This document shows positions 1-64,000 of a DNA stretch of 64,000 nt, in pieces. The position numbers and the translations under genes are program-made. The notes beneath the pieces are model-generated. The model saw only the letters and a list, made by a program, of their open reading frames with translations. It did not search any database and was not told the origin of the DNA. The stretch spans positions 105,402,001 through 105,466,000 of the forward strand of contig NW_024704742.1 of assembly GCF_018977255.1 (NCBI RefSeq), written 5' to 3'. This DNA comes from Callorhinchus milii (lineage: Eukaryota). Position 1 is the first letter of the stretch. The number at the start of each line of letters is the position of its first letter.

Positions 1-461
1 CAGTGTCTGTGTAGCTTACGGCACACATTGCACAAAGCACTCCAGATTGATGATTTTATTTTTAATTCATGCAAATGAATGCTTTCGGAAATTTCTCTAC
101 ATCTTGTGACCTGTTAATTGAACTATTTTATATTTCTATGTCAGAGTGATACGTTTCACCTGGGAACATTTTTATTGGCAATTGTGTTCCGTGTGAGTGG
201 GAGAGCACTACAGGAAGAATCAGCCATCACCTCCATTCTGAGGAAAAAGGCCAATGTCACAAGCTGTGGTTTGTACCCCCACATGATTCAGCGTGTTTAG
301 CAAATCCTTGAAATATTAATTTTTGAGCGATGTATTTTACTATTCCACTGCAGGTTTCATTACGACTTTATTATGATCCATTTCAGATGCAGATAAATAT
401 GCAAATATTTATGTTTTCATAATTGCTTTGCAAGAGTACACAGCAATATTCTTCCTAGATA

Positions 462-631
462 AAATTGGTCATTCATTTCATGGCTGTCTGTGGGACATTG
501 GTGTGTGCAAATTGGCTGTCACACTCACCTGCAAAATACAGCCACTACACTGCAATGAAACCCCATGAAGCATTTTAAGATGTTTCAAGGACGCGATAGG
601 CGCTATATCAAATGCAAGGATTATTATTATA
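462..631 (+). mobile_element. Deu-SINE 3' half
   Basis: GTGGGACATTGGTGTGTGCAAATTGGCTG and GCGCTATATCAAATGCAAGGATTATTATT tail. Confidence 0.8.
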
Positions 632-1651
632 GTTCAGAAAATGTAAATTTATAGATTTTGAAATGAATGCTTGCAATTCTCTCTTTCCAAAAATATGTAT
701 TTCAGTGCAACTTTGTTTTGATTTATATACAAGGCTTTATTTGAAGACTCTTTTACAACTGAAAATATCAGTGAGCAAAAACGAAATAGTGTTTCTTGCT
801 GAACTTGCATTACAGGTGTTCCTGGATGCCAGGTATTAGGGTGAATTAATTAACCACGGAATGAAATTGCCCTATTGAAGTGATCAATGCCACTTTTGGT
901 GTCCTCTACACTGCTTGTCTTTCCTCCAGGTTAGCTTGTGTGGGAAAACAAGACTGTCAGAGAAAAGTAATAAAATTCAGAGGCATTTAACAATGGGACA
1001 GATAAATTGGGAAATGTACAGTAACGCATTTGGTACTAAAAATGTCAAATACAATTATTGGATAAATAAGACGAGTCTAACAGTGAATTCATTGTCACAG
1101 CGCATGGCAGCCGCTACAAATAAAGCATTGAAATATATAAGTATTTCTGCAGAATAATAGACCAAGGAAATGTTACACTTCATAAAGCATCGGTGAGACT
1201 GCAGATGGAGTACTGTATTATGTTCAACCTCCAAAATCTACTTGAGGGAAATACTGTGGCACCGAGCCACACAGATCAGGAAGGTGCCAAGCTGAATCCC
1301 TAGACAATGCTGACCAGCAATGGATAACCTAGAATTTCTTTCACTGCGCTAGGGAAGTTTATGTGCCTGATTTCTATTTAGTGACAGCTTTTCCCCTGCT
1401 CCCCACGTTTTTTTTATTTTGGAAGCATTGATTGCTCATCCCTTGTTGCCCTGATTTGATCTCAAAAGAGATTGCGATGAAGCCCTTTAGCCTTTTTGGC
1501 ACAAACCTTTCATAACACTTGCTCTACCCCAGCTGCTTTTTTATAACAACTTTTTGTTTATAATTCAGTGGCTTTTAAGGGCCATTTCAGGCAGGAATTT
1601 AAGTCAATCATTAAGTGTGGGCCAGGTTGGGTAAGGATGTCAGGTTTCCTT

Positions 1652-1790
1652 CCCCTTCGTCAGAACGTGGACCCGAAACTTTGACTCACTTTCCTTTCTC
1701 CATAGATGCTGCCTGACCTGCTGAGTGTTCTCAGCGACTTCTGTTTTTGTTTCAGATTTCCAGCATCTGCAGTAGTTTGTATTTTGTTTT
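1652..1790. mobile_element. Penelope-like/foldback repeat arm, nested in an older LINE remnant (about 1420-1840)
   Basis: ATAGATGCTGCCTGACCTGCTGAGT..TTCAGATTTCCAGCATCTGCAGTA; inverted copy at 56181-56285. Confidence 0.6.
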
Positions 1791-3643
1791 TTTAATGAAA
1801 GTCTGGCAGGTTTGTGGCTTTTTTTTTAACTGATCCTAGCTCAAATCTTTGGTTTGTCTGTAATTCTATCCATCATTTGAATAGCTTGAATGTCCAGGCT
1901 CACAGCTGAAGAATGCGAGTAAGTGATTGCTACAATATTCTCTAGGGTCAGAGAGTCACTGCCTTGGCAGCTGCACGATTTGCTATTGCAGACAAGAAAG
2001 GTTGTTCCTGGTCTTTGCTGATTTAAAATAGTATAATAATAATATTAATAATAATAATCCTTGCATTTGATAGAGGTTTTCAAGACGTCTCAATTTCAGG
2101 AGAGGAGAGAATGGAGAAATAGACAAACATAGGTTACTGCACTGATTAAATGATGTAGAGAAAGAGGAAAGCGTTCAGAGCAGAACAATGATGCCCTAAT
2201 TTACTGGATTGATCTGTAAAATAAACTTATTCTATCCCCAACAAATCCAAGGGAGGAAACATATGATTCAAGATTCTTGAAAAAAGAAAGGAGCATAATA
2301 GATGAGATGGATTTAGAGGTTTTTAATCGAAAATCACAAGAGAAAAAACAGTGAAGGTGATTTTAAGCCATGTGGAAGTAACAAACCATTAGCAGAAGGA
2401 ATAACTTTTTTTCTGCTTCGACTTGTGAATTTATGGAATAGATTGCCACCTAGTGCAGTAACTACTGACTCCATTGAAACATTCAGAAAAAAACATTGGA
2501 TGAATTCCTGGTTCAGCAAGGAAGGGGGGGAGGGAGGATTTGGGTTAGGAAAATGATAGAGACCTGCCAACTTCAGTGGCTCTGGAGGGAGATAACTACC
2601 CATTCCTTTTTTGTACATTCTGATTTTCAAAAAAGATTTCAAAAATGTCTTTAATAATAACAATAACAATAATAATAATCCTTGCATTTGATATAGCGCT
2701 TTAGTTTAGCAGTAATAACTGGATACAGCTATAAATGTCTGAATAATGGACAGATGTTTTTGTCCCTGTGGGTAACAGATTTCTCAGAACTTACAATACA
2801 ATACAAATTTACATTCATATAGCGTCTTTCGCGTTGGGAGATCTTGGGACCCTATGCAGGATTGCTTGGTACAGAAAGTGATGCTGAATGTTCACGTGTG
2901 ATTCTGCATAAAAGGAACATTGCACAGACCCGGGAAGCAAAGTTATATTGAAGCTTTGCTTTTGGTGTGCCATGTGCACATAATGACTACTTCCTTCCCA
3001 ATTTATGCTATGATTTGTTTACCTTGCTCAGATCATGTTTAATCGTGCATAATCTTAGATAGTGCTTTGTGCAAACCATAGTGTAGTCCCATGTTAACAA
3101 GCTTCTTTATTAGCACGATTGCAGAAAACAGATCGAGCGTTAAAATAGCTGTTTTCTGGGTCATTCAATTGCCTCTGACTTCACTCCTCCACGCTGTGCA
3201 TGGACAGGATCATAGCAAAGTTCTGATATAGGCCCAATTTAGCATGAGAATGGGGTACTGTGTAATAATGGAGCTTCACTGGATTCAGTCGTGAGCATCA
3301 TTGCAGACAAACCCAATCCAGTCTTTCCTCCTCCTGAATCCGTGGCTTCCCGTATCTGCCTAAGTTGAGATAAGCTAACTCAGCACATATCAAGGATTAT
3401 TCCTGGGGCCTTTCTGAGTTAGGATCACAACAGGTAATTCAACTTTATTTTGTTCTATTCCTGAGCCAAACAGTGAACCTTGATGCCAATATAATAAAAT
3501 GTTAACTTAGCTACCTTCATGAAATGCAAAACAGAGCCTGTGTGAACAAATTCCCAAACTTCTCCAATCATTCATGAGTCCTGTATTATTATCATCAGGT
3601 CAAGACCGATTAGGATTTGCTGTGATTCACTGGCTGAACTCAC

Positions 3644-5045
3644 CATAAGACGTAAGAGCAGGAGTAGGCCATTTGGCCCCTCGAGCCTGCCCCGCCATTA
3701 ATAAGATCATGGCTGATCTTCTAACCTAATTCCATTTATCCGGGAAACAGTCTCATGGCATCTACCCTGTCAAGACCCTTAAGAATCTTATAGAAACCTA
3801 TAGATCACCTCTAATTCTTCTATGTTCTAGAGAATGTAGGCCTAGTTTATTCAATCTATCCTCATAGGTCAACCCCCTCATCCCAGGAAACAGCCTAGTG
3901 AATCTACGCTGCACCCCCTCAAAGGTGAGTATGTCCTTTCTTAAATAAGGAGACCAACACTGCACACAATATTCTAGGTGCAGTCTCACCTAGACCCTAA
4001 ACAACTGCAGCAAGACTTCCCTACTCTTGTATTTGAACCCTTTTGCAACGAATGTCAACATGACATTAGCCTTCCTAATTGCTTGCTGTACCTGCATACT
4101 AACTTTTTGTGACTGGTGTACAAGGACACCCAAATCCCTCTGAGCACTAACACTACCTAGTATCGCCCCCCTCTATAAAATAATCCGCTTTTCTATTTTT
4201 ACTACCTAGGTGAATAACTTCACACTTCCCCACGTTATACTCCATCTGCCACCTTTTTGCCCCTCACCTAGCCTATCTATTTCCCTTTGCATTCTTCGTG
4301 TGTCATCCTCACAGCTTACTCTCCCACCTATCTTCGTATCGTCCGCAAATTTAGATATAATAAGTTCTATTTCCTCATCTAAATCATTGATATAGACTGT
4401 AAATAATTGAGGCCCAAGCACTGATCCTTGTGGCACTCCACTAGTCACATCCTGCCAATCTGTTTTCTTCCTGTTAGCCACTCTCCAATCCATGCTAATA
4501 TATTACCTTTAATTCCATGAGCTCTACTCTTATGCAACAGTCTTTTACGTGGCACCTTGTTGAATGCCTTCTGGAAATCCAAATACACCACATGTACTGG
4601 TTCCCCCCTATCTAACCTGCTAGTTACATCCTCAAAAAAGTCTATCAGATTTGTTAAACATGATTTCCCTTTCATAAAGCCATGTTGACTCTGCCTAATC
4701 ATCTTATGATTTTCTAAGAACCCCACGACAACGTCCCTAATTAAGGACTCTAGAATTTTCCCTACCACCGATGTCAGACTAACTGGTCTACAGTTCCCCA
4801 ATTTTTGTCTCCCACCCTTCTTAAATATCGGCATTACGTTTGCGATCTTCCAATCAGTGGGAACTGTTCCAGAATCCAGGGAATTTTGGAAGATCAAAAG
4901 CAAAGCCTAGGATGCAGGCCATCAGGTCCAGGGGATTTATCGGTTTTTAATTCTGTCAATTTCTCTAGTACTATTGCTTTACTAATGTTCATTTCTTTAA
5001 CTTCCTCACTAACATTAGCCTCCAGGTTCCCCTCTATTTTTGGTA
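3644..5045 (-). mobile_element. 5'-truncated, frameshifted CR1 LINE (RT domain plus 3' end)
   Basis: ORFs 4445-4903, 4206-4493 and 3798-3989 give RPVSLTSVVGK, YLDFQKAF, GVPQGSVLGP, SKFADDTK, LEYCVQCWSP. CR1 3' terminus cataagacgtaagagcaggagtaggcc at 3644. Confidence 0.93.
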
Positions 5046-5894
5046 AGTTCACACGTGAAAAAAGCCTACTTAGACAAATTATTGGAGGGTGTCTGTGGAA
5101 CCAAACTCCAGCACTCAGTGACTTCAGGAGAGAAAGGAAAATTATTGAGAGGGAAGAGGGAATAAATCAATAGAAAACTGTGTTACAAATGCAATGCCTT
5201 TGAATCATGGACTGACTTCTCATTAACGCTTTGCAGTACAGTGCATTGGATGTTACTGTGAAAATATAAGATCAGGATCACAAAAATATGGTGAAATTGT
5301 GATCTAATCCCTTTCATCTCATTGCAACACGTAGATGGTGAATAAAATTGTAAATGTGTTATGTCTCATCTAGCATGTTGTGTACTACAGTTGTAAGTCA
5401 GCCAAAACAAAGAATAAGAACTGTGTGACTTCCATAAAACTACAGCTTAGATGTAGTTAGTTTTATATCAGTTTCTTTATATGTTAACTGATGAAATTCT
5501 GCCAGAGAAAATCACATCGGCCATATCTTACTGTGGTTTCATACGCCCAGAGGCAGATAATACAGGCTGCTGCTTAGTTGTGTAAAGTTATCATTTTACA
5601 AAATCAAGCTCTCGGTTAATATTTATTCCCCTAATAAAAAAAAGCGTCTACGTTTAAATCTAATTTTAATAGAAAACCATAAATATGTGGTGTAATATTG
5701 CTGCGATCAATGGGTTTCCAAAGCGTTGCTTTTGAAGCAGTAACGTTACTGGCACGAATTGATGTTTTCCGCAGGAAACACCATGTACATCATGCTGATG
5801 AGTAAGACCTTGTCTGTGGCCCAATATCTCTTCAAAATACTGCACAGTTACCTAATGTCAAGGATTAAGTTATAATTTGTGGGTAATTGTAGTG

Positions 5895-6165
5895 GCTATT
5901 TGCTTCAGCAATGTACCATGAAGTGAATGACCAATTAAGCTTGCTGCCAAGATGCTTTGAATAGTATCAGGGGATCTTTAATGTTCACCTGAACAAGCAC
6001 GTTGGGTTTTTGTTTAACTTTCATCTAAAAAATGGCATCTCTGACAAAGCAGCACTTCCCCAGTGCAGCACAGAGTGCCAGTTTAGATTATGATTTCAAG
6101 CCCCAATGGGAGACTTGAATCCCACACCTGCTGATCCAGGGGTGAACGTGCTACCAACTGAGCCA
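5895..6165 (-). mobile_element. Older Deu-SINE (SacSINE1/AmnSINE1-like core, tRNA head)
   Basis: Reverse complement has TGGCTCAGTTGGTAGCAC head and TCAGGTGAACATTAAAGATCCC core. Confidence 0.75.
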
Positions 6166-7583
6166 AATTGCAAAGAAAGGTAGAAGAGAATGCTAGTGTT
6201 ATGGATCTCTGAACAGCCTAATGGCATGCCCAGAATTCTGGGAGCAAGGTTACCAGCTCACTGTCTTGAGTTCGGAACAGAGGCATTTCATAAGGAAAGC
6301 TGAGAGGGATGGAAAAGTAGAGCGAGATTGTTTCTGTGCACGGATTTCAATCTGTCAAGGATGCACAATGCCCTTGAAAGAGATCGTACTCTATTTTCAT
6401 TATGAGTGCTGCAAGTACAAAGCTTCCTGATGTAAATCACAAACATTTTCCAATCAAATTTCATCAACTGGGCATGTATCTGATTGGGAACAGATTGGGG
6501 TTTATAAGGTATTTGTGTAGATGGAAATGATTGATACAGATGTGGGACCGAATAGAAGGCAGGAATTTTGAGAATTCAGAGAATATACAGTATCACTAAT
6601 ATTCCTTGCCTTTCATGTTGGGACTTTTCAAAGCGCGCCACAGAAATCCTTATAAAGTGTTGTGATCATTAAAGGGGAATGAATGGGTAGAGTACAGTCG
6701 GAAAGTTCTTTGGTGGTTGGCCAATGGAGTAAGTCTGATGGTGGCCTTTTATCATTGTATGTTCTGTTCAAAACTCTCCCATTCTGGCATACCCATGGAT
6801 ACAATCAGTAAGACATATGTGCACATACTTATTATCTACCAGTCCTTGCTCCCTTGGAAAACCCTATTAACTGGGCTAACTTTCTAATTAAAATTGTTGC
6901 TCGGAATCCATCAGCTGCTAATCAGTTTTCGATTATCCATAGCAGTCCTGCAAATCCGTTTCAAATAATTGCTTCAAGATTTGTCATTATTGCCATTAGG
7001 TTGAGGTTGTTAAAAGTTGTATTTTCTCACAGATTAAAATTTTAATAAATACAAAATTCAATAGTTGATCCTTATTATGGAACAAAAGTCTGGGAAGTAT
7101 TTTCTATTCTAAGTACTTGGGAATGATGTATTTATAAACACATAGTTTACATTTGCGTTTTTCTCCATTACCTGAGATTAACTTAGTCCTATCCTGGGTT
7201 GTTCTAGTCGAAGAAAATCCACTTGGCTCTAGACTTAGACTTCTTTCTTAGCATGTCAGTGAGAGAAAATTATGGTCAATTTGATCTTCATTTTGAAGTC
7301 TGTTTTACAAAGATTTACAAAGTATGTACAGCATGGAAATAGGACATTTGGGCCAACCAATCTCTGCTGGTGTTTATACTCCACAAGGGTCTTCATCCAT
7401 TCCTTACTCCCTCCCATACCCTTTTATTCCCCTCTCCCTCACATGAAGGTCCAGCTTCCTCTTGAATGCATCTGCACTGATTGATTCAACCACCCCTTCA
7501 GGCAGCGAGTTCCACAATCTCAGTACCCTCTGCGTGAAGTAGTTCCTCATAAATTCTCCTTTAGATCCTCTAGTTGCTACCTT

Positions 7584-7700
7584 ATAATAATAATAATCCT
7601 AGCATTTGACATAGCGCCTTATCACGTCTTCGAGATGTCTCAAAGTGCTTCACAGAATATACTGTAAACTGAATTGACTGCATATTTTGTGGGCGAACGT
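7584..7700 (-). mobile_element. SINE 3' fragment nested in a CR1 remnant
   Basis: Reverse tail flanked on both sides by CR1-like sequence (about 7315-7583 and 7701-7830). Confidence 0.75.
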
Positions 7701-8438
7701 TTATCTTATTTGTGTCCCCGGACTACGGACTCCCCAAACCCGAGGAAATGGTCTGTTTTTGCTAAACTTATCGAAGTCCTTTATAATTTTAAACATCTCT
7801 GTTAGCCTGACTAATATTTCACCATTCCACTCCAGAATGTTATTGCAGTAAATATTTTTTGTCCCTGTTTCATGCTTTTTAAACTTGGCATTGAAAGTAA
7901 TATAAATGTGTATAAATCTCACCTTATTGAGATACGCGTCATAATGGGTTTTGGGCATCCAAACTCCCCCTTATTAATACAGTATTGTGATGTTTTGTTG
8001 CTACTGGGTTTTAGTGTTCAAGACCTCAACACACGCTCACTTGAAGCATGCATGCTGCTGATATGCTGTTCAAACACTCCCCTGGAATTGCTCCAAAGTC
8101 AATTTGTTCAGATTAAGTTGCTTTGTATTTAGCCAAGTTTTTATGTAACATTCAGAAACCTTATGTCAAATATGTTCAGCCTCACAAAGAGTAAATGCCA
8201 ACATTGTCAACTGCATAATTAGAATGTGTTGGAATTAAATATACCTTAAATCTTGAGAAAGCAATAACATGTGTAATTACCTTTTATAATACATGTGGGG
8301 CAATATATAACCCAATAACAATTATTTCTCTCCTTGGTGCAGCACTGTATGTGTAAGATATCCTGCAGAGTATAGCTGCAGCTATCCCATCAGTTGGAAG
8401 TTGGGAATGAGTTCTCATTCTTTTTAGAGTTCAGGTAT

Positions 8439-9240
8439 AACAACAACAAAATTACATTTATAGAGCGCCTTTCACATCAGGAGGACGTCCCAAAGTGCTG
8501 AACAGTCAGGTGTTGGGGCCCCAGCATGGGGGAGGGGTGGTGTAGGGGTGAGGGAAGGCAGAGAGGTGGAAGGGCGAGCAAAGGCACGGTCGAAGAGAAG
8601 GGTCTTGAGACCCACCTTGAAGGAGGCAAGGGAGGAAGCGAGGGGAAAGGACCATGGATGGAGTTCCAGAGTGTGGGGGCAGAGAGGCTGAAAGCCCGGC
8701 CACCGATGGTAGGGCGGGTCGGGCGGGAGACATGGAAAGGACCGGAGCCCGCTGAACGGAGGGAGCGGGCAGGCTCATAGGGAGTCAGCAGGTCAGAGAG
8801 ATAGGAGGGGACAAGGCCATGGATGACCTTGAAAGTGAGGACAAGGATCTTGAAATCGATCCTCTAGGGGATGGGGAGCCAGTGGGTTTGGGCAAGGGTG
8901 GGAATGATGGGTTTGCGGAGCCTGGTGCGCGAGAGTACACGAGCTGCAGAATTTTGGATGATCTGCAGCTTGTGAAGGGAAGAGTTGGGAAGGTCGATGA
9001 GGAGAGTTCCTGTAATCGAGCCTTGATGTGACGAATACGTGAGTGAGGGTTTTGGCAGCCTGAGGGGTGCGGCAGTGGCGGAGTCTGGCAATGTTGTGGA
9101 GGTGGTGGTAGGCAGTGCCGATCATGCCGCGGATGTGGGGGAGAAAGGACAGTTCAGGGTCAAACAAGACACCCAGGTTCCTGACTGGCTTAGTGAGGTT
9201 GAGTGTGCAGCTGTGGAGGCTGATACTTCCAGCGCCCGAG
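8439..9240 (-). mobile_element. 5'-truncated L2 LINE
   Basis: (AAC)n tail plus attacatttatagagcgcc. Broken ORF2 C-terminus (FDPELSFLPHI, HLHNIARLR, LQIIQNSAARVL, HWLP). Confidence 0.9.
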
Positions 9241-9614
9241 ACTTTGAGACATCTCGACGACGTGTTAAGGCGCTATACCAAATGCAAGGATTATTATTAC
9301 AAGGTGGGCATGCCTGCTATCATAGGAAAGGAAAGATCAGAGGACAATTGACTTTGCACCGCACACTCTTGTGATAGTGAATCCTGACCATGGAGCAAAC
9401 CGATGCACACAGAGAGGCTATTAATGTGCTGAATAATGAAATTGGAAACCGTGTCAGAACTGTGACCAACCTAGGAGAGACTCAGCATTGCTTGCTGCTG
9501 AGGTGTACTTCCATGGAGAAGAAAATAAATGGTAGGGATGCGAGCAATCTGAATAAAAAAAGCAGGATTTGCTGGAAATGCACAGCAGGTCAGTTGTATC
9601 TGAAAGAGAAGAGA

Positions 9615-9905
9615 TCAGCTTGGCTCAGTTGGTAGCACTCTTCTCTGAGTCAGAAGGCTGTGGGTTCATTCAAACCCCACATTGGGACTTTGAACTTATA
9701 TAGTTTTGCCTGAGGTTCCGGTAGAGTGCTGGGGGGTGCTTCATTGTTGGAGGTACTATATTTTATATGTAATGTTAAACCAAGGTCATGTCTGTTTGTT
9801 CAGGTGAACATTAAAGATCCTATGGCACTATGGCTGCTGGGCTCGCCTGTAAAATACAGTCACTACACTTTAGAGTAAATCCCGTGAAAGTCTTTGAGCA
9901 TGCTG
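9615..9905 (+). mobile_element. Older Deu-SINE with tRNA head
   Basis: TTGGCTCAGTTGGTAGCACTC...GAGTCAGAAGG head; GTTCAGGTGAACATTAAAGATCCTATGGCACTA core. Confidence 0.78.
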
Positions 9906-10819
9906 AAACATTAAGCTACCTGAAACATTTAGCTATCTTTTCCAATCAGGAGCTAATTGATGTGGATTCCCAGTGGTTTGTGCTTTTGTTTCTACTTTTG
10001 TTGAACTGGATTTAAGAACACAACAACTGGTTCTTGCTATATCAGTGAATGGAAGGGCACTGAATCTCGTCTTTAGTCACTATAGGCATGACAACAATAC
10101 CACAGCATCTACAATGCGGGAACACGGCATGTACCAAGCAGCAAATCTGATTTTTTTCCTTATTTGTATGGCTCAGCTGACTCCTGGATCCATTCATTGA
10201 GATCTTGGAAGTGATTGAATCTGAGACTGTTTTTGTATAAAAAAGGGAGTACTTGTGAAATTTGGAAATCTTTGTGGATGCCATGACTCAGTGAGCTTTT
10301 CTGTGTTGATCTGTTTGCTCTGCAGTTCCATTGCAAAGTGCCACATGGAGTGCCCATCCACAAAGCACATCACATCAGCACCTTTGAGCCTCAAGTGTTG
10401 GCACTGATTTAGAATTAGCGCAGAGGTTGCTGAGATGCTGGTTCTGACATTAAACTGATTGGAGAATCTTCTATAACCAAAACAAAGGTACAAAGGTACG
10501 CCAGCAGGACTGGTGGTGTGTCCTTTACACTGCTCACGGCAGCTTTGACAATGTTGTAAAGTGCAGAGATTTAATATAATAGCCATTAAATACATTTCAT
10601 GAAACTTGCAATGCGTTAAGTGATAGTGAATGTGTTTCTCAGCAAAGATCTGTTTCTTCAGAATGCCTGAATGCCTGCTGATTATGTTTTTATATGCTAC
10701 TTCTCTCCATTTGGTTGTGGTGACGTCGCTTATTTGTTCCTTTTGCCTCGTAAATCTGCTTTCTTCACTTCCTCAATGGCCCCAAAGAGTCAAAAGCACT
10801 GCCCACACAGAGCAGTCGA

Positions 10820-11105
10820 TTCAATCCCATGCTGATCTCAGCTGGGGCAGTGGTTAGGGCTGGATGATTGGCTTTAGCACTCCTGGGTGAGGGAGGAGAA
10901 AAATAAGCCAGCCTTCCCATTTCTGATCGCTGTCCAAGATTTCCTGCTGGAAAGTGCACATTTGGACAATGGGTGAGAATTGGGTTTGGCTGTGATGCTC
11001 TCCGTGGTCGACTGACCTCCTGACATTGACTGTCGAGGCTCGCACATGAAGAATGTCAGGGTAACAGAGTGATGCCGGCACCTGTGGGACCGTAGCCCAG
11101 CAAGA
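10820..11105 (+). mobile_element. Ancient interspersed repeat, probably a SINE (family B)
   Basis: CTGATCTCAGCTGGGG..CTGATCGCTGTCCA..CTGCTGGAAAGTG..TTGGCTGTGATGC..GGCTCGCACATGAAGAATG. Related copies near 1260, 3290-3420, 37880-38170, 39960-40270, 43000-43210, 43650-43740, 47080-47150, 47530-47630 and 50130-50300. Confidence 0.65.
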
Positions 11106-11974
11106 GCTGCTCTCCTCAGGAGAAAAAGGAAGAAAATTGGCAACAACCCCCCAAATCCCTGCTTATCTCACTGGTAATTACTATCACATATGCAGAACAA
11201 GCCCAGGCTTTATTGGACTCTCAGCAAACAGAATTCAAATCACAGTTCGCAGTAACCTTGAAGTTAACACTGGACAATGTGTGCCACATTTTATATTAAG
11301 AGTTTTGAGTGAAAGGCAAGGTCAAAGCAAAGTCGTGAAGCGACTGAAGGCTTTGCCGTAACTTGAATGGAAGCTCTGAAATATCTGTGACTGTTAAGGT
11401 ATTAGACGGTGGCTGCATTTTACTTTCTCACGGACTCCGCAGTCACTTTGGACCGTTGCCTTGCATCTGATGCCAAGTTCCGGAGGCTGTGAGTCCCTGT
11501 GTCAAGTTGCTACATCCAAAGCACTTAGCCGTGGTGCGTTTCCTCTGAACAGCTCAACAAAATTTCCCACATGTAGAAATCGCTTGTCGCTGCAACAGTG
11601 ATTGAGTGGGCTGATCATGGGGTGCAAAAAAATAGAAATGGGAATAAAATTTATTGTCGAGAAAGTTGTCAAGAAGCGCAAACGTTAGCAACATTTGTAT
11701 GCTGGCTGTGTTTTGACAGAGCCGGTATGCTGAAAAAGTGGCGTGGATGTTAGTGCAGTCTTTGATCTCATCGTGCACTAGAATCACAGCGTTTCTCTTT
11801 TTTTCTCTCTCTGCACATCAAGAGTTGTTCTAATATTACACACAGATGTTACGCAGTGCAAAGGAAAATTAGAAGAGTGTGTGGCAAAATACACATGTCG
11901 ATTGCATAGTGAGAAAAGTGGAGCCCTGAGCATTGCTGTATATGACCACTATTTAGAATTGTTTTAAAAGTTGT

Positions 11975-12162
11975 TGCGCATCCTAAGTGCAGGTTAGCAA
12001 GAGCTAAGGTTTGGGGTCCCCAGAATGTGCGTTTGGGTACTGCTGGAGTCTAACCAGCTAAAACCGCGTAGCTTGCCATTCATATCGCTGTCTGGCAAGC
12101 TTTCCCACTGCATGTTCAGCTCGGACCACCCTGCTATTTAGGGCATTGGCTTGCAGGGTTAA
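11975..12162 (+). mobile_element. Family C repeat copy (right part)
   Basis: TGCTGGAGTCTAACCAGCTAAAAC identical to the 41405 copy; ends AGGG|TTAA. Confidence 0.6.
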
Positions 12163-12600
12163 CAAGAGCTGAGTGGGATGATTCCCTGCCACCAGTGACT
12201 GGTTTGCCCTTCCAAGTCCTACCAATGAGCCAGCCTGGCTAAGCTGTCATCAGCACTGTCCTGGAATACTGTAGACCCGCCTGCCACAGGAACCGGACTA
12301 GAGACTGCCATAGAGGGCTGACTCGATTCTGACATTCCGTTGCCAAATATGGCACCATGTAGCCAGTTCAGCTCCAAGGAGACCCCGCTTACCTCTTCCA
12401 AACCCCCGCCCCCCACCACACACCCCCACAAGGAAGATAGTCATGAGTTGGTCATTTGACTATGCGCAGGTTTGAGCATAGTATATATACACAGGTGTAT
12501 ATATATTTACATACTGTAATACCTGTATATATTCATATATATATTGAATTATCTGTTTATATTTGGAAACCATATTACCTGTGTGTATATTTGTATAATA

Positions 12601-12751
12601 CTAGCTGTACCCTTTGCAGCTATGCTTGCAACCAAAGGATCCAATATGGAATGTAGACAGACATTTCATCTTTATACTGAGCTGGGAGGACTCCTGTGGG
12701 AGGACTCCTTTAATATATTTTCTCTCCCTGTCTCTCTCCCAGTCTCTCTCT

Positions 12752-12791
<40 letters not shown>

Positions 12792-12823
12792 CTCTCTCTC
12801 GCTCAGTCTCTCTCACTGTCTCA

Positions 12824-12864
<41 letters not shown>

Positions 12865-13440
12865 CATCTCTCTCAACTGTACCAGTCGCAGCTTTGCTTG
12901 CAACTAAAGGATCCAATATGGAATGTAGATTGACACACAGACAGACACACAACAGACATTTTGTCTATCTATACTCAGCTGGGAGGACTCCTGTAGGAGG
13001 ACTCAGTAGGAGGACTCCTTTAATATATTTTCTCTCACATTCTCTCTCAGTCTCTCTTCCAGTCTCGCTTTCTATTTCTCTCTCTCTCTGTTTCTCTCAC
13101 TCAGTCTGTCTCTCAGTCTTTCTCTGTGTCTCCCACAAACCACACAGTCACTACACTTTATAATATATTCTCTCTCACAGTCTCTCTCTCTTGAATGGTG
13201 TGTGCTTTTGTCTATCTCTACGTATTTGCAGAATATAACACATAACTTATATTTTGGAGCTTAATTAAAGCATTTTTTAATGCAGCTCATCAACGATAGG
13301 TGATCACCCCAAAAATATGCCCATGACACTCCCCCAGGCAAAAACTTTCTGACGAGGTATAAATCATGTCTCTAATTCAATTGGTCATTGCGTGATTGTC
13401 AGATACACGGACACACAGACACTGTCTTTATTAGTATAGA
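12601..13440 (-). mobile_element. Non-autonomous Helitron with internal (CT)n tracts and duplicated 3' module
   Basis: Minus strand starts A|TCTATACTAATAAAG (13440) and ends GGTACAGCTAG|T (12601): 5'-TC, 3'-CTAG, A^T target, no TSD. Subterminal hairpin (TTGCA..TGCAA) about 10 nt from the CTAG. Confidence 0.8.
12720..12873. repeat. (CT)n microsatellite inside the Helitron
   Basis: Directly visible; second degenerate tract at about 13030-13130. Confidence 0.95.
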
Positions 13441-14880
13441 TACCACATGAATGTATATATTTATGAAGAAGTATTAACAATATTTATAGGTGAAATATGG
13501 TTAAAAAAAAATTCACATCCTAACATTCTTCACGTGTGAGCCATGAGTGCAATTGTTGCAGTCTTTTTGATCAGAAAGAGCAGCATAATGGAGCCTAATG
13601 TTTACCTCTGAATTAGCTTGCTGCAGGAAGCCAACACCAACTGATATTTTTTGCTGGTATTTTCTATGTATGTACAGATATGTACATATGTTATGAATAT
13701 ACTCTTCATTTAAAGCACATAAAGCTATTATTATCTCACAGTGGCCTTTGAGCAAAAGATAGTCAGAACCCATGCATCACATGTAAAGTATTTTTCTCCT
13801 GACAAATGCACAGGTGACTGGCAGTCGTTTGAGTTATTGCTCAGTATCTATGGTAATTAAGTCTTTGGATGTAGTCCAGAGCCTGATGAAGGTCACTGCT
13901 GAATATTAACTCTAATGTGAAATATTTCTGGAATTGCCCTTGGAAGCAGCACATCAGGGGAGGGGGATCAGCGATGGGGGAGGAGAAGAGGTTAATGACC
14001 ATAAATGGAAAGCTTAACAATATTTTATAATAATAATCCTTGCATTTGATATAGCGCCTTATCATGTATTTAAGACGTTTGCTTAGTTGAAAAGGGTTAC
14101 ATTTAGCCAATCATCATAAGAGGTGTCAGTGCACGAACCAAACACTTTGACACCATCGAGCAATCTTGGGATACCTATAAAACTGACCACATACAGATTG
14201 CAAAGCTTCCTGTCCAATCCAACTATAGGATCTCACCTGAACCTCACAAGAACACTCCCAACGTCTTGTGTGTAGTTTGTCATTCACTTGCCACCTGTCC
14301 TTCTGATCTATCTGAGAGCTCTCCAATTTAGTGCCTAATTGTGCTTATGGTTAGTATTGTGCAGTGTACCCTTGTCCACGAGGTTTTGAGAAGAAGCAGC
14401 CCAGATGTATTTCAATTTGAAGCCTTTCAGTTGACAGAGAGAGAGAGCAAACTTTCACCCCATCAGTCTGCCTTGATCTGAACCTGGTTCCCTGTGGTGA
14501 AAGGTGACTGCAACTAACCTGTTGTGCTCAGAATGATCTATGCAGGTGCAGCTTGTACACTCGATATGACAGCAATGCTATTCTGGTTGAATGTTTTGTG
14601 TTGTTTTGTGTTGGTGAAAGAATTAAATACAAAGAGATGAGCTCTTTATGAACTGTAGTAGAGCACGACCTGCTTGGAGACACGCAGAGAGCTCACCTTG
14701 CCTTCCTCTCTCTTCTCCCTTCAAGGACCTCCAGTTAACAATAATGACTCTGTTTCAGGAAATATCCCCCCCCCCAACCACCACACGCTGTTTCATTTTT
14801 TCATTTTTACCCCATCCCTCCAATTTGGTGACTTCTGCTCAAAAGTTATGAAAGGCAAATATGCAGTGAGTAGCATTTGT

Positions 14881-15206
14881 GGTGTCCCGTAGCATAGTGG
14901 TTAATGCGCTCATCTCGCAAGCCGGGTTCAATTCCCAGGCAGGGAGAAACCTTGGGCAAGTTTCCTTACACCACACTCCTCTGTTCACCTAGCAGTAAGT
15001 AGGAACCCAGTTGTTACTTGATTAGCATATCGTTTTTCCGGGGGCAGTAACCCCTCAAAAATAATAATAATAATTTGGTTACTCAATCTATGAGTGCGCA
15101 GTGTTTCGCCCACAAAATATACAGTCAATTTGCATTACAGAATATTCTGTGAAGCGCTTTGACACGTGATAAGGTGCTAAATCAAATGCAAGTATTATTT
15201 TATTAT
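14881..15206 (+). mobile_element. Same SINE family, full length and diverged (a second tail-only copy follows at about 15400-15503)
   Basis: TAGCATAGTGG A-box, GGTTCAATTCC B-box, GAAACCTTGGGCAAGTTTCC, tail TGTGAAGCGCTTT...CAAATGCAAG. Confidence 0.85.
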
Positions 15207-15594
15207 TTTGGCTTTGAATTGGACAGTTACTATCCATTACATACATGGAAGCTACAGGACTGAAACAGGCCAACGGGCCCAACTCGTTTGTGACGGTCTT
15301 TATACTTCACATAAGCCTCCAACCATCCAGGTGCACCCCCCTCCCCGAGCCTCTCCCATATATCCTTCTATTTCTTTCTCGCAACTTTGTTCATTTACAC
15401 ACAAAAATGCAGTAACCACATTTTACATTGAGTGAATCATGTGAAGCGCTTTGAAACATCCTTCTGAAACTATATTAAATGCAAGAATTATTATTATTAT
15501 TATAATTGCCACTGTATTTCTGGAGTAACAGAGACTTCAATTCAAATGTGAATAAGCCTCGAGAGTTGCTGTATTATTCCTGCTTCCATTCATT

Positions 15595-16442
15595 CAACAA
15601 CAACAACAAAATTACATTTGTATAACGCCTTTCACATTGGGATCACGTGCTAAGGCGCTGGACAGACAAAGTTTCAGACCTGAGCTGGGGGTTGGGATCG
15701 GGGAGGGTGGAGGGCAAGGGGGGAAGCAGGGTGATCGAAAGCACGGTCAAAGAGGAGGGTATTGAGATGGGTCTTGAAGGAAGTAAGGGAGGGGTCGAGG
15801 CGGAGGGACTGCGGGATGGAGTTCCAGAGGGTGGGTGCAGAGTGACAGAAGGCCCACCCGCCAATAGTGGGGCGAGTGAGGCGGGGGGACATGAAGCAGG
15901 ACAGAACCCGCTGAGTGGAGGGAGCGAGCAGGATGGTAGGGCGTTTGGAGGTTGCAGAGATAGGGGGAGCAAGACCATGGAGGGCTTTGAAGATGAGGAC
16001 CAGGATCTTGAACTGTATCCTCGGTGTGATGGGAAGCCAGTGGAGTTGGGCGAGGATGGAGGTGATAGGGTGGCGGAGCCTGGCGCGGAAGAGGACACAG
16101 GCTCCAGATTGCCGGATGATCTGCAGCCTGTGGAGGGAGGAGTTGGGGACGCCGACAAGCAAGTAGTTTGCATAGTCAAGACTCAATGTAATGAAAGCAT
16201 GTATGAGGGTTTTGGCGGCCTGCAGTGTGAGACAGTGGCAGAGCCGGGCGATGTTGTGCAGGTGGGAGAAGGCAGAGTAGGTCATGGCTCAGATATGGGG
16301 TAGTAAGGATAGTTGAGGGTCAAACAAGACCCCAAGATTCCACTCCGGCTTAGTAAAGTGAAGTATGCAACCATGGATGGTGATGCTGTCAGTGGCTGAG
16401 GTGTGGAGGCGTTGATGGGAATCAATCAGGAGAGCCTCATCC
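15595..16442 (-). mobile_element. 5'-truncated L2 LINE
   Basis: (CAA)n tail. ORF 15674-16285 (HLHNIARL...LHWLPITPRIQFKILVLIFKALHGLAP) is an L2 ORF2 C-terminus. Confidence 0.92.
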
Positions 16443-17114
16443 AGATTGCAAACCTCAATACCTATTCCAGTCATTGTGTGTATGATTCACTTTCCTCAAT
16501 AATAGTCAGACATCCTGATTTTTCCCCCTTCCTCCCTTCCTTTGCCTAAGACTTTAATTCTTGATGTTTAATTTCTGACAAAAATCTGTTACTTTGGCCT
16601 CACAATATAAATGGGAATTATCTGCAGTGGCGGGAGAATTTTTAATCTCAGAAACTCTATTAGAAACATTTATCTGAGCAGCAGTTTATTACTGTTTCCA
16701 ACATCATGAAATATTTAAGATCATTTTAGAATAATGCTGATAGCTGAATATATTCTGCACTATCCAGCGGGCCAGAGTTTTATTTCATGATCTGATTCAT
16801 TAAGGGCTTGTATGTAAAGCACAGTAATAGTGGAAGAAGGGTCCTGATTATTCAGGGGTTTTTTCTGCTCGTTTTAGCTTGAAAGAAGTGTCTCATTTGG
16901 TGTCGATGGGAAAGCACTTTTATTTTTGCTAAAAGTTTGTGTGGTTCTTTTATACACCTTGTACCTTTATGCCCTAGTACCTGCTTATCTCTCCAATCTC
17001 CTCCTTCTCCACTTCTCTGCTTTGCAGAGTCAGCACTGGCCAGGATCGAATTGTGAAGCCACATTGCTTTGAGTCTGTACCTCTTCTGAACCGATTGTTT
17101 TAGTAATGATGCAG

Positions 17115-17385
17115 CATAGAAGGAGGCCATTTAGCCCATCGTGCTCGTGCTAGCTCTTTGAAAGACCTATCCAATTAATCCCACTCCCCCACTCTTTACC
17201 CATCGACTTGCATTTTTTTTCTTTTCAAGTATATATCCAATTCCCTTTTGAAATTTATCATTGAACTTGCTTCCACCACCCGTTCAGGCAGTGCAATGCA
17301 GATCGTAACATAATTTTGAATACCTCTATTAAATTTCCTTTTAACCTTCCCTTCTCTAAGGAGAACAGTCCAGCTTTTTTTGTTT
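17115..17385 (-). mobile_element. CR1 3' fragment
   Basis: ALPERVVEASSMINFKRELDIYLK plus typical 3' UTR. Confidence 0.8.
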
Positions 17386-18761
17386 TGTAGATTCAATGTT
17401 CAGGTTTGATATTAATTGCAGGCTCCCAGCCCAACTTTCTTCGCATTTTCCGTATTCCCAACAACCACCTCAACAGGTTGCACTTCCGAAAATGAAACAC
17501 TCTGAATGTTTTTTGAAAACTGGATTCAAGAAAACAATAATGCATATGAATCCACTTGAGATAGTGAGCAGAGACCTGCAGCTTGACACCAGTGGGAATA
17601 CAGCCACAAATATCACAGAACATGGTGCAGGATACCAATAGGTTAAGGGATTTCTGGTGAAAGGTGACTGCAGATGAGGCTGAGGAGAGAATAGTCCATT
17701 TCTAACTTTCTTCAGTGCTTTACAGTAAGTCCTTTATACGGTGCAACTATGATAGATGTAGGAGAGAGGAAGAAATCAAAGCGTGCAGCTAACATCAAAC
17801 ATTTAACCTATAAAATGGCTTCAGTATATCATCGCAAACAAACTGGAGGTCATCAGACGGGCACAAAGTGTACATTAATGCTCCTAGTGTTTTTCGGCCA
17901 GATTGAAAATTGCTCCTTTGACCCAACATTGAGCTATGCTGAGCTGCTCTTGTGTTGAGTACCCGGCAATGGCTGGTGCTGGCGAGTTACATGGCGTCAT
18001 TTCAGCTCGCGCTTTTCATGAGCCACCTGTACAAACACTTGCACCGAGCATTAGACATTGATGTACAGCATAAGATTTATTATCCAGATGCTGCACTTTG
18101 CCTTCAATTCTTACTTAGTAAAAGTTACTTTTCAAATTTTGCCCCAGGTTTACATTTGTACCGTGTTTATAAATCATCGACCATTTTAGCAAAGTTCCAA
18201 CTGTGCATGTTATAAGATAATAGGTATACATAGGGGTTTCAAGGGTATAATCATATCTTGAAGTTCAGAGGAGAGTTATAAACTGCTCAAGTTCAGCCAT
18301 GTGTACCTCTCAGTGAGATAATTGATTACCAAGAAGTGTCATAGGCAGCGAATATTATTAAAATGCAGTGTCCATTTTAGAATATAGCTAATTTCCCTGT
18401 GGGATCTGTGTTTGGATTCTGGCCAGGCAGAGGGGCTGCAGGTTGCTCTGAACTCTGATTACTGTCCCGAGATGAGGTTCTGTATGTTTATTCAATGAAC
18501 CTGAGGCCACATCACAAATCTTGGGTCAGAGCAGGTTTCTCAGGCCACCACACCCCACTCCTGGGCTGTGACATTGGCAGATGGTATCTACCGATTGAGG
18601 GCTAAAGAGAAAATAAAATGTCTCTAAGATTCAAGGTGCAGTGGGCGATACAAGTGAATACACTATTTTGTTCCCCATATCCTAACAGTTTTGTGCATTC
18701 AGCTTGTTTCATGGGCTGTGGTCATTACTTTGCTTTAACCATTCAATGTGAGGTGCATAAC

Positions 18762-18975
18762 AACAGAGTTGTTAGGAAATGGAATACGCTGCCAGGAGTG
18801 CTGGTTGAGGCAGAATCCATATTAGCCTTCAAAAGGGAACTAGATAGATATCTGGAAAGGAATAAATTACAGAGGTATGGGGAAAAGGCAGGTAAATGGG
18901 ACTGAATGGATTGCTCCTTAAAAGATCCAGCACAGACAAGTTGGGCTGAATGGTCTTCTTCTGTTCTGTAAATTT
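18762..18975 (+). mobile_element. CR1 3' fragment
   Basis: RVVRKWNTLPGVLVEAESILAFKRELDRYL. Confidence 0.82.
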
Positions 18976-21900
18976 TTGTGTTTTTTATGGCATACAAGTG
19001 ACCCAATATGATTAAGTTTTCACGTCGAGCATCTTAGGTGCTTAAGTCTACACCTCTCCATGACCTATTCCCCTCACCCCTTCCCTTTCCTCAATAAACC
19101 CCCGGTTGAAAGGGGAATGGGCTGTGAGGAAAATTGAGTCCACAAATCCACCACCAATATAGGTGAATTCTCTTACAAATTGTAACGTATTAAACCCCAG
19201 TCATCGTGTACCGTTCGGCTCTGTTACTTTTGAAAGTTGAAGCTCCTGTTTTGTGTGTGCACAAACTTGTCATCTCGACAATTTGAAAAACACTTACATA
19301 GATTCTAAGCAAACTTTCTCAGTGACTTCCTCTCATCAATCACCAGTTTCCTCCTGTAAGAGAGCACATTGGGACTTGTCTGCGTAGCATTTCTGGAAAT
19401 GAGGTAGGGATTTTAGTCAAAGGGCATGAATGCTTCAGCGATTTTTTAAATAAAAAATGCCTCTGGCTGTGTTGTTTGGGTTAAAAGCCCGGGAGAGAAT
19501 TAGTGGAGCGTTTTATAGCTTACCGATAGGGATCTGAAGCCAGGAGACTTCTACTTAAGCACGCAGGTTAACCATGTGTCAAATGGAGTACAAACCAAAG
19601 AAAAGCAAAGTAGAACAAAACAACGATTGTTTCATTATTTATTTATTGCAAAGAGATTTTTTTAAACTATTCAAACTGAACAGAAGCAAGGTGCATGGGG
19701 AAAACACTCATGTGATGTAACAGCTTCCACGAGGTATGGAGATTTTATTATGAATAAACTGATAAACTGGTGACTCACACCATTGTAAAGATGCCATCTC
19801 CCACCTTGGGATATCCCTTCCTCTGATTTGGAAATAATGCTTTAGAGATCCCACGAGCAAAGCTACTCATTGAAAGACACATTGGGTCTATTTTACTCCC
19901 TTTGTAATTCACGGCATGGCTGTTTTTGGCACATTTCTGTGTGCAAATTTGCCTACAGAATACACCGACACTTCACTTTACAGTAACATTCTGTGAAGCT
20001 TTGTAATGTCCTGACATGAAGGACGTTGTATCAAATATAAGGATTTTGTCATTTAAAAAGGCATCATAAGGGTTAAAGTTGTGTACATGGTGCAACATGT
20101 GGCAACAAATATTAACAACAGAAAGTAGAGCTGATTTTAATTTGGTTTTAGGGTAAGAATAGTAGGTACAGTATGCAGTTTGGCAACACAGCGATGTCTG
20201 TGCTGTTGCCTGGCAAGTCAGGATTAAGGTTGGTGAATGGTTCTGTAGAGCAGTCGCAATGAGATTTATTGAGGTAAGCCCTATTGGAAAGCTTTCAGTC
20301 GTTGTGCAAAGTGACAGGAGAAATGTTGCATCTTTTCCATGAACCTTTATATTTCATGTGCACCTGCGATTAACTGGCAAAAATCTCAGGCAAAGATGAA
20401 AATGTATAACGTAGACATTCAAGAACATTTGTTATGTACATTCATGAGAGGCATCTGTAAGTTACAGAGAAGCCCTTTGTGTGAAAGAGTAACAGATTTT
20501 CACTATCTCAGTAAAGAAGTTGAAAAGACCATTTACAACGGATCCCTGTTATAACACACTTCATTATAACGCAGGTTCACTTACACTGCTGGTGACTGTA
20601 GCCAACTTCCTGCTCACTCGCTGACTTCCCACACATTAAAAGTTGGTCTTTTGGCTCAGCGAATTGAATGTGATGATATGAGATATTCCCTTCCTGGAGA
20701 TTTTCCTTTCAATAAATGGCCTTGGGTGAACATCCTGTACTCCCCCAGCCTCACCACCCCCACCACCGAATCATCATGCAAATGTTTTGTTCCAAAGTCA
20801 TCTGTGGCACCAATATGCCTGCCTCTCCTTGGGTGATCCTTTTCATGGATGGTTCACGGGATGTTGACTTAATTCAACTAAAAGTTGAATTCATCTAAAT
20901 TTATGATTAAATTAAAACAAATGCTCACCTCAAGGGAAAGCGGGGGCCATAGAAATTTACAGCATTGTGTCTTTCTGTGGCTCTTTTAAAGAGCAATCCT
21001 TTCAATCTCATTACTGGACGTTTCCTAAAGCCCCTTGAATAGGCTGCATCCAGAACAAGCTCTCCCAGCTTCAGCACAGTGGTTGTACACTAAAGTGGTG
21101 TAAAGTCAAATCCACTTCCCCACAGCGCTCGGTGACATTAATATCTTGTTGCTCAGCCCCTTTTTTGATGTAAACATTACAATTGTATACCCTGGTTGCC
21201 ACTGCTCAGTTGGTGATGTTCTTTGTGATATAACTGGATGAATTGCATGATGTCAAATGGAAACAGAATACACTTTACAGTAAATCCCATGAAACACTTT
21301 GAGATGGTTCGAGAACATGAACAGTTACTGTATCAACTGTCACATTTATTGTTAATATTGTTAGTGTTTGAAGTGGTCTTTTTATCAGACTAGTGCACAC
21401 TGCAAACTATTCTATAAGCAACACCCATTGATTCTTGGCTTTGACAAAGGACGTGTCTTGAGATATCTTGACGTACAGAGAGATCAGTCCCAATCGGTCG
21501 GGGTCCTCTTGGAACGTGCTGTGTAGTGCAATTTCCTTAAATGCTAAGTAAATTGCTGCTTTCTGCACCAAGGGATCAATATGAAATGTTCATGTAAGTC
21601 TTTTTTAATGGGGACTTAAGAGAATAAAGATATTTATTCTTGGATCAGAAAATGATTAATCTGCTTCATATGAGATTTAGTGTCATTGATTTGGCTTTAA
21701 TAAATACTAATGACTCATACTCGACAAGCCCTAAAGCAGCACTTTATTCGTCTATAAACTCCTAAAGCTGGAGATTAGCAATGACTGTAAATGTAAGGGA
21801 GTGGACGCAACAGCGAAAATAGCTCTGAAACAACACAACAAATGGCTTAAGCCTCTGTGAGCTACTCTCATCAGGGAGTTTTCCTGTCTTTCCATTTGCA

Positions 21901-22681
21901 TTTTAAACATTTTTAAAAAGCTATGGATAGGGCGTAACCCAGAGACTTTGTGCTCTCTTTCTTGTGGTGACTTGCTCCAAAATGGTTGACTAACTGTAGT
22001 TGGGAAGCAAAATTAATTAATAATAATAAATTGGTTTTCATGCAACAAATTGGTTCATATTCAATAAATCAGGAGAGAAGCTTTTGCTTAGATTTCACAG
22101 CTACCTGTGCACAATCCTGCCAAACATTGAGTCCTCTGCATAATATTTACAGTGGACAATATATTTGAGAACTTGCTTTGCTTGGGTGCTCAGCCTGGAA
22201 ATAGATTTTCTCACCTTTCCAATAACTAATGTGTACTTATCTGATTTTTAAGCATGAACGATGAACAATTATTTTAATGTACTATGGGTTTTGCCAGTAG
22301 CTACATGACTAGTGTACCATTTAGAACTACAATAAAGGGCGCAATGTAAAACATGCCAGCAAGCTAATACGGCACCTTCAATTTGTGAAGGCTTCACATT
22401 AATCAGACAGGTATGTCAGAAAGTAAACGCAAATCCCACAGCTTTATTTTGCACAACACAGGAATATTTGGACATTTATCAGAAGCTCAACCTATGTGTT
22501 ATGTACAGACATGGTGCACTGTGGCTCAGGTGTCGAGCCCTTATTGAACATGTTCCACAGCAACAGAAAACAGAAACTTGTCATGTTCAGAATTCCAAGT
22601 GACTTGTAGTTAATTTCTTGTGATCTACAAATGGAGTTGCTGTTCTCCGGTGATTTTCTTCTTTTTTCTCTCCCTCGTAAG

Positions 22682-22812
22682 CTGAAAGAGCTCGTGAGCC
22701 TGGACCTGCGCCACATAACAGAGTTGAACAATGAGACCGTGATGGAGGTGGTGAAGAAATGCAAGCATTTAAGCTCGTTGAATCTATGCCTCAACTGGAG
22801 TATTAATGACAG
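22682..22812 (+). CDS. FBXL17: Internal coding exon (131 nt, phase 0 to 2) of F-box/LRR-repeat protein 17, LRR region
   Basis: Translates LKELVSLDLRHITELNNETVMEVVKKCKHLSSLNLCLNWSIND(R), close to vertebrate FBXL17 as I recall it (LRNLSSLDLRHITELDNETVMEIVKRCKNLSSLNLCLNWIINDR). Polypyrimidine tract 22654-22676, AG at 22680-22681, donor AG|GTATGA at 22812/22813. Confidence 0.95.
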
Positions 22813-24794
22813 GTATGATGGTGCTTTCTGACTACACACATGAGAGTGAAACAACCTCTGTAACCTCCCTGTTATTTTTCCACGTCCCTTCCTCTCCCAT
22901 ATAACCATACATCAAGGGTGTTCCTTACACATGAGATGAATATTTCTCATGATATCGCGTGACATAAGACCCTTTAAAAAGGTGCTTTGAGAAAGTAATA
23001 CAAAGGCAATTGTCTGATGCTTTAAGAAAAAGCCATTGGCTTAATTTTTAATTGAAGCTTGTGTAGGAGGAAAGGTGGGGATTGTGGGGTATAGTTGGGG
23101 GAGGTTGGTTGGCTGAATGTTTGCAGAACTACTTTATTTGTTTGGGGAAACAGTATCAGCTCTGATTCAGAACCTGCTTGGGATTCTGCTGAAGTCCTAC
23201 ATGGAGAAGTCCTGCACCTTTCTTTGCTAGCCAAGTCAGGGCTGGAGATTTGAAATTGTCTTTGGTGGTTGCTCCATGAATACTTCAAGCAGAAGTTTGT
23301 TTTAACCATGCCAAAATATGCATTAAGATGATTTGCCAGAAGTCTAGTCATTAACTTGAATAAAGTTTAACCAGATTATGAATACTGTAATTGTGCCAAG
23401 CATCAATAGCATGTCGTAACAAACAGAAACAAACAGCTGTTTAAAACCTTCAAAAATATATGTTTGACGGTGAGTACACGGCCATTAGATATTGAAGATC
23501 ATGTTAACTAAAGCTACAATTAAACATTATTCTTGATTAAATGCTATCTTACCTGTTACAGTTACCTTAGGGACTAACACAGGCCCACACAGACGCGCAC
23601 ACATGTACATACACACCACACAAAGGTAGATGGTTTGGCTACAGAGGGCATGTTGATGGGTACTGTTGATCTTTTCCTCCTGTCGATCTGGAATTTGACA
23701 AAAGAACCCCTGCAGATTAATGTGTAATGTTCGTTGTTTTAACTGTCTTATATTGGTATGTAAAAGGGAGAGAGCTGCTGTGAACCCAACAAAATAGAAA
23801 TGCAGTGCGGACTTGATGGGCCTCGTGACCCACTCCGGTTTCTGCGTTCCTATCTTAAAAGGAAATTCTTTAAGGTACTATTGCGAGGGAAAATGGGAAC
23901 AACCACATTTTGTGATGCTTTGGGGCCTTTTGTGCTCTGCGGCTAAACCTATAGAATTTATTGGAGAACCTTTACCCACAAGAAACAGGAGAACCTAGAA
24001 TTGTTTGGAAGGTTTTATACCACAGCCGTAGGACACAGGAGAGTTGCCTTCATTTCATCTTTGCCAGAACTCACAGCCCGTCGGTGGGTGACCCATTGCA
24101 TGCTCGTGCAACTGAATACAGTGAAGTGGACTTCCCCCAAACCCAGCAAACCAGGATTGCTGGTTTCGGGGTGGTGGGGGTGGCGGGGAGGGAAGCGTGG
24201 TCTGCTGAGCTAGTCTGGGTCTGAGGGGAGAAAGGAGTAGAAAATCCCTTGGGGAGAAGAATGAGAGGAAAGAAAATCAGAAGATAAATATTGATGAAAG
24301 AATAAAATGAAACACACCCCTGCCGCTCCCCACCCCAAAAAAAGTAAAGTTTAGAAGATGTGTCTTGGTATTTTTATCATCGTCGGGATCTCATATCCTA
24401 CCAGATCGTTAGTGAGGGATCTTGTGTATAACTCTGCATTTTCCTCAACCAGCAAACCAATATAATTCCTGTCACATCACAGCTTCTTTGCTGTGAAGGT
24501 GTCTATTTAACACAGTTGGGGGGAGGAATATTTTTGCATCGGGTAATTTGTTTGCTAACGTGAACTGCATAGGTAATGCTGACACAGGCTGGGAGGGCAT
24601 GTTGATGTGCCCTTAACAGTGCATAAATAAACCACAAACGCTGAAAGATGTTTATTTTATATGAAAGGCACTTTATGAATACAAGTTATCATTATTATTA
24701 CACAGTGGAATAGGAAGCCATAAAAAGCAGTAAGGCTTTTTTTAAATCTCCAGCTTGATCAGAGTTATATCTCGCCTGACAGTGCAAGAGGAAC

Positions 24795-25106
24795 ATTGCA
24801 TTGTCAGAGGTGTCATCCTTGGGATGAGATGTTAAATTGAGGTCACGTCTGCCTGTTCAGGCGGACATTAAAGATCCCACGGTACTATTCAGACAGAAAA
24901 GGAAGTTTCTCCCTGTGTCCTGGTTATTAATCCCCCAAATAAAATTGGTCACTCACTCCATGCATCCTAGTGGGTCATTGCTGTGTGCAAATTGGCTGCC
25001 GCGTTCGCCCACACAGTCACAGCATTTTACACTATATTCTGTGAAGTGCTTTGAGGTGTCTTGACAATGTAATAAGGCGCTATATTAAATGTAGGGATTA
25101 TTACTA
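24795..25106 (+). mobile_element. Deu-SINE core plus tail
   Basis: GTCAGAGGTGTC..GATGAGATGTTAAA..AAAGATCCCACGGTACTATT and CAAATTGGCTGCCGCGTTCGCCC, then L2-type tail. Confidence 0.82.
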
Positions 25107-27364
25107 CCATTGTGGTCGAGTAATCTGCATGCTCGCACTATTTGGCTCACACGTGAGAAATGTACCAGAGGGGTTAGAAGTACCCATGGAGCTGTACGCT
25201 TGTGTGAGAGATTGCCTTCAGCCAAGGATCAGTAAAGGGATAACAATTGGAAACAAGGAAGCTCCCTGCAGAATGTGCCCCAGTGCCACGACTGCTGACT
25301 ATTTCCTCTATAATAATTGTACTGAAGGCAGCATTACAGTAATGCATCCAAAATTCACAATCACCAACAGATTAAATTTGTTCAGGTGCCTTGGGTGGCA
25401 TGAGTCATTTTTTTCCAGATGATAGTATATTGTGACCTTGTAATTTATCATTCACGGCTCTATCCCTTGCAGAGACCGTACTGCTGAGAAAAATAATAGT
25501 CAAGAGGGCAAAAGGGTGAAAGGAATCCTTTGCTCCCCATCTCCTTTCTTTTTTCTTCAACGCTTAAATCTGAGTTTTATTATTATTGGAGGCATCTTCT
25601 GACAGCAATTGAAGGTTTTTTTCTCCCTGCTCATCCGGTTCTGATAGATGTAAAATTTTCCCACTTTAACAGCCACATGAGGGTGAATGAAAACACTGTA
25701 ATGTCTGCTTGCCTCCCAGAGTGCTGTAAATTTCCAAACTCTTTCATTAGACGGTCCTGTTTCCCAGCAGCAAGTTTCAAGGAGCAGAGCGTGGTTCTAT
25801 TGGGAGGTAATCGGCTTTACATTTTGAATGTCACATCGCAGAGGAGTTTAGAAGGTGTGACGGGAGAATAACGGTTTGAGTAATTTCATTTAGGAATTAA
25901 ATTGAAGAGATTATCTTTGACAATAAAGGTATAAACTGCTTCTTTTCTCCCCCCCTACCCCTTTCTCGCAACAACTGCTTTATACAGATCTGAAGTTTCT
26001 GATCTACACGGGCCTCTTTAAACCATTCATTATTCTTTTAGATTACCACACTAACCTTTGTAAATATTATCCATATGTCCCATTGAGTACATAGAAATGC
26101 ACTATTAACTGCAGGCATCTGTTTCAGGCTTGTGATGTGGTTTTTGTCATTGCATTGTAGCTACAGCAAGATGTTGCCGGTTTTGTACCAAACGGGGATT
26201 AGTTTTGACACTTTCTGATATTATTCACCATGGGCTGTTTGGAATTATCTGGATTTCAAAAGCCCCAGTTGAAAAGAATTACCAACACACAAATAACATG
26301 GGCTTCCCCAGAGCGTCTGTTGTTCATGCAAAATGCATTACGGCGCTTCCATTTCATTTGTGCCCACTTCCCATTTAAAGTGAATTAAACTATATTGCTG
26401 TTGAGTTAACTTCACTAAGGAGCTCAACGAAAATTGTGCAGTAATTCAGTATGACACTAATTCAACATTTTTTGATGTTTTAGGAGCAACCAATTATTGT
26501 TTTCCCCCCTTCAAACTAATGACTTTTTTATGATTTAGTTTATATCATAAGTTAATGTACAAGAGGAGCGTCAATTACAATACATGCATTTATTTCAGCG
26601 TAAGGCAGAATGGGGTGCCTCAGGGCGATCAGGGAGTATATTACTGTACCGGTGCAGATTCTGAATATTCGAACAGTGTTAAATATTGTTTTGAAGCAAT
26701 TGTTTTTAATCTGAAGTTGTGTCATGTCTTGGTAGGAATATGTAAAGCTGATCATGTGGTGTTCATTTAATGATCTGATCATGCAATACCAAGTAATGGG
26801 TATCGATTGGTGAACATTTTATCAAACCTTTGCAGCCTGGATTCCTAGAACAGTGTTGCAAGCTTATAGAGGATTTAATTCTGCAGGGCCTCTTATTAAG
26901 TTGTGCCCTTCTAATCTGCCCAATGATGTTGTTTTGTTTACTTTAGATTTATGTGGGAAAAGTAGTGTCAGTTTTGCAGAGGAGAGAAATCGGAAGGTTT
27001 CTTCAATTCAGTCTTACTTGAATTCAGTACTTTGAAGAATCGGGTTCCAAATGAAGACTGAATTGAGGAAATTTCCAAAAATCTTCACAGTCTGCTAAAA
27101 ATACACATCAGTTAACGAGTCTAAAGATTGCACATTCTAGTGGCTTATTTGTATTCCTCAGTAATTTATAAATTCATGTACAGACGAGTATGGATTACAA
27201 TAAATACATTGGCTTCAGAATAAGACAATGGGGGCTTAGTGTGATCAGGGAGTACCTGGTCAAGTAATATATAATTGGTGGCCATGTCATGGGTTTTGTT
27301 AATATAGTAAAACTCGTATAAGTCTTATCTTTATAAATCGTATAAACGCCTAAGTCGTACATTC

Positions 27365-27625
27365 ATAGTATCATGGAATTATACAGCACAGAAGGAGGCC
27401 ATTCGGCCCATTGTATCTGTGCCGGCTCTTTGAAAAGAGCCGTCCAATCAATCCCACTCCTCTGCTCTCTCCCCATATCCCTGCAAACGTGTCTTCTCCA
27501 AATAACTGTCTACTTCTCCCTTAAAAGTTGTTATCGAATCGGCATCCACCACCCTTTCAGGCAATGCATTCCAGATCCGAACAACTCGCTGTGTGAAAAA
27601 ATTTCTCCTCACCTCCCCTCTGTTT
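27365..27625 (-). mobile_element. CR1 3' fragment
   Basis: TACAGCACAGAAGGAGGCCATTCGGCCC terminus and CCACCACCCTTTCAGGCAATGCATTCCA. Further remnants near 930-1250, 2330-2600, 29960-30200, 32780-32985, 33740-33975, 36330-36950, 45140-45420, 56395-56550 and 60190-60440. Confidence 0.8.
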
Positions 27626-27918
27626 CTTTTTGTTTTCTTTTCTTTTCATTCACCTGAGTCCCATTCAGTTTCCTATCAAAACCACTTAGATTTCTTTACA
27701 CTAGTCATATTTATCACCTCCTAACTTGTAACGCCGCTCCCCTACCCTCCACTACTCACGCACTTACCAGAGGCATTGAATCACGGTTGTGTGAACCGAG
27801 GCTGGATAGAGATGTCTACGAGTGTCCTTTTTGTGATTCAGCATGTCACACGTCTTGCCATTTTTATGATTGGATTTATTCCTTCTTTCTCCTTTCACAA
27901 TGTGTTTCAGTTCTCAGC

Positions 27919-27919
<1 letters not shown>

Positions 27920-27958
<39 letters not shown>

Positions 27959-28045
27959 GCATTTGATATAGCGTCTTTTGTGTCAGGAGGATGCTTCAAA
28001 GAGATCCACAGGATTTACTGTCAAGTGCAGTAACTGCGCATTTTT
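27920..28045 (-). mobile_element. SINE tail with expanded (AAT)n microsatellite
   Basis: About 12 AAT units followed by TGCATTTGATATAGCG. Similar tail-only remnants near 2030, 2653, 9241, 14025, 43912 and 47705. Confidence 0.75.
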
Positions 28046-29761
28046 TAGGTGAACATTGCTCAGAGGAAGGGCCAAAATCACTTGAGGGTTGTAGAATAGA
28101 GTTGCCAGGGGACTGGGACTTGAGGCCTGCCTTCCTCTCCCTCCCCCGCTCTTTGTTTTTTTTTCCGCACCCTCTCGTTCCCACCTACAACCCTCCCATC
28201 ATAGCACATTTTGGTGCTTCTGAAGAAAATGCCTTCCAAAAAAGAAAAAGGGAGTCAAAAGTAAGACAAGGGTCGCAGTAAAATACAGTTGAAAGACATA
28301 ATTATAACGAGTTGAGACCCAGAGCATTTCAGAATCTGTGATCTTTTCACACTCCAGGCCTAGTTATTCAGATGGGACAGATTCAGCTGCTTCCAAAAAA
28401 CTTGCAGCACAAGTTTTGGAATGAAAAAAACCTAGGATGTCAATTTATCCCGTGTTTAAAACTCCAGTTCTCTAGCCTTAAGAAATGTTAGTTTCATTTA
28501 CTGCACGTTATGTGCTGCATGTGTTTCCAACCAGAGCAGAATTTACTAGCAAAACATGAGTTGTGTCTAGAGCACGTCTCGGAAGACTTCAGCAAGTGAT
28601 AGCATGCACGTGTGCGTGAGATGAGTGGGTTTATATAACCTTTCCAATAAAACCCTTTAGAACTGTTGAATAACGCGCCCAGTTACATTGTTGCTAGATA
28701 TTAAACAACACGCATATTGTACCCTGTGAAATTCAATTCCATTTAATAAGTCATTTGCATTCCATTGAATATCTCCTACTTGTGTTGATGATACAAAGAA
28801 GTCCCTGGGTGATGTTCATTCACATGGGTAGGTCATCATCATTCAGTGTAGGTCTATTTTGCGTGATGAATAAAGACATGTACCTGGCAGCCATCCATCA
28901 GCTGAAGCGAGTGTGCTTGTTAAGCTGAAGAGCAGATAGTGGAGAGCAGCCTTGTCAGTCGCTGTTCCGACATTTGCACAGACAATGCTTAGTCTCTGTG
29001 ACTGCTTCCCACTGTGCATGGATCAACAACAAACTACCGTGACAAGGTCGTGATTACTTTAAAGAAACCCTCAAGATATCTCTGCCGCACTCAAGGCTAC
29101 TTTTGTTTTAAGGAAAATAAAACACGCTAACTTTCAATAACACTGCACTTTTTCAGCTGAATGCTTGTTCTCCAGAAGGTTCACAGTCGGTCAGAATAGA
29201 GAACTACTTCTCACTGGGAGTTGTTAAGAATGACTATCAAACAATTTTGACGTTATTTGTACATTGTGAAAGGGACAGTAGAGGCCATAGCCAGCATTCA
29301 GGACTAAATTATGAAGTGGAGATCAAAAGGAGTTCACCATGTGTGAACTATACATTTGATGTCTTTTTACTCCAAAGTGCATCAATACCTGGATCTCGCT
29401 GAATCAAAAATAGTGTGTTCAGGAGAAATGATAGGAACAAAGGCAGCTTTGTGCATGAATATGGTATACATCAGCTAAAGTACTGGCTGCCCTGGGAGGT
29501 CACTGCTTTAAACAAAGACTGCTAGAGAGGCTGCTGTGTTAATATTTTCCATCAGCTGAAGAATTCCATCCTGGAGAAAGTAGTTTCTGTGTGGACTTTT
29601 TCTATCTCCTATCACTTAAGCTTGCATAACCTAAAGCAACAATTAGCAGTCGTTGTAGTTTTACATTGCTGTCCCTGTTGTGCAAGCACGGTACACAGTG
29701 TTTCTGTGAAAAAACAAAATTCCGCCTTGGTTTTGTTATGTACCTGGTTCTTTTAATATTA

Positions 29762-29935
29762 TTAATAATAATAATCCTTGCATTTGATAGAGCGCCTTAT
29801 CATATCTTAGAGACGTCTCCAAGCGCTTCATGAACATACAGTAAAGTGAATTGATTGTATATTTTGAAACGCAACAGCTAATTGCGTACAGCAGTGTCCC
29901 ACAAACAGTCATGGATTGAGTGAACAGATTATTAT
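29762..29935 (-). mobile_element. SINE 3' half
   Basis: AATAATAATCCTTGCATTTGATAGAGCGCC tail and CAGCAGTGTCCCACAAACAG. Confidence 0.8.
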
Positions 29936-30839
29936 TTTTTACATTTTGTTTTGTTACTAGGAAACAATTTCTCCCTACTGATTCCATCTAAACCCCTCAA
30001 ACATGTCAAAGACCTCCATCAGGTCACCTCACAACCTTCTTTTTCTCTCCAGAGAAAAAAGTCCCAGTTCCTCCACTCATACGGAGGCCAAACCACTCAT
30101 TCCTGGCATCATCCCAATAAAGCTCGTCTACCCCATCTCGATCGCCTTAACACCTTTCCTACAGTGATTGTGACTAACACTTGACACAATATGCTAACTG
30201 CCATCTCAGAGTGGGATTGTCAGGCTGAGGATGTCCTGTGACATGTCTGCCAATCATCCCCCATCTCTTCCCCTCAACCCGCTCACACATTCAGTCCTGG
30301 TTTAAAATAAACAAATTGGTTTAAACAAGATGTTTTATTGTATTCTAGCACTTTTGTTGAGATGTTCTTTTTATGAATAGTAAAGGTATATAAAACATGT
30401 AAGTTGGTATTTCTCTGAACCAGTATTATAAGAAAGCTCAATCTTGATATTTTGACAATGGAACTCAAGAGTAGCTATTTGGCAGGCAATAAAGTGTGCT
30501 GCAGTTATTGCCCGAGTTTCAATAAATCTAACTTTTTATTGTGAGACGTATCCCTCATTCTGAATTTTGCCCATTGGAGAATTTTACTTCAGTTTTTGCC
30601 AAGTTTTCCCCATTTCTCTTCCTCTCCCTCTTCCAAAAACAACAACTTTTGCTGGGAGAGCGCTGGTGACAGGCTTCCAATGCTTCAGCTGCTCTTTTTT
30701 TTGTAAACTCGGACAGTCGGCACTGGAAGGCTATTTGACCATTACAGATGAGCATGATCCTGTTCCCACCTGATGTCCAAACACTCCAATGGGAATCTCC
30801 GTGAAGGAATCAATACAATTTACATTTATATAACTGCGA

Positions 30840-31150
30840 TGATTCATTTTGGGAGGACATCCTGAAGAGCATTCACAGGATGAGCATGCGAGCTGCAGGT
30901 GGAAGTCGAGGAGGGGAAAAATGACCGAAAGCATGGTCAACGAGGTACGTCTTGAGATGTGGCCAAGAAAGAAAAGAGCAAGTTGGAGGGACACAGGGAT
31001 GGAGTTGAGAGGGAGGAGGCAGAGTGGTTGAAAGTCCATTTGTTGATGGTGGAGCTGATAGGGCAGGCGGCATGAAGCAGGCTGCCAGAGCAAGATTACG
31101 CCTGTGGTGATGAGCAAAACTATGGATGTCTTTTCATCCCTCTGACCCAG
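30840..31150 (-). mobile_element. Old degenerate L2 3' fragment
   Basis: Purine-rich stretch resembling the reverse complement of the other L2 3' ends; residual NSIP..LQL motif. Confidence 0.5.
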
Positions 31151-34019
31151 GAGTAATGAGGTCTGTTCCATTGGCTCAAATGCTGCCCTGGGTGAGATCG
31201 ACTCAGCTCAGACTGAGAAGCAATGTTATGACCTTCTGTTTTTTGTATGACTTATCGCAACCCACCAGACTATCAGGGGAGCTCAGTTTGAGACTTTATG
31301 AATGTGAAATGTTTCAGACGCATTTCAACTAAAATTCAATAATGTTGGTTGTTTTCCCACTTGAGGCTAAATCCACTGGCACAATGAACACTAGGATGTG
31401 ACCTGCTTGGATACGTGTCAGGGTGTGTAATGCAATGCTGCTCAGGCAGCCAGCCTCTCCGTTCAGCATTTCCTTCATTCAACATCTCCCTCATTATCTG
31501 CTTTGCAATGTAAGCTGAATTAAAACTGCACAAAGCACTTCAGTAATGCAAACATTATTCTACAAGAGGGGAAGCGGAGGCTGCAGTGACTGGAGTCGCT
31601 GCTCATCCCTGTCAAGCGAGGTGATGGATTGGTGATGTTCAGCGTGCTGAGAACTGAAAATCAGAAGGACTGGAGGGAATGATGCAACTAAATCAGGATT
31701 ATATGTTTACATACGAAAACTCGGACTCAAAATCCCCGTGGGGAGGGAATGAAAAGAATTCAGAAGATTGATTTTCCATGTCTTAAATGGAATTACGGAT
31801 TTTTTTTGTGTGGAAATGAATTTTTTGAGAGATCCTAAATGTGAAAATCAGTAAATATTATTTTATGTTGTTTGAGCATGATGGTTCTTTTCTAAGTGCA
31901 CACGTCGCCTTCACTCAGCTTAATGCGTGTTCCTTAACAGTGGTTCATTGCATTTATTAAGCAAAATGACCGTAGGAAATCACTGTTGTTTTTACATCCT
32001 GTTAGTGGAGCCTAGATGAAATGAAGCCCGGATCTCATGCCCCGGATCCAATGTACAAAACAGACTTTCCCAACTGGGAAGGCATGTTCACCCGCAGAAG
32101 CCAAAATATGTCAGCCAAAGGAGACGGAAAAGCAGTAAAATATTGCCTTAGAAACTTTTTTAATGTCATAACAAAATTTTAAAAGTGTATATAATTCTTA
32201 GGGGACTGTATTTACAATCCAGGAAAATAGGAAGGAAAAAGTTTAGTTCAGGGTTCAAAATACCTGGAGCATAAAGAAAAAACGGACACAGTCTGAAACG
32301 TTAAAGAACTCTTACAATGTTTTCAAAGAAATTGCATACATTATGTGTTCTGAAAATGCTCTTTTTTGCCGAAGTGCTAACGTAGAGCTGTCGAACTTTA
32401 CAGCACACAAGAAGCCTATTTGGCCCACTGTGGCTCTCTGAAAGAGCAATCCATTAAGTCCCATTTACCTACCTTTTTGTGTCATCCTGGCTCAGATGGT
32501 CGCATTCTCGCACTAAGGCAGAAAGTTGTGGGTTCAAGCCCCACGTTGGGTCTTGGAACTTGCACGTGTATATCGCCCTTCACGAGGGGTGATGTCTGAA
32601 AGTGCTGTTTTAAAATCTAATTGTTCCAAAAATCTAACATTCAAAACTCAAACGTTTTTATATTTAAATGGTGTGGTTGGCATTATTAAAAATTAAGAAA
32701 AATACCCTGTATTTTTTTGAATCTGAAATCTATATTTAAACCGTGGTGAACACTTTATTCTGCACTCATCACATGTTGCTCACTGGCCTTACCCCTGGGC
32801 AGGTGGACAAAGTACCAATTCTGGTGGTGGAACAAGAAACTATAAATAGGTTTGAAACGAAGCTGCACAAGCTCTTGGCATTTGAGAGGATCCAGGTTTG
32901 TTATACTGTATGTGGAGGTAGAAATATTGAAGGAATCTTGTGGAGCGTGGAATTGTTCAGCTTGGTCTACTCCTGTCACAAGTTATTATATATACAAGTT
33001 GTATGTAGAATTGTTGCACTCAGCCAGTAGAGTTGTAGCACATGTGGTGCCTCCTTTGAGGTACAATAAGCTCACTTCCTTTTGTACTAGGTCCCTGGTG
33101 TGTTAAACAGATCAGGAAAGCTAAGTGTGGGAACAAGTCCTGTTTCAGGGCTGCATCTGGACTTTTACTGTGGGTTGAGAAGGACTTACATCCTCCGGCT
33201 GAAAAGCTTTTCCAGTTAGATCTGCTGCTGATGGCCATAACCATAAATATGTTCTCTATCTTGCAGATTTCACATCTGAATTTAAACAAAACTTAATAAG
33301 TCTCCAAGCGTGGTGTTCACAATACTGTGAGATGGTCTTTTTTGAAATTATTGTGCATTATAACTTTGCCTGATATTTCGGAGAAGGGAAAAAAAAGGTC
33401 AATTGAACACTCCAGTTATAAATGTTTATGAGAGTTTGGATTTGTGTCGCAAAGAAAATCTGTGGCTCATACTCACTGGATAAAAAAATGTGATCTGTTT
33501 TCACTGGAACAGCAAGAGAACAGTAAGATCGAGCAGCGGTCTTCAAATTCTGAAAGGTTTTGAGAGGTTAAATAGTTGTTCAAATGGTAACAGCCAGGCT
33601 CTGCTGACTCCAGTGCTCCAAGACTGCCCTGTGTGAAGAGCACTATATAAATTCAAGTTGTAAAGGCAAGTTGTTTTTGTTGTTCTTTTAGCCACGATTG
33701 GTAGGAAAACTGTTAATTCGTGTTAGCTCAGGATAGTCACTGAAAAGAGTTAAGGGGGTAGTTTTGAAGATATTTTTTCACACAAAGGAATATGAGAACC
33801 TGGAATGCTTTGTCAGAGTGACAATTGAAATTAAAGTCATAACCACATTCAAAGGCATTTTAAGAAGAAAATATAAACTATGCAGGGAAATTGGGATTTG
33901 AGTATATGGCTCCAGTGAAGGAGCTGGCACCAGCCTTGGTTCGATCACATCATCCTATTGTGTAATTTCTATGATTTACGTTTTGCAAATTGGCTTTGGA
34001 ACTGGCCAATCTTTCTAGC

Positions 34020-34690
34020 ACTTATGACGGTTAATAAAACTAATGTAGGGGAAGCTTTCTGTCTGACATTTTCACTCTCTCGAACTCCAAGTCCTGCAGA
34101 CAGACAAGTTAGCAACGCATTAATTATTCATTCAACAATTAGCTTTTTGCAGCTCATTTAGAGCTCCTGTCTTAACACAAAATCCCAACCCCAACATTAA
34201 CTAAATGGTCAGAACTGATTAATGGATTCTGCTGTCTGGGCCACTTCAAAATGCATATGATCCAGGAAATGGAGGTTGGTCTAGTGTTGGAGTTAAAGGA
34301 GTGAGATGGCGGACTTGCCTAATTACTGTACCATAGTTACAATTACACAAAAAAAGGTCAATCCAGTTGTCACCAATTAGAGCAGCAAAAGCTACATTTA
34401 CAGCCTGAAGAACCGTTATGTCAATTTTTATGCTGGTCTCATCAGCCTTTAACACATTTTCAGGATGTATAAATCTAATCTGCCTTCCTATTACACAGTG
34501 TGCTCTCCATTTACAGCAGTCGTTGCTGTAGCAGGGAGATAATCCTAAGCGCCTTCTATTAATTGTTAGATCTCCCATCATGTCTAATCATGTTGTTAAG
34601 AATTCATGTGGCACTTGGCAACTGTGGCAAATGTGAATAAATGAGCCAGATGGTTGTCTTTCTCGAACGTGCCTTTGGAACATTACATTT
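34020..34690. promoter_or_regulatory. Candidate conserved non-coding element / enhancer
   Basis: No recognisable repeat; clustered TAAT/TAATCC, AAAGGTCA, three TGGCA half-sites and CAGATGG. Conservation not testable here. Confidence 0.35.
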
Positions 34691-35714
34691 TATTTTTAAA
34701 CAGAAATTGAAAAAGAGGAAGAAAGAGAGCAAGAGATAGAGACGGAAATTTAAGAATCCATTAAGAAAGGATCAATTCTTTGAGCTTTCAGCCATCTACA
34801 TGGACTTCACTCCCAAGTTTCACTGCTTACTGATCTGGGTAGGGTATAAAGGAGAATCTCCCACAGATTGTTATGGGTGAGAAGACCCTGATTCAATCCA
34901 GTCTAAAAAGATCTTTTCTTTTTGCCTTTTTTTGTTTTTGTCTTTCACTGAATGATTTTCTGTGCATCAGGAACTCCTACACTTGCTTAAACAAATCATT
35001 TCAGAGTCATGGACAAGACGGTGTTGTCAGGCGGTCAGATGATACAGTTTGAGCACGGTCTGGAGGGAATAAAATCATTATGATGTTCTGGTGCAGCTTG
35101 AAACTGCACGAGAGGAGTGAAAAGAACCCAACAACAGGCATTATTGCTATCTCACCACTGCACTGCAGATCTTGGTAATACCTGCACAGGTTTCTCCTAA
35201 AATAAATATCACCTTTATTTTGGTAGAATGTGAGATCGGAACATGATCAAACTGTATATTATTGTATGCCTCTAGGTCTCAAGATGGAGATTAAAAAAAC
35301 TACCAGCTCAGCGGACTAGATCAGCCTTGTGACCTTTTTTCATTCTTACCTCTTCATTCCTTCCCCAATATTCCTAATTCTCAACCTAGCGCATTGGGAT
35401 GTCTTCCTGACATGAAAGGTGCAATGTACGTGTAAATTGCATTGTAATTTTATAAAATTAAGTTTGGAGACTAATTTATTGCAGCTTTTTAATGTATAGT
35501 GCTGTCTTCAGATCGAATCATCAGAAGTTTACAGCACAAGCACAGATGGAGGTAACGGTGAGTTGCTTCCAAAAAATTAGTAATTTGGGGATAAAGATAA
35601 AATGTGCTGAGGTGGCAATCCTGGGAAGACCAGTAACAGGTCCCAGTTTTGGATTTCTGAATAGATCAGTATGATGTAAGTGATTACTATTAAGAATTAT
35701 TGTTAGGTAATTGT

Positions 35715-35975
35715 GCTAGGGATGTTGCACAAACAACTGTGAAGTGAATGATCAATTTATCTGGGAGATTGTTGGCCAGGGCACCAGCAGAAACTCCTTT
35801 TTCTTTTTGAACAATTTCATGAGATCTTGAATAACCATCTCAGAACAAACATAGGGTTTGACACTACAGGTCCCCCCAGTACTGTACTGTACCGGTATTT
35901 CAGCATAGATTATGAGCTCAAGTCCTCATATGGGCTTAAACTCACAATCTTTGACTTGGAGGCGAGTGTTGTCAG
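35715..35975 (-). mobile_element. Degenerate Deu-SINE
   Basis: GGGAGATTGTTGGCCAGGGCACC..AACTCC resembles 60010-60045. Confidence 0.6.
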
Positions 35976-37879
35976 ATTGCTGGTCAAATAGCAGAGATGA
36001 TGGAAGACTCCTATAGGGGAAAAATTTACCCTGGGTCTAGATTTACTTCATTTATCCAGTAAATTAGACTATCCAAAATATGCCAAATTGGTGAATTTAG
36101 TTTTCTGTAAAGCGTAAAAGAACTTACAGAAAACTACCTTCAGTATTTGAGCTGTGTTTAACAATTTGTCAAATTCTGGCCGTTCAGAAATGCTTCATAA
36201 ATAGAGTCACTTCGATGGAATTTCACCCCTCTTATTCATGTTTCTTTAATCACATACTGCAAATATGATGTGTGTTGACCTTTGTGAGTTCAATAAAAAA
36301 AATCTACGCTATATTTTTAAAATATATTAAAAAGTGATAGAAGGCCTGGAGAAAACTAGCCATTGTGATGCAGAAAAGCATAGTGCACTGTACAGGTCTG
36401 ATAATGTTGATAGTGCTGTTCATTGTTTTTGAAGGGGAAAGGATATAGAAAGAAGTTCTGATGTACTTATGGAGGTGCAGAAGGTTAATTACATTTAAGG
36501 ACAAATGGAAACTTAGACAGGGGTCTGAGGAACTGAAGATGGAATGTGTGGTGAGTACCGTTAAAGCAAAGGAAGTCACTTTTAGTGTTATCTGAGGTAC
36601 GGGAAGAATGAAGAAGGTAATTGACTTCAGTGAGTTCTTATTAAAATGTGTGCACAGGAAGGATTTGCTTCGAACTTGACTTGAGAGCTTTCTTGGGTAG
36701 AAAAGAACTTCTAAAAGATGGACGGCCTGCATACAATCAGAGGTAAGATTAAACTATTAGTGCAGAATTTCAAGCGTTAATTGGGATTGTTTTAAACTGC
36801 ATTTGGAGGTACTAAGAATAGAATAGGTAAGAACCGACGAGGAAAATGGTTATTGCTGACCAACAAGTCATGAGATAGAATATGTTGAAGGCATATTTAA
36901 GGTAAACTCTTAGCAATGTACATAGCTAATTAAAGTATTAATTTTATTAGTAATGCAGAAACAACAACAACTTGCACTTATGTAGCACCCTCCACACAGG
37001 GTAGATTCTCAGAGCACTTAAATAAACCAACATGGGCAAAAGGTGCAGCTGAGAGAGTATTGAATACTTCATAAAGATACAGCTATTCAAACTAGGCGAA
37101 TAGTAGTGTCATTGGTGCAAATTCACTCGGCTTTGGTCAGCCACAATGGTGTAATGAACAGACCTGCCCTTCCAGCCTGGGCTCAATGATTTTCAATCCA
37201 GGCTGAGTTTGCAAGGAAACTTCTCTTTTTGAATTGTGCCACAGTATTTTTAATATATTCACCAGCATGGGTAATTAACTGTACGTAGGTAAAAGGTAAT
37301 TGTCACATTTTATTCAGAACATGACAATGTAATTAGTGTTTAAGTGTTCAAAGTAAGATTCAGGTATCACTGTAAATCAAACCGAACAAATTACAATTAT
37401 TAAGTCAGCAGAGGAAACCAAACAAACTGGGCCTAAATATGTGTTAGAATGGTAGAGATGGCAGCCACATCCTAACGTGTCTTGGGGAGATGAAAGAGAA
37501 AAGAAAAAGGGAAGATGGGCGTTGGGAAGCCTGATCTTACAGAGATTTTGGACGCAGGAGACAGACGAAAATAGAGTGGAAAGATTTGGCATAAATCCTG
37601 ACCTGGTTCTGCAAATGATTAAACAATAGATCTGAAATTCCATCTAGTCTTAGCCTGCGAGGCCACATTGCCTTAAAGTTTAAGACTGTGCAAGAATGTG
37701 GAAAATTCTTCCTTTGGAAGCCAGCTTTCTGCAGTTCTTTTAAAAAAAAACACTTTACATCCAAATGTAGTCTGAATGTATGCGTTTTTCACAATTAGAC
37801 CGTTTTCATATTTTTCTAATTTTTCTCCCCATTGTCGTATGTCTGTCTACCTGAAGGTCAGGGCTCACGTGCTAAGATA

Positions 37880-38170
37880 CAAGTCCACAGGTGCTGGGTG
37901 CCCTCCAGTACCCCACCCAAGTAGGCATTGTGCGTGTTTGAACCTCGCCAGGCCTCTCGACTGTAGAGGGCATCACAGCAGGATCTGACCTCTCCTCACC
38001 CGGCTGCCACACATGTGCATGACCAACAGAGGGTGGTGAAGAGGGACTAGGAGCAGGAACTTCGGGTGATTCTGACCTCGCTAGGAGGCACGGGTCGCTT
38101 CAGCCTCCCCACGCAGCCCCAGCTAAGGCCAGCAGTCAGCACAAATCGGGATCCCAACCCGTGAGTTCCC
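37880..38170 (-). mobile_element. Family B repeat copy
   Basis: GAGGGCATCACAGC..CTCACCC..GGAGCAGGAAC shared with the 39960 copy. Confidence 0.55.
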
Positions 38171-39959
38171 CTAATGCGTCCCAGGGCCCCAGCACCCAGT
38201 ACTAGATTCAGATACTAGAAAATCAACAGCAGCAAATATTTCAACCGTTTTCACCCTCACCACAGTGATACCCTGAGCAAATGATTTTAATGCAAAAAGA
38301 AGTTTTTGATGTTTGCACAAAGTTGACTGCACTGTTTAACCTGTATTCTTGCTGGGTTATTCATTCATTGCCTCCTACTGCACAATGCTGGAAAATGGTA
38401 ATAAGTGTGAGCGATTACAGGAAATCTTAACGTTTCAGCCTCATTCCAAGCTGAATCCATTTTCAACCCTTGCCCTGAGTCAGCCGTCCTGCTCCAAAAT
38501 CTTTAAACAGTCAGCACCAGCTCTCCTGCTGACACTTCCTGTAGCAGCTCACATGCCAGGAGGAGAATGTGACTGAGACAATACAGTGAGTGAACTCCGC
38601 TAACTGCAGGTCAGCCAACTACAAAGACATCCTGAACACTGTTGCACCAGATCTGGCTTCATCTCACCCTGCTTCCAGTTTGCCTTAAAGGCTCAATAGG
38701 AACTCAGCATAACTCTACTTCTGGTGCAGAAAGAGATGTCACTTAGCACCTCCTTCCCCCTCTTGAGTGACCTCATCAGAGTTAGGTTATGACTCTGATG
38801 TCCTTCTGAAGACAACTCGCTGAGTTGTCTTTTATTAAGTGTCATTGGTAACCCCAGCAGACTGCAGCAATGAACTTTCTGATAAGGAACAGCAGGAAAA
38901 TCTTGCTGCTACATACAACCAACCACCTCCTCTTCCCTATTGCTGTCTATCGTGTTCCATTCCAGACACGGCAATTTCCTTGCTTGGGTGGCATACATAA
39001 TGTGCAACTCTCAGGCTGCCTTGGATGCTCTTATGCATGGGAATGGGTTTCCACATGTATCAGACACCCAGCTGACCGAGGCTAAAAATGATGGGGAAGA
39101 GCAGGAAAGATGCTGTTTAAAACCAGTCCGCATGATCCAATTCATTTATATTCCTTTCCAACACGATTCATTTGGCTCTCATATCAATATACTGAGAGTT
39201 CACATTTAAGGAAGAGACATGCTAATGATAAACAGTTGTCTGAAGTCTCAGCGATGCTTTCATCCCTCTCAAGATCTTGCTATCAGGAACTCCTGAAGTG
39301 ACTACAGTCATATTTGTTTTATGGCAACAGCCCATGTGCAGCATGTATTAAATTGCCTGTCTGATTCATGCACTGACTTTGATGTACATCAGTCATTTGT
39401 ACAAGCTTTAATGTAAATCTTCTGCATCGTAGCCCCAGACAACCTCAAGGGGAAGGGATGGGAGGTTTTGTTTCCCCCTGTGAAATCGGATCAGAATGAA
39501 TTAGTCCCCAGCATTTCTGCTTCACAAGTTTCTGCAATTATGCTGCAAATTCACCTCAAATGTTAATTTTCAGCACCAGATTGAACAGACTCTGGATGTT
39601 CTTTTAAATACAGACTGCTTTGCTGTGTGCTGTATCAATGGGTTGCTAAGTGTTCCACTATGGGGTAGATCAGCCTTGATCGCCGTTTCTCTCCTTGCGT
39701 AGACTTGTTGTTTGGGACCAGCTGCGAGCATTGTAATTAATATCTCGCTCTGGGACCCTACCTTGTGTGAGGGGCGTATATCAATGCAAATTGTTGTTGT
39801 TGTCTGCTCTTATCTCTGGTGGGCTTTGTAAAGCCAATGCTCCCACATCTGCTGGGATCCCTTGCTGTTGACAGGAACCCCAAGTAAAAGGCAGATACAA
39901 GGAGAAATCTCCCATGAAAGGCTACTTACACAGGGCTTGATATACCCAGTCCATAAAAT

Positions 39960-40270
39960 AGTTGGACCATACCCGATACGAACAAGAGTACGGTTCCATA
40001 GATGTTGATCACCCTCTTGTACCTCAGCCACATGGCTATTATTTACACGCGAGGCTTGACAGTGAGTACTGACACTATTATACGGACATCACAGCCAAGT
40101 CCGATCCTGTCCTTGCCTGACCTCCACACATGCGCACCTTCCAGCAGGGGGGCTCTGGATTGCGATTAAGAGCAGGAATCCTGGCTCAGGCAAATGGTAG
40201 TAGTTCGGCTGAGATCATTTAACTCAACACAGACCAGAGAATGGATCTGGTATGTTTCCCAATCTGTATA
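39960..40270 (-). mobile_element. Family B repeat copy
   Basis: CATCACAGCCAAG..CCTTCCAGCAGG..GGCTGAGATCA..ACTCAACACAGACCAG, reverse complement of the 10820 and 47080 copies. Confidence 0.65.
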
Positions 40271-41404
40271 GTTGAGCTGCCTAAAACTCATTGAGCGTTG
40301 GTGACGGGGTGGGTGGGGGGCTGTCTGGAAGAGTTACATTGTTTCCACAGTTTTATAACTGTGTTCATATGTGATATAGATACAGACATTGTGAAAAGAG
40401 TCTGGTGTGTGTACAGGAGAGGTGTGATCCTGATGCGGGAACACTGCCAGCAACAGTGAACCTTCACTCTTCAATATTGTAGAGAAACATTGGAATTTAC
40501 TTATTCAAAACAGGATTTTCCACTGGGGGCCAGTGGCAACCTGGAGCTCCCTGGAAAGGAGTTTATTATTTTTGAAGGGATGTGGAAAGCAGGAGAGAGA
40601 GGGTTTTTGCACCTTGTCACCTTGGGGCAAAACATTTGCATGGTCTCTGTGGGATCAAGCTGGCTGCATGGTGACCCGCGTGGTCCAGGGAGAGGAGAAT
40701 TGAGCAAACTCCTTGTGGTGTTCTCTGTAATCCTCTACCTGAGCCGGGGCAGGTTGACAGTAATCCAGGAGATTGTTGATGATTAACTTGTAGGCCTGGC
40801 TTTCAATGGTATTTAGGAGGGATTCTCCCTATATTGTGTTTGATAACAGTTGCTAACATAGTTTTGGCTACGTTGGAAGAATGAGTACGTTGGTTCCAGC
40901 TGGAGAAGCTGGTATGCTGTTGTGCCTTTTAATAAGTAAGTTAACGTTTTTAGCTGCTTGCATTACAGAAGTAACCAATGCATGCTTTGGGATCCCTAAT
41001 ACTGTATCCACTCACATACCTGTGTTTTCTGAGCATAGTCAAACAGTGTGTGTGTGTGTGTGTGCGATTTCACTCTTTCTTTCCTTCCTCCTGTCGGAGG
41101 TAAAGTTTTACAAAGTTTTGTTCCACAAATGTAGTATTCAGTTTTAAATCTCATGTTGTGATAGGCATAAAGATTGAATGGTGAGGAAATCGGGACAATG
41201 TTGACTTCTAGTTGCATTCAGAAAGAGGAAAAGTAATGAAAGAATGGGATAACTAGAGAGTATCATGTGAGGAATTACTCAGACACCCCACCCTATTTTA
41301 TCAGTGTAGTTATGAAGAAATAATTTTGTTATTTTCTTTAAGAAAAATCTAATCCCAACCCTATTGCAAACACCTGCCCATACAAACCAATTCAAAGGTT
41401 TTTT

Positions 41405-41715
41405 TTGGTATCTACCACATACAGAAACCCATCACCATGCCTAAGAGTATGTAAACTAAACTGAGAGCAACATGCAACCCTCTTAGATATGGAAATTCTT
41501 ATTCATTGGAATGGAATATGCACTCTCTGCATGGAGGTTGCATTCTGCTTACTAATTCCAGAGAGTATTAGGTGCAGGCTGGCAAGACCCAAGGCTAGGG
41601 GATGCCAGTGTGTGCATTGGAGTATTGCTGGAGTCTAACCAGCTAAAACTGCATAGCTTGCTATCAAAAGCAAGCTTTCCTGCCCACCCATTTGGGCTTT
41701 GGCTTAAAGGGTTAA
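41405..41715 (+). mobile_element. Unclassified repeat (family C), possibly piggyBac-like non-autonomous
   Basis: Shares CATCACCATG, GAAATTC..TGCACTCTCT and GGAGTCTAACCAGCTAAAAC blocks with 11975-12162, 48935-49125 and 55843-56100(-); ends AGGG|TTAA. Confidence 0.6.
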
Positions 41716-44532
41716 GAATGGACATCTAATCAAGGTGTAACCTTCATAAAGTTGCCATTTTCTTGTGTTGTGCTGTACAACAATGGAGTTTAAACTGAAA
41801 TATATGTCCCGGGCTGTAAATATTAACAGCTGCAGGTAACCACAAGTGCATCTATAAGTAGATTGAGTCAAAATGGATTTCCCAAGGGTTTGTGGAATGC
41901 ACCTACATTAACTTCCCCGTTTGCGAGTCTGAATCACATTTTGTAAGTCCTGCTACAAATATCGCATTTTAAATCCCAGGAGGATAAACAGGCTTTATTG
42001 GTAATGCGCATGTATTGCATTTAAATCTCACCGCTGCTAGTGTTTAAAGAAGAATTAGAAGTATCGTGAGAATCATAATGAAAGAGCAATGCAAATATAT
42101 AATGTCAATCTCATAGAAGAGTTTTAACAATTTTAAATATTAGTTTTTAATTACGGTTAAAATGGGGGAAAAAGAACAAATGTGTAATGAACATAAAATA
42201 GGCATTTAATCTATTGATAAAATCTGGGAATAATGATAGAAAACCTAGGAATGATATTGATGTTGGAATCAATTTAACACAGTCTCTTGAAGCTACTTGG
42301 AATGTATTTTATGTGGAATTAGTTGCTGCTTTGGTTCTGTCTGATGGTTTAAAAAAATAATATTTTTGGATGTGTCTTACTTATTACCTTTTTTTCATAA
42401 ATATTGGACCATGTTATTTACTGAGAAGATTTGACAGCAAAAGACTTCCTAGTGTGCATGAACGATAAAAGCTGCCTCCCGTCTATATTAAAACATAAAG
42501 AATAGCATACAGTCTGATGTACTTTCAAGCTGGAAGCACTTAATTGTATTAAGATGCAGAACCTTTGAACTGGGTGTACACATTATGTAAATAATGCAGC
42601 AATGTATTTCACACTAATGCACAGAAAGCAGTTTTAATGATTGTCTAACGCCATACTCAACCACACTAGTCTGTGGAAAACAGACTTAACTACACTTGAC
42701 TTTAATGACCACAAAGAACTAAGTCCCTGCAATGTTTCCTGAGACCTCCAAACAGTGGTCCCTGAAGTGCTGGTTCTAGACAGGACTTATCTATCACTGC
42801 TTAATTACTATGGGAACGGATGCGTTTTGTGTTCTTAAAGGTCTTCCCTTTTCATGTGTTCATTGTCTTTGTACTTTCTGCCATTTGCTAACTTAAGAAA
42901 ACTTAAAGGGGGTATCAGAAGTGGGATGAAAGGGCAGGAGCAAAGTAGCCTGCTATTCTTGACCTGTTCTTGGCCTATGTTGCTGTTATTTGGTGGTGGT
43001 TCATCAGGAAGACTACATCATGCTTTCTGGCCACTCGTGTGAGAACAGAATCTAGAAAACAGCAGTACTGTGTATGTACTGTGGGCGCTCAACCAGCGAG
43101 ACTTGAATATCACGTGAATCTTGCTCACTGTTCGACAGACAGCACAATAGAAACCAGCAGTAGCCTCGTCCAATTCCCCCATTCCAATATAGTGCCTTCC
43201 CGGCCCTCTTCCTGAGGTTGGATCTGTGCTAACCTTTCACACGCTGATTCATAGTGTGTGTATCCAGCATTTTCTGTTTTTATTTCTGATTTATAGCCTT
43301 CTCGTTTGTTCTATTTCTTTTGTCAATAGATGTGTTCAGTATCCTGACTGTGCATCCAATGCTTCCATTACTGGTTGTTTTGGCATTGACAAGATCAGCA
43401 GGAGTCCTTTGGGTAGCCTTGGTTCCAGGAACTTTCTTCTTCAAAGTTGTTTCGGAGACCCTGATCTTTCTGGGGGGCAATGGGAACTTCAGTCAAGAAT
43501 CCAAATTGTATCCAACGTGCAAAGTACAACATGGTTACACTTGAGATCTTGGCCTTATTCCAACCTCAGTCACTGGACAGCAATCAGATGCAGCAGCCCT
43601 TGCTGATTTTTTTTCTTTTTCCTATCTGGGGGGAGGGGTATGACAGTGATGCCCCCACTCCTGCTTGGGTTGAGATCAGCTCACTAAACAAGCTCTGGGA
43701 TTGACCTTCTGGTCTGTCTGGCTCAGTAATACACTGCCATGGACAGTATTTTTTATAATTCTCTAAAATCATAGAAATTTACAGCACAGGAGAAGACCAT
43801 TCAGCTATTGTGTCTGTGCTGGCTCTTTTAATGGCAATCCCGTCAGTCCCATTTACCTGCCCTTTACCCTGTAAATTACAGTACACTCCTAATTTTAGGC
43901 ATTTGGGAGTGAGTAATAATAATACTAATAAAAATACTTGCATTTGATAAAGTGCCTTTCTCATCGGGAGGACATCTTTAGGATTTATTTTAAGTGCAGT
44001 GACTGTACTTTCTGGGTGAACAAGTACGATTTGAGGTAGGGATTCTAATATGTAAAGCACATTTTTTATTGACTAGAAAGCTAATGTGTGTATGCGTGGT
44101 TATAATGAGACTAGTAGGTGTTAATTACTCTTTGTTGATGCGCCTGAATTTCACTCAAGTTAAGGCACGGACATTCTTCTATCTGAGTTTGCCGCTTGAG
44201 AACTGAAGAAGAAGGGTTTTTATTTGATAAATAACATGCCTTTTAATTGAAGCCTTTTAGGACTCCTTGTATCTGCTTGACAGCATTTGAGAAGTCCTAT
44301 GGCTGCTATCATTTTTCATTGTCCCTTTAGTGTCCAGTGCGATATATTGCAGTGTCTTCACTGTGGTGATTTGGGAATGAAGTACTGTAATTTAAAACAA
44401 AATTGGTAACTAACTCGACGGCTTAGTAGGTCAGATTACTGGCACTGTAACACTGGACGATACAGACCTGGAACTCACAAGTTCGATCCCAGTGAATATT
44501 CTTATGATTGTTCACACTAGTACAAATGTCTG

Positions 44533-44768
44533 AATAATAATAATAATTCTTGCATTTGGCATAGCGCCTCATCACGCCATTGAGACATCTCAAAGTGTTT
44601 CACAAAATATATTGTAAAGTGAATTGACTATATTTTATAGACAAAATGCGGCAGCCAATTGCGCACAGCAGTGTCCTACAAACAATTGAGTGACCAAATT
44701 ATTTATTTAGTTTTGGATGGATTATTACCCCCAGAAAGCGATCAACCAACAACCGGGTTCCTACTTAC
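44533..44768 (-). mobile_element. SINE, headless copy
   Basis: (AAT)n tail and GGCAGCCAATTGCGCACAGCA Deu segment in reverse orientation. Confidence 0.85.
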
Positions 44769-47700
44769 AACAACAACAACTTTCATTTATATTGTGCCCT
44801 CCACACCGGGCAGAGTCTCAGAGTGCTTAGTGCTAGGTAAACAGGAGGTGTGTGGAATAAGGTCACTTACTTAAGGTTTTGCCCTGCCCGGGAATTGAGA
44901 CGAGTACTCAAACCAATACGTTACAGGAATCCGCATCTTCGCATCGCTGTGGTACTTATGGGTGTGTGGAACATGATTTGCCGCTTGCAGTCTCTGGAAA
45001 TCCACAAACCATGTAAAAGCAGTGAAGGTTTGAAATGGAACAATGCCTCCACTTTGGTGCCAGATAACAAGGTTCCAGAGCTGCAGCGTAAAAGTGGCAA
45101 TGCTTTCCAAGCACGCTGCCTTTCCTATCTCCTCCTCAAACACAATTGATTCAGAATCTATGGTGCTTCTAGAGTAGTGCATTGGATATTCTCACAGCGC
45201 TTCGTGTGAAGGAATGTTTTGCTTTTAACCAGTTTTGCCGCCTGTTTTAGGGTTGTGTCCCCTGGTTTTGGATTTGTCTAGCAGAGTTGTCCCCTGACGA
45301 GCTTGTCACATTCTTTTATTTATTTTAGAAAAAAAATCGAAACCTTCACCTACTTAGTGCCATGGAATACAGCCCATTTTAATGCAGCCTCTCATCATAC
45401 CTATACCTCTAAATCCATTCATTACATGTATCAATCACTCTCGATGCTATTGGACTTACAGATTCTACACTGTTAGATAGTGCCATTAAGTTGTCAAATC
45501 ACAATTGCTACACTTTACAGCAATTACCTGTGCAGTGTTTTCTGATGTTTCAATGTTATAGGTGCTACATCAAATCCAAGGATGATGATTATTATTCATA
45601 TTGGATCATAGCCTGTGCATGTCAGAGGGACGAGGTACTATTGAAAAAAACACTTATTTTCATTAGTTTGGGAATAGTTTGTCAGTGTTGTCACAGTGAT
45701 CTTGCAGATTATAATTTTACATCATCTTTCCCCTACCCACTCTCCTTGTCCCCCAACCCCCTCAGCTTCCCACCCTCAGCTCGGAGACCCAGCCCTCCTG
45801 ATGTGAAACATGCTATATTCAATACATGTATTGATGATACATTTGTATTGTATCATCACTTTGTTTCTGTAAAGAAATGACAAAGGTTTCTTGCCACTTT
45901 ATTGTGAAGCTGGTGCAGTTTACGGTGCCCCAGCCTGGAGATGATCAATGTCAGAGGGATAAGGTACCAATGAAACAAAATACATATTTTCATTAGTTTG
46001 AGAAGAACATATCTGTTTTCCTAGTACTGGACTCTAATTGCTGTGGATTATCTATACCAGTAACTGGCACATTACCACCAGGCCTCTTCTAAAGGGCGGA
46101 ATAATTTGGTAACTACATTAATCCCCCAGACAGGTTTTCAAGCAATTTGATGTAAAGGTAAAATGTAATGTCCTTTATAATCCAATGAAGAGATGATTTC
46201 TATAAATTCTGAGGTTTCTGAAAGATATATAATTTGTCCTTGTACCATGCATGATCATTTGTTTTCATTAGAATGAGAATGTAGTTATAAATCTTTCAAA
46301 CGTCTAACCTTCCTCTTTTTGTCTGTTATTGATCAAACAAATGCTTCCAGCCATTTGTATTGATAGAAAGAATCTATTTGCAATGATAACTACAGCAATT
46401 TTCTGAAGTCAGTCTGGGTCTGCATGTTCACCATAAATTATTGAAGTACTTTAATTTATTCAGACCCCTCTATTAAAGGCATAGGCATTGCCCAAGGTGG
46501 TTGGTTTGTTCAGACTGTACTGCCCATCTGTCTGAAGCAGCTTTTTGTTCTGGGGGTCCACAAGATTGCTTCAGAGACAATGCTTTGTAGGACAATCTCT
46601 CTCAGCTTGGCTCGATTGCTGAATCGGACATTTGCTTCAGTCTGCCTGGACTTGCTCTCAAAAAGTTTGCTGGCATCTGCATTGGATGTGCAATGGAATA
46701 TTTCGTGTCCCATGAGAAGAGTCAAGAGCAGAACCTCAGTGTAAACTCTGAGTGATTCCATTTAAGGTTGCATCAACGGCCAGTTTTTGAAAAACAAGGG
46801 CTTTATATAATGTGAACTTTGTTTCCGTGTATGTCTTGCTGAGTTACAAAGCAGCAGGAAACTAGACAGTGATATTTTAATTTAATATTATTCTTTTGAT
46901 CCTTCATTAACTGTACTTACTCTCTCTACTCACTCCACCTATCTGAGCATTAATTGATAATGTTATAAAAATAACCTGCTTCCCTATTGACTCACTTGGT
47001 GTGTCGGGCTCCGCCACTGTCAAGGCCTCTGAGACACTACCCTGCGTGAAAGGCGTTATATAAATGCAAGTTGTTGTCTTGAGCTCTGTAGACCAGGTAG
47101 ATCTCGGGTTCAATCTCTGGTCTCAGCTGAGTTAGCTGATCCCAGGCTGTGCTATAATGATAGGGAAACTGGATTTTCTTTAATGTCTTGGGTGTAGGTG
47201 CGCTGGGATTTTGCGTCATTTATTGCCCATCCCTGGTTCCCTCAGAATGGGCCTTCTCTTGAAACTACTGCTGTCCTTGTGCTGATGGTGCTCCTACTAT
47301 GTTATTTGATAGTGTTCCAGGATTTTGACTGAGTGACGAATGAATATCCAAATTAGGGTTGTGTGTGACCTTGTTGCTTAACATGTCTCTGAATTAAAGA
47401 GAGGATAACTCAAGCAGGATGGGCATTAAATGCGAGCAAAATGCCAGCACACCCTCACTACTGAGTCAGACACTTGTGCCAGGCAAGTTGGCCAGTATAG
47501 AAATCTCTGGTGCAGAAGTCTTCCAATTGCTGTCCAGTGACCTGTTCTGGAAAGTGCTTATGTACAGGCATCAAATGAGGATTGTTGGTAGGTGAGCACT
47601 GAGCTGGACTTGGCTATGAATCCTTCCATAGTTCTAGTGCTCCAAGATACTCCTGCATGAAGAGCGCTATATACATGCAAGCTGTTGCTGTGTCATCAGA

Positions 47701-48934
47701 TGCCTGGGAACGTTTCGCCTACAAAATATATTCTTTACAGCATATTCTGTGAAGCGCTTTGAGAAGTCTCGAAGATGTAGTAAGGCGCAATGTCAAAGGC
47801 ATGGATTATTATTATTACCAAAAGTCACAGATGAAGGATTTCCACTTGGGTGGGGTGCCTTTGGAATGGTACCCAGCAAAAGTCGATGCATTTGGGGGTG
47901 GGGGGGCAGCGGAGATTAACTAAATATAAATTATTTTGGCTGTTGGAGAATGACTTGAGGCAGGTCATATCATCAGCACATTTCCAAGCTGCAAAATAAG
48001 CTTGGAACCTGAACGTGGAATGAGTCCTATTCTGTGCATAACACTGTGTGGCAATCAACTTTTAAATCCTGGATAATAAATCCACACTTTCTTTTCAATT
48101 CATGCAAGGGAAATAGAGTTTACGTCCTGCTTCTTTATATTCAATTTCTGTACCTGTACGGCAAGGACAAGCAGCAGCATTAAGATATATCCTTGTTATC
48201 ATTTAGAGAAGCACGAGTGTACTGTTCATCATAACTTACAAATTGGCTATCAACAAATGTTTGCGTCATTGAAGCAACATTTGGTTCCGACTTAGGTAAA
48301 TGTTTATGCTTGGCAAATATCGGCCTTATTATATAAAAGTCTGGTCTTTGTTAAAAAGCTTCCTTCAGTGTTGTAATTGAGGTCTCCTTTAAAATACATT
48401 CCTCAAGACAGGCTCAGCAGCAATTGTGCTTCATAAATTCTTGCATCGTGGCTTTGGATTGTAGTGGAGTCCTCAGGGAGATTAACTTCCATTGAAGTTG
48501 ACAGTGATTTGTTTATTAAAAAGTATATACTTTTGTAATGTCTTGTTAGAGAAAGCGAAAGCAGCCAGTTACTAGTGATGAAGAAAATTAAATGATTCAG
48601 GGTATCAGATTATTACTGTAAGAGACCAGCATGAGGTCCCCATGTTTTATGCAGTAGTTCTGGTTATGACATGTATTTTATGTTCCTGTAGAACTCCGAC
48701 TGTCATGGAATTCCACAGTCTTGAGATCCTGGTAAAGCTTGTTAGAGTTGGCCACAACAACAAATTACATTTGTATAGCAGTGCAATCCAGTACAGCGGT
48801 GCGACAAGTCTCAGTTTCAACACAGTGAGGATATAAGGAGAAGGGAGAGCATTTGGGCCAGATTATTTGAAGCTTGGGAGGAAAGTTCAGAGGAGTAATG
48901 ACCACCGTTGATATTTTTCGTGATCAGCCAGTTA

Positions 48935-49125
48935 TCGTGACACATGCGGGAATGCATCACCATGTCCTAGAGTATCCAAACCAAACTGCGAATTCTGTGC
49001 GTCCCAACAACACATAGAAATTCCTGAGATAGATTGTTGGAATGGCAATGGAATGCACTCTCTCTTGGGGGACGCATCCTGTTTACCTAATTCTGGTAGG
49101 TATTAGGCACAAGAGCCAAGGCTTT
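48935..49125 (+). mobile_element. Family C repeat copy (left part)
   Basis: CATCACCATGTCCTAGAGTATCC, TAGAAATTCC, ATGCACTCTCT, GTATTAGG collinear with 41405-41600. Confidence 0.55.
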
Positions 49126-50853
49126 GTTGCAACAGAGAGAGAGAGAACAGACACCACAGGTGAGAGAAATATCACTTGCCAGACATCGTAACTTTTCTTC
49201 ACAAAGGACCGACCAAATTGTGTTTTTCTTCAAAACAAAAGGCCAGCATGTTAATAAAACAACTTTGGTTGTCTGATGGAAAGTTTTTTTTTATTGTTTC
49301 AAGAGTGTAACCTGCCAGTCTACACACTTTAACCAGTCTTCTGATATGCCTTTGACATATGCCTCATTTATTTTGCTAAGTACTGATTGAAATGACAGGT
49401 TTATAGTAAAAAAATATGATGTTGCTGACAGCTCCAGTGGAGAGCTGGGCAAGTTAGCAGATTGGGGTGACATTTAGAGTTTGCGTTCATGCTTAGATTT
49501 ACTCCAGAATTACACAACGCAAATTAAAATGCCTGAGAATGCTTTTTGTTTTTGTCATCCTTTTGCCAGCCCTTGGAGAGATTTGGGAGCGATTGTTCTC
49601 GCGTTCCATGCAGATTGGATATTACATGCTCCTTCTATTCCCCTCCTCGCTTCCACCGGAGAAAAACACTGAAATTTAGGCAAATTTATAGCATCCATGA
49701 AAGTTCAAGATATAAAAGATATTCAAGATATATGTTCTCTCTCATGCAGCCATCCCATTAGGATTGCACTCCTTGCTCGGAAAACAGTAGTAAAATGGTA
49801 AGCATTTTATTAAACAAAGTTGTATTCAAACAACGAATAGCTTATTAAAGTTGTTAGAGCATTACATAAGTGCGCATGGGAGTAGCATTTGTGCAATGTT
49901 AAAAATGCAGTGCTTTGGTGACCTTTGGCACAGTTGGGCATGAATGGATTGTTTTTCTGGAATCTTTCATGGGCAATAGCAGTTTGAACATGTGCACCAT
50001 ACAGACTTTGCATTCAGTTATTGTCCATTGCCCGAGACCATAATTGTTTTTTTGCTGTCAGATTTTTAACCCCTTTCCTGAAGTCATTTGACTATTTTTC
50101 CTTTTTCACTAGTGTCCTCTGGTAGTTCTCATATTCATGTTGAGCTTTGTCGATGAGTGTTCGCAGGCTGTATTGACGCAGAAGATAGTCGAGCCATATC
50201 CCATCCTCACCGGACTCGCCTTCACTCATGTTCCTTCAAGTGAAAATTTCTGGATAAAGATCAGAGCAGGTGCTCTGCATGATGTTCTTCTCCCTCACCC
50301 TAGGATCACATCTTAAAGCTCTTATTTGAGCTCTTAAAGTGATACTGGGATCCATAATATCCCAACCCACGCTATAACAAAGCACGACATTCATTGTGCA
50401 GCACACACTCCCTTTTTGCTCCCTGAGTGCCTGCTGGTTCTGTGCTAAAAGAAACAGTGACTAACCTCTGGGCCATAACAGCTGTTAAGACCTTTTTTTA
50501 ATCTTAAATTTAAGGTGGTCCAAAATTGCAGAAAATTCCTAAATTCAACCTTAATTGGGAAGCTGGATCCTTTCAAGTACTGATTTTCACATTAAGAATA
50601 ACTTCCTCGATTTAAGAAATTTTCCATAATTCTGCGCAATCTTAAATTGGCGGACAAAGTAATCTTTGCAGGCTAAGACTAGGTGAAATTTTGGAGCCTT
50701 CATAGCTATAAACATTCTTTAGTAAGTTTCCTAAAACTAGACATATTGGTTCCAAACACACATTTTTATCAATGCCTTGAGCAAATTTCACATTAAATAT
50801 TTTCTTGCACATTATGGCTCTACACATAAAGCCTAGAAATCTATTTGTTACCT

Positions 50854-52058
50854 ATCCTCATCCACAGCCTCTCCTCTTACCTCAACCTCCACTGCGCTGT
50901 CCTTGATTGGTTCAGATCGTACCTCTCACACCGCCAGCACTTCACCTCCTCAAACGGTTTCTCCTCTAGCCCCCCCACAGTCTCGTGCGGCGTTCCTCAG
51001 GGCTCTGTCCTTAGTCCCCTCCTCTTCAATATGCTCCCTCTTGGTGACATCATCCGCAGTCATGGGGTCAACTTCCACATATATGCAGATGATACCCAAC
51101 TCTATCTCTCTGCCTCCAGCCTTGACTCCAGGACCACTGCTGTCCTGACAGAATGTCTGTCAGACATCAAGTCCTGGATGAGAGTTAACTTTCTTCAATT
51201 GAACGCCAACAAGACTGAGGCTCTCCTGATTGGCTCCTGTCAGTGCCTCCTCACCTCAGGCGCTGACAGCATTACCATCCATGGTTGCACACTCCACCTT
51301 ACTAAGCCAGTCCGGGACCTTGGGGTCTTGTTCGACCCTCAACTATCCTTTCTACCCCACATTCACGCCATGACCCGCTCTGGTTTCCCCCACCTCCGCA
51401 ACATTGCCTGGCTCTGACACTGTCTCACATCGCAGGCCGCCAAAACCTTCATATACGCCTTCATTACATCAAGGCTCGACTATGCAAACTCACTGCCTGT
51501 CGGCCTCCCCAACTCCTCCCTCCACAGGCTGCAGATCATCCAGAATTCTGCAGCCGTGTCCTCTCCCACACTAGGCTCCACGACCCTATCACCCCCATCA
51601 TCGCCCAACTCCACTGGCTTCCCATCACACAGAGGATACAGTTCAAGATCCTGGTCCTCACCTTCAAAGCCCACCATAGTCTTGCTCCCCCTACCTCTCC
51701 GACCTCCTAACCCCCTACCACCCTGTTCGCTCCCTCCACTCAGCGGGCTCCAGCCTGCTTCACGTTCCCCACCTTGCTCGCCTCGCTGTCAGCGGGCGGG
51801 CCTTCCACCACTCTTCACCCACCCTCTAGAACTCCATCCCACAGTCCCTCCGTATCGCCTCCTCCCTCACCACCTTCAAGACCCACCTCAAGACTCTCCT
51901 CTTCAACTGTGCTTTCGATCTCCCTGCTTCCCCCCCTGCCCTCCACCCTCCCCCACCCCGACCCTCAGATTGGGTCCGTAACTCTGTCTGTCCAGCGCCT
52001 TGGGACGTCCTCCCGAAGCGAAAGGCGCTATATAAATGTAATTTTGTTGCGGTTGTTA
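50854..52058 (+). mobile_element. 5'-truncated L2 LINE with RT core
   Basis: ORF 50845-51417: GVPQGSVLSPLLF, HIYADDTQLY, WMRVNFLQLNANKTE. Premature stop and frameshifts downstream. 3' stem-loop and TTG tail at 51994-52058. Confidence 0.93.
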
Positions 52059-52161
52059 TTTAATGGTCTTGTTCAGGTGCATTTCCACTTTGAAAGACTC
52101 TGCGTCTCTGCTCCTATAACCCATTATCATTTAGGGTACATTTCTTTACCTCACCCCAGCC

Positions 52162-52293
52162 AAATAATAATAATTATAATCCTTGCATTTGATATAGCGC
52201 TTTTCACGTCTTCTAGACGTATCAAAGTGCTTCACAGAATATGCTGTAAAATCTATTGACTGTATATTTTGTGGGCGAAACGCAGCAGCCAAT
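52162..52293 (-). mobile_element. SINE 3' fragment
   Basis: Reverse tail plus GTGGGCGAAACGCAGCAGCCAAT. Confidence 0.8.
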
Positions 52294-53639
52294 GAGCTAC
52301 GCTTGCATTTTTCTGCAGTGAATTCAAATTCCCATCTGTATTCCTACACTGCTAACCTGGTTTATGCTCCCCTGTGTCTGACACAAGCCTTCCACAAAAA
52401 AATACAGTACTCTGGACCTGAGTAACTTTAATGAGACCAAATACAAATTGGAAGACTGTTTTGTAGCTGAGTCAGTAATACTCCATTCCGCCACTAATTT
52501 ACTGGTAAAAATAATTCATTTATATTTTAACCCTTATTCTCTTATCAAATCAGACATTGCAATTTAGGATTTCAACTTGCCAACTAGTTACCGGTGAACA
52601 CTGAGGGGGAATCCCAGTTTGTAATCTCACGTCATGAGGCCCAGAAGTCAACTGCTGAATGAATGCAAAGCTGCAATAAACTGGTAAAACCTTTGTGTTG
52701 TAGACGTAACAATAAATTCCAAGGGGAAGCGCACTAGCCAGAGACTAAAATCTCTTTTATTTGCAGCCTGAACGTTTCAATGTGTGTTCTGGTGCACCAT
52801 ACCTGTTTGTGGATTGGCTCGCTCACTGTGTCAGGGCGTGTTGCTGAGCCAAGGATGCTGTTTCTTTTCATTTTGCTGGCAAAACACAAGGTTACATGTG
52901 TGAGCACTTATACGAGCAACGTGCCTCTTTAGGGGTTATTTGTTCTGACTCCGTTTTTGCTGAAATAATACTACTTAATACTGCAATATTTTCTGACAGA
53001 AATAAATCAACTTATTATCACGATCAAGCAAGCTGCTAAAATCGCTGCTTATTTTTACTGTCTTTGTTCGCTTGTTGTACTATAAATGAAGGCCGTGTTT
53101 TATAGATAACAAAGGGATGCAAACTGTATTCTTCAAAGGCAGGGAGACCTGTCAGTCATTGCAGGCGATAATGAACCATTGTATTTGAGACATTTTGTGC
53201 AAAGTGTGGGAACCAGACTTATAAGTATAAGTTTTTAAGTCAGGTGTAAGCAATACAATTTTGAAATGAATTTATTTTCACCTAGAACTGTGGTGCAAAA
53301 AAGCGGGTATTCATACTTTCCCATTTTTCCTAGTATAATCTCTCTTGCACAGAGTATGCTTCCTTCATTCTGCCTCAACAATGTTCCTGAACCTCACCCT
53401 TCTCCTTCACATCTCAGTCACAATGAGCCAGGCCACCATCTTATGTTGACTGTGGAAGGAGAGATAAATCAATAACTCCTTCGACTCCAAGCAGTAGTGG
53501 TGCCACACTACACCCCCTTACGCATCATTGCCTCAACATACCTACAGTAAGCAAGTACACCCAAGGGGCTCAGTTCCCTCAGAACTCCTCAGGACAGGGC
53601 AGTAACATAACGATTCAGGGTTACAGAGTCTGCCTAGTC

Positions 53640-53718
53640 CAGTACTGGCCAAACTGCGGCCCGCGGGCCAATTCTATCCCATGGGGCTGTCAAGAAGCAG
53701 CCCCAAACATTTGCACTG
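53640..53718. mobile_element. hAT-Charlie-like terminal remnant
   Basis: CAGTACTGGCCAAACTGCGGCCCGCGGGCC resembles Charlie-type termini; flanks GCCTAGTC and (G)TCTAGTT resemble the NTCTAGAN target. Confidence 0.55.
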
Positions 53719-54101
53719 TCTAGTTTTTAAATCCTACCTGAATACCTACCATCGACCGAGCCTAAGATCACCTTCCCCGACACCCTCTTCCCTTGCTCGG
53801 TATCTGATTCTGTCTTTGTAAAGCACTTTGAGATGTTAATTGTGTTATCCTATAAATGCTAGTTGTTGTTTCATTGGTTGTCAATTATTTGATTAAAGAC
53901 AACTGTGATTTCTTATATATTTGATCATATAAGGGTTACCCAACTTGCATAATAGGCCGACTATTGGTGTAACTTGGAATAACATGAACGCTTGATTCTA
54001 ATTACACTGACTGCCACTGAAGGGGTGGATTGTCATACAACTCCTTGTTTGGGTAACCATGATGTCCCTGAACACACTCGGTTACCTCCCCGATGCCTTG
54101 T

Positions 54102-54424
54102 GGAGTCCTGTAGCTCAGTGGTTAGAGCACTCGCTTTGCAAGCGAGAGACTTGAGTTCAATTCCAGGCAGAGGGCGAAACCTTGGGCAAGTTTCCTTACT
54201 CCACACAGAGCCTAATAATAATCCCTCCAAAACCAAAAACAATAATAAATTGGTCATTTTCAATCTACAACTGTTTGTGGGACATTGCTGTGCGCAATTG
54301 GCTGCCGCGTTCGCCCACAAATATACAGTCAATTCACTTTACAGTGTGTTCTGTGAAGCGCTTTGGGATGTCCTCCCGACGTGAAAAGCGCTATATCAAA
54401 TGCAAGGATTATTATTATTATTAT
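54102..54424 (+). mobile_element. tRNA-derived SINE (Ala-like head, partial Deu domain, L2-type tail)
   Basis: A-box TAGCTCAGTGG, B-box GTTCAATTCC, anticodon-like arm CTCGC-TTTGCAA-GCGAG, Deu-type GGGACATTGCTGTGCGCAATTGGCTGCCGCGTT, (ATT)n tail. Confidence 0.9.
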
Positions 54425-55463
54425 AACAGTTGGAAGAGAGGCCCAGTGTTTGGCTGTACACGTGATCCAGGGATGTGCGGACGCTCTGTTGTGCCTGATA
54501 GACAGGTTGGACCCTCCACCTTTGCCAGAATAGCATAGGTCATAGTAAATGCTACAAGAGAAGATGAGGTTTATTAAAGGTTTGAAGTCCAGGTGACTGA
54601 ACTTAGTGTTAATGAAAGAGAGAGCTCAAGTCAAATTAAAACCGAGATGGTTTTCAGGGTTACTCCATGTAACTCAGTGACAGCAGATGATAGTGAAGGT
54701 TTCCTGGATGTTGCATAATGTATGTTCCTTTTAATGACAGTCGGCAAGCTTTTCTAGCAAGACGCTGTGTTTCTGTGAGGTGCACAGTTATCAAGTACAC
54801 TTGTCAGCTGAAACACTTCCTGCTGGAAGAACTTTGAGAGAATGTAAGGGAAAAGAAATGAACTTCCTATGTAATTGGTGCTGGATTGCTGGAGCTGGCA
54901 GATCATTAGCAGGCCAAGACCTTGGGATTTTCTGAAATGAATTGCGAAGAAAACTCTTTCAGTGTGGCCCCAAAATAAGAAATTCCAGGAAATTAAGGAG
55001 TTTCATAATTCATTAATATGAATGCAGCCTGAGTCTAATAGAGAGGTTCCTCTGTACAAGATGTAATTGAGGGGATTTTGGTGCAGTAGGTTGGGGATTA
55101 GCTGACATGCCTGATAGTTCATTAAGACTCGGGGGAGAGACCTGGTTTGATGTACAAAATATTGGATGTGAGGAACATAACCGTAAGGAGGGAATATCAC
55201 ACAAATCCTCCCAAATGAAAAGTGTAACTTGCCAGAACTACACTTTCACCCAGTATTAAGCTCCATTTATACTAGTGTATAAAATAATAGTTGGAGAGAG
55301 AGAGAGAGAGAGAGTCAGAGGGAAAGTGGCAGAAAGAGAGAGAGAAAGGCTGGTATTTGTATTTTGCGCAATGTCCAGTTATCCGCACTGTCTGCTTATC
55401 TGCAACTAGGTCGCACCCAATTAGTGTGGATAATCTTCTCTCTATTGTAATAATAACCATCCT

Positions 55464-55826
55464 ATAGTAATATGCTTGCATTTGATATAGCATCTTATCA
55501 CTTCTTTGAGTCGTCTCAAACCGCTTCACAGAATATACTGTAAATTGAGTTGACCGTATATTTTATGGGCGAAATATGGCAGCCAATTGCGGACAGCAGT
55601 GTCCCACAAACAGTTGTGGATTGAGTCATCGAATCTTTTTAAAGGTATTATTACCCCCGGAAAAGCGATCCGCCAATCAACTAACAACAAGGTTCCTACT
55701 TATTGCTAGGTAAACATAGGCACATGGAGTAAGAAAACATGCCTAATGTTTGGCCCTGACCCATCCAGGAATCGAACCCAGGTCCTCTCGCTTGCTCGTG
55801 TTCTAACCAGCACGCTACAGGACTCC
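55464..55826 (-). mobile_element. Same SINE family, full length
   Basis: Reverse complement begins GGAGTCCTGTAGCG, has B-box GGTTCGATTCC, Deu segment and tail. Confidence 0.87.
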
Positions 55827-55842
55827 AGAAGATGGTCAAAAG

Positions 55843-56100
55843 GTGGGAAACTTGCCAGATGCAAACAATGCAGTTTTAGTTGGTTAAAACTAATTGTACT
55901 CAACACACACTCTGGCATCCCCAAGCTCTTGCCAACCTGGGGCTAATACTCAGTATGTAAGTAGGATGAATCCCTCCGGGAAGAGAGTGCACATTCCAAA
56001 CATAGGAATTTCTACGTGTAAGTGGGACTCATGGAACTCTCTCTGGTCTGGATACTTTTAAGCATGGTGATGGTTTTCTTCATGTGGCCAGGCACCTGGG
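55843..56100 (-). mobile_element. Family C repeat copy
   Basis: Reverse complement has CCACATGAAGAAAACCATCACCATG, TAGAAATTCC, GAGTATTAG, TAACCAACTAAAACTGCA. Confidence 0.6.
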
Positions 56101-56180
56101 TGTCCAAAAAAAATCTATATCTAAAACAAAGAAAACTGCAAATAAAAGTAGCTGACATTTGTACCAGACATGTCAGGAGT

Positions 56181-56285
56181 CAAAAGGCAAAATACTGCAG
56201 ATGCTGGAAATCTGAAATAGAAACAGAACTTGCTAGAAATACTCAGCAGGTCAGGCAGCATCTATGGATAGAGTCACAGTCAGAA
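56181..56285. mobile_element. Second arm copy of the same repeat, opposite orientation
   Basis: TACTGCAGATGCTGGAAATCTGAAA..ACTCAGCAGGTCAGGCAGCATCTATGGA is the reverse complement of about 1698-1775. Confidence 0.7.
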
Positions 56286-56886
56286 CTCAGGCGAGGAGTC
56301 AAATTCCCATTTTATTTAACAATGTGAACTACTGATGTGTTCATAAAGTTAAGAAAAAGCAGAGCTCCATATGTTTAAATAGATTTGGGGATTGGAATAG
56401 AATCATGGAAATTATAGCATTGGAAGAGGTCATTCTGCCCAGTCTGTACAGTGCCAGCTCCTCCTCTGGAGCAAACCTGGATTCCAATTCCCCGCTCCTT
56501 TCCCTTTAATGTTCCTCCTGTTTAAATGTTTATCCAATTCCCTTTTGAATGTCTGATGTCCCTTTGATGTTGACAGCTCTTTTATTTTGTGTAAAGCGTC
56601 TCCGTGTTTCAATGCAATGGTTTGTAACAGGATTCAAAGGTTCTTATTACCGCTGCTTCCTGAATGTGCATTTTTGTGAACCGTGGAAATGCTGCTCCGA
56701 ATTAACGGAAGGAGAATCTGTCAGAGTGGAGTTCCCGCGGGTGGACATAAAGCACATCCGGTTACCCGAAGGATTCAACGTATTATTGAATCCTATGCAG
56801 ATACTAGATTGTAGGTCCCATTGTGTAAGAACATGGATGCTAAATAACTTCCCTTTTGTAAAGCAACATTTGGAGAGTGAGAATGT

Positions 56887-57311
56887 GGAGTCCTGTAGGG
56901 TATCGACTAGAACATCTCACAAGCGAGAGGACCCGGGCTCAATTCCCGGGCAGGGCGAAACCTCAGGCAAGTTTCCTTAATCCACATGCCTCTGTTTACC
57001 GAGCAGTAAATAGTAACCCGGCTGTTAGTCGATTGGCGGATCGCTTTCTGAAGGTAATAATCCCTTAAACAATAATAATAACTTGGTCACTTAATCCACG
57101 AAAGTTGGTGGGATATTGCTGTGCGCGTTTCCTCCACAAAATATACAGTCAATTCACTTTACAGTATATTCTGTGAAGTGCTTTGAGACGTTTAGAAAAC
57201 GTGGAAAGCGCTATATCAAATGCAAGGATTATTATTATTCCGTGAAGCGCTTTGAGATGTTTCAACAACATGAAAAGACGCTATATCAAATGCAAGGATT
57301 ATTATTATTAT
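56887..57311 (+). mobile_element. Same SINE family, full length, with two tandem 3' tails
   Basis: Head GGAGTCCTGTAG...CGAAACC. Tail GTGAAG..CTATATCAAATGCAAGGATTATT occurs at about 57172-57239 and again at 57241-57311. Confidence 0.88.
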
Positions 57312-59857
57312 CAATAAAAATTGTCGTGTCTCTTTATAATTTATGGCAAAATAGAAAAGTACCAACATGCCATGGGTTCCCCCCTTTAATTTTCTTTCTC
57401 CTTAGCTCAAAGGCATTGGGGGTCACTGGAGTAAATTGTTTTACCCCTCCATTGTGGAGGGGTGAGATCCGCTAAACCAAGCACTACCTGGATACAAACC
57501 CTTTTAATTCTACTGCATCTGATGGTTTGTGATTTCTACGGTTACATGTTCCTTTGTCTTTACTGCTCACATTTTCTAGAGATCATTTGAAAAATTCCAT
57601 TCCAAGGAGACTCTCCACCTCACCGTGCTTGACAGTAGCTGTAATCATTATCATAAAATGTAAATATTGGAAGCCAAATTGAAAAGGATCTGAAAAATTA
57701 TCATTTGCACAAAGATTATGAACAGTCTTAACTAAATCAATTGATTTCATTAACATTACTCTGCAGACACTCGAGCTTCTTGGCTCCAGTTCGAGGAACG
57801 ATGCAGCTCATTAAATTCATTCCTCTTGTGCATCCATCCATGTATGTGGTACTTCTCATATGTTGAACAGAAAGTTATCAGCCTTGAAACTTGTCTGTCT
57901 TAATAACGTATGATGACATAGGGTACAGATGATACTATACACCCAACAACTTATGCTTTGTTCTGTCGAAATGTCCTTGGTACAGTGAAAGGAAATTGTC
58001 TTTTTCAGTATGAATTGCTGCAAAGTTATTACTTTGCGCACCTCAATGAATTTTTTTTGTATCAAGGACAATTGCTTTCTATCTGTGAGTATTGATTTGT
58101 AGTGACTGAGTGCAAAGCCACTAGAGAGCACTACCTTTATTCCCAGTACTCTGCCTTTGGCTCTACCGCATCACACAGACTTGTTTAAGAAATAGTTCCA
58201 GATTCTTATTGAGGGACATTCAGATACATTTACGGATTGGGAGAGAGAGTGAGAAAGAAAGAGTCTGGCCTTCAGTTCTGAATGGTGCTCAGAATACTCC
58301 CATGAGGTGAGTTATTAGGTCTTCCTGATGTTTCTAATATTCTTCTGAAGGTTATTTCTGCCTCTTTGTTATAAACTTTTTCTTCACTGGAATTTTGAAG
58401 GCAGCAGAATTTTTTAGATTGTCACTGTCACTGTCTGCCTGTTTGAGTGGAAGTTAATGTCTCAAGACACCATTCGAAACAAGATGGGAGTTTCTCCTGG
58501 AGTCCTGGCCAACAGTCCCCCAGATAAAATAACCTCTACTAGTCAACAAACTGAGTATTTATTTTAATATTCACACCTCAAATAGATCCAAGTGAATCAA
58601 TTACTTTTCAAATACTCAATTGAACTCCGATTAGTGAAAAGTGCTGTCCGATACTCTTGAGACACATCCCAGCAAGTTCGTTGGTTTCAGAAGGAGATGC
58701 CTTGGATGCCATAAATGTGATTGACAGCTCAGGCCAGTGCTCACATTCTCTAATGCTCTCTGGTGTAGTCAATTAGAACACAGAGCTGGGATTTCCATCT
58801 GGGAAGTTTCAGAGTTGCCACACTTGATAGGCTCACATGATTTGATTTGATCCCCTATTGAGCTCAGCACCACAGCCCCAGGTCTTAAGGCTCAGTCTGT
58901 TTAGCTTAGCCATTGAGAGGTGTTGTGGGACGGAAAACCAGCCACATTGGGACTATTGTCCTGAGTAACTAAACTGGACTCCAGATTTAAGCTTCAGGTT
59001 ATCTGTGCTGAATAACTTTGAAAAGATGACAAGTCAGAATAAACTACTGGTTACTAGGAAATCCATAGACAAAGCAATGACTTGCACTCAGACAATCTGT
59101 TGTACATCATGTGTAAAATAGGTGTAAACTGTGTGCGTGGATAAAATTACAGGCTCCTTGAATTTTATGTTGTTGACAACCAATACTTAAGGGCATGTAT
59201 AATTCCCCTCTACACAAATTGCACTTAACTCTCTCTCTGTTTACACATGGCACATAATAATACATCCACATGTATTTCCTGGTGTGAATTTTTCTCTTCC
59301 AATCCAATCTGGAGTAGAAAACAATTGCAACTTGCATTTATATCTAGAAGGTTATGCTTGAAGGCTTATTTGAGGAAGGCCAGAGGAGGCTCATGTGGAG
59401 CATAAACACCGGCATAGACCAGTTGGGCCGAATAGCCTGTTTCTGTTTTCTAATGTATTCTAATGTATATTGCACCCTTCACACGGCGTAGCGTCTGAAA
59501 CAAACACGTACACAAGTTTAATAATTTGCAAACTACTTTGGCCCATCAACTTGTCATGATTTTCCATTTAATTCCTGCAACAGTTGCTTTCTGCTTTCTT
59601 CCACTGCTACCTTTGGATTTGAGCAGAACTTGAACCCTGTTGTCTCATCTTCTGATCCCCCATCAGATCCAGAGTGAGCGCAAGCAGTGCTTTGCTCATT
59701 TAACACCACATTTCTTCCCTGAAAGCATTGATTCATTCTGTTGTAAAGTCGCAAGAGGGAAAGATACAAGGCAGTAATACAGGACTGGAGAAATGGCGCA
59801 GAAAGAGGAGGGCAAGACTGGAGAGATTGGAACATAAGGCCAAGAAATTCAAACTCT

Positions 59858-60085
59858 TATTATAATAATAATAATCCTTGCACTTGATATAGTGCTTCAC
59901 ATGAATTACTGTGAAATGGAGCAACTGTATTTTTAGGCAAACACAGCAGCACAATTGGACATAGAAATATCCCACAAACAGCCATGAAATAAGTGACCAA
60001 TTTTATTTGGGAGATTGTTGGCCAGGATACTGGGAGAAACTCCCTTCTTTTTTCGAATAGTGCCATGGGATCTTTAACATCTATG
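59858..60085 (-). mobile_element. Deu-SINE core plus tail
   Basis: (AAT)n tail; TTCGAATAGTGCCATGGGATCTTTAACATC is the reverse complement of the Deu core. Confidence 0.8.
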
Positions 60086-60515
60086 GAGTTATCAAAAACT
60101 TGTTGCATCTGTGTTGCTCAGATTCACTACCAACCACAGAATTTACTATTTGAACTATCAAAGTAGCCTTTTGTATTAAAATCAATTTAAATATTGATAT
60201 TTTCTTCCCATCACAAAACCTTTAGATTCCGAGTGTTTTTTTTTCATCAATCCTGCTTTGAACTTCTTTCCATGTATCTCTTAAAGTTTTTTCTTCTCAG
60301 CTGCTTAGCCAGTTCCCTTTGGAATAATTCTGTTGATTCAGCCTCAAAAGCCACTTGTGCTAGTGAATTCGATACCCTAATAATGCACTGATTGAAGAAA
60401 TTCCTTCTAACCTCTCCTCTGATTCTTCTTACAACCTTCTGCCCTCCTGTCATCAATTCCCCGACTACTCTTTTCTTATTTACCTTCTCGTGCCCTTCAA
60501 AATGTTTAAAATAAA

Positions 60516-61610
60516 AACAACAAACAACAAAATTACATTTGTATAGTGCTTTTCATGTAGGGAGGACATCCCAAGGCGCTGGACAATCAGTGTTTTGGAC
60601 CCGAGCTGCGAATTGGGATTGGCGAGGGTGGAGGGCAGTGGGGGAAGGAGGGTGATCAAAGGCACAGTCGAGAGGAGGGTATTGAAGGAGCAAGGTAGGG
60701 GGGCGAGGCGGAATGGAATTCCAAAGGGTGGGGGTAGAGTGGCTGAAGGCCCGCCCGCCAATGGTGGGATGGGCGAGGCGGGGTGTGTGAAGCAGGCTGG
60801 AGCCTGCTGAGTGGAGGGAGTGGGCAGGTTGGTAGGGGTTAGGAGGTCGCAGAGGTAAGGGGGAGCAAGGCCATGGAGGGCTTTCAAAGTGAGGACCAGG
60901 ATCTTGAACTGTATCCTCTGAAGCCAGTGGAGTCAGGCGAGGATGGGGGTGATAGGGTCGCGGAGCCTGGTGTGGGAGAGGAGACGGGCTGCAGAGTTCT
61001 GGATGATCTGAAGACTGTGGAGGGAGGAGTTGGAGAGACCAACAAGCAGGGAGTTTGCGTAGGCAAGCGTAATCTCACAGTCTCTAGATGTTATGAATGT
61101 GGGTATGAGGCTTTCAGCGGCCTGCGGTGTGAGACAGTGGGGGAGCCGTGCAATGTTGTGGAGATGGGAGAAGGCAGAACAGGTTGTAGTACGGATGTGG
61201 GGTATGAAGAACAGTTGAGGGTTGAACTGGCCGCCGAGATTCCATATTGGCTCAGTGAGATGTAGAGTGTATCCATGGAGGGAGATGCTGTCAGCGCCCG
61301 AGGTATGGAGGCGCTGACGGGAGCCAAGCAGGAGGGCCTCATTGAACTGACATTGAACTGTAAGAAGTTAGCTCTCATCCAAGACTTAATGTCCGACAGA
61401 CAGTCTGTGAGGACAGCAGCTGTCCTGGAATCAAGGGTGGAGGCAGAGAGGTAGAGTTGGGTGTCATCCGCATACATATGGAAGTTGACCCGATGTCTGC
61501 AGATGATGTCACCAAGGGGGAGCATATAGGAGGGGACCAAGGACAAAGCCCTGAGAAACTCCGCATGAGATGTTGCGGAGCTGGAGGAGAAGCCGTTAGT
61601 GGTGACAAAG
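60516..61610 (-). mobile_element. 5'-truncated decayed L2 LINE
   Basis: HMYADDTQLY in ORF 61091-61672; KALHGLAPPYL in ORF 60480-60887; (AAC)n tail at 60516. Confidence 0.9.
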
Positions 61611-62599
61611 TAGAAACATCTGTCAAATACACACTGAAGCTCCTCTGGGTAAATTGGGATTTTGTCCGGCATTTGAAACAGTCTCTCACATTCAAGTTCA
61701 TGTCAAAACCCTAAGGGAGAAGCTACATTCACATTTCTTGGGAATTTGGGGGTGGGTGGGGGGTGGAATTGGCCCGTCACAGGTAATCAGGAGCTAAGGA
61801 AAGAGGAAAGTGAAAAGTAGGCAGACAAACAGAAAGAGGCAAAGTATGCAAAATAGCAGTGAGCAAAAAGTTTAGAGAGAAAACTTGCAGGTGATGAACA
61901 ACAGATCAACGAAAGAAGGGGAGAATAAAATAATTTGGCAACGAGAAAATGGAGCATGTCTACCATAAGAGGCCATCTGTCCGCCAGAACTCAGACATGT
62001 CACGGGTAAGATAGCAGAAAGCGATCAGACCCTCATTGAGATGATGGTGACAAATGCCTGAGCGGAATAGTTTATGGGTATACGGTAACGCACTGTGTCT
62101 GATCGATGGAACAAATGATTGTATTCACTTAGAGCCTGATAGCAGGTAATGCAGTTGTAGCTCGGGGCTTGCCAACAGCACAGCCAGATTCCGAGCTCAG
62201 TGGAATTGAGAATAACAGCGATTCTTCACATTGCCCAATTGTGCCAGTTTATCTCCAGACAATAAACTGCATCTCACTAAATGATTGTCCTTCCACCATT
62301 CACTTGAATGCATGGTGCTCAATACTGCAATCTGATAGACAGAGTGTGCTGCCGATGAGCATTATTCTGGTGTGAACAGCACAGAGAATTATCCTGGTTC
62401 CTCTCGTAACATTTATTTTATTCAGCAGATAGAGAGCTAGGGAGTCTTTTATCTGAGTGTCAGGATGAGATGCTTTGTTTGCATCTCATGCACAGAGTGA
62501 AAAATGGGATTGTAATACAAACACAGTGAAGCATTATGTGAAACTCCTTCCACTCATCGGAGCAAAGCGGATCTTACTGAATGTGCATCCTCAGTATTG

Positions 62600-62908
62600 A
62601 GAGGTCTCTCCCCTGGTTGGAGATACTAAAACCAGGGGTCACAACCTTAAAATCAGAGGCCAGCCCTTTCGCACTGAGTTGAGGAAGAACTTCTTCACTC
62701 AAAGGGTGGTGAATGTATGGAACTCCCTACCCCAAAGGGCTGTTGATGCTCAGTCCTTGAACATATTCAAGACTGAGATAGATAGATTTCTTATTGCAAA
62801 AGGGATTAAGGGATGTGGGGATAAGACGGGGTTATGTTATTAGCTGGAGTTAGATTAGAAGATCAGCCATGATTGAATGGCGGTCCAGGCTCGAAGGGTC
62901 GAAGGGCC
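62600..62908 (+). mobile_element. CR1 LINE 3' fragment, interrupted by the L2 insertion
   Basis: Encodes TRGHNLKIRGQPFRTELRKNFFTQRVVNVWNSLPQRAVDAQSLNIFKTEIDRFL (CR1 ORF2 C-terminus). 3' UTR matches the reverse complement of 3644-3720 but stops at ...GGGCC. Confidence 0.9.
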
Positions 62909-64000
62909 CCAGTCGGGGAGCGGCGGCGGACAGCGCGGGGAGGAGCCTGGGCCTACTGACCCAGGTACTTAAACTCGACGCCGGAGCGAGTTCAGCTCGG
63001 GGGGGAGGGAGGTGTGGGGGCGGAGCGGGGGAACTGCGACGTCATAGATTAGTTTTCAGGTATGTGCGTGCGCACAAAAAAAAAAAAAAAAAAAACCCTC
63101 TGCGCCCCCCCCCACCCAGGGCTCACATCAGAGCCCACTATGGTCCTGTTGGGTTCGCTGCCCCAATCTACGGGATAATGCCATCCACCTGACCGCTCGC
63201 TCCCGGTCCCCGCGTGCGCACTATGGCTGCCGCTTTGACCCGAGCCCCCTCACCCCCTCCCTCACTCCCCCCTCCTCTCTCCCCCCAAACCCTCCACCCT
63301 CTGCATCTCTCCCGCTCTCTCCTCTCTCTCCGTCCCTCTCGTCTTCTATCCCCACTTGACCCTCCCACAACCTCCCTCTGTTCCAGCCTGGGAATCCTCC
63401 GCCGGGCTCACCGCGGCACTCGGCGTTGGCTGTCCAGCAGCAGCCACACCGACTGCCCCATTCCCCACCACACTCGCCACCCACCCCGGACACAGACCCG
63501 GGGAGTCAACCTCTCCTCCCTCATCCCCATTCCCCCCACCCCTGCTTCACAACCTGGACCCCCCTCCCCTCCCACACACCCTTCTGTCAACCGCTCCCTC
63601 CACATCGGACTGCAAAATGTCCGCTCCCTCTGCAACAAGGCCCTGGTCATCAACGATCTCATCCTTGATGAGAACGTTGATATCATGGCCTTAACAGAAA
63701 CCTGGCTCACCCCAGGCGACACCTTCCCCCTCACGGAGGCCACGCCACCCGGCTACACCTCCCACCACATCCCCCGCCCCAACCGCCGTGGCGGTGGTGT
63801 TGCCCTTATCTCAAGGACACCACTTGCCCTATCCCCCTACTCCACTGGCTCTTTCCCCTCCTTTGAGCACCTCACCCTCTCCCACCCCTCATTCCTCTCC
63901 CTTAAAATCCTCCTCCTCTACCGGCCCCCTAAAACCTCTCCCACCTTCATCTCTGACATTTCAACACTCCTCACATCTCTTTGCCTCTGCTCCGATCGCC
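62909..64000 (+). mobile_element. 5' portion of an L2-clade LINE (GC-rich leader plus start of EN-RT ORF), cut by window end
   Basis: CpG-rich leader, then open frame with LGILRRAHRG and RGVNLSSLIPIP, followed by APE endonuclease motifs (LQNVRSL, ALTETWL, RGGGVA, LLYRPP). Same C-rich composition as the other L2 copies here. Confidence 0.88.
63223..64000 (+). CDS. L2 ORF N-terminus with apurinic-like endonuclease domain (open to window end)
   Basis: ATG at 63223 in strong Kozak context (actATGG). Manual translation finds no stop in 259 codons: MAAALTRAPSPP...HIGLQNVRSLCNKALVINDLILDENVDIMALTETWLTPGD...NRRGGGVALI...KILLLYRPPK. Absent from the ORF track because it has no stop in the window. Confidence 0.8.
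   Translation, partial: MAAALTRAPSPPPSLPPPLSPQTLHPLHLSRSLLSLRPSRLLSPLDPPTTSLCSSLGILRRAHRGTRRWLSSSSHTDCPIPHHTRHPPRTQTRGVNLSSLIPIPPTPASQPGPPSPPTHPSVNRSLHIGLQNVRSLCNKALVINDLILDENVDIMALTETWLTPGDTFPLTEATPPGYTSHHIPRPNRRGGGVALISRTPLALSPYSTGSFPSFEHLTLSHPSFLSLKILLLYRPPKTSPTFISDISTLLTSLCLCSDR

Follow-up and report, generated by a model that had tools for sequence, protein, structure and literature searches.

The minus strand of the window, as we term the whole 64-kb stretch of DNA analysed here, carries a multi-copy, non-autonomous Helitron of the canonical type (HLE1), an 840-bp element that runs from 13440 to 12601, with TCTATACTAATAAAGACAGTGTCTGTGTGTCCGTGT as its first and GGTACAGCTAG as its last letters (TCTATACTAATAAAGAC likewise standing at its start). 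It is very probably a non-coding copy of an old, high-copy HLE1 family that has come down by vertical descent, the copy itself being distinguished by a second 3' end. The original prediction had described such an element, and a sequence check confirmed its coordinates, its letters and its site between A and T; its assignment to the non-autonomous Helitrons is borne out by multiple copies in all four sequencing runs aligned and by ends of CTAG followed by T in AT-rich targets in three of them. The two 3' modules and the 46-bp SINE fragment within the element had been missed.

An A stands directly before the TC start and a T directly after the terminal CTAG, and 31 of 40 flanking bases are A or T. 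The predicted lack of a target-site duplication (TSD) holds for duplications of at least 3 bp; the dinucleotide TA, which is the sole match across the junctions, is present on both sides and is formally compatible with a TA duplication, a point that counts against the preferred reading. Terminal inverted repeats are absent, the best of seven offsets compared giving 8 of 20 matches. The bare TC and CTRR motifs mean nothing alone, and 19,854 ATC...CTRRT pairs at a spacing of 100-3000 bp are found in the window. The element stands above chance because many other copies have a base-exact 3' end and depth becomes single-copy just past 13440 (see below). As regards coding content, the longest stop-free frame on the element strand has 62 aa, Pfam gave no matches in the three tested ORFs that overlap the element, and Rfam and ARAGORN gave none within it. 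A second copy is absent from the window, the matches there being to the element itself, to microsatellite and to SINE sequence.

The flanking TA, the recurrence of the 5' end as an inverted copy of 8-10 nt close to a 3' module, and a GT-type microsatellite near the 5' end are also what might be expected if a Helentron-type (HLE2/HINE) or TA-targeting MITE-type element had been misread as a canonical Helitron. However, the element is devoid of terminal inverted repeats, and HLE2 elements as defined in PMC11417382 insert between T and T and have terminal inverted repeats of more than 11 nt, whereas the present insertion lies between A and T, its family ends in CTAG, and its inverted repeat measures 8 nt within the element and 10 nt with the flank. 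Hence, the Helentron, HLE2 or MITE reading is largely refuted and we regard it as highly improbable. The features recognized within the canonical Helitron are collected in the table below.

Features of the Helitron copy and its internal parts (positions in the window)
Feature	Position	Strand	Basis
Whole non-autonomous Helitron copy	12601..13440	-	A before TC start, T after CTAG end; 840 bp; non-coding; multi-copy in 4/4 runs
5' (left) region, 250 bp	13191..13440	-	TC start, TA-rich first 15 nt, then tract, then family-specific sequence
Degenerate GA-rich spacer	13032..13190	-	GA-rich sequence
46-bp fragment of host tRNA-headed SINE in the GA-rich middle	13126..13171	+	SINE alignment
Internal 3' module	12875..13031	-	GGAGTCCTCC repeats, GT tract, conserved core, 9-pair hairpin, GGTACAG, TTG
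Inverted copy of 5'-terminal octamer	12966..12975	+	8 nt inside the element; 10 nt counting two bases of the flank
(GA)n microsatellite array separating the 3' modules	12721..12874	-	TRF period 2, 77 copies, 75% matches
Terminal 3' module	12601..12720	-	Weak 7-pair hairpin 12614-12631; intact CTAG 12604-12601

Other copies of the element were sought in public sequencing runs with 12875-13440 as the query, by a search that detects near-identical 31-mers only; 24 runs were among the matches listed, 18 of them with some of the 59 sampled words. The share of these words was up to 0.37 in an organism here denoted D, and 0.03-0.09 in organisms A, B, C and E (2 of 59 words in the last) and in two unlabelled runs. 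Contigs of four of the 24 runs, namely X15 (from D), X1 (from A), X4 (from B) and X5 (from C), were aligned at 80% likeness to 12862-14000, a stretch which comprises the 5' end and the inner 3' module, with the outer module lying outside it and pieces below 80% left out. Relative to the flank, depth across 13242-13393 was 545-2615x in X15, 52-239x in X1, 116-516x in X4 and 25-87x in X5, and over the core at 12900-12937 it was 12,423x, 1495x, 2302x and 633x, respectively, summed contig depth being by the method's own caveat not equal to copy number; at 13204-13241 it was low, at 3-23x. Depth far above that of the flank in all four runs identifies the sequence as a dispersed repeat. Instead of being single-copy, one of two outcomes which the original prediction had set against itself, it thus stands at tens to thousands of times the depth of the flank in most of its bins.

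The second such outcome was that other copies might not end at TC/CTAG within AT targets. At 12877 the contigs exit the element at one base, 111 of them in X15, 81 in X1 and 53 in X4, and the consensus of these loose ends finishes in ACTAG on the plus strand with an agreement of just 0.50-0.52, in keeping with many unlike AT-rich flanks. This consensus indicates that the other copies end in GGTACAG-CTAG, followed by T and then by unlike AT-rich flanks. Among the loose-end rows listed for X5 none falls at 12877. On the 5' side, depth declines about 5- to 18-fold across the last 45 bp of the element and is at the level of the flank or zero by the bin 13470-13507, and record 23 of X4 stops exactly at 13440, this being the sole base-exact 5' end among the records listed. 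In each of the four runs there are joints that bring the 3' core (12931) together with 13307-13358 in the 5' region. The short sides of these joints measure 22-30 nt, and it can be said with moderate certainty that in other copies, too, the two ends are parts of a single element.

In all four runs, depth at the core (12900-12937) exceeds that of the best 5' bin by a factor of about 4-7. This excess suggests the presence of many short or 5'-truncated derivatives, or of other subfamilies that share just that end. Read differently, the excess of copies having the 3' core without this 5' region would suit a chance mosaic, in which two copies of a short 3' element (~120-150 bp) lie next to a 5' repeat, microsatellites and a scrap of SINE and never moved as an 840-bp unit; to this may be added that no listed contig covers the whole element, the run alignment having excluded the terminal module. 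We nevertheless consider such a mosaic quite unlikely, given that the above joints tie the 3' core to the 5' region in all four runs, that both outer boundaries are canonical and in the same orientation, and that a AATATATT-led GA-rich unit occurs three times inside the element. For the outer module, the mosaic overlaps with the best explanation under the Helitron reading, since the 840-bp form may represent an insertion next to another copy and may never have moved in one piece.

Two further candidates from the contigs were rejected. A 100-bp mini form suggested by the joint 12941-13423 in X4 may be a misjoin, because the 5' tract resembles the internal GT tract, and record 7 of X1, which extends 24 bp into the flank, was discounted as an orthologous insertion, the conserved-flank depth in X1 deriving from record 8 alone (43.9). 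The tract in question is a short GT/GTCT run at ~13401-13425 within the 5' region; its resemblance to the internal GT tract is a 12-nt simple-sequence match that 4 of 2000 shuffles equal, and 131 of 2000 shuffles are as good as its match to the terminal module.

The internal anatomy includes a pair of homologous 3' modules, which are identical at 107 of 118 ungapped columns (90.7%) and differ by a 13-bp and a 23-bp indel. The inner module has the better hairpin without CTAG, TTG occupying the place that CTAG takes in other copies, and the outer module has the CTAG with a poorer hairpin. The variant letters of the terminal module, TTTCATCTTTAT, also head the loose-end consensus at 12947 (52 contigs in X15 and 67 in X4, by a comparison made by eye), which implies that this module is not merely a locally decayed duplicate. 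The letters of the inverted octamer, whose copy sits ~95 nt from the internal 3' end, are likewise found in this consensus (52 and 67 contigs). The captured SINE fragment in the GA-rich middle aligns with each of the five SINE copies compared, at scores attained by 0 of 1000 shuffles in every case, and contig loose ends at 13132 and 13171 continue as SINE sequence.

The hairpin predicted at the 3' end exists as a 7-pair stem (-3.9 kcal/mol), although it is no better than in shuffled sequence: the last 40 nt fold best as a different, 6-pair stem with some of the CTAG bases inside it, and this fold (z -0.30) is equalled by 73 of 200 shuffles. The internal hairpin has its 9 pairs at 12884-12905 (-4.3 kcal/mol, z -0.25). 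Thus, both hairpins are of the right position and size for a Helitron, yet neither outperforms shuffles (z -0.25 to -0.63). A 22-nt imperfect palindrome ends 11 nt before the family 3' end. Separately, the GGAGTCCTCC repeats of the terminal module at 12670-12720 fold better than 200 of 200 shuffles (z -4.25), and those of the inner module show no fold excess (z -0.05).

A scheme for the origin of this copy can be drawn from Helraiser and from the account of HLE1 elements in PMC11417382. A RepHel transposase acting in trans, which would come from an autonomous partner, would nick at the 5' TC, after which one strand would be displaced by rolling-circle synthesis; copying would pause at the hairpin and the strand would be cut after CTAG, the copy then being pasted between A and T in AT-rich DNA without target duplication. 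The usual member of the family would have one 3' module, end at the position matching 12877 and measure ~570 bp. In the window copy, the first end is without CTAG, and the unit would continue over the (GA)n to the second end and thereby gain an extra 275 bp. This extension could have arisen by read-through past the damaged first end, by insertion beside a 5'-truncated copy of the family, or by an old internal duplication. In bats, PMC4778049 describes new 3' ends in 39 of 395 copies, gained either when the old end was bypassed or when a copy inserted next to a truncated one. The family would have been amplified in, or have descended from, an ancestor common to the host and to the three relatives considered below. 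In this account the enzyme, the order of events and the age of the family are inferred; the ends, the abundance of copies, their common 3' terminus, the presence in relatives, the two modules and the SINE fragment were observed directly.

Among known systems, HelibatN, which is moved by Helibat1/Helraiser (PMC4778049, PMC4224331), shares with the element the 5' TC, the 3' CTAG and the target between A and T. Further likenesses are the AT-rich 3' flank, the palindrome ending 11 nt before the end, the captured pieces of retrotransposons and the new 3' ends; Helraiser itself is reported to have a 19-nt palindrome 11 nt upstream of its 3' end, an AT-rich left end and a preference for AT-rich 3' flanks (PMC4778049). 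HelibatN differs in belonging to another host lineage, and the hairpin of the present element is weak; the two are likened by architecture rather than sequence. Heli1Xen1, described from Xenopus and 13 other vertebrates in PMC12001565, has the same TC and TA-rich left end and the same CTAG right end, and is likewise a vertebrate HLE1 with many small non-autonomous copies. However, its hairpin (CCCGTTA...TAACGGG) is unlike that of the element, and it is young (0.58-10.74 My) and patchily distributed, whereas the element family is ~14% diverged and common to relatives. The main text of PMC12001565 names no shark or chimaera.

The insect-like affinity suggested by the original prediction, that is, a start and a GTCT/GTGT tract of the lepidopteran Lep1 type, found no support in the published descriptions. 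The vertebrate Heli1Xen1 likewise opens with TC and has a TA-rich stretch, and the (CTGT)n tract, together with subterminal inverted repeats, belongs to Hel-2 and not to Lep1 according to PMC4344730. As set out in PMC4038834, Lep1 has a 134-bp core with CTRY and CTRR ends, its elements measure ~190-450 bp, and an element counts as a member if it matches the 134-bp consensus over more than 100 bp at an identity of 70% or higher. Compared by description, Lep1 and Hel-2 resemble the element in being non-autonomous and in having the TC start, the CTRR end and the target between A and T (PMC4038834, PMC4344730). Lep1 differs in its CTRY core end followed by acquired sequence (PMC4038834); the element is ~570 or 840 bp long with CTAG at both equivalent family sites, beyond its first end lies a second, homologous 3' module, and it is at that first end that CTAG terminates other copies. 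By description, the architecture of the element is loosely akin to that of Hel-2.

Organisms A, B and C each yielded one contig on the flank, from ~13552-13569 to 13959-13999, with identities of 88.5, 88.2 and 89.2%, respectively, and this orthologous flank marks them as relatives of the host; we would guess that they are other chimaeras. A contig of X15 at 13343-14000 shows 4 differences over 658 bases, from which it follows that D is the host species or very close to it and has the 5' junction of the insertion; D may not be independent of the source of the window. Over the seven longest pieces listed per run, mean identity to the element is 85.6% in D, 86.5% in A, 86.5% in B and 86.6% in C, and the cross-species element identity (mean 86.5%) is not above that of the orthologous flank (88-89%). 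Identity bands, which take in microsatellite and SINE matches as well, are alike in D (X15), A (X1) and B (X4) (chi-square p 0.49), and those of C (X5) shift lower (p 2e-20 across all four). At 13225 most of the depth in all four runs has a common letter that is absent from the window copy, and the same is seen at 13239 in three of the four. Depth is zero at 13470-13545 in the three relatives, and no empty site was seen among the contigs. The above identities are in accord with a single old family that was handed down from a common ancestor, with no excess similarity across species.

As to the flank itself, the non-repetitive stretch 13552-13999 is conserved at 88-89% in three related organisms and possibly represents a conserved non-coding element or an exon. 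The 110 bp adjoining the element (13441-13551) have no alignment in the relatives.

The original prediction had further proposed horizontal acquisition. Helitrons are known to have passed between animals, with lamprey, lizard, bat and insects among the cases on record (PMC2997563, PMC12001565), lepidopteran Hel-2 combines short (CTGT)n tracts with subterminal inverted repeats much as the element combines a GT tract with an inverted 5' octamer, and there are five organism labels in all among the run-search holders listed. Nevertheless, all three other organisms aligned are relatives with an orthologous flank, no distant holder being seen among them, and identity of the element is not above that of this flank. 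Under the criteria of PMC2997563, transfer calls for stretches longer than 400 bp that are over 80% identical between distant taxa, and the near-identical-word search of runs found only relatives and no distant-taxon match of this kind. Scans for short seeds gave 10 loci in viral contigs with the 5' 17-mer, and 18 loci in metagenomes, 4 in prokaryote genomes and 0 in viral contigs with the core 18-mer; all 32 loci were rejected as homologues, their likeness past the seed being at chance level (at most 12 of 30 bases). As the viral, metagenome and prokaryote collections contain little animal DNA, these scans are a weak test of distant holders. An ancient transfer of the Helitron from an invertebrate, before the host and its relatives split, is in our estimate unlikely, and both an insect origin and horizontal transfer are at present unsupported. 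The continuous vertical distribution that the prediction had named as contrary to transfer is in part borne out, for the three relatives and as far as a search insensitive to diverged DNA extends.

A bolder form of the transfer scenario, which we regard as still more doubtful, would place the arrival of an uncatalogued family on the chimaera stem lineage, with a marine invertebrate or a parasite as its donor, and would have sharks and rays lack it; after very long vertical descent it would now amount to ~0.14% of the genome. This is about the share that annotated DNA transposons of every kind have in the elephant shark, whose genome is regarded as nearly devoid of them. For orientation, the split between Callorhinchus and Chimaera is placed ~187 My ago (PMC12952989), and vertical persistence of Helitrons in bats is put at ~30 My (PMC4224331).

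No described Helitron family of a shark or chimaera was found in the literature searched. Helitrons of the whale shark are reported at the superfamily level in PMC8455134; in PMC6817897 those of the elephant shark make up 0.0068% of the genome (~67 kb) and all DNA transposons together 0.14%, and the mobilome of this species is characterized in PMC4350176 as almost exclusively retroelements. PMC10468316 names Helitrons in a reference only, sharks are unmentioned in the main texts of PMC2997563 and PMC11417382, and PMC3789558 contributed family tables only. The word "Helitron" is absent from the one supplementary file of PMC3964593 that was searched and from the one supplementary text file of PMC12952989, the repeat figure in the latter being a picture. 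The family may already stand in Repbase, Dfam or FishTEDB, perhaps as an unclassified entry. If a crude depth ratio is taken at face value, the family would have 500-2600 copies, which at 500 bp each come to 0.25-1.3 Mb; provided that the host is the elephant shark, this would be 4 to 20 times the published Helitron content, which the family may thus exceed several-fold. Non-autonomous Helitrons, duplicated ends and captured scraps of retroelements are all already known, and the significance of the finding is modest: it adds a family whose ends are defined, in a lineage from which we found no Helitron family described. As an old family common to related species, it could furnish markers based on its insertions and allow one to test how long Helitrons persist by vertical descent.

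L2-like and CR1-like pieces, along with the tRNA-headed SINE, abound in the window, and this make-up is one of the grounds on which a cartilaginous-fish host is likely. The L2 and CR1 labels are ones we presume from protein and tail patterns, Pfam giving RVT_1 only. Four 3' fragments of one L2-like LINE (8437-9300, 15586-16440, 50953-52061 and 60515-61597) are 69-84% alike and have broken reverse-transcriptase frames. A minus-strand frame at 63408-63752, in a GC-rich stretch at the end of the window, has what we take to be a resemblance to the endonuclease start of L2 ORF2; Pfam gave no match in the frame tested there. The CR1-like fragment at 4445-4906 on the minus strand is open for 153 aa and matches RVT_1, and a protein search confirmed it as a reverse transcriptase but did not single out the host group, the best named matches being from turtles at ~59%. 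The abundant SINE, seen at 54097-54424, has a tRNA-Ala-like head and an (ATT)n tail common to the L2-like fragments. The ARAGORN and Rfam match at 54105-54175 corresponds to its head and is probably not a real tRNA gene. About ten partial copies are present, for example at 7584-7697, 14877-15213, 29757-29940, 44533-44768, 52158-52293, 55464-55831 and 56884-57311, and at 57167-57309 the 69-bp 3' tail of the SINE occurs twice in tandem.
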